In this document: positions 1 to 50,987 of the stretch, one piece after another
How the letters are laid out: each line of letters starts with the position of its first letter
How positions within the stretch are numbered: position 1 is the first letter of the stretch
Position numbers and translations under genes: made by a program
The notes under the pieces: generated by a model
The model's database searches: none
Seen by the model: only the letters and a program-made list of their open reading frames with translations
Told to the model about the DNA's origin: nothing
IMG/VR virus record: IMGVR_UViG_3300025382_000013
Location: 1 to 50,987 of that record
Source: a virus
Taxonomy: Duplodnaviria > Caudoviricetes
DNA length: 50,987 nucleotides
Strand: one strand, 5' to 3'

Positions 1-1023
1 GTTAGTATTAGCTTTAAGTTGTTTTAGGGCATGTTCAGCATGAGCTTTATCTTTGAATCCGTCCTGAACTACTGCCCACGAATCTGTTCCAAAAAAGCCA
101 CCGGATGGATACCATATCTCTGATTTACCAGTATCTGTACGATCTACAACTTGCAATTTATTTGGGTCTATCGGTGGAGGATTATCCTTTTCAGCTTGTG
201 CCTTGGCCATCATTTGTTTGTGTGCCTGTACATTGGCCTTCTCGTGTGCTCTAGGTTCTTGACCAATCATGTCTCTTAACAAATCGGCCCAACTCCATCC
301 TTCCATTTCCGGATCGTGGAATATTTCTTCAAATTCTCCTACTACTTCGCTTAGATCTTCTTCGACAAAATATTTAGGAATAAAACCTTTTTTCTCAGCT
401 ATGTCTATCATATAAGATTCTAAAGCATCATCGTCTTCATTAGCAAAATGTTCTTTAGTATCTGGATCCATCTTTTTAATAATATCCATGCCGAACTTAA
501 ACGCATGTTTGTAGCCTGGCATGTTATTCATACTCATAACAGTTTTTGGATCAACTCGAAGTGGTTTTTTATCTTGGCGTGTGCCTAATGCTTGATTCAT
601 AAATCCTGCAAATTTAGGATCATGTGCTTCCGCCAGCATCTTTTCTCTAGCGATTTCTTGTTCAGCATATTCGATAAGCTGGCGCATTTCTTCAATGCTT
701 TCACAGTTCCAACGGCGTAGTGCTAGAGCTTTGGGAGTAGGTTTACCATTAGGCTTTTTCATTGGCCCTTTGTTGCCACTCATACGAGCACAGAAACTCT
801 TACGGCGTTTAGCGGCCTTGGAGCCTGCTTTTAGTTTACTGGGTTTAGTGGTTACAGCAGTCTGTAAATGACTGCCTGGATGCTCATGACGATACGCATT
901 AACAGCTTTTTGACTTAGACCGTTAGTCTTATCGTGATGATTGACTTTGTTCCAATCTTCCCATAGGTTGGTTAGATTGGAAGCAAAATTTTGTAATAAT
1001 TGATCTTCAAGTGTCTTCTTCAT
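1..1023 (-). CDS. Phage protein with DUF6321-like N-terminal domain (partial, runs off window start)
   Basis: Not in ORF track. Manual translation from ATG at 1023: MKKTLEDQLL...GLSQKAVNAYR...PGS.LQTAVT...RRKSFCARMSG...LRRWNC, a motif I recall from T4-like phage DUF6321 proteins. TAAATA late promoter at 1138-1143. Confidence 0.65.
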   Translation of the reverse strand, partial: MKKTLEDQLLQNFASNLTNLWEDWNKVNHHDKTNGLSQKAVNAYRHEHPGSHLQTAVTTKPSKLKAGSKAAKRRKSFCARMSGNKGPMKKPNGKPTPKALALRRWNCESIEEMRQLIEYAEQEIAREKMLAEAHDPKFAGFMNQALGTRQDKKPLRVDPKTVMSMNNMPGYKHAFKFGMDIIKKMDPDTKEHFANEDDDALESYMIDIAEKKGFIPKYFVEEDLSEVVGEFEEIFHDPEMEGWSWADLLRDMIGQEPRAHEKANVQAHKQMMAKAQAEKDNPPPIDPNKLQVVDRTDTGKSEIWYPSGGFFGTDSWAVVQDGFKDKAHAEHALKQLKANTN

Positions 1024-1161
1024 ATGGCAATCCTAAGTGCCCGCATCCCCATCTAGCTAATATTTTATAACAAATATCAAACAGGGCTGTAAGGGTTTCG
1101 CGGGCGGTCATATCCATCATCCTCTGGGTATACTGGATATTTATCTGGATTGTCATTAGGA

Positions 1162-1983
1162 TTAGTCTGTTGATGCATTAGCTCCACACTTGTTTCTCTT
1201 AGCTTGAGTCAATGCTCCAAAGTCTACTGGCCATTCTTTACCTGGTTGTAGTTCAACTGCACCTTGTGGGAAAGCAAACTTAACACCACCAGCTTGTTCG
1301 ATCTGTGCAATTGGCAAACGGAACTTGGTCAAGTCGTTACCCAAGTTTGGATATGGTGCAACGTGTGGGAATGCCCAACCTGCGATTTCTTTAGTTTGGT
1401 TATTGATAACAATCTTGTAGAAGCCATGTGGTACAACTACGCCTTTACCGATTGTCTTGTCACCAGCGCCATATACCCCGCCCACATATACTGTGTAGCT
1501 CTGATTGCGTTGGACTGCCCAACCGCGGACAGAAGTTTCCAGTAATTTCCAAATTCCACGATTTAATGACCCAGCCTGTGGACTCATGTTTGTCATCAAG
1601 AATGATTCGTATTCCACTTGTGGGTCCCAGGACAAATCCCCGTCTGGAGCCATGTGTCCTTTGTCGTAGCCTGTGCCAGCATAGTCAGCTGGAACTGCAC
1701 CGTTTGGTACGAATTGGTTTGGAGCAAATGCGTTAGTACGTGCTACACATCCTAGTGCGTTTTGTGGCAATAGTTCGTAGGTTACATACTTAGGCAACTT
1801 AGCGGCCGCATCGTATCCAACTAGATATGCTTGTTGGCAAAGTGGCTGTACGCCTTGTGCTTCTGGAAATCCGTATGGCGCATGTGCTTGACATTGTGCT
1901 GGAGGAAATGGTTGTCGTTGTGTCCATGCGAAACTGCTAACACTAACTAAGGCTAGAACCAAGCCTAAAAGATATTTCTTCAT
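1162..1983 (-). CDS. DNA/RNA non-specific endonuclease (NucA/Serratia-type) with signal peptide
   Basis: GYDKGHMAP (DRGH-type) active site, F.MTNMSPQ...LNRG.W..LE motif, N-terminal signal peptide. Confidence 0.9.
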   Translation of the reverse strand: MKKYLLGLVLALVSVSSFAWTQRQPFPPAQCQAHAPYGFPEAQGVQPLCQQAYLVGYDAAAKLPKYVTYELLPQNALGCVARTNAFAPNQFVPNGAVPADYAGTGYDKGHMAPDGDLSWDPQVEYESFLMTNMSPQAGSLNRGIWKLLETSVRGWAVQRNQSYTVYVGGVYGAGDKTIGKGVVVPHGFYKIVINNQTKEIAGWAFPHVAPYPNLGNDLTKFRLPIAQIEQAGGVKFAFPQGAVELQPGKEWPVDFGALTQAKRNKCGANASTD

Positions 1984-2021
1984 GAGTAGTACTCCTTTAT
2001 AAAGTACTATTATTTACTCTT

Positions 2022-2450
2022 TTATTTGAACCAGCCTATCTTTTCGCCAGCTTCTTTACGTCTTTGATATTCCTCCGGTGTACTTGGAAATCTCCAAGCC
2101 CATACAGCTACTAAGAACATACATGCGGCTGTCCATGCAATAGCCTTTAGATTATGGGTGGTAAACCACATAATTACAAGACTACTGTCCATCATGACAA
2201 CCATGAATATCTTGCCGTTGAAAGGAAAAACACGTTTCTCATTCCAGTTGGTCAGGAACGGGCCAAACAATTTGTGATTGTATAGCCACGCATGCATTTT
2301 AGGATTAACCTTGGCAAAGCAATAGGCCGCAAACACTACAAATATACTAAACGGTATACCTGGAGTGATCACACCTATATAGGCCATGCCAAGACTGGCA
2401 AAGCCTAATAAGTTCCAAAATGCTTTTTTCAACGTAGAAACTGATTCCAT
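2022..2450 (-). CDS. YbaN/DUF454 family inner-membrane protein
   Basis: LG.IG...PGIP...F...AAYCF....H.WL.NH.LFGP....W pattern typical of YbaN. Confidence 0.8.
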   Translation of the reverse strand: MESVSTLKKAFWNLLGFASLGMAYIGVITPGIPFSIFVVFAAYCFAKVNPKMHAWLYNHKLFGPFLTNWNEKRVFPFNGKIFMVVMMDSSLVIMWFTTHNLKAIAWTAACMFLVAVWAWRFPSTPEEYQRRKEAGEKIGWFK

Positions 2451-2947
2451 TCTTTATACCTTATGTTGTCAAAGCCTAGCTTCTTGCGCTTATTTACAAG
2501 TTCATAGAACTCTGGTTTATAAGGTTTGATTTTAGGTTTCCATCCTTTTGTAGCATCACTTTTACTGGCATTGCATGGACCACATGCTGTGGTACAGTTT
2601 TCCCAAGTACTCAGTCCGCCTTTGCTAACAGGTAACACGTGATCCAAAGTAGCATCTTTGCGCTCAATATGTTCACCACAGTATTGGCATTCGCAGTTGT
2701 CTCGTAGATAGACATTGCTACGACTGAAACGAATACTAACTTTTGGTTTCATGTATTCACGCAACATCATAACGCTGGGTACTGGAGTTTCCCAAGTGGC
2801 TGAGTGTACAATCCAATTGTCGTGCCAGGCTAGTACATCGGCCTTATCAAGAACCATGTATTTGATAGCGTCTTCCCAAATTAGGGTACTCAACGGCATG
2901 TATGAAACTGGCAAGCCGTCAGCATTGAGTAGCAGAGTATCTGCCAT
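2429..2947 (-). CDS. HNH endonuclease (McrA-like)
   Basis: RD..CQYCG, TLDHVLP.SKGG...W.N...AC..CN..K. Confidence 0.9.
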   Translation of the reverse strand: MADTLLLNADGLPVSYMPLSTLIWEDAIKYMVLDKADVLAWHDNWIVHSATWETPVPSVMMLREYMKPKVSIRFSRSNVYLRDNCECQYCGEHIERKDATLDHVLPVSKGGLSTWENCTTACGPCNASKSDATKGWKPKIKPYKPEFYELVNKRKKLGFDNIRYKEWNQFLR

Positions 2948-3014
2948 TTTGATTACCTTTTAGTTGTGTTACAGACCCAACTTTAGAAGTTATAATTATA
3001 ACTTCACTTTGTAT

Positions 3015-3563
3015 TTAAGTCAAAATGCTTTGAGCAAACTCTAAACCGCTTAGATCTAGATGTTTTGCCCATTGATCGTTGCCGTCGTAATCAAATGTTA
3101 AATCTAAATTGCTTTTTGAAATGCACCAGCTGTATGCTGGATGAAATGGTGCACGACCTTTGAATTCATCCATCAATTGTCCCGGAGCCCATGCTGCCAT
3201 GCCCATAAACAATCTCCAACGAAGCGGAGAATCTCCAGCGGCCAGTCTTGGCATAATATCATCGGCACTGCTGATGCTGAGAGAGTTGGTAACTCGTAAA
3301 GTATTTTTACAACTCCACTCGCTTGAATGTATCATTGTCAAACTGTGATTGTTTACAGGACCACCAACATACATGTTGCCGGGAGCATTGACTATGATGT
3401 TTAATTGATAACCAAAGTCTATCACACTCATAGTGCTGGCCTTGTTTAGTACAATTCCTAAGGTTCCCTGTGGAGTGTGCTCTGTAATTAGAATAACAGT
3501 TTTATTCCAGAAGCCTTGTTTAACTGCTGGAGGTGCGATTAATATATTTCCTACTAGTTCCAT
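3015..3563 (-). CDS. YqgE/AlgH (DUF179) family protein
   Basis: G.ILIA.P....F..TV.LI.EH...G..G.VLNK, YVGGPV, F.G.A.W.PGQL..E. Exact TATAAATA at 3569-3576. Confidence 0.85.
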   Translation of the reverse strand: MELVGNILIAPPAVKQGFWNKTVILITEHTPQGTLGIVLNKASTMSVIDFGYQLNIIVNAPGNMYVGGPVNNHSLTMIHSSEWSCKNTLRVTNSLSISSADDIMPRLAAGDSPLRWRLFMGMAAWAPGQLMDEFKGRAPFHPAYSWCISKSNLDLTFDYDGNDQWAKHLDLSGLEFAQSILT

Positions 3564-3581
3564 GTAGGTATTTATAATACG

Positions 3582-5039
3582 TTATGCTGACTTAATGTCA
3601 GATAAGGTATTCAGTGCAACTTGAGATTTTACACCGGCCTTGTTAGATCCCACACCCTGGTATGTACTCAAACCAGTAGTGTTGGGTAGCCCTGCCCACA
3701 CTCTAGAAAGTAAATTTAAGAACTCACCATCGGATACTTTGCCGTGTAGCCAATCGTCTAACTTGCATTGATAACGCATTGTATAGATACACAGTTCGTC
3801 TTGGAACTTGGGATCAAACTTTTGACTGTTCCAATCTACGCCCATACGTTTTGCATAGTCCCGCAATGTACCAGGCATGTACTGATATCTACCAGCGGCG
3901 GCAGTTTCTCCTCCTGCTCCACCACGTTTTTGGTAAGCATATAAATCTGCTAGTGTCATGTTCAATATTTGTGGAACATGTCTTCCGCCTTGCATTACAT
4001 CATATGATCCGCCACTTTCTGGTTTAGCAATCAGATCCAATATCTTACCAACTTTACCTTTAGTAACTGAGTCTTGTGACAATGCGGCCATTGGAGTATT
4101 TTGTACAGCACTGGCCTTTACATCCGAATCCTTAGCATGTGTTAACTTACTTGTGATTTCAGGTTTGCCTGCCAACAATTTATTCAATGCGCCAACAGTC
4201 TCTGGTCCTGGGTCTCCGTCAACTGTAACTCCAAGTTTAGACTGTAGTTCTTTGACTGCACCTGAAGTGTATGGACCACGTATACCATCCACTCCATTAG
4301 GACCAATATCAAAACCTAGTGCAACTAATACCTTTTGAATATCAGCTACTTCAGTTCCTACTCTTCCATTAGGGATCGACAGTACAAAGTCACCAGTATC
4401 AGAAGATGAACTAGATGTTGTTCCACGTGGACTTAAACTTTGATCAGATTTCTTATCGTCTTTACTGTCAGGAGCTGAGCCACCTTTACCTATCATGGCT
4501 AATACTTTGGCACCTGTTGATTTATAAGCATTTGGTACAGCATGTACTCCGTCGGCCAACGGACTGCCGTCCATGTCAATAACAGGAACGCCCACTGCTG
4601 ACCGAATGGCTTGACGGACCTTTTCAGTGTAGTTGCCACCATAGTAAGGCTTTACACTTGGATCACCGTTTGGAAATAGTACAAATACAACCTTGTGTCC
4701 TGCTCCCTTTGCGGCTGAAACTACCTTGGCAACGTTGTCTGCAATAACACTTGGTGATACCAAAGGTGTTTTACCTTTACTCATTAGATTTGCTTTTAGG
4801 CTATTGGCCGCATCATTGCATCCTTGTGCTATCACAATGCTAGCGCCTTTTGGAACATTTTCAATTCCTGTAGGATGCCCGTTGTAGTTACCTGAAAAGT
4901 TACTGGTAGCAGTACTAGGCTGTCCACCATGTGCATAGTTTTTTATACCAGCGGCATAGGATAGGCCTTCAGCATGACTATCTCCTACAGCATAGACAAC
5001 TGAATCAGACGCTTCTTTTATAATTTCTAAGATTCTCAT
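3582..5039 (-). CDS. Multidomain peptidoglycan hydrolase: SGNH-like + PG-binding + lysozyme-like (GH104/lambda-type) domains
   Basis: N-terminal VGDSH, G.ND, DGVH (SGNH blocks). Central IQ..L..LG....G.DG..GP.T..AV...Q..LG..VDG..GP.T (PG_binding_1). C-terminal ESGG.Y, AAGRYQ, W.GLP. Confidence 0.75.
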   Translation of the reverse strand: MRILEIIKEASDSVVYAVGDSHAEGLSYAAGIKNYAHGGQPSTATSNFSGNYNGHPTGIENVPKGASIVIAQGCNDAANSLKANLMSKGKTPLVSPSVIADNVAKVVSAAKGAGHKVVFVLFPNGDPSVKPYYGGNYTEKVRQAIRSAVGVPVIDMDGSPLADGVHAVPNAYKSTGAKVLAMIGKGGSAPDSKDDKKSDQSLSPRGTTSSSSSDTGDFVLSIPNGRVGTEVADIQKVLVALGFDIGPNGVDGIRGPYTSGAVKELQSKLGVTVDGDPGPETVGALNKLLAGKPEITSKLTHAKDSDVKASAVQNTPMAALSQDSVTKGKVGKILDLIAKPESGGSYDVMQGGRHVPQILNMTLADLYAYQKRGGAGGETAAAGRYQYMPGTLRDYAKRMGVDWNSQKFDPKFQDELCIYTMRYQCKLDDWLHGKVSDGEFLNLLSRVWAGLPNTTGLSTYQGVGSNKAGVKSQVALNTLSDIKSA

Positions 5040-5329
5040 TACTGACCTTTCCTTGTACCATAGTCAGGTAATGGACCGCCATATTTGCGGCCTTTAATTC
5101 GCTTGCCGCCTACAACAATTCGTACCTTACGATTGCCAGAGGTTATCAAATGGCTTTTATTACCATCACGTGCTCGCAGTCCTTGGCTCTTACAGCTGGC
5201 TAAATTGCTGGCTCCTAGATCACTATCTGGACGACCACTAGTACACAATGCACGACTGGCTTTACCGTGTTCGTTTAGGCTACCGCCGCAGTCTGGGCAA
5301 AATTGTTCTGTTATTTCATGTAAACGCAT
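5039..5329 (-). CDS. Basic late phage protein
   Basis: TAAATA at 5337-5342 just upstream, MRLHEITE N-terminus. Confidence 0.6.
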   Translation of the reverse strand: MRLHEITEQFCPDCGGSLNEHGKASRALCTSGRPDSDLGASNLASCKSQGLRARDGNKSHLITSGNRKVRIVVGGKRIKGRKYGGPLPDYGTRKGQ

Positions 5330-5339
5330 AGTAATGTAT

Positions 5340-6158
5340 TTATTGATTCAGATACTCAAATACATTTAACCATTTACGTTTGCCTATAGTTTCTTTAAGA
5401 TGTGTTAGATCAGCACAGGTTTTAGTACGCATACGCTGTTGTTCTTCTAGAGGAATAGGCGTCAACTCTAGTGTTGCACCTTCAATTTCAGCTATTTCTT
5501 CTGCTATATCCAGGAAACTGTGTGCCAACCCGGATCCTACATTCCAAACACCTGATCCATTGACTGTTTTAATAAAGTCTATGTGTAGACGGCAAACATC
5601 ACCAACCCAAGTCCAATCACGTTTGATGTTTTCAGCACCTTCCCAAACAGTAATCTTACCTTCGTTGCGAGCCTGTGTGCGCCATTTTTCTATTACATTG
5701 GCACGATTTCCACGCAGGTGCATATACTTGCCATAGACGTTAAAATAACGAAACCCTTGTAGTTTTATATGTATGGGCTGTTGAAAAACCCAACGATCAA
5801 ACAAATACTTGCTCCATGCGTAGGGAGTTTGTGGATGGCAAGGTGCAAACTCGCTAAAGTCTTTGGTGTTACCGTACACGCTACTTGAACTGGCATACTG
5901 TAGGTTTACGCCATGCTCGTTACATTCTGTGAATAGTCGTTGGCTGAACTCTAAGTTTTGTTTCAGTATACGATCAACATCATGGTTAGTCATGTCGGCT
6001 ATAGCGCCCAAATGCACTACCCAATCATAACTACTCACATCTGGAAAATGAGCAGGGTCATAATCGTATCCGTCCACATACCAACCCTCTTCGTGGGCAA
6101 GCCATGCTAGCATATTTCGACCAATAAAGCCTTCGTGGCCGGTTACTAGTATTTTCAT
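5340..6158 (-). CDS. NAD-dependent epimerase, ADP-L-glycero-D-manno-heptose 6-epimerase (GmhD/RfaD)-like
   Basis: TGxxGFIG, YASSxxVYG, Y..SK..FD, GFRYFNVYG, RD...V.DV, NVGSG, T.ADL..L. Confidence 0.75.
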   Translation of the reverse strand: MKILVTGHEGFIGRNMLAWLAHEEGWYVDGYDYDPAHFPDVSSYDWVVHLGAIADMTNHDVDRILKQNLEFSQRLFTECNEHGVNLQYASSSSVYGNTKDFSEFAPCHPQTPYAWSKYLFDRWVFQQPIHIKLQGFRYFNVYGKYMHLRGNRANVIEKWRTQARNEGKITVWEGAENIKRDWTWVGDVCRLHIDFIKTVNGSGVWNVGSGLAHSFLDIAEEIAEIEGATLELTPIPLEEQQRMRTKTCADLTHLKETIGKRKWLNVFEYLNQ

Positions 6159-6169
6159 AAGTTGTAAAC

Positions 6170-6385
6170 TTATTTTGTATCGGGTTGGGTTATGCTATAT
6201 CTTTGTAAAAAAGCTTCTAGTCTGCAATAGTAAGGTTTTTCAAGATTATCGTAATATTCGATCCAATGATCGTTTTCTACTTCAAAGATTTTTTTGACAC
6301 GGAATTTTGCACCGTTGACTTCTGTAAAGATGTCGCCTTCTTTTGGTGTTGCAAACATTCTGTCTTCTGATGTAAATGTTGTCAT
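6170..6385 (-). CDS. Hypothetical protein
   Basis: ORF coupled by ATGA-type overlap in minus-strand operon. Confidence 0.55.
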   Translation of the reverse strand: MTTFTSEDRMFATPKEGDIFTEVNGAKFRVKKIFEVENDHWIEYYDNLEKPYYCRLEAFLQRYSITQPDTK

Positions 6386-6606
6386 AGGTATTGTCCCGGA
6401 TTGCTTTGTTCTAATTCATCTAATTTATTCCACACAAACTTTAATAGCTCTTTGCCTGTAGTAGGGTCTGTGCTCATAAGCAGTGTAATACGACTCAATA
6501 ACATACCTGCAATGTTGTGCGCTTGAAATTGATCTTGATATTTAATTATTACTGCATCAAGATCTGCTATAAAAGATTCAATATCTTCATCTGAATGATT
6601 AGCCAT
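6382..6606 (-). CDS. Hypothetical protein
   Basis: Overlapping operon ORF. Confidence 0.6.
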   Translation of the reverse strand: MANHSDEDIESFIADLDAVIIKYQDQFQAHNIAGMLLSRITLLMSTDPTTGKELLKFVWNKLDELEQSNPGQYL

Positions 6607-6895
6607 TCACTATCATCCTTACAAGGCCAACACTATCGATAGACACAAGCAATAGATAGTTAGCCAACATTCCGAAACTTCGTCTGGTCCAACTAGCCCA
6701 AGCGTACAAACTGCAACCAGTAATCCAAATGGGATACAGGATAGGAAGCGGAGGGTTGGGTACAGTGACTGCCATTGTAATGCTACAGCCAATACTAATA
6801 GCCCAAGCCAACAGCTCAATGCAAAAACGAAATCTATTAGAACTATAGTCATCTCGTATCCAATCAAATGTAGGTTTTAATATATTATCGATCAT
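6599..6895 (-). CDS. Small membrane protein
   Basis: Three hydrophobic segments. Start reassigned to MIDNIL, just downstream of a TTGATC-N17-TAAAAT promoter. Confidence 0.6.
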   Translation of the reverse strand: MIDNILKPTFDWIRDDYSSNRFRFCIELLAWAISIGCSITMAVTVPNPPLPILYPIWITGCSLYAWASWTRRSFGMLANYLLLVSIDSVGLVRMIVNG

Positions 6896-6930
6896 ATAGT
6901 ATTTTAGCAAAAATCTTAAATTAGATCAAT

Positions 6931-6955
6931 AAAAAAGGCTACCGAAGTAGCCTTT
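6931..6955 (-). terminator. Rho-independent terminator
   Basis: Minus strand AAAGGCTAC-TTCG-GTAGCCTTT-TTT. Confidence 0.85.
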
Positions 6956-6975
6956 GAACTTAACCTAGTCTAGTA

Positions 6976-7245
6976 TTAGACCAAACCCATTGCCAATGCT
7001 TTGTAACCAGCGGCAACAATCTTGCGGCTTGGTGTACCGATAACATACTCAGTTACCTTAACATTGTTACCAGCAACACGAGTGTTAGCATAAACTGCAT
7101 AGCCATTTTGGCGGATGCGGCTTACTTCAGCACTGATGTTCTTGATGCCAAAACGCTTTTCAGCTTGAGCGGCTGTAACAGCTTCACCGTTGTAAAGTGC
7201 GTTGAACAGCTTGTAGGTCTTAGTTTCTGGATTGAAAAATTTCAT
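6976..7245 (-). CDS. Small winged-HTH DNA-binding protein
   Basis: L..G..VT..Q...RFGI.N..A.VS.IR..GY.VY pattern. Confidence 0.6.
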   Translation of the reverse strand: MKFFNPETKTYKLFNALYNGEAVTAAQAEKRFGIKNISAEVSRIRQNGYAVYANTRVAGNNVKVTEYVIGTPSRKIVAAGYKALAMGLV

Positions 7246-7307
7246 TTTAGTTTCCTTTTAGATTATGCTGTAATTCAACAGCTATATCTATTGTAACAAA
7301 GTTACAA

Positions 7308-7679
7308 TTACTTTGCAAGCTCTTTGGCAGGATCGTCTGCACTAATTGTGCCAAAAAACTTCTTGCCTGGAAAACGTGTATGAACAGCTTCAAGTAAGTT
7401 ATTAAGATTTGGTGCTTGGGCTAAAAATTGTCCAGTGTGTTTGTCGTAAGCATAGAGATGATCTCCTACTCGTTCAACATCCATTAGATGTGCATCTTCT
7501 GGCATGTCGTTGTTTTCGACTTCGTGATTGATGTCTTTGATCTGTTTCAGTATTTCAATCATACGGTCTGGATCTTTACTAAGATTTTGACTAAACTGAA
7601 ACAATGCCCAATGTTTACCTACGTAAAATGCTCCGTATGCTACGCAAAAATAGGGCATGTATGTGAAAAATGTTTCCAT
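7308..7679 (-). CDS. Hypothetical protein with N-terminal membrane anchor
   Basis: AGGAG RBS and TAAATA (7702-7707) upstream. Confidence 0.6.
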   Translation of the reverse strand: METFFTYMPYFCVAYGAFYVGKHWALFQFSQNLSKDPDRMIEILKQIKDINHEVENNDMPEDAHLMDVERVGDHLYAYDKHTGQFLAQAPNLNNLLEAVHTRFPGKKFFGTISADDPAKELAK

Positions 7680-7713
7680 GGAGTTCTCCTGCTGGTAAAG
7701 TTATTTACAAAAA

Positions 7714-8010
7714 TTAATCTTTCATACCTTCGAACATAGCGATTTTGGCTATTCTTTCGCCAAAATCCTCGTCATTGCGTATGATATAGAGGTCGTGCTC
7801 ATTACGGTCCTTTTGACGATCATAACGACTAAACTCTACAATCTTACCGCCACGTGCATTATAAATCTTAAACATCAGTGTGGGATCACTGTTGACATCA
7901 CGACCACCAATACTGTTCTTTGGTGAAACAGTAGCGTATCTGCCTTCGTCAATGGTAATATCTTGTTCACTGTCTAACCAGCGGCGTATTTTTCTTTTTA
8001 ACCAATTCAT
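7714..8010 (-). CDS. Hypothetical protein
   Basis: Operon ORF. Confidence 0.6.
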   Translation of the reverse strand: MNWLKRKIRRWLDSEQDITIDEGRYATVSPKNSIGGRDVNSDPTLMFKIYNARGGKIVEFSRYDRQKDRNEHDLYIIRNDEDFGERIAKIAMFEGMKD

Positions 8011-8246
8011 TGTAAATTCCTAGGTACTTCTTCATCATCTTGCAAAACCTGAAATATCTTTTCAGCTATATCAGGGTCTGTTTCCATCAATTCGTCAATA
8101 TCAATTTCTGTTCCAGGAGAAGCACCGTTTTCAAACATAGTTTTAATTTCGGCCACCAACTCGTCTAGTTCTTCCTGAGTGCCTTCAAAATTGTCAAAAC
8201 ATCCAGGAGCAAATATTATTTCTTTAGGCTTTTTTGCATCAGACAT
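8007..8246 (-). CDS. Acidic hypothetical protein
   Basis: Start reassigned to MSDAKK after AAGGA. Confidence 0.55.
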   Translation of the reverse strand: MSDAKKPKEIIFAPGCFDNFEGTQEELDELVAEIKTMFENGASPGTEIDIDELMETDPDIAEKIFQVLQDDEEVPRNLQ

Positions 8247-8472
8247 TAGGTTTCCTTGGAGTTGTACAGCTATCACTCCAAAGTTCTTGAGCTTGACGTT
8301 TGTATTCTTCCAGCTCTTGATCTTTCCTCAATTCTTCTTCCATCCAAAGCATTTTGGCATGTGCATAGCCTTCTTCGGTTAGGCCATGCCAACCAATACA
8401 CTTGCCTGTTGGGCTACGACCACAACCGCACTTGCCAAACTGTTCTGAATCTTCTTTAACTCTTACTTGCAT
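8239..8472 (-). CDS. CDGSH-like iron-sulfur/zinc-binding protein
   Basis: CGCGRSPTGKCIGWH resembles the CDGSH C-x-C-x2-S-...-C-D-G-S-H motif. GGAGG RBS before MQVRV. Confidence 0.6.
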   Translation of the reverse strand: MQVRVKEDSEQFGKCGCGRSPTGKCIGWHGLTEEGYAHAKMLWMEEELRKDQELEEYKRQAQELWSDSCTTPRKPNV

Positions 8473-8565
8473 TTTACTTTCCTCCAAATATATCAAAAAA
8501 TTTAATCACAACAGACAACACAACAAAGGCTATTGCTATAATGACTAAACCTTCTGCGATTATTG

Positions 8566-8754
8566 TCATAGACTCATTATCCTATTGATAACTTCTGTTG
8601 CCTGTGGCCATTCCTTGCGTTCTAACTGTGCTTCAATGGCACGTTCTACAGCCTCCTGCATGTTTCTCAAATATGGCCGCTGATACTCAGTAGCATAAGG
8701 CTGTGTCCATTTAATAGTATACAAATACTTGCGGGGTATGATAGGTTCATCCAT
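8566..8754 (-). CDS. Hypothetical protein
   Basis: Operon ORF. Confidence 0.5.
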   Translation of the reverse strand: MDEPIIPRKYLYTIKWTQPYATEYQRPYLRNMQEAVERAIEAQLERKEWPQATEVINRIMSL

Positions 8755-9110
8755 TATTTTTCAATTCCTTCTACACGTTTGCCTTCTTTGAGGGTACGCA
8801 TCAATTGACGATTGCGTTCCTTTTGTTCAGCGGCCGCACGTTTCTTGTCATCACTAAGTTTAAGTATCATGTCGTATTCACGTGCCCAACGCACACCGTG
8901 AAGCCAAGTTTCTAGTCCTTCGACACTACCTACATACAGTTCAGCATCCCGATTGTAGATTGGAAGAGCATCTGGATCTTTTGGTTTCAAGCATAGTGAA
9001 CCATGATCATTATTCCATTCCGAATGTTTGCTCTTGGCAAACTTAAAGCCTAGCTTGTCAATTTCTTGTTCAAGACGGCGAACTCGTTCAATTGTGTTCC
9101 AACCTGCCAT
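8754..9110 (-). CDS. Hypothetical protein
   Basis: TTGACG-N17-TATAAT promoter upstream (about 9140-9168). Confidence 0.6.
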   Translation of the reverse strand: MAGWNTIERVRRLEQEIDKLGFKFAKSKHSEWNNDHGSLCLKPKDPDALPIYNRDAELYVGSVEGLETWLHGVRWAREYDMILKLSDDKKRAAAEQKERNRQLMRTLKEGKRVEGIEK

Positions 9111-9148
9111 AATACATCTTTCTTGTTTAGGATGTAATTATTATACTA

Positions 9149-9481
9149 TCACTTGTTCTTTACGTCAAGCTCGTGTCCCCATTTGATCCACCAATAGGTA
9201 TAGTTTTTGGGAGAGAGTTCTGCTCGAATTGAGTAAGCATATCCATAATTGTGTGGGTCAGCACTACGATGCCAACTAGGAGTTTGGACAGCGTTAGCCA
9301 TTACCCATTTGCCCATTTCAGTTTGTTGCCATTGCCAAAGTGGCTCAGCGGCATACAAGTCTGGATCTTCTACATCGCCCATTCTAAAGTTATGAACTAC
9401 TACAGTCAGTGGACCATGCCGCTTGACATGCTCGACTGTGGTAAAGTCTCCGTTTGGTAAAGGTAATATGGTATCGTTCAA
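9149..9481 (-). CDS. Small paralogous-family protein (C-terminal Trp-rich motif)
   Basis: Ends TYWWIKWG, similar to neighbours. Confidence 0.6.
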   Translation of the reverse strand: MNDTILPLPNGDFTTVEHVKRHGPLTVVVHNFRMGDVEDPDLYAAEPLWQWQQTEMGKWVMANAVQTPSWHRSADPHNYGYAYSIRAELSPKNYTYWWIKWGHELDVKNK

Positions 9482-10303
9482 TTAGAACTGTGTCCAATCA
9501 AATGTAATTGGGTCTGCCTGCTTAAACTCAGGAGTCTTTGCAGGCAACGGTTGGGCGTTGATTAGACTGTTGGCCAATTGTGTACGAGCTTGAACATTTT
9601 TTTGTCCTAATACTATAACACCATAGAGCCTATGATCCTTTTCTACCAACATGAGTACGCAACGGCCAGCAGGATTGGTAAAGCCTGTCTTACTAATTAA
9701 AATGTTATCAAACTTAAAAATGCTAGGATTGGTATTGTGCAAAAGAATGTGTAGTACTTTTTTGCCTTTTGGAACAACAATCTCTGCTGTACGGTCATCG
9801 GCCATACTACGAATAGTGGGATTATTGGCAATCATAGAAAGGAATCGAATCAAATCGTCTGCTGTGCTTTTATTGCTTTCACTTAGTCCTGTGGCATCAT
9901 CTAAATGTGTATGGATAAGGCCATGTCCAAGTATATATTGATCCCTGTCCATAACAAACTGAACAAAACCTCCTGGGTGGGTCATCGCCAGTGTTTCCGC
10001 CGCCCTATTATCACTAGAGACCAGCATGGCATGCATAAGATCATTACGACTTACCATCATACCTACAGGAAAGTGTCCTCCACTGCGTCCTTGCACCTTG
10101 ACCTTTTCCGTCATTTCAGCACCACTTCGAAGTACTGTGATAGCAGTAAACAGTTTGGTTATACTGGCCACAGGACGAATCTGTTCTATGTTGTAGGCCA
10201 CTTGATACTCGCCACGCTCATAGTCATATAACGCATAGCTACCTTCAGCATGCACAGTACCACAAAATAGTAATAGTAATAATAGTCGTTTCATTAGGGC
10301 CAC
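9482..10303 (-). CDS. Serine D-Ala-D-Ala peptidase (S11, PBP7/PbpG-like)
   Basis: SITK (SxxK), SDN (SxN), KTG motifs and signal peptide. Confidence 0.9.
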   Translation of the reverse strand: MALMKRLLLLLLFCGTVHAEGSYALYDYERGEYQVAYNIEQIRPVASITKLFTAITVLRSGAEMTEKVKVQGRSGGHFPVGMMVSRNDLMHAMLVSSDNRAAETLAMTHPGGFVQFVMDRDQYILGHGLIHTHLDDATGLSESNKSTADDLIRFLSMIANNPTIRSMADDRTAEIVVPKGKKVLHILLHNTNPSIFKFDNILISKTGFTNPAGRCVLMLVEKDHRLYGVIVLGQKNVQARTQLANSLINAQPLPAKTPEFKQADPITFDWTQF

Positions 10304-10587
10304 ATCATTTTATATATAGTATATAGTTTATCATCGCGGAACATGAAAACAAATTGTCGTTTGGGTGTAACTCCGCCTGCTTGGAATGGCAGCTCAGCAC
10401 CAAACCATTTGCCAGCCCATGCATCAGGATACAGTTGTGAATATCTAGGACCAAAGGTATCTCTACACCAATTGGCACGCTCTTGGCATTCTCGAACTGA
10501 TAGATCAGTCATGTCATGTATCCAACCTTCCTGTTTAAGTTGCATGGCCAATTGCATTTCTTCTCGTTCGTGTGGTATTGCCATCAT
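10294..10587 (-). CDS. Small paralogous-family protein
   Basis: WC..TFG ... FMFRDDK.YT.Y.MMW. Confidence 0.6.
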   Translation of the reverse strand: MMAIPHEREEMQLAMQLKQEGWIHDMTDLSVRECQERANWCRDTFGPRYSQLYPDAWAGKWFGAELPFQAGGVTPKRQFVFMFRDDKLYTIYKMMWP

Positions 10588-10781
10588 GTTCTCAATTCAA
10601 ACCAAATCCAATCTCGTTCATCTCTGAAGTATATCTTATTACCGTTATAAAACCAACGGGTGCCTGGACGACCAAATGACTCTACTAAACAATCGTGTAC
10701 CAGTGTACGATCGTTGACTTCTACCACAGTATATTCGTGTTCTAATAATAAGTTGGCATGTAGTGGTATCATGTTCGGCAC
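10584..10781 (-). CDS. Small paralogous-family protein
   Basis: SFG.P..RW ... IYFRDERDWIWFELR. Confidence 0.6.
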   Translation of the reverse strand: MPNMIPLHANLLLEHEYTVVEVNDRTLVHDCLVESFGRPGTRWFYNGNKIYFRDERDWIWFELRT

Positions 10782-11152
10782 AGTTCCAATAAGGTACAGT
10801 AATGCTGATAGGCTTTTTCTACAGCAGGATTCTGTAGCCTAACAATACGATCTCGTTCATATCTAGCCATCAGCTGGCGATCAGTTGTATGCTTTTCTAT
10901 TTCAGATTCTGCATATTTGATATAGTCAATAATAGTTTGTAGTCTATCTTTGGGCATGAGTATTTCTACGCAAGGCACTTCTTCTGCGTATGCTTGTTGA
11001 TACAACAGTTCGTCGGACATAGTGACATCCCAGGCGTTTACTTGCGGCAATGATTGTTGTTTGAGTCTACGCAATGGGCGATTGCTGGGTATAACATGCA
11101 TTTCCATTTGATTGTAAAAGTTCTGATTAGGATCTCTCATATTGTTCCCCAA
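10769..11152 (-). CDS. Hypothetical protein
   Basis: Operon ORF with NPAVEKAY motif. Confidence 0.6.
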   Translation of the reverse strand: MGNNMRDPNQNFYNQMEMHVIPSNRPLRRLKQQSLPQVNAWDVTMSDELLYQQAYAEEVPCVEILMPKDRLQTIIDYIKYAESEIEKHTTDRQLMARYERDRIVRLQNPAVEKAYQHYCTLLELCRT

Positions 11153-11466
11153 CGCAACTTAAACCAATTAGCATCCTTAGCATTTTCAAAGATAAAGTCC
11201 CTGCCACTGCGCTCATATGGGCTTTTACAGTTGTCCTCTAACCACGTAATAATATCAACAGCCATATAAGCATCGCCTAAGGTAGGTAGCATAACACGAT
11301 GCCAGCCCATACCTTCAAGCATACCCCAAAGGATTTCTCTGTCAATTTCATCTGACATTTGTTTGGCTTTGGCTTCTAATATCTCTTGTTCCAAAATATA
11401 GTTTTGACTTTCAACCCATTTACCCATGTTGGCTAGTGCTTCTGGACTATAGTTTAAGATGTCCAT
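11137..11466 (-). CDS. Small paralogous-family protein
   Basis: Ends FIFENAKDANWFKLRWG. Start uncertain. Confidence 0.6.
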   Translation of the reverse strand: MDILNYSPEALANMGKWVESQNYILEQEILEAKAKQMSDEIDREILWGMLEGMGWHRVMLPTLGDAYMAVDIITWLEDNCKSPYERSGRDFIFENAKDANWFKLRWGTI

Positions 11467-11813
11467 TTTAATAAAAACATAGTAATTTGTTTTTCGCTGG
11501 AGAACTGCCAAACATTAAAACTGGTGCGTACTCCGCAGTTACATTCTGTGCTCCATGCCTGTACGGGATCCATGTCATCTTCTCGTAGTCCACGCTCAAA
11601 TCCTCTGGGCTGTATTTCATCAACATAGGCTTGTAGTTTAAGTCCTGGCAAGCGTTGCCATTTAATTTTAGGTGCGGGTGACATAACTTTTAGCCAATAA
11701 TTGATAAAGTCCGCATTCCAAATACTTTTACCATGTTGACGTCCGGTAATCTGCACTACTCCGCGGCCTTTGTATCGATAATCTGTTCCAGCCATGGTCG
11801 ACATCCTTTCCAA
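11454..11813 (-). CDS. Small paralogous-family protein
   Basis: Ends WQFSSEKQITMFLLKW. Confidence 0.6.
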   Translation of the reverse strand: MERMSTMAGTDYRYKGRGVVQITGRQHGKSIWNADFINYWLKVMSPAPKIKWQRLPGLKLQAYVDEIQPRGFERGLREDDMDPVQAWSTECNCGVRTSFNVWQFSSEKQITMFLLKWTS

Positions 11814-12268
11814 GTTCTATAGATATGTGCCAGTCCTCCAGCCTTTTCCCATTCCATACAGTTGCTTGTACGATCATCGATTAAGATATCACCAGGCTGA
11901 CAGTGCATCCACTTGTCGTGACTGTAAGGTCCTATGAATACGGGAATGCCTGGATAATAGTGTTGTGCCCATTGCACTTTATCCCATACTGCCCAACCCA
12001 TATCATTGTTATGTGGCAATGCTGACAGGAATCTTACTTCGCTGGCATGTCCTTTTAATACTAGATCACGACAATATTCAACTAGTTCATCGGCACCTTC
12101 TTTGAGAGGCAAGTCTCTATAGAAACGACTATTGCGTTTTAGTTCTTGCCATTTCTCATCTGGAATACGGGCCCACTGATCACCGTTGGGGAATTTTAGT
12201 TGTAGGAAATCTTCGGCGGCTGTGCGCCAATCGGCTACAACATCATCCATGTCCAAGTATATAATCAT
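11756..12268 (-). CDS. 5'(3')-deoxyribonucleotidase (HAD, NT5C-like)
   Basis: IYLDMDDVVAD (DxD), LSA, K..W, ILIDD...N...W...GG. Confidence 0.85.
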   Translation of the reverse strand: MIIYLDMDDVVADWRTAAEDFLQLKFPNGDQWARIPDEKWQELKRNSRFYRDLPLKEGADELVEYCRDLVLKGHASEVRFLSALPHNNDMGWAVWDKVQWAQHYYPGIPVFIGPYSHDKWMHCQPGDILIDDRTSNCMEWEKAGGLAHIYRTWKGCRPWLEQIIDTKAAE

Positions 12269-12489
12269 TCTGTTTCTTTATCAGTGTTAGGAATGTGCTC
12301 ACTCCATCTAAGAATAAACCATTCTCTGTGTGCTTCTTTTTTGAAGCTCCATAAAAATTCATTCATGCTCATGCCCACACCTTCTGCTTCAGCCCAGGCC
12401 TGCATTTCAGTTAGGAGTTCAGGAGAGAGCTGTCCTTTATCAAAAGCCAGTCCAGGCAATCTGAACATGCCAACTTCTACATGTTTCAT
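12265..12489 (-). CDS. Small paralogous-family protein
   Basis: Ends WSFKKEAHREWFILRWS. Confidence 0.6.
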   Translation of the reverse strand: MKHVEVGMFRLPGLAFDKGQLSPELLTEMQAWAEAEGVGMSMNEFLWSFKKEAHREWFILRWSEHIPNTDKETE

Positions 12490-12752
12490 ACGGGATTAGG
12501 ATCTGGTTTTACAAAGTAAGGTGCGCGATCTCTATAGCCTTCATGTTGAAATCCTGCTGTATTGAGCATGTCCAATAGTCCAGCCAAGTTTTCTTTTTTA
12601 ACAAATCCTGCTACCTTAACTCCGTTTGAAGAGTCGATAGTTTGATACTCCATTGTCTCGGGAGGAGTATATGTTTCTGTTGCTGTCAACTGATGTTTGA
12701 AGTATTCAGTTAACTGTTCTAGTGTCATCTTTGTTTCCATTTTATTCTCCAT
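12486..12752 (-). CDS. Hypothetical protein
   Basis: Operon ORF. Confidence 0.5.
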   Translation of the reverse strand: MENKMETKMTLEQLTEYFKHQLTATETYTPPETMEYQTIDSSNGVKVAGFVKKENLAGLLDMLNTAGFQHEGYRDRAPYFVKPDPNPV

Positions 12753-12965
12753 TTAATATCCAGGTGCTGAATAGTCTTTATGTTTTTTATATAGTGCAAA
12801 TCCATCTGCACCATAGGCAGGACAGACAAGCACATATTCCTTCATACCATCTGCACCTTCTTGTCCGGCAGTACCACATATGAATGGACGATCAACTCCG
12901 TAGAGGCGCTTGAGCTCTTCTACGAGCCTAGCGTTTTCCTGTTTGAGTTGTTCTAGTTCATCCAT
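12753..12965 (-). CDS. Hypothetical protein
   Basis: Operon ORF with FICG..G...VCPAYG motif. Confidence 0.55.
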   Translation of the reverse strand: MDELEQLKQENARLVEELKRLYGVDRPFICGTAGQEGADGMKEYVLVCPAYGADGFALYKKHKDYSAPGY

Positions 12966-13314
12966 TTAGATATTCCGAATACTTTAATAAAAACATAGTA
13001 TACTTTCTTTCATTATAGAAATCAAGTCTGATTGAGAACTCATGCTTTTTATCTCGATACCAACCGTCCTGACTAGTGTCTAACCAATCAGGGCCTGGAG
13101 GTTGGGGATCAACTTTGATCCATTCTCCGTGTTCACGTACGGTAAATCCCAACACTTCCCGCATTTTCTTTTTGAGCATGAACACACTCTTTGGATATTC
13201 TTTATGCAGTTCATCTCGAATGGAACGCCATTGTTTAGGTGTTAATTTGAGTGTACTCACTGAAGTCTCGTTCTTCCCAGCATTTAGCCTCGTAGTTCCA
13301 ATGACGTGTGTCAT
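12958..13314 (-). CDS. Small paralogous-family protein
   Basis: Ends LDFYNERKYTMFLLKY. True start probably further downstream. Confidence 0.55.
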   Translation of the reverse strand: MTHVIGTTRLNAGKNETSVSTLKLTPKQWRSIRDELHKEYPKSVFMLKKKMREVLGFTVREHGEWIKVDPQPPGPDWLDTSQDGWYRDKKHEFSIRLDFYNERKYTMFLLKYSEYLNG

Positions 13315-13549
13315 AGATTAAGAAATGTATTCCATAACCTAGAATACCAATGCCAAATTCAAAGCCTGCATGATCTTCTCTAGTACTAAGACGTAGCTCG
13401 CAATCAAACAACATAGGACTGTAATAGCTGTGTTCTAATTCCCAAGCTGTATATCGGCCTATAAGGCCACTGATACAACCCAAGTTGTTAAAATAGTCCC
13501 ACTGATCAAATGGATTTTGTAGTTCAATTCGAATGTTTAAGATTTTCAT
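13235..13549 (-). CDS. Hypothetical protein
   Basis: DHAG...YD.RHW motif. Confidence 0.55.
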   Translation of the reverse strand: MKILNIRIELQNPFDQWDYFNNLGCISGLIGRYTAWELEHSYYSPMLFDCELRLSTREDHAGFEFGIGILGYGIHFLIYDTRHWNYEAKCWEERDFSEYTQINT

Positions 13550-13652
13550 AGCATAATTGAAAACAAGAAAATTAAAAAAGCTATAACAGGATTGCCTGTC
13601 AGCAGAGCGAACATGGCCAATATAGTTCCAAAGAACACTTTTGAATCATCCA

Positions 13653-14096
13653 TTATGGGCTTGTCATGGGTGCTTGCACTTCCATGCCTGCGTTATCATC
13701 TTCTTCGCCTACTAGTTTATCCAGCATTTTGAAATCGGCCACAGCCTTGTCGATGTCTGCATTAAGCCTTTCTTCTGCACGTATGATAGCTTCATAGGCT
13801 TTCTTTAGGCTAGGATGTTCTTCAGCACGGCGTTTCAAATAAGCCAGCTCTCGCTTTTGTTCTTGTTCTTTGGCCTGCTTGTCACGTACCCAACTAACAA
13901 TACTGGAGTCCATACGTACGGTAGCATAGCTAGTGGGCAAGTTAGTCCAATTACCATTGTTATAGTATTGTATATCACTACCGTTTAATCTCAGCACACC
14001 ACTAAAGCTATCGCCCTGCTGAGGGCTGTGATATGGCAATGCGTTGTTGCCGCTTTCTACAAAGACTCCGTCTGAGCCCATTAGTCCTTTGATCAT
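13653..14096 (-). CDS. Hypothetical protein (C-terminal coiled coil)
   Basis: Operon ORF with HPSLKKAYE motif. Confidence 0.6.
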   Translation of the reverse strand: MIKGLMGSDGVFVESGNNALPYHSPQQGDSFSGVLRLNGSDIQYYNNGNWTNLPTSYATVRMDSSIVSWVRDKQAKEQEQKRELAYLKRRAEEHPSLKKAYEAIIRAEERLNADIDKAVADFKMLDKLVGEEDDNAGMEVQAPMTSP

Positions 14097-14338
14097 TTGC
14101 GTAGTTCCTTTATATCTTTATACTGTACACGAACAAATGACATGTGTACAGAGTCTTTGGTTTTCAAGGGCAAGTCTAAATGTACACAAACCATTGGTCC
14201 TTCTTGTAGACTGCGAATGTTATCTGTGCCTACTGTACCTACAAATGGCACGCCTTGATAAACACCGCCTACCCTATCACCAAATTGGTACTTGGGTTTA
14301 GCAACGGTACGTTCAAAATAATCTGTTAGATTGCTCAT
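14093..14338 (-). CDS. Hypothetical protein (SH3/KOW-like)
   Basis: GDRV.G....PFVG.V beta-rich pattern. Confidence 0.55.
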   Translation of the reverse strand: MSNLTDYFERTVAKPKYQFGDRVGGVYQGVPFVGTVGTDNIRSLQEGPMVCVHLDLPLKTKDSVHMSFVRVQYKDIKELRK

Positions 14339-14634
14339 TCAGCACTCCAAGTTAAAACAAACCAATTCAATTCTTTTTCTGATTGAAAGTACAATCTTTT
14401 GGCACCATCTTGTGTATGCCAAGCCCATCGTCCCATGGCATAATGATCACTGCCTAACTCAATGGCAATCTCACGTTCCATACCTGGGCCCCAAGTGTTC
14501 CAGCACCATGTGCGCCATTCAAAGAACTTGATCTTATCTTTGAGTTGACTAGACCAAATCGGTTGGATATAATGGGTAAATTGCTTGTACCCTTTATGCC
14601 GTCTATCCAATCGAGTTACTGTAAATGCTTTCAT
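14335..14634 (-). CDS. Small paralogous-family protein
   Basis: WCW.TWG ... LYFQSEKELNWFVLTWS. Confidence 0.6.
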   Translation of the reverse strand: MKAFTVTRLDRRHKGYKQFTHYIQPIWSSQLKDKIKFFEWRTWCWNTWGPGMEREIAIELGSDHYAMGRWAWHTQDGAKRLYFQSEKELNWFVLTWSAE

Positions 14635-14761
14635 ACTGATATGGTTTTAATACAAGGTTGTTCACTAGGCACATCAAAATCTATGTAGTCAATTATGACA
14701 GCAAAGATTAGGCAGGCCAGAATAAATCCTAACCAAAATTCTCTAGTGAACACCTTGCGTT

Positions 14762-14962
14762 TCATTTAGGGCCGCCTGCTACGGGGAACAAACGTTCTCC
14801 TTCAAACGGAATAGTAAAATCAATACCATAGTACTGTGCCAGGCCTTTGACTATTTCATGTCTAGCACACTCCTGGATGTTTTTGTCCCAAGTGGTGTAT
14901 GAACAACGATTGATGTTCATGTTTACAATAGTTTCTAATACATCTTTAATTTCTACTTGCAT
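14762..14962 (-). CDS. Hypothetical protein
   Basis: Operon ORF. Confidence 0.5.
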   Translation of the reverse strand: MQVEIKDVLETIVNMNINRCSYTTWDKNIQECARHEIVKGLAQYYGIDFTIPFEGERLFPVAGGPK

Positions 14963-14963
14963 T

Positions 14964-15155
14964 TTAATCCTTGTCTACTTCAACACAGTGGCGGGGCCAT
15001 GTGCCCTTTTGTATCCACATATCTTGATGCTGTTCCATAATTATGTTGTTGACACAAGCAACAACAGGTTCGGGCGTTGTAATGATAACATAAACTTGTC
15101 CAATAAACACAAAGGCCAGTAGAGCCATCATGCCTCTATATAACCATTCGCTCAT
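14964..15155 (-). CDS. Small membrane-anchored protein
   Basis: N-terminal TM helix. Confidence 0.5.
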   Translation of the reverse strand: MSEWLYRGMMALLAFVFIGQVYVIITTPEPVVACVNNIIMEQHQDMWIQKGTWPRHCVEVDKD

Positions 15156-15517
15156 GCTGTCTCCAATTCTTTAACGTGTTTACAAGTGCCGCGATAGGTA
15201 TATCCTGGGCAAGTACAAGTCTTAGCATCCACGTCCAAAATATACTTGGCGCCTTTAGAACCGTCAATTTCTTTTAGGTTGTTGCTGGTTTCTTGCGGAA
15301 CAACAACTGAAAAGATATCATCAAATGGATTGTCTTCCAGCTTCTCAAACTTACGTCCACGCTTGTCGATACGTATGGGTTTTTTGAAGAAAAAGGGTAC
15401 GCTGGTGCCAGTACGCATATAGCCCAGCATAAGGTCACCCTCTAGCAAATAGGTATGATTGATGGCTGTGTTGCCATCTTCCCAAACTGTTGTTTCTTTA
15501 TAGGCCTGCGCCATCAT
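15152..15517 (-). CDS. SWIM zinc-finger protein
   Basis: CTCPGYTYRGTCKH. AGGAG RBS and TTGACT-N17-TACAAT promoter upstream. Confidence 0.7.
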   Translation of the reverse strand: MMAQAYKETTVWEDGNTAINHTYLLEGDLMLGYMRTGTSVPFFFKKPIRIDKRGRKFEKLEDNPFDDIFSVVVPQETSNNLKEIDGSKGAKYILDVDAKTCTCPGYTYRGTCKHVKELETA

Positions 15518-15558
15518 CTGCTCCTGATACTAGTTAACGTTCTAGTATTGTAGCAGGA

Positions 15559-17304
15559 TCAAGGCCTAAAGTCAATCAGTTCTTGGGTTATTTCTGCCAT
15601 TACTGGTTGCCAATCGTGTGGCTTGGCTTGCCTAAATATACGCATGGTTGGGTACCAAGGGCTGTCAGTCCTTCTCAAAAACCAACGCCAACAGGTGTCC
15701 AAACGGTTCAGCATCCAAACTGGACGACCCAGTGCGCCCGCAAGATGTACTGTACTGGTATCCACAGCTATTACCAAATCCATGTTGCTCACTAGGGCCG
15801 CTGTGTCACTCCAAGTCTTGACGTCATCCATCAAATTGACTATGGGCACAGTCACTTGAGCTAGTCTAGTTTTCAAATCGCTTTCTGCTGGATCACCCTT
15901 TTGGATTGAGTAAAATTCAATGTCGTCACGTTGCTCAGTCACCGACAATATCATCTGCTCAAACAGGCTCCAGTCACAGTTTCTACGATCATTCAAACTC
16001 CAAATATAGGGTTGGTCCTCTCTGTGTCCACCGTTCCAAACTAGACCCACTCGAATTTTATCCTTGTTGACTCGTTGACCCCATTCAGCTACCAGTTCCT
16101 CTCGAGGATTCAGATAGGGTATTTGATTGGGTATGGTCTGCATGGTGGTGCCCATGATGTCAGGCAAGCTGAGTAAAGGAACCCAAAAGTCCCAAGAGAC
16201 AGTGATATCCGACGCTGTAGACACCACCTGATCCACACCCTCGATATTGGCGGCCAGTTCCTCAAAGCCCTTGTCAGGATTGAATATAATAGTGCAGGTG
16301 GGCCAACGCTGTTTGACTAGAGTTAGATAACGGCAAAACTGTATGCTGTCTCCAATACCCTGTTCTCTACTGACTAGCAGTATCTTGCCCGCAATGTCCT
16401 CGCCCGACCACACACGACTTTCGGCAAAGACCTTGGGCATTTTAACCACGGCAAATCTGTGATTGTACAGGTGCCATGCATGTGGATACTGTCCAGTCAA
16501 CAGCATGCTGACACTGAGGTTGTAGGCATACTGCTGTTTCTTCAATGTGCTACGGGCCAACTGTATGGCACGTTCATAGCAGGGTATGCTGGCATTGGGT
16601 CTGCCTGTGTCTTTGAGTATGGCTCCGCGACTGTTGAACACGTCAGGGCTATTGGGATCAGCTTCTTCTGCACGAGTCAGCCACAATTGACTTTGGGCAT
16701 AGTCATTGCATTCTCTATAGGCATTGCTGAGATTGACCATACAGCCAGCGTGTCTGCTGTCTATGTCAAGACACTTGTGATAGCATTCAACAGCCTGTGC
16801 ATGGTCTCCGTTTTCCTGCCATGCTATGCCCAAATTGAACCAAGTCTGTGCTCGTTCAGGGCGCAGTTCAGCATAACGTAGAGCAAAGTCCAGGGCCTCT
16901 TTGTGACGTTTGAGTGCTATCATGGTCATGCCCATGTTGTTGATGGCATCAGGTAGGGTGTCATCCAATCTTAGAGCACTTTCAAGATCCTCTCTAGCTT
17001 CTTCATGTCGTTCCATGTCAGCTAAGACCACACTACGATTACAGTACCATTGTGCCACATTGGGCAACTGATTAATGGCTGAGGTAATCATGTCATAGGC
17101 TTCGTGGAATCGTTCCTGACTGTGACGTATGAGTCCCAATAGCTGTAGGCTCTGTGGTTCCCGGGGCCAGCGCCGTTGTATGTCCAGCAACTGTTGTTCA
17201 GCCTGTCCTATTTCACCCTGATTTTGTAGGTGACAGGCCTGCTCCAACTGCCTATGGAACAGCTTGTTGTTTTGTAGTTTTTGATGTAGACTTCTAGTGG
17301 CCAT
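15559..17304 (-). CDS. TPR-repeat + glycosyltransferase family 9-like protein
   Basis: Multiple TPRs, then EQG.GD.IQF.RY, LLSLP, VGLVW.G, DTAA....DLVI.VDT...HLAGALG.P.W, WRW......SPWYP.MR.FRQ. Confidence 0.85.
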   Translation of the reverse strand: MATRSLHQKLQNNKLFHRQLEQACHLQNQGEIGQAEQQLLDIQRRWPREPQSLQLLGLIRHSQERFHEAYDMITSAINQLPNVAQWYCNRSVVLADMERHEEAREDLESALRLDDTLPDAINNMGMTMIALKRHKEALDFALRYAELRPERAQTWFNLGIAWQENGDHAQAVECYHKCLDIDSRHAGCMVNLSNAYRECNDYAQSQLWLTRAEEADPNSPDVFNSRGAILKDTGRPNASIPCYERAIQLARSTLKKQQYAYNLSVSMLLTGQYPHAWHLYNHRFAVVKMPKVFAESRVWSGEDIAGKILLVSREQGIGDSIQFCRYLTLVKQRWPTCTIIFNPDKGFEELAANIEGVDQVVSTASDITVSWDFWVPLLSLPDIMGTTMQTIPNQIPYLNPREELVAEWGQRVNKDKIRVGLVWNGGHREDQPYIWSLNDRRNCDWSLFEQMILSVTEQRDDIEFYSIQKGDPAESDLKTRLAQVTVPIVNLMDDVKTWSDTAALVSNMDLVIAVDTSTVHLAGALGRPVWMLNRLDTCWRWFLRRTDSPWYPTMRIFRQAKPHDWQPVMAEITQELIDFRP

Positions 17305-18649
17305 ATCTCTCTGCCAATCTCTGTGACACTTGTTCTAGTATAGGTTGCCAATCACGCCATGCTGTTTGCCTGAATATTTCTACTGTAGGGTACCAGGGTG
17401 TAGCGTCGGTATAGCTGGCCCAACGCCAATCACCCATGCGTCTGTTAAGCAACCAAGTGGGTCGGGCCATGGCTCCTGCTAGATGTGCCACGCTGGTGTC
17501 CACTGTGATGACAAGATCCAAAGTGTCAATCACGGCTTGGGTATCGGCCCATGAGACCAATGAGGGCTGGGTCAGGCGGGAGTCCTTGGGTATGGGTCGT
17601 CCCGCCTGTAGGCTTACCCATTCAACATGAGGATAACGCTGAGCCTGCTGATCGACCCATGCCAAGAACAAGTCCTGGGGTACGTCCCTATCAGGTGGGG
17701 GTCTCAACCACAGCTCTTCAGTTTGTAGTCTCAGGCCTCCACTCCAACACACACCCACCCTACGAGGGCCACCCTCTTGATGGTTGCTATCCACATAGGC
17801 ACCCTCCCAGGGCACAGTTTGATAAAGGGTACCCAGAACCCAGGGCGCACTCATGAGCCCTAACCAATGAGTCCACACGGGCCACTCATCTGCATCAGTT
17901 ACGACATGATCCACTCCGGGCACTTGACGTGCTAGTTCAACTAGTTCAGGCTGTACAACTAGCGTAACGCTGTCAGCACCCTGTTGTTTGAACTCTGTGG
18001 CATAGCGCATGAACTGTATGGTATCACCCAAACCCTGTTCCCAATGTAGCAGTACACGACTGCCTGTAACTGTGTCTCGAGGTGTCATGGCCTGTTTCTC
18101 ACGCAATCTACTATCACTTATGCCATAGCCAGCACCAGCTCTAGCTTCGTGCATGCGAAATCCATTGGCATAGTCTCTATTGAGTAGGAGCAGGTGTGCG
18201 GCATTGACTTGATGTCGTGTGCGTAGATTCGCATCAACATCAGTGGCACGGCCCCAAGTGTCCATGGCTTCTTGAAACTGTTCTTGATCACGCAGTATTA
18301 GGGCTCGTATGTTAAGTGCTAGAGCACTAGCCCGAATAGAATCACTGGTGTCCAATAAAGCCAAGGCACGAAGATAGTCATGTTGTAGTCGTGCCACATC
18401 AGCACGATATATGACAGCATCTTGATCCTGCTGATTATTGGCAATTAACCAATCCAAATGCTCGATACTGTCTGACAATAGACCCTGTGCCATGAGGAGT
18501 CTAGCTAGATTGTGACGACAGCCCGTGTGATTGGGAAACTTGGTGAGTATTTCCTTGTAAATCTTGACAGCGTAGGGTGTTCTGCCATTGCTGTGATGTG
18601 CTACAGCCTTGGCATAGAGTTGATTGACATTGTGTGGTGTGGGTTTCAT
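17294..18649 (-). CDS. TPR-repeat + glycosyltransferase family 9-like protein (paralogue)
   Basis: Same GT motifs as neighbour. Start reassigned to MKPTPH, 6 nt after the -10 of a TTGACC-N17-TATAAT promoter (18656-18684). Confidence 0.85.
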   Translation of the reverse strand: MKPTPHNVNQLYAKAVAHHSNGRTPYAVKIYKEILTKFPNHTGCRHNLARLLMAQGLLSDSIEHLDWLIANNQQDQDAVIYRADVARLQHDYLRALALLDTSDSIRASALALNIRALILRDQEQFQEAMDTWGRATDVDANLRTRHQVNAAHLLLLNRDYANGFRMHEARAGAGYGISDSRLREKQAMTPRDTVTGSRVLLHWEQGLGDTIQFMRYATEFKQQGADSVTLVVQPELVELARQVPGVDHVVTDADEWPVWTHWLGLMSAPWVLGTLYQTVPWEGAYVDSNHQEGGPRRVGVCWSGGLRLQTEELWLRPPPDRDVPQDLFLAWVDQQAQRYPHVEWVSLQAGRPIPKDSRLTQPSLVSWADTQAVIDTLDLVITVDTSVAHLAGAMARPTWLLNRRMGDWRWASYTDATPWYPTVEIFRQTAWRDWQPILEQVSQRLAERYGH

Positions 18650-18861
18650 ACTGCTATTATATATGTGCCGAGTGTAAAGGTCAAGCGTTATTTTGGGCAT
18701 GCCGTTGTTACTTTGCCCGCGGAGCGGAGCGCAAAAATTCGGTAGCGATTTTTTTCTAAGGTCTAGAGCCTACTCGAAATCTCGTAGGCTAGCCATTCAT
18801 CAATGGGAAATGAGCGCCTTTCCCATTGACTCTGGGGCACTGACTGTGTTAATATACTCGA

Positions 18862-19101
18862 ATGATGTCCGGCAAAACCGTCCTCGCTTGGGTATTCCTA
18901 GCTCACGCTCTAAGTGGCTGTGCAGTGTATACTGGCGCGAGTGTTGTAAGCATGGGTACTACGGGTAAAAGCCTGACGGATCATAGTGCTAGTTTGGTTA
19001 CCAATGCTGACTGCAACATTTGGCGGGCTAGTATTGAACTGACATACTACTGTGAATATCTCCGTGATCCCGGCACTACTTATAATAGAACAGGGTTTTG
19101 A
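18862..19101 (+). CDS. Putative lipoprotein
   Basis: Signal peptide with LSGC lipobox. Confidence 0.55.
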   Translation: MMSGKTVLAWVFLAHALSGCAVYTGASVVSMGTTGKSLTDHSASLVTNADCNIWRASIELTYYCEYLRDPGTTYNRTGF

Positions 19102-19103
19102 CT

Positions 19104-19307
19104 ATGCGTGAACTAGCTCGAGAATGGATTAGATGGTATCGGAACTTGTATCCGATCCCTGGAAAGATCCTGGTTTGGCTAGTCTTAGCTATACTAGTGT
19201 ATGGTGTATTCGCATGGGTCACATTGGATAATGTAAGTCGTCCTAGACATCAAATACGTGTGACTCGTGGCATACAGGCAGTGAGCCAATTCTATGATCA
19301 CAATTGA
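19104..19307 (+). CDS. Small membrane protein
   Basis: Single TM helix. Confidence 0.5.
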   Translation: MRELAREWIRWYRNLYPIPGKILVWLVLAILVYGVFAWVTLDNVSRPRHQIRVTRGIQAVSQFYDHN

Positions 19308-19365
19308 TTGAGTTTTGAGCTAACGCCATTAAAGTTTTTAGTGAGCACATAGTAAATACTCAACT

Positions 19366-19563
19366 ATGACAGCACAAGACATAATCGATTACCTATATAA
19401 ACACACGATGACTCTGCATCCTACATACACTAAGGAAGAACATCAAGCATGGTGCTTGGGTTTTTTAGCCAGCATAGCGGTTGAAAAGAATCATATGGAT
19501 AATGTCGTATGGGCCCGTGTTAAAGAACGCATTGCGAGCTTATACGATAGCAACACGATGTAA
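19366..19563 (+). CDS. Hypothetical protein
   Basis: TAAATA at 19353-19358 just upstream. Confidence 0.55.
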   Translation: MTAQDIIDYLYKHTMTLHPTYTKEEHQAWCLGFLASIAVEKNHMDNVVWARVKERIASLYDSNTM

Positions 19564-19566
19564 AGA

Positions 19567-20004
19567 CCCCGCTGTACACATGTGTAGAATCGGGTGAACG
19601 CTCGCTCGCTCGCTGGGCCGGCGTAAATACAGTATGAGACACTTGTTCGAAACTGTACTAGACAATGAATTATACTATGTGATAGCCTTGACAGTCGTGG
19701 CTATTACGGCCTTTGCACTGGGAGTGCTGGTGGGAGTCATTGTACTGCTATAGGCCCCGCTGTACGTGTATAGCATATAGAGGGATTGAGTAACCATTTT
19801 AGCATAGCCTGTCTCGACCTCAACCATTCTCAATGTCTAGACCCTAGCCACACCATCCCCAGGCCTGGTTGTGATTCTTATTCAAGATTCTGTCACACTT
19901 TATTGCACTTTGTCACACTTTTCCACACCTTTCTATCTAAAAGACCCCGCTGTACGCATGTGCCGAGCAGGTGGGGAGATCTATTTCACACTTTTCGACA
20001 CCTT
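19567..20004. repeat. Iteron-like repeats (CCCCGCTGTAC x3 and 10-bp-period CACACTT units)
   Basis: CCCCGCTGTAC at 19567, 19755, 19945. TGTCACACTT/TATTGCACTT/TGTCACACTT/TTCCACACCT at 19891-19930. Confidence 0.7.
19634..19753 (+). CDS. 39-aa membrane microprotein
   Basis: MRHLFETVLDNELYYVIALTVVAITAFALGVLVGVIVLL. TAAATA at 19624-19629. Confidence 0.45.
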   Translation: MRHLFETVLDNELYYVIALTVVAITAFALGVLVGVIVLL

Positions 20005-20150
20005 TCCTTACGATAGATCAGGGATCTCTCCGCTATTCCCTACTAGTATAGACTATCCAGTGGCAGTCTAAGGGATAGTGACCATGTCTAATGGCTCTAA
20101 TCCTGAACAACTGTGTAAATACTTGTATCAATGACTGGCTAGGAGGCCTT

Positions 20151-20366
20151 ATGATACGCACTCGGAGTATGATACAGTTTACTACACACACTGTCAGCAT
20201 CACAGTGGATGATCGTGGTCATATACATGTATTCAAGTACAGTGATCGTGCCTGTGACTTTGATGTGTTTGAGGATCAGGACTTGGCCAGTGATTTTGTA
20301 TTAACTGCTCCAGCTGACTGCTACTATAGAGTCATTGTCAACGGGGACGATGACTCCTTCATATAA
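20151..20366 (+). CDS. Hypothetical protein
   Basis: AGGAGG RBS before ATG at 20151 and TAAATA at 20116. Confidence 0.55.
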   Translation: MIRTRSMIQFTTHTVSITVDDRGHIHVFKYSDRACDFDVFEDQDLASDFVLTAPADCYYRVIVNGDDDSFI

Positions 20367-20392
20367 CGAGATTTGAGGGCCCGAGACCGGTC

Positions 20393-20430
20393 CCAAAGTC
20401 CCTTTTGTCAAGCGGGACTTTGGATTTTTT
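20393..20430 (+). terminator. Rho-independent terminator
   Basis: CCAAAGTCCC-N11-GGGACTTTGG followed by ATTTTTT. Confidence 0.75.
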
Positions 20431-20455
20431 CGCTTCAAAACAACAAGATACAATA

Positions 20456-20568
20456 TGTGGATAACTCTGTGGACAAGGTTATTCACAGGTTTATCCACTG
20501 TCAATCTCTCTTGACGAGGGGTACCGTCACCAAAACCATCGCCAAAAGTTATTCACAGGTCGTCCACA
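20456..20568. other. DnaA-box cluster, candidate replication origin
   Basis: TGTGGATAA 20456 (perfect, minus), TGTGGACAA 20468, TTATTCACA 20479, TTATCCACT 20491, TTATTCACA 20549, TCGTCCACA 20560. Located at the gene strand switch. Confidence 0.7.
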
Positions 20569-20630
20569 CCTGATAATAACGCCCAGCCTCCACGTCCATC
20601 CCCAGTGAGTGCTGTTCGAACCATACCACT

Positions 20631-20659
20631 ATTATAGCACCAAAATCGCTACCAGTCAA
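20631..20659 (-). promoter_or_regulatory. Divergent sigma70 promoter pointing at the DnaA boxes
   Basis: TTGACT-N17-TATAAT on minus strand. Confidence 0.7.
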
Positions 20660-20738
20660 CAACCCTACAGCCGAAAGGGTCTTTGACAAGTTTGCCAAAG
20701 TGCGTTATAATAACGACTTAGCAACAAAGGAGCGTACA

Positions 20739-21002
20739 ATGTTTAACACACTAGCAAAAGCAAAACTAGTATACAATAAAAAAGTACAAGCGTATAAACT
20801 AGTAGTAGCGTTTAACGTACACACTACTACACGCGAGGACAAAAACGGTAATGAGAAAGTAGTACACTTGTTCCCAGTACAAAGCAAGTGTGCCTATGTT
20901 AGTGGGGACTTACTTAAAAGTAACTTAAAAAACGAGCTTGCTAATGCGTTAAAACACGCTAAAGCAACAGCTCGCACAGACAATATTGTATTTGTAAGCT
21001 AA
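20739..21002 (+). CDS. Early hypothetical protein
   Basis: Own promoter and RBS. Start reassigned to MFNTLA. Confidence 0.7.
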   Translation: MFNTLAKAKLVYNKKVQAYKLVVAFNVHTTTREDKNGNEKVVHLFPVQSKCAYVSGDLLKSNLKNELANALKHAKATARTDNIVFVS

Positions 21003-21081
21003 AGCATTAATACATAGCACACTTGCTCTTTTTGCCCGAGTGTGCTATAATTAGTTTTTTAAGCAGTACAAAGGAGCCAAC

Positions 21082-21345
21082 ATGTTACAATGCCCATTCA
21101 ACACACTGGACGACAATGCTAAATTTGCTTATGCTGTAAGCGAAACATACAAAGCAATAGCTAACAGCACTGACGCTGTAATTTACAGCCAAAGTAGCGA
21201 CGACGACACTATAGTGGACTTTATGCGCGACGCAGTTAGCAGTGACATTTACAACTACGTTATAAGTGACGCTTGCGCTTACGACCTGTTTATCGAATGC
21301 ATTTTTGCACTACACAACACAATGCAATTACCCGGAGCGCAGTAG
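21082..21345 (+). CDS. Early hypothetical protein
   Basis: Own promoter and RBS. Confidence 0.7.
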   Translation: MLQCPFNTLDDNAKFAYAVSETYKAIANSTDAVIYSQSSDDDTIVDFMRDAVSSDIYNYVISDACAYDLFIECIFALHNTMQLPGAQ

Positions 21346-21406
21346 GGTTATTTGACAAGTTAGCCAAACGGCAGTATAATAAACACTTAGCAACACAGGA
21401 GCGCAT

Positions 21407-21673
21407 ATGACACAAGCAATACAACTGGACGATAACTTAACACTAGTAATAAATGACATGACAGCTACTTACTACTACAATGGCGGGGAGTTTGTGTTTA
21501 CAGGGGAGCAAGCGTTTGGGGAGTGCTGGATTAACAATGTACACTACAATTACAACATTGACAGCAATGAAATAATGTATATTACTAACATGGACGGCGC
21601 TATTGCGTATGTAGCTAAAAATGCTTACAGCGAAGACGACATGTATGCGTTTATTAAAACTGTACTAAGTTAA
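21407..21673 (+). CDS. Early hypothetical protein
   Basis: Own promoter and RBS. Confidence 0.7.
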   Translation: MTQAIQLDDNLTLVINDMTATYYYNGGEFVFTGEQAFGECWINNVHYNYNIDSNEIMYITNMDGAIAYVAKNAYSEDDMYAFIKTVLS

Positions 21674-21752
21674 AGGGTTAATACATAGCACACTTGACAG
21701 TTTGGGTTGAGTGTGCTATAATTAATTTTTTAACACAGCACTAGGAGTGCAA

Positions 21753-21908
21753 ATGAAAGATACAATACTTGCTAAACTAGCGGAAGTGGAAGCTATGCTG
21801 TTAACTGCAACATGCGATGGGGTACAACTAGCGGAACTGGAGTGCTTTAACGAGTTAGAGAACGCAATGAGCACACTATTGCAAACAGTTGACTACTACG
21901 TGGATTAA
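21753..21908 (+). CDS. Early 51-aa acidic protein (not in ORF track)
   Basis: MKDTILAKLAEVEAMLL...QTVDYYVD. Own promoter and AGGAG. Confidence 0.65.
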   Translation: MKDTILAKLAEVEAMLLTATCDGVQLAELECFNELENAMSTLLQTVDYYVD

Positions 21909-21940
21909 TGTTATAATTGTTTTTTAATAGGAGCGAAACT

Positions 21941-22327
21941 ATGCAAACATACACAACACTACACACAAGCGGTGGCGGTTACTGGTCTGGCAAAGCTCGA
22001 GCAGTAGACATTACTAAGCTGGACTTGCAGTACTGTACACAAGAGAAAAATTTTGGCGAGCTGTGCGTGTACTTTAGCCCTGCTAGCTGGAATACAGCAG
22101 TAGACGGATTAATTTACTCAGACCCATTATTTTTACAAACACTACGCACATACCTGCAAACAATCGGGTTTACAGAAGGCGAAGCTAACGACGTGGACTA
22201 TAGCGAACAAGGTATGCAAACGGACGAGTATGTTAGCTTTGACGTTGCTAGTACTTTTATTGCAGGGCTAGAGCGTTTAGACCCTAGTACTGTAGAGCGT
22301 GTTTGGGCAGAGTGCTTAGATGTTTAA
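21941..22327 (+). CDS. Early hypothetical protein
   Basis: GGAGCGAA RBS. GLIY.D..F and YSEQGMQ...YVSFD motifs. Confidence 0.7.
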   Translation: MQTYTTLHTSGGGYWSGKARAVDITKLDLQYCTQEKNFGELCVYFSPASWNTAVDGLIYSDPLFLQTLRTYLQTIGFTEGEANDVDYSEQGMQTDEYVSFDVASTFIAGLERLDPSTVERVWAECLDV

Positions 22328-22544
22328 TAACGCAGTGCAGTGGGCCGGCACGGCCTGCTTCATGTGTATGTACACATTAATGTCGTTCTTCCCACAGCTC
22401 AACAGCTACAGCATCTTAGCTGGGTTTTGTGGGGGCTTGCTGTACATGATATGGAGTTTACGTGTGCGCAACTGGCCACAGACGCTGACTAACGTTGTGT
22501 CAATAACCATTTGCGCAATAGGGTTATACAAGTACTTTGCTTGA
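22320..22544 (+). CDS. Early small membrane protein
   Basis: Three hydrophobic segments. Confidence 0.6.
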   Translation: MFNNAVQWAGTACFMCMYTLMSFFPQLNSYSILAGFCGGLLYMIWSLRVRNWPQTLTNVVSITICAIGLYKYFA

Positions 22545-22596
22545 CAGCCCGCCCATTTGACAGTATAATTAACACATAGCAACAAAGGAGCACACA

Positions 22597-22821
22597 ATGT
22601 CAAAAGCACTAGTAAAACGCATTAACACTGCATTTGGGAAAATTTACGACATGGGAGACAGCGGGCTTGACTACTTAGACGGGCATAGTGTACTAAACGC
22701 TAACTTAATGCAACACTTTTATGACAACACACTTGACACACTCTCAAAAGACATGCTAGAGGCGCTGGCTGTACAGTTAGAGACAGTAGTAGAGGACGCA
22801 GAGTTTGACTTAGAAGCATAA
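22597..22821 (+). CDS. Early hypothetical protein
   Basis: Own promoter and RBS. Confidence 0.7.
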   Translation: MSKALVKRINTAFGKIYDMGDSGLDYLDGHSVLNANLMQHFYDNTLDTLSKDMLEALAVQLETVVEDAEFDLEA

Positions 22822-22924
22822 GCAGAGTGGTGTTGTAGAAATACAACACCACCTAGGTTCGGTTGACAACTCAACCCAAACTTGCTATAATACTAACATC
22901 AACAACACACAAGGAGCGAAACTT

Positions 22925-23134
22925 ATGTCAGGCATTTACGACGTTGTTCAAAACCCAATCCCAAAGACCGGATTGTTTGCAACCCCAGAGAGCTTGGACC
23001 AGCTGATGGAGTACTGCCAACGCTTTAATGGGCAAGAGCGCATTATTGCTATCACTGTAGCCACTATGGCCCTTAACTTGGCACACGAGCTGGTTGAGGA
23101 CCGGATCTTGTCTAAAGAAGTGTTTTGCGGTTGA
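22925..23134 (+). CDS. Early hypothetical protein
   Basis: Own promoter and RBS. Confidence 0.7.
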   Translation: MSGIYDVVQNPIPKTGLFATPESLDQLMEYCQRFNGQERIIAITVATMALNLAHELVEDRILSKEVFCG

Positions 23135-23188
23135 CAGTTTGGCTAGAAGTTGCTATAATTAACACTTAAACACATTAAGGAGCGAAAC

Positions 23189-23677
23189 ATGGGTACACGT
23201 TCAATGATTGCTATCCAAAACCCTTACAACAAAACTGTTCGTGCAGTTTATTGTCACTGGGATGGCTACTTGGAGCACAACGGTGCTATTCTGCAAAAGC
23301 ACTACAGCAACAGCCCTAAGGTCAATAACTTGATTGCACTGGGTGACATTAGCTCACTACGTAGTGAAATTGGTGAGAAGCATGCCTTTAGTCGACTTGA
23401 AACGCCAATGGACGACGAGGCTTACGACAAGCTCTACGGCAACATGACTACTTACTACGGGCGTGACAGAGGTGAGACTGGCACTGAGTTCAAAGTGTTT
23501 AAGACACTTGCTGAAGCTGAGGAGCACTATGGATGGAGTGACTACTTCTATTGCTTCAAGTACACCAAGTCAAGTGACTACACATTGGGTGAGTGGCACT
23601 ATAAGAAAGCAGGCGAGCGTTGGAAGAAACTTGCTCCAGCTATTCGTAAGCTCGACCCAAAAGAGTGCGCTGAATAA
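23189..23677 (+). CDS. Early conserved phage protein (MGTRS...YCHWDGY family)
   Basis: MGTRS.I, VYCHWDGY, LI.LGD.SSL, Y.RDRGE motifs. Confidence 0.75.
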   Translation: MGTRSMIAIQNPYNKTVRAVYCHWDGYLEHNGAILQKHYSNSPKVNNLIALGDISSLRSEIGEKHAFSRLETPMDDEAYDKLYGNMTTYYGRDRGETGTEFKVFKTLAEAEEHYGWSDYFYCFKYTKSSDYTLGEWHYKKAGERWKKLAPAIRKLDPKECAE

Positions 23678-23754
23678 CCCTACAACTAGAACGGGTATTG
23701 ACAACATACCCGTTCTATTGTATAATACACACATAGACAACAAAGGAGCGAGCG

Positions 23755-24090
23755 ATGGGATACTTTACAGATACAGCATTTGACAGCACATTGGACATGA
23801 TTGACGCTGTGAACGAAGTGGTTGAGCGTCATGTACGCAAGATGGAAAGCTGTAGCCCTACAGAGTTGGGCTTGGATGTACGCTGTGGTCCTGTGTACAT
23901 TGACAGGGATGAGGAAGTGATTGCTGTTACTCATTCCAGTGCTATTGACTACTATGGCGGGTTCGAGTACATTAAAGAAGGTGAAGGACGCATGGTCTGC
24001 GGAGACTATACATTCTTCAACACAGAGTCCAGTCGTGTGCAAGACTGCTTTGATCACTTGAACGAAGTGGATGAGGAAGAAGTTGAGTAA
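23755..24090 (+). CDS. Early acidic hypothetical protein
   Basis: Own promoter and RBS. ELGLD.RC, DYYGGFEY. Confidence 0.7.
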   Translation: MGYFTDTAFDSTLDMIDAVNEVVERHVRKMESCSPTELGLDVRCGPVYIDRDEEVIAVTHSSAIDYYGGFEYIKEGEGRMVCGDYTFFNTESSRVQDCFDHLNEVDEEEVE

Positions 24091-24158
24091 GTTGAAGGGT
24101 TATTGACAGTCTGCTCGTTTGGCGCTATAATAAAGACTTAGCAACAAAGGAGCAGACA

Positions 24159-24230
24159 ATGGAATGTACCTATTGCAGAAAGTGGCACTGGAAGGGATTT
24201 GAAGTTTGTAAAGACCGTCCAAAACAATAG
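24159..24230 (+). CDS. 23-aa Cys/His microprotein
   Basis: MECTYCRKWHWKGFEVCKDRPKQ. Dedicated promoter (24103) and AAGGAG RBS. Confidence 0.6.
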   Translation: MECTYCRKWHWKGFEVCKDRPKQ

Positions 24231-24269
24231 GTTATTGACAGGTTAGGGTCTATGTGCTATAATAAGCAC

Positions 24270-24650
24270 ATAGACAGTTAGGAAAGCATTAAAGGTTACC
24301 TACATCGCTAGGCGCCCAGGTAGAGGACAGTATCGACGGATACGCTTGAACTGGGGCATGAAACAGGGGCAACCCGGAGAAGCGGCGATAGTAAGTAGGC
24401 AGTAATGACGAAGGCGACTAGTCCAATAGACGGTATTGGCAGCCAGTCCGGAGTTCCTTTAGTACTTTCCTAACTGTAGGGTGCTGGCCTTAGGGCGGTA
24501 CTTAAACGACACAACTGTGCGCCTAATCTAACATCGCTGAGGGACAAGTGCGTTCCTGTGGGGCTAGCTATAGGCTAGCGATTAACAAGAGTCCCCACAA
24601 AACCTGCTAGTCGACCCGGGTGAGACTTCTCAAAACCCTCCCGGAACAAT
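24270..24650 (+). ncRNA. Candidate structured ncRNA (unknown class)
   Basis: Own TTGACA-N17-TATAAT promoter, no RBS and no ORF in the track. 22-bp closing stem 24274-24295/24456-24477 plus many internal hairpins. Confidence 0.65.
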
Positions 24651-24716
24651 TCGGTTGACGTAGAGCGAAATCTGCGTTATAATATAGACATATTAACACA
24701 CTAAGGAGCGAAACTT

Positions 24717-24956
24717 ATGCGTACTATTTCTACTAAAAACAACGGTAACATCTACGAGATGTCTATCACAGAAGCCATTGAGATTGTTCAGGCTTATCAA
24801 AAAGTCAACAAACTCCCCGGTCTACTAGAGACAGCACAAGAGATGCGAGCTAAGGCTTTGCTAGACGAACTGCCTACAATACAAAAGGTTGCTATTCGCA
24901 GATTCTTAAAAGACATGGCTCAATTGTTTGCTCCCCGTGAGGCAGAAACATTATGA
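24717..24956 (+). CDS. Early hypothetical protein
   Basis: Own promoter and RBS. Confidence 0.7.
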   Translation: MRTISTKNNGNIYEMSITEAIEIVQAYQKVNKLPGLLETAQEMRAKALLDELPTIQKVAIRRFLKDMAQLFAPREAETL

Positions 24957-25225
24957 CAGGCTTTGCAACAAAGAAGGCTATGGCGATTGCTAAACTAACA
25001 GGAGCAGGTATGAAAACAGTTAGAGTTGAAACATTGATTGCACAAGAACTTGAAGTGCCCGATAGTTGGGAGCGCGAGGATGTCTACGACTTCTTGGCCG
25101 AATACCAAAGTTTTCGCACAGCCTTCCAGGGTGTGAGCAATACAGAGCAGACAGCCCGCATCGTTGATTTGGGTGTGGTAACAGAAGAAGTAACTGAAAT
25201 GGGAGATGAAGCATATGACGACTGA
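24953..25225 (+). CDS. Early hypothetical protein
   Basis: Alternative start at 25010 after AGGAG. Confidence 0.6.
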   Translation: MTGFATKKAMAIAKLTGAGMKTVRVETLIAQELEVPDSWEREDVYDFLAEYQSFRTAFQGVSNTEQTARIVDLGVVTEEVTEMGDEAYDD

Positions 25226-25451
25226 ACGATATACACTGAGCGACGTTGCCTACGACATTGAGCAACTCTACATCGAAGGCTACAAGCCTATCTCAATTGC
25301 CGCTAGGCTTGAGATCCCCGTAGACATGGTCTACGATTGGCTAGAGTCTACCAACCTAGAGGATGAGGTGGATGCCCAGGATTGGGACGAGATTGAAGCT
25401 GATTCCGCTGATCCTTGGTCTGTGATCGAAGACCCTCACTTGATAGACTAA
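25206..25451 (+). CDS. Small acidic protein with HTH-like segment
   Basis: LY.EG.....IA.RL.IP...VY.W. Confidence 0.55.
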   Translation: MKHMTTERYTLSDVAYDIEQLYIEGYKPISIAARLEIPVDMVYDWLESTNLEDEVDAQDWDEIEADSADPWSVIEDPHLID

Positions 25452-25452
25452 C

Positions 25453-25695
25453 ATGAAGGGCCTTATTACCAACGAATGGGACAGGGACAACCTAGAGTTC
25501 CTGCTCAACACCAAGGGCGATGCGTTCAAGGCTTGGTTCGCCCAGGCCGACGAGGATGACAAGGCCTATGCCCAGGAACTGATGGATGCCTACAGCAGGG
25601 AGCTCAAACTCCGTGCAGAAGAGCTGGAGATTGAAGCCCGCCTAGACAATACCCAGGAAGCCCTCATGGTTATTGACAAGATTAGGAAACTCTAG
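25453..25695 (+). CDS. Early hypothetical protein
   Basis: DR.NL.FLL...W......DD..YA.EL. Confidence 0.65.
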   Translation: MKGLITNEWDRDNLEFLLNTKGDAFKAWFAQADEDDKAYAQELMDAYSRELKLRAEELEIEARLDNTQEALMVIDKIRKL

Positions 25696-25732
25696 TATAA
25701 TAACTACTTACACACAGCAAGGAGCGAACCTT

Positions 25733-25999
25733 ATGAACATATCAACTTTGGAAGCCTATGTGGCACAGAAGAACCAATGGACCCGCATCTTTAAGGGCAA
25801 AGAGCTCAGCCTGCTCAATGCTCGGGATCGCCAGCGTATCGCTGACATGATTGATGCAGACATGAGCCCTGAGAACCTTACCTGCGATGGCGAACTGCCA
25901 CGCGATGTGGTGCGTGACAAGATGAACCGTTTGGTTCGTTGTGCCGAGCAACTGCTTTCGATTGATCCTAGTGTAACCTTTTACGAAATGGGAGTTTAA
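25733..25999 (+). CDS. Early hypothetical protein
   Basis: GGAGCGAA RBS and SPENL.CDGE motif. Start reassigned. Confidence 0.7.
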   Translation: MNISTLEAYVAQKNQWTRIFKGKELSLLNARDRQRIADMIDADMSPENLTCDGELPRDVVRDKMNRLVRCAEQLLSIDPSVTFYEMGV

Positions 26000-26000
26000 T

Positions 26001-26582
26001 ATGCCTAATTGGTGCAATAACTATCTAGAACTAACACACGATGACCCTGAGATGATCGAGAGGGCCAAGAAGGCCTTTGTAGATGGTCGTTTGCTTGATG
26101 AGTTCGTGCCAGTGCCCAAGGATCTGCATATCGTAGCAGGCCGAGTGGGTTCAGATCTCGACGCAGAACAGATCAAACTGGAAGAGGATACCAAACGCAA
26201 CCTAGAGGTGCATGGCTATGCCAATTGGTATGACTTTGCAGTCAACGAATGGGGCACCAAGTGGGATGTGGGCGGTGATGATATGCTTACAGAAGATGGC
26301 CCTAATGCTATCCGTATGAGTTTTGACAGTGCATGGGCTCCGCCTATTGCCGCAATGGAGAAGTTCCAGGATCTAGGCTTTAGGGTCAAGCTCATCTATT
26401 GGGAATCGGGCATGTGCTTCTGCGGTCTCTTTGATGAGAATGGTGATGACTACTATGACTACACTGATATGTCAGCAGACGAGATAGCAGAGTCTATCAA
26501 CTCAGAGATTGACGAGTGCATGAACATCACTGAAAGCATCCGTGAATGGGAAGAAGACAACGCAGAAGACGCTGAAGAATAA
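26001..26582 (+). CDS. DUF1281/YubB ferredoxin-like family protein
   Basis: MPNWC.N, WY.....WGTKWD, F.SAW.PP, Y.E.G..FCG. Confidence 0.75.
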   Translation: MPNWCNNYLELTHDDPEMIERAKKAFVDGRLLDEFVPVPKDLHIVAGRVGSDLDAEQIKLEEDTKRNLEVHGYANWYDFAVNEWGTKWDVGGDDMLTEDGPNAIRMSFDSAWAPPIAAMEKFQDLGFRVKLIYWESGMCFCGLFDENGDDYYDYTDMSADEIAESINSEIDECMNITESIREWEEDNAEDAEE

Positions 26583-26640
26583 GAGTTGACAGGCTCTCCA
26601 AAAGCCTGTATAATATAACTTTAACAACGAGGAAACCGTT

Positions 26641-26781
26641 TTGAAAACAAACCGACAGCTCAATACCGAGCACGATGAACGACAGCAGGACAAGGTTAGG
26701 CCCAAACAGCCAGAATATAACTTTAAGCCTTTAGAAGAAGTAATTAGGGCTTGGAAGGCTATGGCCCATGAGCAGACTTGA
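26641..26781 (+). CDS. Possible 46-aa protein (TTG start)
   Basis: Promoter at 26586 and GAGG RBS. Overlaps next start. Confidence 0.4.
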   Translation: MKTNRQLNTEHDERQQDKVRPKQPEYNFKPLEEVIRAWKAMAHEQT

Positions 26782-27028
26782 ATTCTATAGCAGACCTTTA
26801 GTAGCTTTTGATGCAGGACTCAAAGAGCATCGCGAGATCTACTATAGGTTCGTCAAAGAACGCAGTTGGGGGCATAGTCCTTACAGATTTATCGTTCCTG
26901 AGGATCACGGCGATTTGATCACTATGATTCAGCGTAATTTGATTGACTACTATGTTAGGCGGGAATTTGGCAAGAGTTTTGAAGCTCCCCAACCAAAAAT
27001 TCGCCCAAAACAGAAGAAAAATGGTTGA
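26768..27028 (+). CDS. Hypothetical protein
   Basis: RP.V.FD....HR..Y..F.....W...P.RF. Confidence 0.65.
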   Translation: MSRLEFYSRPLVAFDAGLKEHREIYYRFVKERSWGHSPYRFIVPEDHGDLITMIQRNLIDYYVRREFGKSFEAPQPKIRPKQKKNG

Positions 27029-27110
27029 CAACTAACTAAAATAGTTGTACAATTAGAACATGAACAAGGCGTTCATACTTTTTAACTTTAACACACACAG
27101 AGGTAACAAA

Positions 27111-27452
27111 ATGGCTACAGATAAACTTTTCAAAGTTGCAGGTATTAGTAAATTGAATGGCGAGTACAAGGTTCGTTTCGCCAATGATATGATGCGTATC
27201 AAGGTGCTGGCTAAGTCAGGTCACGAAGACATCCGTTTGGCTGATCTCGAAGCTAGCTTGACCAAGTTGGATGCCGCTAAGGTTCTGCTTGGTTTAGACG
27301 AGTTTGCTGATTCAATTGCTCAGAGCACAATCACTGAGTACATTGAAGACAACACTCCTAAGGCTAAGGTCTCTAAGCCTGTTGCAAAAGCAACGAAGAC
27401 TCCGGTAGCGAAGACTACCAAAGCAGTTGAGAACGAAGACGCACCGTTCTAA
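27111..27452 (+). CDS. Hypothetical protein with Lys/Ala-rich tail
   Basis: GAGG RBS before MATDKL and KVRFAND motif. Confidence 0.7.
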   Translation: MATDKLFKVAGISKLNGEYKVRFANDMMRIKVLAKSGHEDIRLADLEASLTKLDAAKVLLGLDEFADSIAQSTITEYIEDNTPKAKVSKPVAKATKTPVAKTTKAVENEDAPF

Positions 27453-27469
27453 ACTCGGCGTGACAACCA

Positions 27470-27546
27470 GGGCCTATAGCTCAGTTGGTTAGAGCAGAGG
27501 ACTCATAATCCTTTGGTCCCTGGTTCGAGTCCAGGTGGGCCCACCA
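27470..27546 (+). tRNA. tRNA with CAT anticodon, most likely tRNA-Ile2 (lysidine)
   Basis: Acceptor GGGCCTA/TGGGCCC, D arm, GAGGA-CT-CAT-AA-TCCTT, GTTCGAG T-loop, encoded CCA. C4:G69 and C5:G68 pairs are TilS determinants. Confidence 0.9.
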
Positions 27547-27562
27547 ACTACTAAATACCTTC

Positions 27563-27823
27563 ATGAAAGATTACAAATTCAAGTTGGTACGTGAGCTGGA
27601 TCTTATTATTCCAGCTATGAGTGAACAAGAAGCCTGGATCGAAATAACCAAAGTCGATCCAGAGCTTATTGCTGACGGCTGGCAGATCACATTGATCAAC
27701 AGCAACGAATCAGAAGCATTATCCCCTACAGCGCCTGCACAGGCAGATTCTACCTTTGACGAGTTTGAAGGCTTCGAAGACTACTCCTTCCTAAACCCAT
27801 CAGGACCAGCCACTTTAGGTTGA
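27563..27823 (+). CDS. Hypothetical protein (late-promoter driven)
   Basis: TAAATA at 27552-27557, 5 nt before ATG. Confidence 0.55.
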   Translation: MKDYKFKLVRELDLIIPAMSEQEAWIEITKVDPELIADGWQITLINSNESEALSPTAPAQADSTFDEFEGFEDYSFLNPSGPATLG

Positions 27824-27986
27824 CAGAACCTAGAGGTTCTACTATAATCAAATAGTCGAACAGAGGGGGATGGACACCAAGGCTACCTGTTGTATTCATA
27901 CAACAAAATAGTTTGATCTTTTGGTTGACAAAGACCCCCGGCCTTGCTATAATACTAACATCAACAGCAAATAAGGAGCGAACCTA

Positions 27987-28343
27987 ATGAAGCTACACAT
28001 CACTACCCAGTACATGGAGAACTATGGCGCCCACGATTGGGATGGCCAAGGTGAGTGCCCTCAGTACTGGAAGTTCAAAGGCAGTGAGGACTTCTTCTAT
28101 CAGTTGGGTTCAGAAGTACCTAGCGATGAGCACCTAGCAGAGTTGGTAGAAGTCCTGCGCGGCCGCTTTGAATATGATCACGAAGGTGCCCGTAACTACA
28201 TGACAGGTTATGGTGTAGTGGCAGATGACTTCATGACTGAGTTCGAGCAGAGCCAGTTGGATTACGAAGGCCGTATCGCTTACCCAGCTGTGATGCTACA
28301 GCCCTTGGCGGAAGTTGAAGACAATTATTATTTTGGAGCTTGA
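27987..28343 (+). CDS. Early conserved phage protein
   Basis: TQY.ENYGAHDWDG.GECPQYWKFKG motif. Own promoter and RBS. Confidence 0.75.
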   Translation: MKLHITTQYMENYGAHDWDGQGECPQYWKFKGSEDFFYQLGSEVPSDEHLAELVEVLRGRFEYDHEGARNYMTGYGVVADDFMTEFEQSQLDYEGRIAYPAVMLQPLAEVEDNYYFGA

Positions 28344-28344
28344 T

Positions 28345-28596
28345 ATGTTATTAGAAGATCAATTTTGCCGTATAGAGTACAAAGGACAGGAGTATGACAG
28401 CCGTCATGGTGGCCCGTTTGATAGAGGCTCAGCAGACAGTTGGTATAGCCGTCCATTCAATCCTCACTTCTACAAGGGTGGAACCTACGAAGGTCCCCGT
28501 GTGGAATTGGCAGATATGACTGTAGAAGAGATCCTAGCTTACACCGCAGGCTATCACTGGAATGAGAAGTTCGGCGGGAAGAAAGATTACGATTAA
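28345..28596 (+). CDS. Early conserved phage protein
   Basis: RHGGPFDRG.ADS.Y.R...PH.Y motif. Start reassigned. Confidence 0.7.
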   Translation: MLLEDQFCRIEYKGQEYDSRHGGPFDRGSADSWYSRPFNPHFYKGGTYEGPRVELADMTVEEILAYTAGYHWNEKFGGKKDYD

Positions 28597-28675
28597 CCCT
28601 CCAAAGTGAATGGGATTTGACTGAGTGTCCAAAAGACAGTATAATTGATACATACAGACACAAAAGGAGCAGACA

Positions 28676-28879
28676 ATGAGAGAAGACACTTTAACCGTAG
28701 CAGACCTAATCGCAATCCTCAGCAAGGTAGATCCTACTTTGCCCGTGAAGATGGCTATGAATCAAGAGTACGAGTGTCCAGTGGAGGCAGACATGGTAGG
28801 TGTACGTGAATACGACGAAGGTCCTGTACTCTACATCAACGACGTCCTCAGCGACTACGAGGACGAGGATAACGGTTGA
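28676..28879 (+). CDS. Early hypothetical protein
   Basis: TV.DLI..L...DP..PV pattern. Own promoter. Confidence 0.7.
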   Translation: MREDTLTVADLIAILSKVDPTLPVKMAMNQEYECPVEADMVGVREYDEGPVLYINDVLSDYEDEDNG

Positions 28880-28935
28880 CGCCCAGCCCAAAAGGCGTTA
28901 TAATACTTACATCAACAGCAAATAAGGAGCGAAAA

Positions 28936-29145
28936 ATGACACAATTAAAAGACATGCAAGGTAAAGAGATCAAAGTAGGCGATCGTGTAGCAATGGTCAG
29001 CTATCACAATGCCGGTAGTCTTGTTATTGGGGTAGTTGAGAAACTAGGCACTGTTCGTGCTCAAGTTCGCCCTGTACAGGCCAGCTTCACTAACATCGTC
29101 CCTACAGTAGCCAGCATTGGCTCAACAGAGTTAATTAAACTCTAA
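28936..29145 (+). CDS. Early SH3/KOW-like small protein
   Basis: D..G.EI.VGDRV. Start reassigned after RBS. Confidence 0.65.
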   Translation: MTQLKDMQGKEIKVGDRVAMVSYHNAGSLVIGVVEKLGTVRAQVRPVQASFTNIVPTVASIGSTELIKL

Positions 29146-29207
29146 GGTTGACATACCCTCCAAAAGAGGGTATAATACTAACATCAACAGCAAACAAGGA
29201 GCGAACC

Positions 29208-29915
29208 ATGTTTAAGTTACTTTCTACAGCAAACCCTAAGATCCAAAAAGGTACTAAGATGGGCTACCTCAGCTTCATCCTGCACCTTGCACCAGCAGAC
29301 TTGAGTGGCAAAGAGACTTGCCCAAAGCGGACAGCTGGATGTACAGCGGCCTGTTTGAATACAGCAGGACGCGGCGGTATGTTCAAGCGAGGCGAGACGA
29401 CCAATATGATCCAAAAGGCTCGTATCCGCAAGACCAACTACTTCTTCAATGATCGCAGAGCCTTTATGATGGACTTGGTAGAAGACATCAGCAAGGCCAT
29501 CAAGTTCGCAGAGCGCAAAGGATTGACTCCAGTGTTTCGTTTGAATGGCACGAGCGATTTGAGCTGGGAGAAATACGAGTGCTATGATGTGGGCGCGGCC
29601 AATATCTTCGAAGCGTTCCCTAATGTACAGTTCTATGACTACACTAAGGTCTTAGGCCGTAAGGTCAAGCATATCCCTAACTATCACCTTACATTCAGCA
29701 AGGCAGACGGCAATGATGCTGATGTGGCTGAAGCATTAATGCAAGGCATGTCAGTGGTTGCTGTCTACGATAAGATTCCTGAAGGCGTTCCTAGTGCGGA
29801 TGAGACAGACTTGCGCTTCTTAGACCCTAAGGGCATTATGCTTGGTCTTAAGGCTAAGGGTCGTGCCAAAAAAGACTACAGCGGATTCGTAATTCGGTTG
29901 ACAGAGTCAGCTTAA
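29208..29915 (+). CDS. GP88-like conserved phage protein (Cys-rich, possibly Fe-S)
   Basis: CP..T.GC...CL..AGRG, RLNGTSD..W, QFYDYTK, NYHLTFS, D..DLRFLDP, LKAKG.A. Confidence 0.6.
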   Translation: MFKLLSTANPKIQKGTKMGYLSFILHLAPADLSGKETCPKRTAGCTAACLNTAGRGGMFKRGETTNMIQKARIRKTNYFFNDRRAFMMDLVEDISKAIKFAERKGLTPVFRLNGTSDLSWEKYECYDVGAANIFEAFPNVQFYDYTKVLGRKVKHIPNYHLTFSKADGNDADVAEALMQGMSVVAVYDKIPEGVPSADETDLRFLDPKGIMLGLKAKGRAKKDYSGFVIRLTESA

Positions 29916-29959
29916 TCAGATATAATACTAACATCAACAGCAAATAAGGAGCGAAACTT

Positions 29960-30145
29960 ATGAACTCAAAACTCTATGCATTCTGCGATAGCATCGTAGC
30001 AGGCGTTGGATTCTTTCTAGTGTTTGGCGTGTCAGGCGCATTGGACACGGCAACAGACAGCCAATTGTTCCCACTCACATTGATTGCCATCGCAGGCTTG
30101 GGCTTGTTCTTTGCAGGCATCAATGGCTTAACCACTCGTCGATAA
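29960..30145 (+). CDS. Early small membrane protein
   Basis: Two TM helices and own promoter. Confidence 0.65.
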   Translation: MNSKLYAFCDSIVAGVGFFLVFGVSGALDTATDSQLFPLTLIAIAGLGLFFAGINGLTTRR

Positions 30146-30154
30146 GGAGATATC

Positions 30155-30445
30155 ATGCTAACCATTAGAGAAGTCAATTCAGCCATCATGCTACAGACCT
30201 GGACGGATACGGAACTCCGTAGCATGATTGATGCAGTCAAATGGAACCGTGCTCAACTGGTCAACCAAGTCAAACGCTCAATCCGTCGGGGCGATAATGT
30301 AGAGTTCACCAGCTCAAAGACAGGACGTTTGACACGTGGCTTCGTCACAAAGATTGCTATCAAATACGTCACAGTTGATACGGGCATGGGCTTGTGGCGA
30401 GTGCCAGCCAATATGCTAGCCCTGGTTGACAAAGAGACGGCCTGA
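30155..30445 (+). CDS. Early SH3-like protein
   Basis: GD.V.F......G.V.KI..K...V......WRVP...L. AAGGAG RBS. Confidence 0.7.
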   Translation: MLTIREVNSAIMLQTWTDTELRSMIDAVKWNRAQLVNQVKRSIRRGDNVEFTSSKTGRLTRGFVTKIAIKYVTVDTGMGLWRVPANMLALVDKETA

Positions 30446-30485
30446 CTGTATAATTAAGACTTAAACAACACACAGGAGCGAACCT

Positions 30486-30680
30486 ATGCGTACACAAACT
30501 AACCGGCTAATCGACATGATGGACGAGGGCCTTATCAGTGCCCAATCCGTTGCAGAGATGGCCCTTGCTTACATGAGCGAAGATGATGTTGCAGACATGA
30601 TGCGAGCTAACGACATCCTGGACGAAGAGTCCGACCCAATGGATGACTTCAATTATGTGGGCAGTAGACATCATTATTGA
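30486..30680 (+). CDS. Early hypothetical protein
   Basis: YMSEDDV.DM...N and DDFNYVGSRHHY. Confidence 0.7.
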   Translation: MRTQTNRLIDMMDEGLISAQSVAEMALAYMSEDDVADMMRANDILDEESDPMDDFNYVGSRHHY

Positions 30681-30743
30681 GTTGACACAAGGCCCAAACG
30701 GCAGTATAATTACTACTTCAACAGCAAATAAGGAGCGATACTT

Positions 30744-31067
30744 ATGATTACAGCAGAACAGATCCGTGCAGGTAAGGTGCTAGCAGAGCAAGCAGGCCGC
30801 GCAGAGTACGCCAAGTGGGGCGGTGACCGTGGAGCTTGTGGCTTTGCTTGGGTAGAGGTCTACGTGGATCGTACCAACTCAAAGCAGGCCAAAGAGCTGA
30901 TTGCCGCAGGCTTCCGCAAGGACTACAAACCCAAATGCTTGAGCATGTGGGATCCAGCTGGCTTGCCCGTGCAGAACATCGACATCAAAGAAGCTGGCGC
31001 CTATGCTTACGCCAACTACCTCTCTGCTTTGGGCTTGAAGGCCTACGCAGGTAGCAGACTAGACTAA
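30744..31067 (+). CDS. Early conserved phage protein
   Basis: CGFAWV, Q....KEA.A.AYA..L...G..AY..SRLD. Confidence 0.7.
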   Translation: MITAEQIRAGKVLAEQAGRAEYAKWGGDRGACGFAWVEVYVDRTNSKQAKELIAAGFRKDYKPKCLSMWDPAGLPVQNIDIKEAGAYAYANYLSALGLKAYAGSRLD

Positions 31068-31134
31068 CCAATTCAAGTGACACGGAGTCAACTCCGTGTT
31101 ATAATTAATACTCACAACAGATACAGGAGCGTAT

Positions 31135-32025
31135 ATGGCAAAGGTTGTTACTAGTAAGATGCTTATGGCACTACAAAGCGAAACTAAATCATTGGAAGTG
31201 GACAAGACAGCGATCAAGGCCAAAGAGCTGGCTTTGAAAAGCGAAACAGATGAGCAGATCTTGGATCGCTTGCGTGAACGCTTTGAGATCTTAGACGACA
31301 TGACTCGTGCGGTCAAGAAGGGCGATGTTAAGGCCATGATCGTAACTGGCCCTCCAGGTGTTGGCAAATCCTTTGGTGTTGAAAAGGTCTTGAGCAAGCA
31401 TGATGTGTTCGCTACTGTAGCACAGGATGAAAAGCTCAAGAAGTACGAAGTGGTCAAGGGTGCTATGAGTGCCATTGGCTTGTACTCAAAGCTCTATCAC
31501 TTCAGTGACAAGAAGAATGTTCTAGTGTTTGACGACTGTGACAGTATCCTATTGGACGACTTGAGCTTGAACATTCTCAAAGCCGCATTGGATACCAGCA
31601 AGAAACGTACTATCAATTGGAACACTGATAGTTCATTGTTGCGCCGCGAAGGCGTGCCTGACTCATTTGAATTCAAAGGCGGTGCTATCTTTATTACCAA
31701 CATCAAGTTCGATCACGTTAAGAGCAAGAAGCTTAAGGATCACTTGGAAGCATTGGAAAGCCGTTGTCACTACTTGGACTTGACTATTGATACAGAGCGT
31801 GAGAAGCTCCTACGTATACAGCAAGTGGTCATGGAGTGTGGCATGCTGGACAGCTATGAGCTAGAGGACTATCAAAAGCAGGAAGTGGTAGACTTTGTAG
31901 CAGACAACACAGCACGTCTACGTGAGCTCAGCTTGCGTACAGTACTTAAGGTAGCGGACCTGCGTGTTAGTATGCCAGCCAAGTGGCGGGCTGTAGCTGC
32001 CATGACCTGTATGCGCAACAGCTAA
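31135..32025 (+). CDS. AAA+ P-loop ATPase
   Basis: Walker A GPPGVGKS, Walker B LVFDDCD, FITN, AL.SR arginine finger. Confidence 0.85.
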   Translation: MAKVVTSKMLMALQSETKSLEVDKTAIKAKELALKSETDEQILDRLRERFEILDDMTRAVKKGDVKAMIVTGPPGVGKSFGVEKVLSKHDVFATVAQDEKLKKYEVVKGAMSAIGLYSKLYHFSDKKNVLVFDDCDSILLDDLSLNILKAALDTSKKRTINWNTDSSLLRREGVPDSFEFKGGAIFITNIKFDHVKSKKLKDHLEALESRCHYLDLTIDTEREKLLRIQQVVMECGMLDSYELEDYQKQEVVDFVADNTARLRELSLRTVLKVADLRVSMPAKWRAVAAMTCMRNS

Positions 32026-32038
32026 CAGCAACAGTATA

Positions 32039-32194
32039 GGGTAGGGTACAGCAGATAGTAACCCACCCAGAGACTAGCCAACGATTCGCTCCCGGCAACT
32101 AGTCTCACTTAAAAGGTTCCGTAAGCCCGATTCGCTCCCGGCAGAACCTTTTGTGATCCTCAGGGGACTTACATGTTCTCTGGGGATTTTTTTT
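32039..32194 (+). ncRNA. Candidate anti-RBS small RNA (two hairpins with identical UUCGCUCC loops plus terminator)
   Basis: 16-nt repeat CGATTCGCTCCCGGCA at 32082 and 32128, in stems GAGACTAG/CTAGTCTC and AAAAGGTTC/GAACCTTTT. Confidence 0.6.
32156..32194 (+). terminator. Rho-independent terminator ending the early island
   Basis: ATCCTCAGGGGA/TTCTCTGGGGAT stem with G-U pairs on the plus strand, then a T run. Confidence 0.85.
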
Positions 32195-32388
32195 CTTCGG
32201 GGGACATGTAAAAGGAAAAAGATTTTGCGAGAGGGTGGGAGGCATGCAATTTATATCGCTGTTGTAAATCTGCAACAGCGCATGGGTACCGAACTATTTT
32301 CAGGGGTCTAAAAGCTCAAGTACTTCTTTATAATTTTTTACGCGGTAGAAATTTTGATCCCCTAGGACCCATTTGGCTATATACTAGT

Positions 32389-32520
32389 ATGGACTACGTT
32401 CTAGAACAATTCTTTTGGATCCTGCTTACCGGTATCAGCTGTGTACTAGTGATCCCGCCTATACATGCCTTGGGCTATTGGCTACAGCGTCTGCTAGGCC
32501 ACTCAGTTGACGAATCCTAG
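32389..32520 (+). CDS. Possible 43-aa membrane microprotein (leaderless)
   Basis: MDYVLEQFFWILLTGISCVLVIPP..., immediately after TTGATC..TATACT. Confidence 0.4.
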   Translation: MDYVLEQFFWILLTGISCVLVIPPIHALGYWLQRLLGHSVDES

Positions 32521-33193
32521 CAATATCTTCGCCAATTTTGATCTTTTTATCCAAGCCCGTAGTCTGTGCCAGTGTTTGGGCATGTTTCAATTTATCCGCA
32601 TCACTGACTAGTCCCGCTCCAGCACTATAGGCCTTTTCTGCACGATTTAACACATCATCTGCCTGTGCTATTAAAGGATTGCCTGTATTGCGTACAGCGC
32701 CACGCACATCGCCCTGTGCTAATTTTTGGCCCGTGTCTATAGCAGTAGTGACACGATCACTTCCTGGTACAAAATCTAGTGCAGTTTTGGCCGCATCCAC
32801 ATAGTTGCCCTGTGCCGCCGTTTGAGCAATATCAGCGCCCTTCACTGCCATACTTAAATTTTGCGCCAATCCGCCTCCAGCTATGCCAGCTACTGCCGTC
32901 AATGCGCCTTTGGCATCGCCTTTAGCAATACTAGTGGCCGCTTGTACTACAGTTAGCACTAGTCTAGTCTGTGGCAATAACTTGAGTGCTGTTATTATGG
33001 TAGGATGTGTTTTCATCCAACCGTTAACCGTGTCTACTATGCCCTTGGGTGATAATTCACTGACTCCGTCATCATCCTTGTCAATCTGTTTCAATAGAGC
33101 TACGGCTTCGTCATACTCCTTTTGACGCTGTGCCAACAACTCGGGTGGAGTTGGCTCAGTGTATAGTGTTTCAGTTATTTCTTTGATCAGCAT
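32459..33193 (-). CDS. Ala/Gly-rich late (putative virion) protein
   Basis: TAAATA at 33198-33203, MLIKEITE start, C-terminal EDIARIRQLSGL. Confidence 0.65.
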   Translation of the reverse strand: MLIKEITETLYTEPTPPELLAQRQKEYDEAVALLKQIDKDDDGVSELSPKGIVDTVNGWMKTHPTIITALKLLPQTRLVLTVVQAATSIAKGDAKGALTAVAGIAGGGLAQNLSMAVKGADIAQTAAQGNYVDAAKTALDFVPGSDRVTTAIDTGQKLAQGDVRGAVRNTGNPLIAQADDVLNRAEKAYSAGAGLVSDADKLKHAQTLAQTTGLDKKIKIGEDIARIRQLSGLADAVANSPRHV

Positions 33194-33285
33194 AAGATAT
33201 TTACCCAACTAGCTCAAGTACTTCTCAAAATTTTTTTGCGCTCAGAAAATTTGATCTTGTAGAACCCTTTGTGCTATACTAGTAT

Positions 33286-33510
33286 ATGAACAGCCATGTG
33301 ATCCTAGCACGAGTACTCTCGGGCATTATTAGCCTATTCCAAGCCAGCAATCTGCGTAACCGTGTCTACGAACAGTGCAATCGTATTGAATCACTAGAAC
33401 TGGCCATTGAGGACATAGCACGTATTGCTAGCAGTGACACTAGCCCAGAGCATAAAACACGACTTATTCTGCGTATATGTAGTTCTACAAGTCCCAAAAC
33501 TCACGAATAG
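33286..33510 (+). CDS. Hypothetical protein (leaderless)
   Basis: TTGATC..TATACT immediately upstream. Confidence 0.5.
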   Translation: MNSHVILARVLSGIISLFQASNLRNRVYEQCNRIESLELAIEDIARIASSDTSPEHKTRLILRICSSTSPKTHE

Positions 33511-33916
33511 CATCTTTGCTGTGTACCGCAGTCCAAGTCATTTCAGCACAGTATTCAAAGTGATCACGCAGTATGCGCACAGCTGGTATGGCACTATAAC
33601 TCAAGACAAAGTCATAGGCGCCCTGTCCAATGTCCGTATAGTATGTGGCTCTGATACCACGACGTGTACCAATGTCTGGAAATACACTACGAGTGAAAAA
33701 GCAAGTATTACCCAAGTCCAGTGCTTGACTGGGAGTGCGTAGAGTCATATAACGTTCAGCATAACTGGGTTCAGGTTGCCAGGGATTTTGATCAATCTTT
33801 TCAGCTAGAATTTTAACTATGTACTCGCGCACTAGGAGTGGACAGGTGAATCCATGCTGATCCCACGATTCAGTTAAGATGTCGCGTAGGCCATTATGGG
33901 CGGTCGGATTGGTCAT
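33485..33916 (-). CDS. Hypothetical protein
   Basis: LG.TCFF...VFP.....RG....YY...G..AY. Start uncertain. Confidence 0.6.
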   Translation of the reverse strand: MTNPTAHNGLRDILTESWDQHGFTCPLLVREYIVKILAEKIDQNPWQPEPSYAERYMTLRTPSQALDLGNTCFFTRSVFPDIGTRRGIRATYYTDIGQGAYDFVLSYSAIPAVRILRDHFEYCAEMTWTAVHSKDAIREFWDL

Positions 33917-33917
33917 G

Positions 33918-34124
33918 CTAGATCCTGCTGTTACCCCAATTGCCGCCAGCGTCACCATGTCCTATTGACACCACATCCACAGCATGATCTTTCAATCGTC
34001 GTTCACGTGTCTTGCGTTTAGCACGGGGCTTTTCCAACAGTCTTTGATCCTGGGCACGTTCTGAGCCCATGCCTAGGTCAGTGTTGGAGGCCCATTTGGT
34101 TTCTGTTATTTCTCTTATCAGCAT
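33918..34124 (-). CDS. Small late protein
   Basis: TAAATA at 34129-34134, MLIREITE start. Confidence 0.55.
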   Translation of the reverse strand: MLIREITETKWASNTDLGMGSERAQDQRLLEKPRAKRKTRERRLKDHAVDVVSIGHGDAGGNWGNSRI

Positions 34125-34148
34125 TGTGTATTTATTGGTCTAGGGCAA

Positions 34149-34236
34149 GCGTAACGCTGGTTCGCGTTTTTACGCTACGCTTCGCGTTATAAAATTTGTG
34201 CTGCCGCTTCGCGTGTAAAAATTTTTTCCGCTTCGC
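34149..34236 (-). repeat. Cluster of GCGNAGC mini-hairpin motifs with A/T tracts
   Basis: CGCTTCGCG at 34178 and 34205, CGCTTCGC at 34229, CGCTACGC at 34173. Confidence 0.6.
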
Positions 34237-34237
34237 C

Positions 34238-35284
34238 TTACAAGCCCACTGCTAGCGCCAACCATACCTTGCTGTCCACATACTGCTTGTTGACCACTTG
34301 ATTGGCCTGGCTAGGATTGGCTGTGACTGTTAGGGCACCCTGTACTGCTAAGGCTCCTGTAATTGTACCACCCTGTGTGCTGACAGGAGTATAGTTTAGG
34401 GCCGTTGTTACATCTTGACTAGTCAGCTGTGCCGCGGCAGTTACCAATCCCTTGCTGTTGACTGTGACTGATCCTGTATAACTGCCTGCTGTAACGCCTA
34501 TATTGGCCAAGGTCAAAATCAAACTAGTGGCACTCACATAGTTGGCTGTCTGTATGGTTATTGGAAAATTGTGACCTGCTGTGCTGACGTCGTAGCCAAA
34601 TGTTATTGCACCACTGCTGACAATATTGGTACATCTACAAGTGGTAAATGTTTGTGTGGAGCCATCTGCATAGGTCATTGTAATGGCATTGAACAGTTGA
34701 TACTGAAGATTGCCAAACTGTGTGGTTGTGTCCAATAAAGCCAAGAGCTGACTATTGGATCCCACATTCACTGTAGTTGTTCCTGCAACGGCTCCTGTAG
34801 TGGTATTGCCATAAATGTCCTGACTAAAAGTCTGCTTGTAGCCCGTGATTGCCAATGCGGTAGTACCTGTGGCATCACCTGACACACTAAGACTACTGCC
34901 TCCCGTTACCACACCTTTGCTGTTGACTGTTACTGCCGCATAACTGCCTGCTGTAACGCCTGAGTTGGCCAAGGTAACGTTAAAACTGTTGCCCAGGGTG
35001 CCTGTACCCGATACATCGCCCGTCAGTGCTATGGTGCTGTTAATGGCGGCAATCTGTTGATTAGTATAGTTTTGTAGTGTTTGAGTAAGACTGGTTTGCA
35101 CACCTGCTACATAAGCACTGACATAGGCCTGATTGGCCAGCGGAATACCGCCTGCTGTGCGTCCATCCAATAGGCGTAGCGTGGCATTGGTTTCATCATA
35201 GACAATTTCGCCCTGATTATAAGTCATGTTGCTGAGAGCACTGTAGGGATAATTTACTAGTCTAATACGGGCTTGTGGTTGCAT
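34238..35284 (-). CDS. Tail fibre-like structural protein
   Basis: Thr/Gly/Ser-rich. Duplicated TLAN.GVTAGSY..VTVNSKG.VT, ALNYTP, NKQYVD motifs. TAAATA at 35303. Confidence 0.7.
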   Translation of the reverse strand: MQPQARIRLVNYPYSALSNMTYNQGEIVYDETNATLRLLDGRTAGGIPLANQAYVSAYVAGVQTSLTQTLQNYTNQQIAAINSTIALTGDVSGTGTLGNSFNVTLANSGVTAGSYAAVTVNSKGVVTGGSSLSVSGDATGTTALAITGYKQTFSQDIYGNTTTGAVAGTTTVNVGSNSQLLALLDTTTQFGNLQYQLFNAITMTYADGSTQTFTTCRCTNIVSSGAITFGYDVSTAGHNFPITIQTANYVSATSLILTLANIGVTAGSYTGSVTVNSKGLVTAAAQLTSQDVTTALNYTPVSTQGGTITGALAVQGALTVTANPSQANQVVNKQYVDSKVWLALAVGL

Positions 35285-35310
35285 GTTGGGTCCTTGATAG
35301 TGTATTTACC

Positions 35311-35997
35311 TTAAGAAAGTGCTATGGCAAGGTAGATGTTTGCCTTGGTCTGTGCCAGTGTAGCAGTGGCAGTTGGATCTGGTAACAACTGTATGCCAGT
35401 TGTGGGAATTAAGGGAGGAGTAACAGCCACGCTGATCTGTTGGCTGAACTTCTGACCATTGGTATCTGTAACTGATATTGTGGTCAAGTTATATTCGTTT
35501 GATATCACAGTGGGCGTGCCTGACAACACACCTATTGTTGTATCAAATGACAACCCAGTATCTAATTTGCCCGTCAACGCCCAAGTATAAGGTGCTGTAC
35601 CGCCTGTGGGCACAAATTTAACATTTAGTGCTGTATTGACCTGTACTGTGACAGCAGTAGGAGCAATGGCAGTAACAGGTGTATAGGTAGGTGTAACAAC
35701 ACTAACACCCCACTGAATAGTTATGGGGTACTGCATGACCAAATCTGTGCTGGCCACGCCGTCTGAGGGTAAACTACTGACAGTATAGCCATTAGACGTT
35801 AATAGTGAAAGAACTCTATTGTATTTGTACTTGCTGAATGTTAGAGTAATACTGCTGTTACCGCCAGTACTGGCCGCTTGTATTTGATCAAATACATATT
35901 GAAATTCAGCAATTAGGGCAGTCAGCGCCGCCTGCGCTTGGCTAGCAGTATAGGTTGAAAGAGCTTGAACAGCTTGTGTAGCGGTAAAGATAGTCAT
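35311..35997 (-). CDS. Structural protein with Ig-like (He_PIG-type) domain
   Basis: TGGTAPYTW...G.L..GLS.....G.LSGTPT.......VTD. TAAATA at 36003. Confidence 0.7.
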   Translation of the reverse strand: MTIFTATQAVQALSTYTASQAQAALTALIAEFQYVFDQIQAASTGGNSSITLTFSKYKYNRVLSLLTSNGYTVSSLPSDGVASTDLVMQYPITIQWGVSVVTPTYTPVTAIAPTAVTVQVNTALNVKFVPTGGTAPYTWALTGKLDTGLSFDTTIGVLSGTPTVISNEYNLTTISVTDTNGQKFSQQISVAVTPPLIPTTGIQLLPDPTATATLAQTKANIYLAIALS

Positions 35998-36020
35998 ACT
36001 ACTATTTACCGCAAAAACTT

Positions 36021-36464
36021 CTATTCTTTGTAGTAGTACTCGTAGTTAACTGTGGTGGCGTTTTCTTTGCGAATTCTAGCACCATTTTTCAAATGGAATC
36101 GCTTGGCCATGGGAGTTTGTGGGCTCAGTGTAACTATGCCCTTGATGTCCTTGTGCTCGGACAATAACCAATTGGCTGCCTGTTTCAATAGGCTAGCGCC
36201 AGCTCCTGGAGCATAACTCCAAATGGTATAGAACACAGCAACTTCCTTGTCCTTGCTCATGTTAACTAGATCTTCTTCTGTTTCTGGAACTTCTTTAAGC
36301 CACTGCATACATGTGGCCGCAAGTATTTCTTCTCCTGCTTTGAGTATTAGAATTTCAGCGGCTTCATTGATACGTTGCTCTAGTGGAATGTGTGGACGTA
36401 CAGGATCGTCCTTAATCAATCTGACTAGGGGATCAGTTATATCTCTAATGTGATGCAGTTCCAT
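36021..36464 (-). CDS. Hypothetical protein, GNAT-like fold possible
   Basis: DDPVRPHI, FYTIWSY..GAG..L, TLSP.T.MA..FHL.NGA. Start reassigned to MELHH. Confidence 0.6.
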   Translation of the reverse strand: MELHHIRDITDPLVRLIKDDPVRPHIPLEQRINEAAEILILKAGEEILAATCMQWLKEVPETEEDLVNMSKDKEVAVFYTIWSYAPGAGASLLKQAANWLLSEHKDIKGIVTLSPQTPMAKRFHLKNGARIRKENATTVNYEYYYKE

Positions 36465-36552
36465 GTTCGCTACCTGGTTATTATATAGGTACTTATCTCT
36501 TTGGCTAAAATTCCATAGATTTAAGGGAGGTAGGCGATCATCCCACTGAATC

Positions 36553-37989
36553 TCAAATGTCATCGCCAGGCAGATTGTTTAGTAGTTCTCTCAATTTACT
36601 GGAAGCAACTTCTGCTCCTTTGACCTTGGCCACGGGTGCTCCTATAGTTGGATTAACTATTTCACCTGTGGAGGCATTGACAGTTTGTCTCTGTTTGATA
36701 CTGTTCAATAGTGTAGATCCTGCACTTTGCGTTGAGCTATTGCCGTAGCCGTCTTCTTCATCAAGATCCGAAATTCTTAGTGTATCAATATCAAAACCCA
36801 AGTCAATTTTCATACCAACACCGCTCGAGCTACGTGTCTTCATCAGCTGAATTTGATAGCGTCCACGCTCACGCATAGCACGGCTTGTAAAGATACCAAA
36901 CACATTATCTGCTGTTTGAATCTTGGATAGTCCGCCTGAAATATGACTGTGGTCAAACTCAACTTCTTCTACTGCACCGCGATTCAACTGTGCCGCTGTT
37001 ACAAACACACAGTTCTTTTCTACCGCCAAATTTCGCAATTCTTCGGATACATACTTGTCCTTAACAAACAAGTTTTCAGCACTGATACGCTTGCTCAAAG
37101 GCATAATCAAGTCCATGTAGTCAACTAACAACACGTCAATCTTATGTCCCATTTTAACTTCATACTCTTTCATATACGCACGAATGTCGTTGGCAGTTTT
37201 ACCGCTAGGCATATATTTTACCTGAAGATTTCCCGACTTTTTACCAATCATCTTGACCTTCATTTCAACGTCATCGATGTTCTTAAAAATCTCTCTTGTG
37301 GGTATACCAGTGGTCATTGCATCAATACGCATACAGACCAAGTCCTCACTCAACTCTAGTGTAAGGTATAGTACGTTGAGTCCAGCAAGAGCATAATTGA
37401 CACCAAGATTAGCCAGAAAAAGAGATTTTCCAGCACCACTACCACCAGCCCAAATATTAAGCTCGCCACGATTAAAACCACCATAAAGTTTATCATCAAT
37501 GCTTTTCCATCCTGTAGAAATTTGTCCGTTCTTGTCTTTAATGCGGGCAAGACGTGCTCTAGGGTCTTCAAAATAATCAGTGCCCATGTCTCGTTGCAAG
37601 CCAATTTGTACCGCTTTTTTAATCTTTTCTTCTACTGGACCATACTCACCTTTTTCCAGTAAGTCAGCACTTTCTAAGATTGCTCGCTCGAGTCCTTTGT
37701 GCCTAATAAAAGTTTCAAAGTCATTTAGTACCCAATCATAGTTGGCTTCTTTTACACCTTCTGGTGTTTTCAAATTACTGTTTGTTGATGCATTTACAAT
37801 ATCAAATGTAGGCAATACTGCATACTGCTCTACATACTTGTTGATAAACTCTGCCGAGTCTTGTAGCTTGCGATCAAACAATGTGTGGTCAAAGATAGAT
37901 TGGCAACGCACAAAAGTTTCAGCGTCACTCAACATCATTTCCAAGTACAATTTTTGTACTTCATATCCATAATTTACGTTTTGTGTCAT
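36553..37989 (-). CDS. 41: Replicative DNA helicase (T4 gp41/DnaB-like)
   Basis: GGSGAGKS, TLELSE, VDYMDL, TAAQLNR, MKTR. Start reassigned to MTQNVN after TATAAT. Confidence 0.92.
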   Translation of the reverse strand: MTQNVNYGYEVQKLYLEMMLSDAETFVRCQSIFDHTLFDRKLQDSAEFINKYVEQYAVLPTFDIVNASTNSNLKTPEGVKEANYDWVLNDFETFIRHKGLERAILESADLLEKGEYGPVEEKIKKAVQIGLQRDMGTDYFEDPRARLARIKDKNGQISTGWKSIDDKLYGGFNRGELNIWAGGSGAGKSLFLANLGVNYALAGLNVLYLTLELSEDLVCMRIDAMTTGIPTREIFKNIDDVEMKVKMIGKKSGNLQVKYMPSGKTANDIRAYMKEYEVKMGHKIDVLLVDYMDLIMPLSKRISAENLFVKDKYVSEELRNLAVEKNCVFVTAAQLNRGAVEEVEFDHSHISGGLSKIQTADNVFGIFTSRAMRERGRYQIQLMKTRSSSGVGMKIDLGFDIDTLRISDLDEEDGYGNSSTQSAGSTLLNSIKQRQTVNASTGEIVNPTIGAPVAKVKGAEVASSKLRELLNNLPGDDI

Positions 37990-38005
37990 TGTTATATTAT
38001 ATACT

Positions 38006-39478
38006 CTAATTAAAAACTTTAACACCATAATGGCGTTCAAAGTTACGGGCATCTGCGTGATCATTTACCATAGGTTGTCCTTTGATATTTAGACTGGTGT
38101 TTAACAACATAGGACATCCAGTGCGAGCATACCATAATTCTAACAGTTGTCTAAATGGACTGCCGTCGTTGGGAACAGTTTGTACTCTACTAGTGCCATC
38201 GCGATGTACGATAGCGGGATAAAGCTCAGGATTCCTACAATGAGCGACAACTTGCATAAAACGACTATTGTCCCAGCCACTAGGCATGCTAAAATAATCA
38301 TGCACAAGCTCTTCCAATATAGCCGGCGCAAATGGTCTAAATTCTTGTCTTTGTTTGATTGCATTTACTTGGTCCTTTATATCATATCCTCGAGGATCTG
38401 CCAATAAACTTCTGTTACCTAATGCACGTGGTCCAAACTCGGCTCGACCACGGGCAACACCACAAATTTTGTTGTCTTCCAAATAGTCTACGATTTCTTC
38501 ATTAAGAGTCCTATGTCCCATGTCATAGCCTAAAAAATTATTAGACCAATCTGTATATTCTCTCCAATGTGGTTTATGTGCTAGTACTGCTCCGATTGCA
38601 CTGCCAGCATCGCCTGGATTAGGATAGATCCACGTTTTACCGTAGTATTCCCCGGTCAATCTATTGGCACTACAATTCAAGGCACAGCCACCCATTAGAA
38701 CTAAATTGTCGCTGTCTACCATTAGTCTTGCCTTGACTAATATCTCATCAAGCCAATCTTCGTAGAGGCGTTGCACCGCGGCTGCAATATCAAAACTGTC
38801 CTTGATGATCAAGTCAGGAGCCCAATCCATACATCCTCTGTGAAGATTTCTTTTCATTTTGAAACTGTCAAAACGTCCTTCAAAAAAATCTTCATACATA
38901 CGACCAATATGTTTATCGGCATCACCGTATGCGGCCATGCCCATTAAAATATATTCGTCCTCATTAGGTTTCAATCCTATTCGCTGTGTCATAGCACTAT
39001 AAAATAATCCCATGCTGTATGGGTAAGATTTACTAAATCGTTTTTTAAGTTTAGTGCCTTTACCTTCCCAAATAGTAAATGTTTCAAATTCTCCAATGGC
39101 ATCTACAACTACTACACACGCATTGTCAAATCCGCTAGTGTAATAGCCGCCTGCCGCATGACTGAGATGATGGTCAGTGTATGTTACAGGAGCGTGAATC
39201 TCATACCTTGCCATATAGATGTCGATATCGTTGTCACGACCCTTCCAGCCTTGCCCTGCGTAAAATTGTCTAAGTGTCTTAAGAAAAGGTCGCTCATACC
39301 AATAGACATGATCTGGACTTCCAAATTGTTTAGCGGCATGAACCAAATTCTTACAAAGATCTCTATCGTTTTTTATGCCGCTATATCGCTCGCTATGACT
39401 AGCAAAAACTAGTTTTTCGTCCGCGAATACAGCGATTGCCGCATCGTGGCTGTTACCGGATATGCCCCAACTAATCAT
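38006..39478 (-). CDS. Carbamoyltransferase (NodU/CmcH/TobZ family)
   Basis: HDAA, ER.S..K, HH.SHAA, D.IGE, MGMA.YG, GG.ALNC, GDAG.AIG, EFGPRALGNRS, FRPFAP, H.DGTSRVQTV, LNTSLN. Confidence 0.92.
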   Translation of the reverse strand: MISWGISGNSHDAAIAVFADEKLVFASHSERYSGIKNDRDLCKNLVHAAKQFGSPDHVYWYERPFLKTLRQFYAGQGWKGRDNDIDIYMARYEIHAPVTYTDHHLSHAAGGYYTSGFDNACVVVVDAIGEFETFTIWEGKGTKLKKRFSKSYPYSMGLFYSAMTQRIGLKPNEDEYILMGMAAYGDADKHIGRMYEDFFEGRFDSFKMKRNLHRGCMDWAPDLIIKDSFDIAAAVQRLYEDWLDEILVKARLMVDSDNLVLMGGCALNCSANRLTGEYYGKTWIYPNPGDAGSAIGAVLAHKPHWREYTDWSNNFLGYDMGHRTLNEEIVDYLEDNKICGVARGRAEFGPRALGNRSLLADPRGYDIKDQVNAIKQRQEFRPFAPAILEELVHDYFSMPSGWDNSRFMQVVAHCRNPELYPAIVHRDGTSRVQTVPNDGSPFRQLLELWYARTGCPMLLNTSLNIKGQPMVNDHADARNFERHYGVKVFN

Positions 39479-39591
39479 TTGTAAATAAAAGGATCACGTT
39501 TCCGCAATTCTTCCAAACGACGTTTGAATGCACGATGCTCCTTGTACTTGCGTAAAGGATATAAAATAAAATCAATTATTCTTTGAACCAT
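39475..39591 (-). CDS. 38-aa basic peptide translationally coupled to carbamoyltransferase
   Basis: MVQRIIDFILYPLRKYKEHRAFKRRLEELRKRDPFIYK with ATGA overlap. Confidence 0.6.
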   Translation of the reverse strand: MVQRIIDFILYPLRKYKEHRAFKRRLEELRKRDPFIYK

Positions 39592-40568
39592 TTCTTTGCT
39601 CTCAGTTGTATCTTAAGACTATTAGATTCTTTGGCACTAACAATTAACCACATGGTGGCTAACTTACCTAATTTGGCCACTGCGTCATTTATATCTTTAA
39701 TGCCATCGGGCCAATCAGGCATACTAACACTCCACCCAAAATCAATCGCTTGCTCAACAGTACGAGGACCTTCGTGATCTTTATCGGGCACTAGTACAAT
39801 TTCTTTATTCAATTGTTTAAGTAAATAATTTTGACTATCTTTTATCTCTGCACCAAGAAGCGCACATCCGTCAATACTTAGCGCATCAAATGGACCTTCA
39901 GATACAATCACGAAATCTTTATCATCATCTTGGTTATCTAAATTAAACACATAACCCGGTTGTTGTTCGCTTAGATATTTAGGTTTAGCATCATTGATAG
40001 CCCGAGCAGTCCAGCCTACAATTTCGCCTTTGTATAAAAATGGTATAATGATTCTATTGCTGAATCCTATCTTGTTAGTATAGTAAAACGGATAATCAAA
40101 TAAATCTATTTTTCGTTTTGCTAGATAGTCGACAGCTCCAATAAATCCGCTTGGTATTTTATAATCCTGATCCGTAAGTTGTAGGAATGTCTTCCACTCA
40201 TCAAAACTACGGGACTCTAAAGGTAAAGCTCGAACATCAAATTTAGGAATAATACTACGCACCTCCGCAGTATTGTTTTGATCTAATCTAAGTGCTTCTA
40301 ATCGTAATTGACTGATGACATCATCCGGAATTGACAAGTCTCGCATGAACTTGTTCATATTTTTACTGATGTGTCTGCCTGGTTGCCAACTGCATTTGAA
40401 TCCGCAATTGAAACAGTGATAGCTAACAGCATCACCGGCATTAACAATGAATCCGCCACGTTGTCTTTTGTCGTCACAACAGACAGCATTAAACGAAATC
40501 CAACCACTTGGAGTTTGTTTACGCTTTCCGGGCAAATAGGTTAATAGTGTATCCGCAATTAGACTCAT
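39576..40568 (-). CDS. DNA primase (gp61/DnaG-like)
   Basis: N-terminal Zn finger (CC...YHCFNCG), RIIIPF, KYL, TOPRIM EGPFDA, PDKD..G, KDIND. Confidence 0.88.
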   Translation of the reverse strand: MSLIADTLLTYLPGKRKQTPSGWISFNAVCCDDKRQRGGFIVNAGDAVSYHCFNCGFKCSWQPGRHISKNMNKFMRDLSIPDDVISQLRLEALRLDQNNTAEVRSIIPKFDVRALPLESRSFDEWKTFLQLTDQDYKIPSGFIGAVDYLAKRKIDLFDYPFYYTNKIGFSNRIIIPFLYKGEIVGWTARAINDAKPKYLSEQQPGYVFNLDNQDDDKDFVIVSEGPFDALSIDGCALLGAEIKDSQNYLLKQLNKEIVLVPDKDHEGPRTVEQAIDFGWSVSMPDWPDGIKDINDAVAKLGKLATMWLIVSAKESNSLKIQLRAKKWFKE

Positions 40569-40599
40569 TGTCTAATTATAACAGACTTTTTGATTAAAC

Positions 40600-41460
40600 T
40601 CAATAGCTAACGGTAATTAAATCAACCGTTCCGTAAGGATTAGTAGCGGCTAAACTGCCGTAAGGACTTACACTTGGATACATCCAACTTACTCTTATAT
40701 AATTAAAATTTTGTCCAGATGCAGGGTTTACAAAAGAAACATTTGAAAATATATAAGTGCCAGTATTGGCTGTAGTCCAAGAATGTGTTTGAATACGTGT
40801 AGCATTTTTGAAACTTTCTACACTGATAGTGCTGTCTTCTGTGCCTTCAATATATAGATCGCCGACAAACCCAGTCATATTGCAAGTAATAGAAAAATTT
40901 GTAATAGGTACGGCTTCATAATACTTGGTAGGAATGGCACTAGAATGATTTATAACATTTCCCATGAAATTTATATCACCGCTAAATCTATCATATACAC
41001 GATTAGCTCGAGTTGTTGGAGCGGCCGATCCTACCAATTGTATTGTACCCACTGCACCAAATCGACTATCGGTATATAGAGGAATATGATTACTGCTGGT
41101 ATCAGTTGCGGTTAAACTATATTTTAGATATTGAGCATCTAAATTAGTTGTATCTGCGGAAGGAATAGTGGCTGTAGCAATTCCGGTAATACTTGTGGTT
41201 GAAACAGTATAAGGACTATTAGGTAGTGCTTTGCCGCCAGCATCCATGACATTCAAAGTTAAATTTGTAACTAAAGGACTTGTTACTAGATTGAGACGCT
41301 TTTGATCAGCGTTCTGAATGTCAAATTGTATGACGTTATCAACGCCCTTGTATATTTTTACGGTTTTTGCGTACACGACTGTATTCTCCACGGTGAATCC
41401 TGCCAAATCGGCTATGACAATTATTCTGTTTGGATATAAATAACTTTGAATTTTTTGCAT
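40600..41460 (-). CDS. Late, probably structural, beta-rich protein
   Basis: KIYKGVDN.I.F...N.DQK motif. TAAATA at 41480-41485. Confidence 0.6.
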   Translation of the reverse strand: MQKIQSYLYPNRIIVIADLAGFTVENTVVYAKTVKIYKGVDNVIQFDIQNADQKRLNLVTSPLVTNLTLNVMDAGGKALPNSPYTVSTTSITGIATATIPSADTTNLDAQYLKYSLTATDTSSNHIPLYTDSRFGAVGTIQLVGSAAPTTRANRVYDRFSGDINFMGNVINHSSAIPTKYYEAVPITNFSITCNMTGFVGDLYIEGTEDSTISVESFKNATRIQTHSWTTANTGTYIFSNVSFVNPASGQNFNYIRVSWMYPSVSPYGSLAATNPYGTVDLITVSY

Positions 41461-41484
41461 TTGGCTGGACCTTTAATACTATTT

Positions 41485-41859
41485 ATGGCAAAATTAAGAG
41501 ACGATATAGAACATAACTTACCCTTTATTAGTGTACTAAACTACGGCGATAATGAGTATGTTGGTATCATAATAAACCAAGATCAATACGTAACCAGCTT
41601 TTACGACCTTAATGCTCTCCGTACCCCCGAAGAAAAGACTAGTCTAATAGAAATAGGCGAAACATGGTGGTGGGAAAGCAATCGTCAGTTTCCTATTAAT
41701 ATTTTCTGTAGGGAACAAATCCAACCATATCATTATGCTATAAAAACATTTAATAGCAAAGATACCCGTGTAATTCTTGGGCCGGTTGTAAATCTAATGA
41801 ATCTTACACTGAAACGTGTAAAACGTAAATCAGTTCAACTTATCCGTAAAGTTCGTTAA
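41485..41859 (+). CDS. Conserved phage hypothetical protein
   Basis: PFIS...Y...EYVGII.N.D, GE.WWWESNR..PINIF. Start reassigned to MAKLR. Confidence 0.65.
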   Translation: MAKLRDDIEHNLPFISVLNYGDNEYVGIIINQDQYVTSFYDLNALRTPEEKTSLIEIGETWWWESNRQFPINIFCREQIQPYHYAIKTFNSKDTRVILGPVVNLMNLTLKRVKRKSVQLIRKVR

Positions 41860-42408
41860 GTTTTCACAAATGAGATTCATCTGCACAACGATCACATGTG
41901 CATAGGCTATAGCATGTGCCTTCTTAAAAAAATACTCATCATTCTCTGGACGAGTCCAAATCTCCATCATCACCGTAGTCCAATCTTTCCCAATCAGATA
42001 ACGTTTCGCAGGGCGAATCATAGCCAAAACGGCCGCTAATTGTTCTATCGAGGTAGGCCGCATTTGTCTCAAGATAGAACCATGCCCGTTCACGTGAAAT
42101 AAGTTGTTGACGAAGTCGTCTTCTAGTAGTAGATCCCATAACGGTTCTGTCTCCAATAATTTTGTAAGATGTGTTTTATCTTTAACACCCTCATACACAC
42201 TTACATTCAAAAAATCAATCTTAAAATAACCCCGTTCTTCTGCTTCGTTGTAGTCTAATGTACTTATTTGATCAATAGGGTTATATGGAATACTTGTACA
42301 ATATACGCCAGTATTATGTTTCTTAAAAGTACCAATACGTGCATCTATATGCTTGAGTACATTTAGTGCTCGTGTCCTATCAGCAAAGTCAATATCGATA
42401 TCTGGCAT
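41830..42408 (-). CDS. Miniature DNA polymerase III alpha (DnaE)-like catalytic fragment
   Basis: MPDIDIDF, KH..GVY, GYFKIDFL, P.SIE.LAA.LA.IRP, Y.FKKAHA.AYA. Confidence 0.8.
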   Translation of the reverse strand: MPDIDIDFADRTRALNVLKHIDARIGTFKKHNTGVYCTSIPYNPIDQISTLDYNEAEERGYFKIDFLNVSVYEGVKDKTHLTKLLETEPLWDLLLEDDFVNNLFHVNGHGSILRQMRPTSIEQLAAVLAMIRPAKRYLIGKDWTTVMMEIWTRPENDEYFFKKAHAIAYAHVIVVQMNLICENLTNFTDKLN

Positions 42409-43100
42409 TATATTCCACTTTCCTTAACTACTTCTTTGACTAGTATAACGTCGGCAGGCAATTTCTTAAATTTATTAAGCCAAAATGATGGATCTATCAC
42501 TGTCTGTATATGAGCTAGTTGTTCGTCGCTGAATTTTTGTAACATAGATTTACCACTAGCACTATTTAGAATTAACCAAGGACTTATTTTTCCGTCTTTG
42601 ATATCATAGCAAGCACGACTTAGACTAACATACAAGAAATAGTGATTCCATTGTGCCGAATGATCATCTGCCCACGTCATCATTGTTTGGATCGTTCTTT
42701 GGAGTGCGGTTTCGACGGACTCAGTTTTGATGAGGTCGAAGATGTATTGTTCGTAGAGCTCGTCTCTACACCAGTGGTCGAGTTTAACGCCACTGGTGAT
42801 AATATAATTGGTAAATCTTTCCGGGTAGAGAGGATTAACATTACTGATGAAACTGCCAAACTTAATAAAAGCGTTATAGTAAGGGCTTTTACAAAAATCT
42901 TCATAGGTTTTTTCCTTTACGTTAGGCTGTGCGTGTTTGAAAAACTTTTGAAACGCATCAAATGCCAGTATTACATGTTTTTCACCTTGTGCCATTGCCC
43001 TGCGTTTTTGTTCGCAAATATGCACAAACAAAGTTTTTTCTTGCATAAAACCTTTGTTACAATATCCGCAAACGTAGGGTTGTTCAACTAAAGACATCAT
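42408..43100 (-). CDS. Conserved protein with N-terminal zinc finger
   Basis: CGYCNK.F.....L..H.C. Confidence 0.65.
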   Translation of the reverse strand: MMSLVEQPYVCGYCNKGFMQEKTLFVHICEQKRRAMAQGEKHVILAFDAFQKFFKHAQPNVKEKTYEDFCKSPYYNAFIKFGSFISNVNPLYPERFTNYIITSGVKLDHWCRDELYEQYIFDLIKTESVETALQRTIQTMMTWADDHSAQWNHYFLYVSLSRACYDIKDGKISPWLILNSASGKSMLQKFSDEQLAHIQTVIDPSFWLNKFKKLPADVILVKEVVKESGI

Positions 43101-43576
43101 TTGAATTTCTTAGCAATAGTGGCTTCATCCATACCATGCTGTCTAGCCAGGTCCTTAATTTCTTTATCTGATGCTAAATCCGCTAACATTTCTAATTCAT
43201 CCAATTTACGATTAGGATAAATCTCTTCAAGAAATTTTAATTTTTTACCACCTGTGCCTGTTTTTTTCTTGGCACCAATCCAGTTGTGATAAAAAGTTTT
43301 TTCGCCATTCCAACTGCACATACACAACAATAGCCACAATAATTTAGGATGTTTTTGTAAATCATTCCAGTTTTTATTAAAGTATTCATTAACAGTTAGT
43401 ACAAAATGTTCTTGTATTTCTCGTTTTTGATCTTGAGCACTACTGATATATCTGTTCAAAATAAAGAGTTCACTCTTGAGACTTTTTTGTTGTTCGGGCG
43501 TCATTTCATCCCATGCCGCGCGAACATTCAAGTCTACAAACGCTATCTTTTCTTTTAATTCGATTTTATCACTCAT
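43097..43576 (-). CDS. Putative clamp-loader small subunit (gp62-like)
   Basis: F.LNRY.S...VNE..N...W...KK pattern resembles gp62, in a replication context. Confidence 0.45.
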   Translation of the reverse strand: MSDKIELKEKIAFVDLNVRAAWDEMTPEQQKSLKSELFILNRYISSAQDQKREIQEHFVLTVNEYFNKNWNDLQKHPKLLWLLLCMCSWNGEKTFYHNWIGAKKKTGTGGKKLKFLEEIYPNRKLDELEMLADLASDKEIKDLARQHGMDEATIAKKFK

Positions 43577-43874
43577 GTTTTTCTTTACTTAGTTTGTATA
43601 TCATTATAGCACGATCCAAGGCTTTTTGTAAAGTCACATTGGTCTCAGCTTCTCGTCGAATTTCTCCCCACATTTTATCTTCCATTATATGTTCGTGTAA
43701 TGGTCGACCATCACTAGTACGCGGATCAATCAACGGAGTAAATGTGGGATTTTTAGGATCGTAATCCCAGCCAACTACTTTCCGCAAACTAGGATCTTCT
43801 CCAAATTCTCGTGCGTAGACTGTACCGCCACTGCGTTCATATATGTAAGTTGCACCTGGTTTAAGAGAGCCCAT
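43569..43874 (-). CDS. Hypothetical protein
   Basis: YIYE..GG.VYARE.G motif. Confidence 0.6.
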   Translation of the reverse strand: MGSLKPGATYIYERSGGTVYAREFGEDPSLRKVVGWDYDPKNPTFTPLIDPRTSDGRPLHEHIMEDKMWGEIRREAETNVTLQKALDRAIMIYKLSKEKHE

Positions 43875-44052
43875 TTATCTTTACCTTAATTGCTTCAATC
43901 TCATCTTTAAGGTGTAATTTCAGTTTCTTAAGTGTTTCAATTTTAAGATCATTTTCATGATGATTATAAAGTTCAGTGATTTCTTTATCAAATGCATCGT
44001 GTTTTTCCTGCAAGTGTGCCACGTGGTGCTCTAATTTTTCTTTGGTAATCAT
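43861..44052 (-). CDS. YdcH/DUF465-like coiled-coil protein
   Basis: L.EKH..FD.EI.......LKK.KL.LKDEI. Confidence 0.65.
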   Translation of the reverse strand: MITKEKLEHHVAHLQEKHDAFDKEITELYNHHENDLKIETLKKLKLHLKDEIEAIKVKINGLS

Positions 44053-44672
44053 ACTTCCTCCTTGGGTACAAGTTTGGCATCAAATGCCATTACTGTTCGT
44101 GTTCCTGTGCCTTTCCACGGATAAACAGTATGCGGTACATAACTGGGAAAAACTACATACGTTCCTGGCTCAGGATCATACTTCCATGTATCAGCCATGA
44201 TAAATCTACTGATATCTCTAGTAATCGGCAACCTGAATAACAGTTGTCCATCACTAGGTTGTTTGTCTTCAAACTCGGGTGCCGTGATATAAATGTTACC
44301 ACTGATATTGCCGCCCGGATGACTGTGCATTTCTTGATAGTCGCCAGCTTGTTGTTGTATAGTCCAGATACTAGTGACTACAGGGCGACAATATTTTAGA
44401 TCTTCAGCGGTGCTTTGTTGTGTTACCATTTCCATGTAGGCAATACAAACACTTTCCAACCACTTTACTAACCACGCAACATCAATATCCAGTTGATTGG
44501 GATAAACTTGTATTTGCTGACCACCTCGAAGACTTATTGTATCAGATGCATCGTTAAGTTCTGGATGTGCATGTAATTTTTCTGATAAATTAAAAATTTT
44601 ACTGAATTCAACCGGGGGTACACTATCAGTGAACATGATCACGGGCTGAAAGTATCCTATCTTCAAACTCAT
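44049..44672 (-). CDS. 2OG-Fe(II) oxygenase-like protein
   Basis: W......GDY...HSHP...SG..Y, P..G..V.FPS...H.V.P.....R...AF. Confidence 0.75.
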   Translation of the reverse strand: MSLKIGYFQPVIMFTDSVPPVEFSKIFNLSEKLHAHPELNDASDTISLRGGQQIQVYPNQLDIDVAWLVKWLESVCIAYMEMVTQQSTAEDLKYCRPVVTSIWTIQQQAGDYQEMHSHPGGNISGNIYITAPEFEDKQPSDGQLLFRLPITRDISRFIMADTWKYDPEPGTYVVFPSYVPHTVYPWKGTGTRTVMAFDAKLVPKEEV

Positions 44673-45175
44673 AGTAATTTATCCAATTGTATGACTTCGC
44701 TCTGACGACTAATTTCTTTTACAAAATATGCACAGTCGGGCTGTGATCCGCCCCTTGTAGGAGTTGCAATCAATTGCCCGTTTTTCATTTTAGGAAAATA
44801 CCATTTAACATCATTATAAAAATTAATAATTTTAATAGGCCTGAATTCAAGTCTAAAACTACTTAATGGATTAAAAACTAACGCCTCAAATCCTCGATCA
44901 TTCAAACTGGTCAATGGTAGTATTTCAATTTCACAACTACTTGAACTATCTCCGACAGCAATACACCAATCAATAGGCATTGTAACTTCATCGTTACCGA
45001 TTTGTAATACTATTGCTGGACTGTTGAAACTTTCTAAAAATATCAGTGGCATAAAGAAAAAATCTGGATTCTGTGCATCACTATTATCTAGCACGGCAAA
45101 TCTAGTATTTTCGTCTACTTCCTCTGGTAAGTTGTTTAACGAAAACGTTTCGTTATCTAATGTTAATATCTGCAT
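44669..45175 (-). CDS. Conserved hypothetical protein next to UvsW
   Basis: PLIFLESF.SPA, LNDRGF, KWYFPK motifs. Confidence 0.65.
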   Translation of the reverse strand: MQILTLDNETFSLNNLPEEVDENTRFAVLDNSDAQNPDFFFMPLIFLESFNSPAIVLQIGNDEVTMPIDWCIAVGDSSSSCEIEILPLTSLNDRGFEALVFNPLSSFRLEFRPIKIINFYNDVKWYFPKMKNGQLIATPTRGGSQPDCAYFVKEISRQSEVIQLDKLL

Positions 45176-45181
45176 AATTCC

Positions 45182-46648
45182 TTATTTAGACCAATCCACT
45201 TTTTCTAAAGTAAATGGATATTTGGCTTCCTTGTAAAATTTCTTTCTTTCTGTAAGATGCCTTTTAGCAAACTTACATGTGGACGTAATGTCCCATATTT
45301 GGACAAAGTCCTTGTCTTCTGCCTTACGGATGCCTCTACCTATACTTTGAATAACTCTAACAAACGACTTACCAGGCTCAAGAAGTACCATGTTAAAGAT
45401 ACGAGGAATATTAATACCGACAGCCGCGACGCCATAAGTTGCAACAATAATTTTATTATCGCTTGTTTTAATTTCGTCATACTCTTCCTTACGATCTTTT
45501 GTCTTAACTTCGCCTGATACAAATACTGCTTCTGGTAACTCGTTTATTAGAAATTTGCCTGAATCGATTCTATTAACTAGAACTAGTGTGTTACCTGAGA
45601 GTGATATTTTTTTAATTAATTTTGATAGATAAATCATCCTGTCATCGTCTGTGACAAGATATTTTAATTCTTCTTGATATGTCTTAAACTCGGGTAAATC
45701 TATTAATTGTACAACATTTACATGACATGTAGACAATACGCCCATCTCTTGTAATTCGTGTGCTTTAATTCCGCCAACTACTGGTCCAAGACTTGCAAAA
45801 ATAGGCTGTGCTTCAAAATCCCCTTTAGGAACTGTGCCGGTTAGTCCCCAGCGTATTGGAGCATTACATAGGTTTTGTGTGAGTAAATTCTTTAATACTT
45901 CGGCTTTGGCCATGTGAACTTCGTCAACTATAACTGTCTTAACTCCGTCAAGAAATTCTGCTAGTGTAGTGATATCATGCTCGTGAGCTTTTGATTTTTT
46001 ATCTAAAATATTAAGACTTTGCCAAGTACAGATGGTGTGCGTCTTGTTGAGATCCTTGCGATCTCCGTAATAGACACCTACATCCAAACCAACTGCAATG
46101 AAATCTTCTTCTGTTTGTTCTACAAGACTTTTGTTAGGAACAATAGTAATAGTACGACCATATTTTTCTGCCAATTGACTCAAGGTTGCCGTTGTAATAG
46201 TTTTCCCGGCTCCTGTTGCAATTTCTTGTAGACTTTGTGTGTTAGTTAAAAATGTATTAATGGCATCAACTTGATAATCACGCAACATGATAGGTTGGCC
46301 TTCTTGTTGGTGTCCTTTAGGCCATACTTTTCCTTGATCCGCCCAGTATGTTTCCGTTACTGGTGTAAACTCAATGCGAGGAGTACTACGCAGATCTTCT
46401 AATTCATCAATATCTATATCCATGTTGGTTAGTATTTCGAGACATTTTTCCAATTGACTCAAATAACCATTTCCGCCGAGGCCAAACATACTGACTTTAC
46501 CGTCCCAACGTCCTAGTTTGTATGCAGGACGATGGCGAGCTGTAGGATCTTCATACTTGAATGTGTTGGTCAGTTTTTTACGAGCTTCTAATGATAGATT
46601 CTCAAATTTAATATTAACCTCATCCCGTATGACTAATTTTACTGTCAT
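45182..46648 (-). CDS. uvsW: SF2 DNA helicase UvsW
   Basis: LRDYQ, ATGAGKT, DEVH, GLTGT, QSIGRG.R, in recombination cluster. Confidence 0.88.
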   Translation of the reverse strand: MTVKLVIRDEVNIKFENLSLEARKKLTNTFKYEDPTARHRPAYKLGRWDGKVSMFGLGGNGYLSQLEKCLEILTNMDIDIDELEDLRSTPRIEFTPVTETYWADQGKVWPKGHQQEGQPIMLRDYQVDAINTFLTNTQSLQEIATGAGKTITTATLSQLAEKYGRTITIVPNKSLVEQTEEDFIAVGLDVGVYYGDRKDLNKTHTICTWQSLNILDKKSKAHEHDITTLAEFLDGVKTVIVDEVHMAKAEVLKNLLTQNLCNAPIRWGLTGTVPKGDFEAQPIFASLGPVVGGIKAHELQEMGVLSTCHVNVVQLIDLPEFKTYQEELKYLVTDDDRMIYLSKLIKKISLSGNTLVLVNRIDSGKFLINELPEAVFVSGEVKTKDRKEEYDEIKTSDNKIIVATYGVAAVGINIPRIFNMVLLEPGKSFVRVIQSIGRGIRKAEDKDFVQIWDITSTCKFAKRHLTERKKFYKEAKYPFTLEKVDWSK

Positions 46649-47841
46649 TATCCTAGTATCCTATTATCAAACATTGTTTCTTTTTCAGCCCATTCAATAA
46701 TCAAATCACAGCAATTGGCATACACACTAGTTTTGCCATGCCTGAGACCCATTTTTGTATCCAATGCCACTACACTCATAGGAGTCCATGCAGTCTTTAA
46801 GAAAAACTTTGGTAGCTTACCGCTCATTACTACTGCCACTTGTGTGTCGCTTGTAAGATTATAATTGTATTGTTTTTCTTTAATCAATTGGTTAAATTTC
46901 TTACCAGCAGTATCATTAGGTAGTCTAAAATAGACACCTATTTTATCAAAAATTCCGTTGTGTTCTAATGCAGTTGATAACATTTCTAAATTTTCATAAT
47001 ACTTGTCATTAACAAATGTATCAAACACTATTAGCATAGGTAAACGATGTAATTGTTTTAGAGAGTCAACAACACTGGTTAGATTGTATTCAGTTTTACT
47101 GATCCATACCTTGCTTTTATTACGATTGGCCACATATTCTATTAAGGTTTCTCCGGGATTTTTTGGATCTTCTGTAAAATATTGATAGCGTACACTTCTG
47201 TCATTTATGATGTTTTTGTCTATGGCAGTTGACAATCCGAGGTCCTCGGTAATGGCCTTTTGAAAGTTTTTATGCTCAATATTTGTAATTAAAAATTGGT
47301 CTCTAAAAGTAGTTTCTGACCAAGATTTTATGGTAGCATAGTGTGTCTTAATCAAGGCATCAATTTCAAAGTTATAAGGCGTTAATGCTTCTACTAACAA
47401 GACAATATTTTTTTCAGTAAGGTCAGCAGTGCATATTTTTCCAGCAGATGACTGAATAAAACCTTCAACTGACTTTGAAAGATCTGCTATAATTTTGCGA
47501 ATTTCTGAAGAAAATGTAAACTCTATTTTTATTCCGGATTCGCCTTGCTCGTCTTTATAGAGATATACTTTTCGTATTTGTTCAATTTTTCTAAATGGTC
47601 TACTCCACGATGGAGTAGTAACTGCCAACTCAATTGCCTCATGAAAATTCTTTATTTTTTTGGAATTTTCACGCAAAATCTTCAAAATTAAACCTGCTTG
47701 ATTCTCAGTAATAAATGCCGGATGAGTTACCGATGTTGCTAGACTCCTGAGTACGCGACTGTCTCTAGGGGCAATTAATTCCTCAATAGTAGGTGATGTG
47801 TCGGCCACAATAGCTAGAAGTAAATTGTCAGTAGTAGTCAT
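46648..47841 (-). CDS. Hypothetical protein
   Basis: 397-aa ORF coupled to uvsW. Confidence 0.7.
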   Translation of the reverse strand: MTTTDNLLLAIVADTSPTIEELIAPRDSRVLRSLATSVTHPAFITENQAGLILKILRENSKKIKNFHEAIELAVTTPSWSRPFRKIEQIRKVYLYKDEQGESGIKIEFTFSSEIRKIIADLSKSVEGFIQSSAGKICTADLTEKNIVLLVEALTPYNFEIDALIKTHYATIKSWSETTFRDQFLITNIEHKNFQKAITEDLGLSTAIDKNIINDRSVRYQYFTEDPKNPGETLIEYVANRNKSKVWISKTEYNLTSVVDSLKQLHRLPMLIVFDTFVNDKYYENLEMLSTALEHNGIFDKIGVYFRLPNDTAGKKFNQLIKEKQYNYNLTSDTQVAVVMSGKLPKFFLKTAWTPMSVVALDTKMGLRHGKTSVYANCCDLIIEWAEKETMFDNRILG

Positions 47842-47885
47842 ATATGTTAGTGTACACTAAGTTAATTGTAGAATCAACCTTTTAG

Positions 47886-47919
47886 AAAAAAATAGGCCTC
47901 AATATTATTTAAGGCCTAT
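47886..47919 (-). terminator. Rho-independent terminator after uvsY
   Basis: ATAGGCCT...AGGCCTAT followed by a T run on the minus strand. Confidence 0.7.
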
Positions 47920-47942
47920 AGGTATAGTTTTGAGCAGATTAG

Positions 47943-48398
47943 TTATACTGATGCATCTTCCATACCGGCAACACGTAGTTTTACAATGTTAGTGATTTGC
48001 CATTGTTTCTGATCTAATGCTTTTATGATTGCCAACCATTTGTTGCGTAGTAAAGCAAATTCGTTGATAATTTTTTCCATATCAACAACATCTGCTTCAC
48101 CTTCTACATATCGTTCACAATCTCTACTACTAAGAGCACGTTGATAGTTTTCAAGATATTTTCTAAAAAAACTACTTTTAAGTCTGCGTAGTTCTATGTT
48201 TAGATATTCTAATATTGCTTCAATTTCCTGTAGCTGATTGAATCTGTGTTCAACTACTCCAGGCATGCTTGCTGAAGATTTTTCAATATTACCAGTCAGT
48301 CGACATTCTTTTCGGGCTTCTATTAATTCACCCTCAAAGAATGCCACTGCATCCGGTATGTTAGAAATGTCTTTTGCAATATCAGTATACCAACCCAT
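47943..48398 (-). CDS. uvsY: Recombination mediator UvsY
   Basis: Coiled coil, Y...LS..D...YV.GE, K.WQI.NI.KLR.AG. Adjacent to uvsX. Confidence 0.75.
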   Translation of the reverse strand: MGWYTDIAKDISNIPDAVAFFEGELIEARKECRLTGNIEKSSASMPGVVEHRFNQLQEIEAILEYLNIELRRLKSSFFRKYLENYQRALSSRDCERYVEGEADVVDMEKIINEFALLRNKWLAIIKALDQKQWQITNIVKLRVAGMEDASV

Positions 48399-48631
48399 TA
48401 GAAATCCAATTCGTCGTAGTCTTCTGTGTCGTCTTCGTCATCATTCAAATAATAACCAATAGCTTGGTCTAGAGTTTCGTCTACACCTGTGGCATCTTTG
48501 AATACGCGATCCTGTACACCAAAGTCAGCAAGCAAATCGACATAACGCTCTGCCACTGTCTCTAATTGTTTTTTGTCTATATATTCGACAAACATTAACC
48601 AGATATCACCAATTTGTGTTTCACTCAACAT
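48398..48631 (-). CDS. Acidic hypothetical protein
   Basis: Coupled ORF between uvsX and uvsY. Confidence 0.65.
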   Translation of the reverse strand: MLSETQIGDIWLMFVEYIDKKQLETVAERYVDLLADFGVQDRVFKDATGVDETLDQAIGYYLNDDEDDTEDYDELDF

Positions 48632-49676
48632 TTTCTTCTGTCTCCTCGGGAATAGTAGTTGTTAAAGGTTTAATATGATAATTGTTCATTATCATATCTA
48701 ATTTATCATCTTTCCATTCTTTTCGGTAGAATTTGAATTCTTCACCAGTAGTAGGATCAACATACTTTAGTCTGTTGCCTTCTTGTTTTAATATGCCTTG
48801 TTTTTCTAACATATCAACCATACCGCTGTAAGGATTCATACCTGTTTCATATGGTATCTTAATCTGCACAGTTTCAAAAGGCTTGCTATAACGAGTTTTC
48901 ATAATTTTACAACTAGCACGAATACCCATTACATCTGACACCTTGTTGCCGTCTTCGTCTTCTTTCAATTTCAATTTTTTCATAGCAACAACAATACTAC
49001 TTGCGTAGACAAATCCTTGTCCGCCGCTGATCTTGTCATCAGGATCAAACATATCTTGACTTGCGTATGTATGGTTAGTACACACCATTCCGACATTATA
49101 GGATCCAAACATATTAACACAATTACGCACTAGAGCTGTAAGTGCTTTAGGTTTACGACCCATGTCGCCCTTTAGATCTCCCGCTTCAAACTGATTGATA
49201 TCGGTAGGGGTAAGCAACATACCCAATGAGTCTATGACAAATAAGACCTTAGGACGTTCTGTCATTTCTTTGTACTCTTTCATGAATTCGTGGATAGTTT
49301 TAGCCACATCATCAATCATAGCCATATTGAGCTTGAGTAGTTTATCTTCGCTAGTGTCCACACCCAATGCGTGTAACCAGCTTTCGTCAAGTGCATTTTC
49401 GCTGTCAATTAAGATAACATAAATGCCTTGTGCTTGTGCATTGCGTACTAGGTTACCTGAGCAGATAAAACTTTTTCCTGCACCAGATTCGCCTGCAAAC
49501 ACAGTAACTTTACCTAGCGGGATTCCTTTGTGGAAATCGCCACTGATTAGATAGTTAAGCGTATAATTGCCTGTACTGACCCAATCTGTAGGATCATTAA
49601 ATCCTACGCCGAGACCATCAATACTCTTGGTCAAGGTTTTTCTAAATTTCGATAAATCAAAGGCTTTTGTAGCCAT
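48621..49676 (-). CDS. uvsX: RecA-like recombinase UvsX
   Basis: GESGAGKS, DSENA, IDSLG, NHTY, SGG.G..YASS, K.R. Confidence 0.92.
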   Translation of the reverse strand: MATKAFDLSKFRKTLTKSIDGLGVGFNDPTDWVSTGNYTLNYLISGDFHKGIPLGKVTVFAGESGAGKSFICSGNLVRNAQAQGIYVILIDSENALDESWLHALGVDTSEDKLLKLNMAMIDDVAKTIHEFMKEYKEMTERPKVLFVIDSLGMLLTPTDINQFEAGDLKGDMGRKPKALTALVRNCVNMFGSYNVGMVCTNHTYASQDMFDPDDKISGGQGFVYASSIVVAMKKLKLKEDEDGNKVSDVMGIRASCKIMKTRYSKPFETVQIKIPYETGMNPYSGMVDMLEKQGILKQEGNRLKYVDPTTGEEFKFYRKEWKDDKLDMIMNNYHIKPLTTTIPEETEENVE

Positions 49677-49745
49677 ATATTAATACTCCTAAAAAGATAA
49701 CCCGAGCGTACAACTAGGTTGCAGAGGCTCGAGCCGTGTTTTGCT

Positions 49746-50729
49746 TTACGCTTTTTGACGATTACGAATCATTGCCAAAATGTCTTGGGCACGTGAGTCG
49801 CCGCCGGCACTTGCTTCAGCTTTTGGTGCTGGAGCAGGAGTAGACTTAGCTACTGGTGCTGGTTCATCATCAAAATCATCGCTCACTGCTGGAGCAGAAG
49901 ACTTAGGAGTTGCTTTATTAGGATCGCCTGTTGCTTGACCCATACCTGCTGGTTTGAAATACTGTCCCCAACGTTCCATGTCATATGGCTCGCCATCAAC
50001 TGAAGCTTCAAACATTTCTTTCATGACTTTTAATTCAACTTCGCTTGGCTTCTTAGGCAAGAAGTCTTGCAAATTAAATAAACCATACTGTTTGATAGCC
50101 GCTTGTTCGACATCACTCAATGGACGCTCGCGACGTGCCCAACTTGATGTTGAGTAGTCAGCATAACCTCCCTTGCTACCTTTCTTCATACGATAGTCTA
50201 AGCCATGTACAAAGTCAGTTGGCAAATCTTCCAATTCTGGATCGACTAATGCCGCACGAATTGATGTAAAGATTTGAGGGCCAATAATGAAACGGCGGAT
50301 TGGATTTTCTGGTTGTTCTTCAGCTTTTTCGCCAAGTCCGTCTTCTACAACGAAACCTTGGAAAATGTAAGAACGTTTTTTCCAGTACTTACGACCCATA
50401 TCTTCCAAACTAGGATCCTTAAACCAAGGACGTACTTCTGAAAGAATTGGACATGTATCGCCATACATTTCTACGCATGGGACTTGTACTGTGATGTTTT
50501 TGCTTTCTGATTCGCCTTTGATGCCTGCAAAGGGAAGTTTGATCATTGCACGTTCAACCCAGAAAAAAGTATTGTCTGTGTTGCCGTCTGGTAGGAATCG
50601 CATAACAGATTCTCCACCTTCTTTTAAGTTCCAGAACGGATAAATTGATTTATCTCCGCCTGTTCTTTCTCCTGAACCTTTTTGTTCAGATTGTTTTAGT
50701 TTTGCTCGAATTTCAGCCAAAGTTGCCAT
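49746..50729 (-). CDS. 32: Single-stranded DNA-binding protein (gp32-like)
   Basis: RFLPD.N....FW, CP, I.GP.IF, G.D...K...GYADY..S.W, acidic tail. Confidence 0.85.
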   Translation of the reverse strand: MATLAEIRAKLKQSEQKGSGERTGGDKSIYPFWNLKEGGESVMRFLPDGNTDNTFFWVERAMIKLPFAGIKGESESKNITVQVPCVEMYGDTCPILSEVRPWFKDPSLEDMGRKYWKKRSYIFQGFVVEDGLGEKAEEQPENPIRRFIIGPQIFTSIRAALVDPELEDLPTDFVHGLDYRMKKGSKGGYADYSTSSWARRERPLSDVEQAAIKQYGLFNLQDFLPKKPSEVELKVMKEMFEASVDGEPYDMERWGQYFKPAGMGQATGDPNKATPKSSAPAVSDDFDDEPAPVAKSTPAPAPKAEASAGGDSRAQDILAMIRNRQKA

Positions 50730-50871
50730 AATAATCTCCTATATTAGCCTTTAGTTTTTTGCCTATTATTGTTTTACACCTTGTAAAACAAAAAGTGCAT
50801 ATACATAGTATACGCACTTTTATTTAGCATTGCAAGAGAAATCTTGCCTGAAATATGAGTATTTTACTCAA

Positions 50872-50987
50872 TTAACGATAATGAACCAAACTAACTAGTC
50901 TTTGAATTTCATCAAGCTCAGTGGATTCGGCTGTCATTGTGCCTGGTTGCCCTGGGCGAACTCCTGGTTGTCTAGGAGCTGATGCCG
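50872..50987 (-). CDS. 3' end of a truncated upstream gene
   Basis: ...AESTELDEIQRLVSLVHYR stop, open to window end. Confidence 0.45.
   Translation of the reverse strand, partial: ASAPRQPGVRPGQPGTMTAESTELDEIQRLVSLVHYR

Follow-up and report, generated by a model that had tools for sequence, protein, structure and literature searches.

To our knowledge, it is chiefly through two T4 protein factors, RegB and RegA, that the shutdown of early protein synthesis in lytic phages is understood. Among RNA regulators, the antisense RNA C4 is processed from a precursor by RNase P, and RsaE pairs with Shine-Dalgarno sites through a C-rich seed. In the cluster K mycobacteriophages, a sequence termed SAS extends the Shine-Dalgarno sequence before many non-structural genes in a way that is not explained by 16S pairing, and four of these phages have one reversed copy per genome (PMC3203893). 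The accessible part of that paper leaves open whether SAS is read by an RNA or a protein, and proposes no antisense hairpin. RegB of T4 is described as a protein nuclease with the motif GGAGRAYARAA (PMC3014915).

The locus analysed here lies on a 50,987-base fragment of an uncultured phage record, 14% complete, which we call the window. Early genes on its plus strand share a tag, GGAGCG(AA), at their ribosome sites, and behind the last of these genes, which encodes an ATPase, stands an element of hairpins whose loops are complementary to the tag. The tag resembles SAS in being a conserved Shine-Dalgarno extension before many starts, in one orientation and not explained by 16S pairing. It differs in sequence, phage family and host group, and in length, SAS having 13 letters (GGGATAGGAGCCC) against 6-8 here; the window tags do not match the consensus GGGATAGGAGCCC but read GGAGCG(AA), in A/C-rich leaders. 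In the cluster K phage Adephagia (JF704105), we found 16 forward SAS copies at starts and a long hairpin whose loop contains the single reversed copy (about 58670-58720, between genes 92 and 93). This hairpin-loop layout was also found in Anaya, Validus and LilPharaoh, with the motif at the hairpin tip in 3/5 stretches fetched (L650-L654), and the Adephagia hairpin stretch had matches in 140 mycobacteriophage records.

The element shares with the cuckoo/CcsR sRNAs of Alphaproteobacteria a set of two to four neighbouring hairpins in which the stems vary and the C-rich loop stays the same, placed downstream of a gene and before a terminator (PMC4615179). Unlike the element, these RNAs are bacterial, and their loop, CCUCCUCCC, is in the accessible description a generic anti-Shine-Dalgarno sequence with no private target tag (PMC4615179). 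The loops of the element read AUUCGCUCC or GCCCUC rather than CCUCCUCCC, and the cuckoo/CcsR model of Rfam gave no match to it at gathering score or at E up to 10. The likeness to C4 of P1/P7 lies in a phage RNA that is cut from a longer transcript and whose loops pair with messages, one of them over a ribosome site, with loop and target differing together between phages (PMC5320573). As described there, C4 carries two loops that differ from each other and targets a single operon of a temperate phage, whereas the loops of the element are identical and correspond to 10-20 or more dispersed starts; the C4 antisense RNA model, RF01695, did not match the element at gathering score or at E up to 10.

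RegB is comparable in that it inactivates early messages as a class, through an extended GGAG motif at ribosome sites (PMC3014915). In contrast, the proposed reader here is an RNA, the motif is GGAGCG, with C at position 5 in 0.94 of leaders, unlike the RegB site, and some late-type genes are tagged. Profile searches for RegB and RegA matched 0/5 relatives, and control profiles were equally silent. In S. aureus, the UCCC loops of RNAIII act as unpaired C-rich seeds and prevent translation by pairing with Shine-Dalgarno sites (PMC4615179), and in icaR a 3'UTR is used (PMC3868564). The element too has an unpaired C-rich seed complementary to the Shine-Dalgarno regions of its targets, as in trans-acting anti-RBS sRNAs of the RNAIII/RsaE type. 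However, RNAIII and icaR are bacterial and pair with generic Shine-Dalgarno sites, icaR acts on its own message, and the accessible accounts give neither a co-evolving private address (PMC4615179, PMC3868564). Judged from its sequence, the element appears to work like C4 and the loop-seed RNAs of the cuckoo/RNAIII type and to do the job of RegB, yet to belong to none of these families. Its motif was absent from the part searched of the supplement to a viral structured-RNA catalogue (PMC10690425), and a tag-and-loop system was not found described in the literature searched, mostly outside subscription papers.

The minus strand of the window carries T4-like replication genes. The plus-strand gene block 20683-32025 has 22 plus-strand sigma70-type promoter sites, each with 11-12 of 12 consensus matches, and its promoter-leader cassettes are repeats of one another (Table 1). 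The label "early" derives from these host-type promoters, and the label "late" rests on the word TAAATA, which we take to be a T4-type late promoter. Relatives of the window phage reach up to 345-357 kb. The nearest cultured relative of the ATPase is that of Pseudomonas phage PA5oct (46%); no loop was seen after its gene, where another gene starts at most 44 letters on. A search of prokaryote genomes returned no relative of the ATPase and therefore no clue to the host, and none of 50,697 cultured phage records matched the element in blastn. Just upstream of the first early promoter, at 20459-20560, words similar to DnaA boxes are clustered, a possible origin. Palindromes occupy the spacers of early promoters at 24655-24683, 28876-28904, 29148-29176 and 31077-31105, and resemble the PeSL cassettes of T4-type phages.

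Table 1. Positions of the tags, the early block and the hairpin element in the window.
Feature	Position	Strand	Evidence
Early block, repeated sigma70-type promoter and A/C-rich leader cassettes	20683..31134	+	promoter and repeat searches
Full tags GGAGCGAA	21930..21937, 22913..22920, 23179..23186, 24705..24712, 25721..25728	+	motif search
Full tags GGAGCGAA	27975..27982, 28926..28933, 29198..29205, 29948..29955, 30475..30482	+	motif search
Partial tag GGAGCGTA	20729..20736	+	motif search
Further partial tags	21073, 21398, 22587, 23745, 24150, 25001, 28335, 28666, 30732, 31126	+	motif search
AAA+ ATPase gene (phrog_1250), last early gene	31135..32025	+	promoter 31077-31105
3' untranslated tail of ATPase message, candidate regulatory RNA, four hairpins	32026..32194	+	fold z = -3.97
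Hairpin 0, without tag loop, varies among relatives	32039..32068	+	fold
Hairpin 1, stem GAGACTAG/CTAGTCTC, loop AUUCGCUCC at 32084-32092	32070..32106	+	fold, covariation
Hairpin 2, stem AAAAGGTTC/GAACCTTTT, loop AUUCGCUCC at 32130-32138	32111..32152	+	fold, covariation
Intrinsic-terminator-like hairpin 32155-32188 with U tail, end of early block	32155..32194	+	terminator search

The original prediction had described the loop as the exact reverse complement of an 8-mer that forms the ribosome site of ten early genes, with GGAGC(G) at about nine further starts. The loop AUUCGCUCC is indeed complementary to GGAGCGAA, and ten plus-strand copies of GGAGCGAA lie exactly where they were predicted, each 10-12 letters upstream of an ATG. 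Altogether the window has 12 matches to the tag, the remaining two being the loops, against 0.74 expected, and 0/100 shuffles reached 12. The further early starts with GGAGC number eleven, five of them with GGAGCG. The ATPase's own leader, with GGAGCGTA at 31126, matches the loop over 6 letters. A loop match of at least 6 letters was reached by 15/19 early promoter-linked leaders and by 0/52 minus-strand ORFs of the window.

An extension of the Shine-Dalgarno sequence by CGAA had been proposed as the address. In 214 GGAG-anchored leaders with G-poor surroundings, C stands at position 5 in 0.94 and G at position 6 in 0.84, which upholds the CG part; the AA part adds little, as A at positions 7-8 (0.74, 0.71) is only slightly above the A-rich upstream background (0.46-0.68). 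The address is mainly GGAG-CG. CG follows GGAG in only 2/32 minus-strand gene leaders of relatives. The distance from tag to start codon is tighter (sd 1.4, 1.7) than that from tag to promoter (sd 3.8, 5.2), and nearly all tags have the same orientation (191 plus vs 9 minus; 112 vs 5). The closer spacing to the start codon and the prevailing orientation fit a signal that acts at the level of the message. In three genomes (L465, L471, L481), a GC-rich AGCG-repeat stretch contains a conserved copy of GGAGCGAA that does not serve as a ribosome site.

The twin hairpins and the plus-strand terminator of the original prediction were recovered with their coordinates and stems, the fold having a z of -3.97 and the terminator hairpin a T tail. 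The 16-mer that the hairpins were said to share, CGATTCGCTCCCGGCA, occurs at 32082 and 32128 only (2 matches with <=3 mismatches vs 0.15 expected). The apical loop itself has 9 letters, AUUCGCUCC, and is shut by a short closing stem that changes with compensation in relatives (CCG/CGG, GTG/CAC, GCG/CGC, CTG/CAG, CGG/CCG). Both loops are predicted to be open, with an unpaired probability of 0.85 and 0.83 vs 0.24 for other G/C and a predicted opening cost of 0.2 and 1.9 kcal/mol. In many relatives hairpin 2 doubles as the terminator. At gathering score, the single Rfam match in the window was a tRNA; with E up to 10, NsiR1 and mir-920 were the sole matches to the element, both sub-threshold. A promoter for a separate RNA, sigma70-type or TAAATA, was found in 0/42 and 0/30 relatives within the last 400 letters of the ATPase gene. 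Because no promoter of its own was found, the element RNA would be the 3'UTR or a processed piece of it; this agrees with the predicted 3' origin of the sRNA and speaks against its transcription as a separate RNA. Many relatives with GGAGCG tags (lineage A) also share, just past the terminator (32207-32285 in the window), a G-rich word and a hairpin of the form TTGTTG...CAACAGCGC.

Next, we examined how the element is conserved. The loop lies directly behind the ATPase stop in 60/69 loci with ATPase relatives, and it is unchanged across relatives down to about 65% ATPase identity. It is missing there in 9/69 loci (53-70% identity), and in one of these nine, L061, it sits behind two other genes instead. 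In other lineages the element is found behind other genes as well, for example a winged-helix gene (PF14090). After entries with no recognised T run and near-copies were dropped, the tail set held 43/66 entries for lineage A and 30/50 for lineage B, which is described below; 38/43 lineage-A tails have two loops and 5/43 have one. A scan for the 15-letter hairpin tip gave at least 122 analysable loci; among the matches listed, a T run lay within 80 letters in 78/122 and an ATPase relative in the fetched DNA in 60/122, and some were plainly chance matches in unrelated DNA. A gapped pattern of the two loop 8-mers found 121 stretches in viral contigs.

The stems change with compensation around the fixed loops. 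In 14 hand-picked tails of the window's architecture, which are related sequences, 92% of cells pair and 14/27 pairs change on both sides, with a covariation score of 0.425 vs 0.169 for shuffled and 0.06-0.09 for slid alignments. In the stem of hairpin 1, 6/6 pairs change on both sides in the 14 sequences, and 100% are paired. In the motif-anchored stems, 19 distinct arm pairs contained 108 Watson-Crick, 6 G-U and 0 A-C cells; the p of 0.03 for G-U vs A-C is optimistic because the sequences are related. Two strand-symmetric unanchored G-U tests showed no clear strand preference (22 vs 18 and 10 vs 10; 79 vs 93 and 55 vs 46), three unanchored apical-pair counts were likewise flat, and the minus strand folds as stably as the plus strand in 27/43 lineage-A tails. 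A U tail follows the element in both lineages, and a plus-strand promoter rather than a converging gene lies downstream of it in 28/29 lineage-B tails (promoter in 4/43 in lineage A). Terminator polarity and the downstream plus-strand promoter speak for the plus strand. The loops are supported as a selected plus-strand RNA structure.

Covariation of loop and tag in relatives had been set beforehand as a test of the original prediction, and it was observed in a second lineage. The locus L063 has GAGGGC leaders together with GCCCUC loops, and a search with its ATPase revealed a whole lineage of this kind (lineage B), with GAGGGC leaders and 1-4 GCCCUC/U loops. In 143 lineage-B leaders, GAGG is followed by G in 0.92 and C in 0.85. 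For the comparison, 32 loci of lineage A and 21 of lineage B were picked from the tree. A match of at least 6 letters to the loop of the own lineage was found in 259/370 (A) and 147/199 (B) leaders, while such a match to the loop of the other lineage was found in 2/370 (A) and 5/199 (B). The sister group L361-L392, except L363, has neither tag nor element behind the ATPase.

Leaders and loops were tabulated for 88 representatives with <90% identity, taken from 216 loci, by a conservative loop finder that missed loops visible by eye, including one of the window's. Genomes with A leaders had loop A in 26 cases, A+B in 1, C in 1 and none in 4; those with B leaders had loop B in 17 and none in 3; those with C leaders (mostly GGAGCA) had loop A in 5, A+C in 1, C in 1 and none in 10; those with no leader type had loop A in 1, B in 1 and none in 17. 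No A-leader genome had only B loops, and no B-leader genome had A loops. On a quick tree, lineage B requires a single change, on a branch with support 99 that includes 8 unlabelled rows as well, and the A/B switch therefore counts as one event. This switch rewrote several loops and many leaders per genome. Separately, the locus L318 has 3 GGAGCG leaders next to GCCCUC loops, and L061 has a GCCCUC-like loop alongside A loops.

The third tag type, GGAGCA, fits poorly. The conservative loop finder saw no loop in 10 of its 17 representatives; UGCUCC loops were assigned to 2 and CGCUCC loops to 6, with one representative counted under both. By eye, UUGCUCC loops were seen in L405, L436, L439 and L060, while CGCUCC is kept in L428, L438, L418, L421, L423, L412, L406, L404 and L218; only the five-letter core always matches. 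In single-loop and GGAGCA lineages, a 90-aa winged-helix gene (PF14090) precedes the element (L413 9404-9676, L418 4045-4314, L061 1930-2322), and a second conserved hairpin, with loop GTAGTG, often stands alongside it.

The tag is also found outside the early block. Five larger lineage-A records have 22 GGAGCGAA sites beyond it, 12 at ATG starts and 10 elsewhere, and 9 of the 12 ATG-linked sites lie within 50 letters behind TAAATA. The genes tagged there encode holin-like (PF11351), DUF4337, CsgF-like, curlin-repeat and other membrane or exported proteins. Some far-off late-type genes carry the tag as a full 15-letter complement of the hairpin tip; among the matches listed in the tip scan, ten loci have this full complement at a gene start. 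GGAGCG was present in 30/56 distinct holin-like leaders vs 11/60 GGAG-bearing leaders of neighbouring genes, and in 6/64 distinct CsgF-like leaders (6/28 among close ones). The CsgF-like gene has GGAGCGAA in lineage A vs GAGGGCAC in the lineage-B record G006, where this gene carries GGAGGGCACG, its neighbour AGAGGGCAAT and the holin-like gene GGAGGGAAC, a partial fit only. Starts with GGAGCG linked to TAAATA occurred in 2/2 A and 0/3 B records, and those with GAGGGC in 3/3 B and 1/2 A records. One TAAATA-linked GAGGGC start was noted at G002:213864, and in L477, L483 and L487 the CsgF-like and curlin-repeat genes are clustered, several of them tagged.

An early-to-late switch acting on the early regulon had been predicted. 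Most early genes are tagged, as this would have it, but so are late-type holin-like, CsgF-like, DUF4337 and membrane or exported genes. A pure early-off, late-on switch is too narrow because late-type genes are also tagged, and we consider it rather unlikely. Pairing between loop and tag, by comparison, is very probable from the sequences. Its predicted strength is -9.5 to -12.4 kcal/mol for matches of 6-8 letters, against opening costs of 1-4.5; set against an assumed 16S core (-7 kcal/mol), loop pairing was predicted to be stronger, at -10 to -13 kcal/mol. Pairing by itself does not reveal whether messages are helped or repressed. Repression is the simplest assumption because the pairing covers the Shine-Dalgarno core, and RNAIII, C4 and icaR suggest it by analogy. 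Action in trans is favoured because the ATPase's own leader is rarely a full match (8 letters in only 8/39 leaders), because the element moves between genes, and because far-away late-type genes carry the tag. Repression in trans is, in our judgement, probable.

We lean towards a promoter-less 3'UTR that would act as an antisense brake on the tagged regulon, mainly in trans. The tail of the last early message would be produced when transcription from early promoters continues as far as the terminator at 32155-32194. Being fully structured, it may outlast the coding part and build up in step with total early transcription. Its fixed loops would pair with ribosome sites tagged by GGAG-CG-AA and block ribosome binding. 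The result would be a dose-coupled brake, with short, strongly promoted early messages damped by degrees, according to matches of 5 to 8 letters, and with late-type messages of membrane and holin-like genes that carry the tag held back until they outnumber the RNA. Base pairing would take over the job of T4 RegB, which cuts GGAG sites. Duplexes of 6-8 pairs are short, which counts against this reading, and cassette duplication could partly explain the sharing of leaders. Overall, a real and selected RNA-RNA address system appears well supported.

Several other explanations were weighed against this antisense brake. The loops might pair with the tags and help the messages, as a shield from a GGAG-cutting or other nuclease or as a ribosome adaptor. 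Complementarity and covariation would be the same, and the tagged leaders are short, open and behind near-perfect promoters, as expected for highly expressed genes. The lineage-A loop even aligns at every letter with the assumed 16S 3' end, but the lineage-B loop does not keep this register, the pairing covers the Shine-Dalgarno core so that a bound RNA would compete with 16S, and the loop-seed RNAs in the accessible descriptions repress (PMC4615179, PMC5320573, PMC3868564). A helping role is thus unlikely. It is also quite improbable that a protein recognises the tag, either in the message or as a dsDNA operator, with the hairpins as decoys or sites in minus-strand RNA or DNA. The loops of such minus-strand hairpins would read GGAGCGAAU, like those of small hairpins in some late leaders, two G-U tests showed no clear strand preference, and a winged-helix gene lies upstream of the element in several lineages; yet the anchored stems have 6 G-U vs 0 A-C, terminator polarity is plus in both lineages with no converging transcription in lineage B (28/29), and the one-directional tag is spaced from the start codon and not from the promoter.

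If each early message only folded its own 3' tail onto its own ribosome site, as icaR does, no separate promoter would be needed, and none was found for the RNA; nor was a terminator-like plus-strand site found between 23104 and 32155, so many early messages may carry the loops. However, distant late-type tagged genes are out of reach in cis, the nearest leader is usually not the best match (8/39), and 2-4 loops per tail suggest many partners, which makes a purely cis role very unlikely. The RNA might instead be no lytic timer but a silencer, like C4 of P1, serving a dormant or carrier state or acting against superinfecting relatives with the same tag. Relatives with as little as about 65% ATPase identity have an identical loop, so the RNA of one phage would suit the messages of another, and early and holin-like genes are both among the targets. 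A silencer of this kind is nevertheless highly unlikely, as the RNA depends on the same early promoters that it would silence. The tag could, lastly, be the preferred Shine-Dalgarno sequence of a host with an unusual 16S tail, spread by duplication of the promoter-leader cassettes, which are repeats, with an incidental loop match. Other genes of the same phages follow GGAG with other letters (CG in 2/32 leaders; 0/52 window ORFs reach 6 letters), 0/120 of the genome matches listed for a loop-like 16S end were in a 16S context, and chance does not explain the joint switch, which largely refutes this idea and leaves it barely credible.

If the antisense brake is real, an RNA reader for a phage-private address at dozens of the phage's own ribosome sites would be a different, reprogrammable solution, with a 6-8 letter tag/loop pair that has already been swapped once in evolution. 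The two lineages are a natural pair of orthogonal tag-loop sets. A wider proposal, to which we give somewhat less than an even chance, is a barcoded translational regulon of a large phage group. Early and lysis or membrane genes would share a private address, and a multi-loop 3'UTR RNA would read it, count early transcription, stop early proteins and set a threshold for holin-like genes. The same design might have arisen independently in cluster K, where it would explain SAS. The cluster K layout offers a testable answer, in a culturable phage with a laboratory host, to the question of the SAS reader left open in the accessible part of PMC3203893.

Two further stretches of the early block were noted. 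A single tRNA gene (27470-27543) lies within it behind a 130-aa gene (27060-27452), and a look-alike of the latter in L061 has a tag loop behind it in place of the tRNA. On the plus strand, 24269-24650 comprises about 380 letters with no long ORF, is heavily folded and has its own promoter (24235-24263). This stretch matched no Rfam family; it has blastn matches in 23 fetched loci and consists of two separable parts, and in L032, L040 and L046 a tag-loop hairpin directly precedes the second part.
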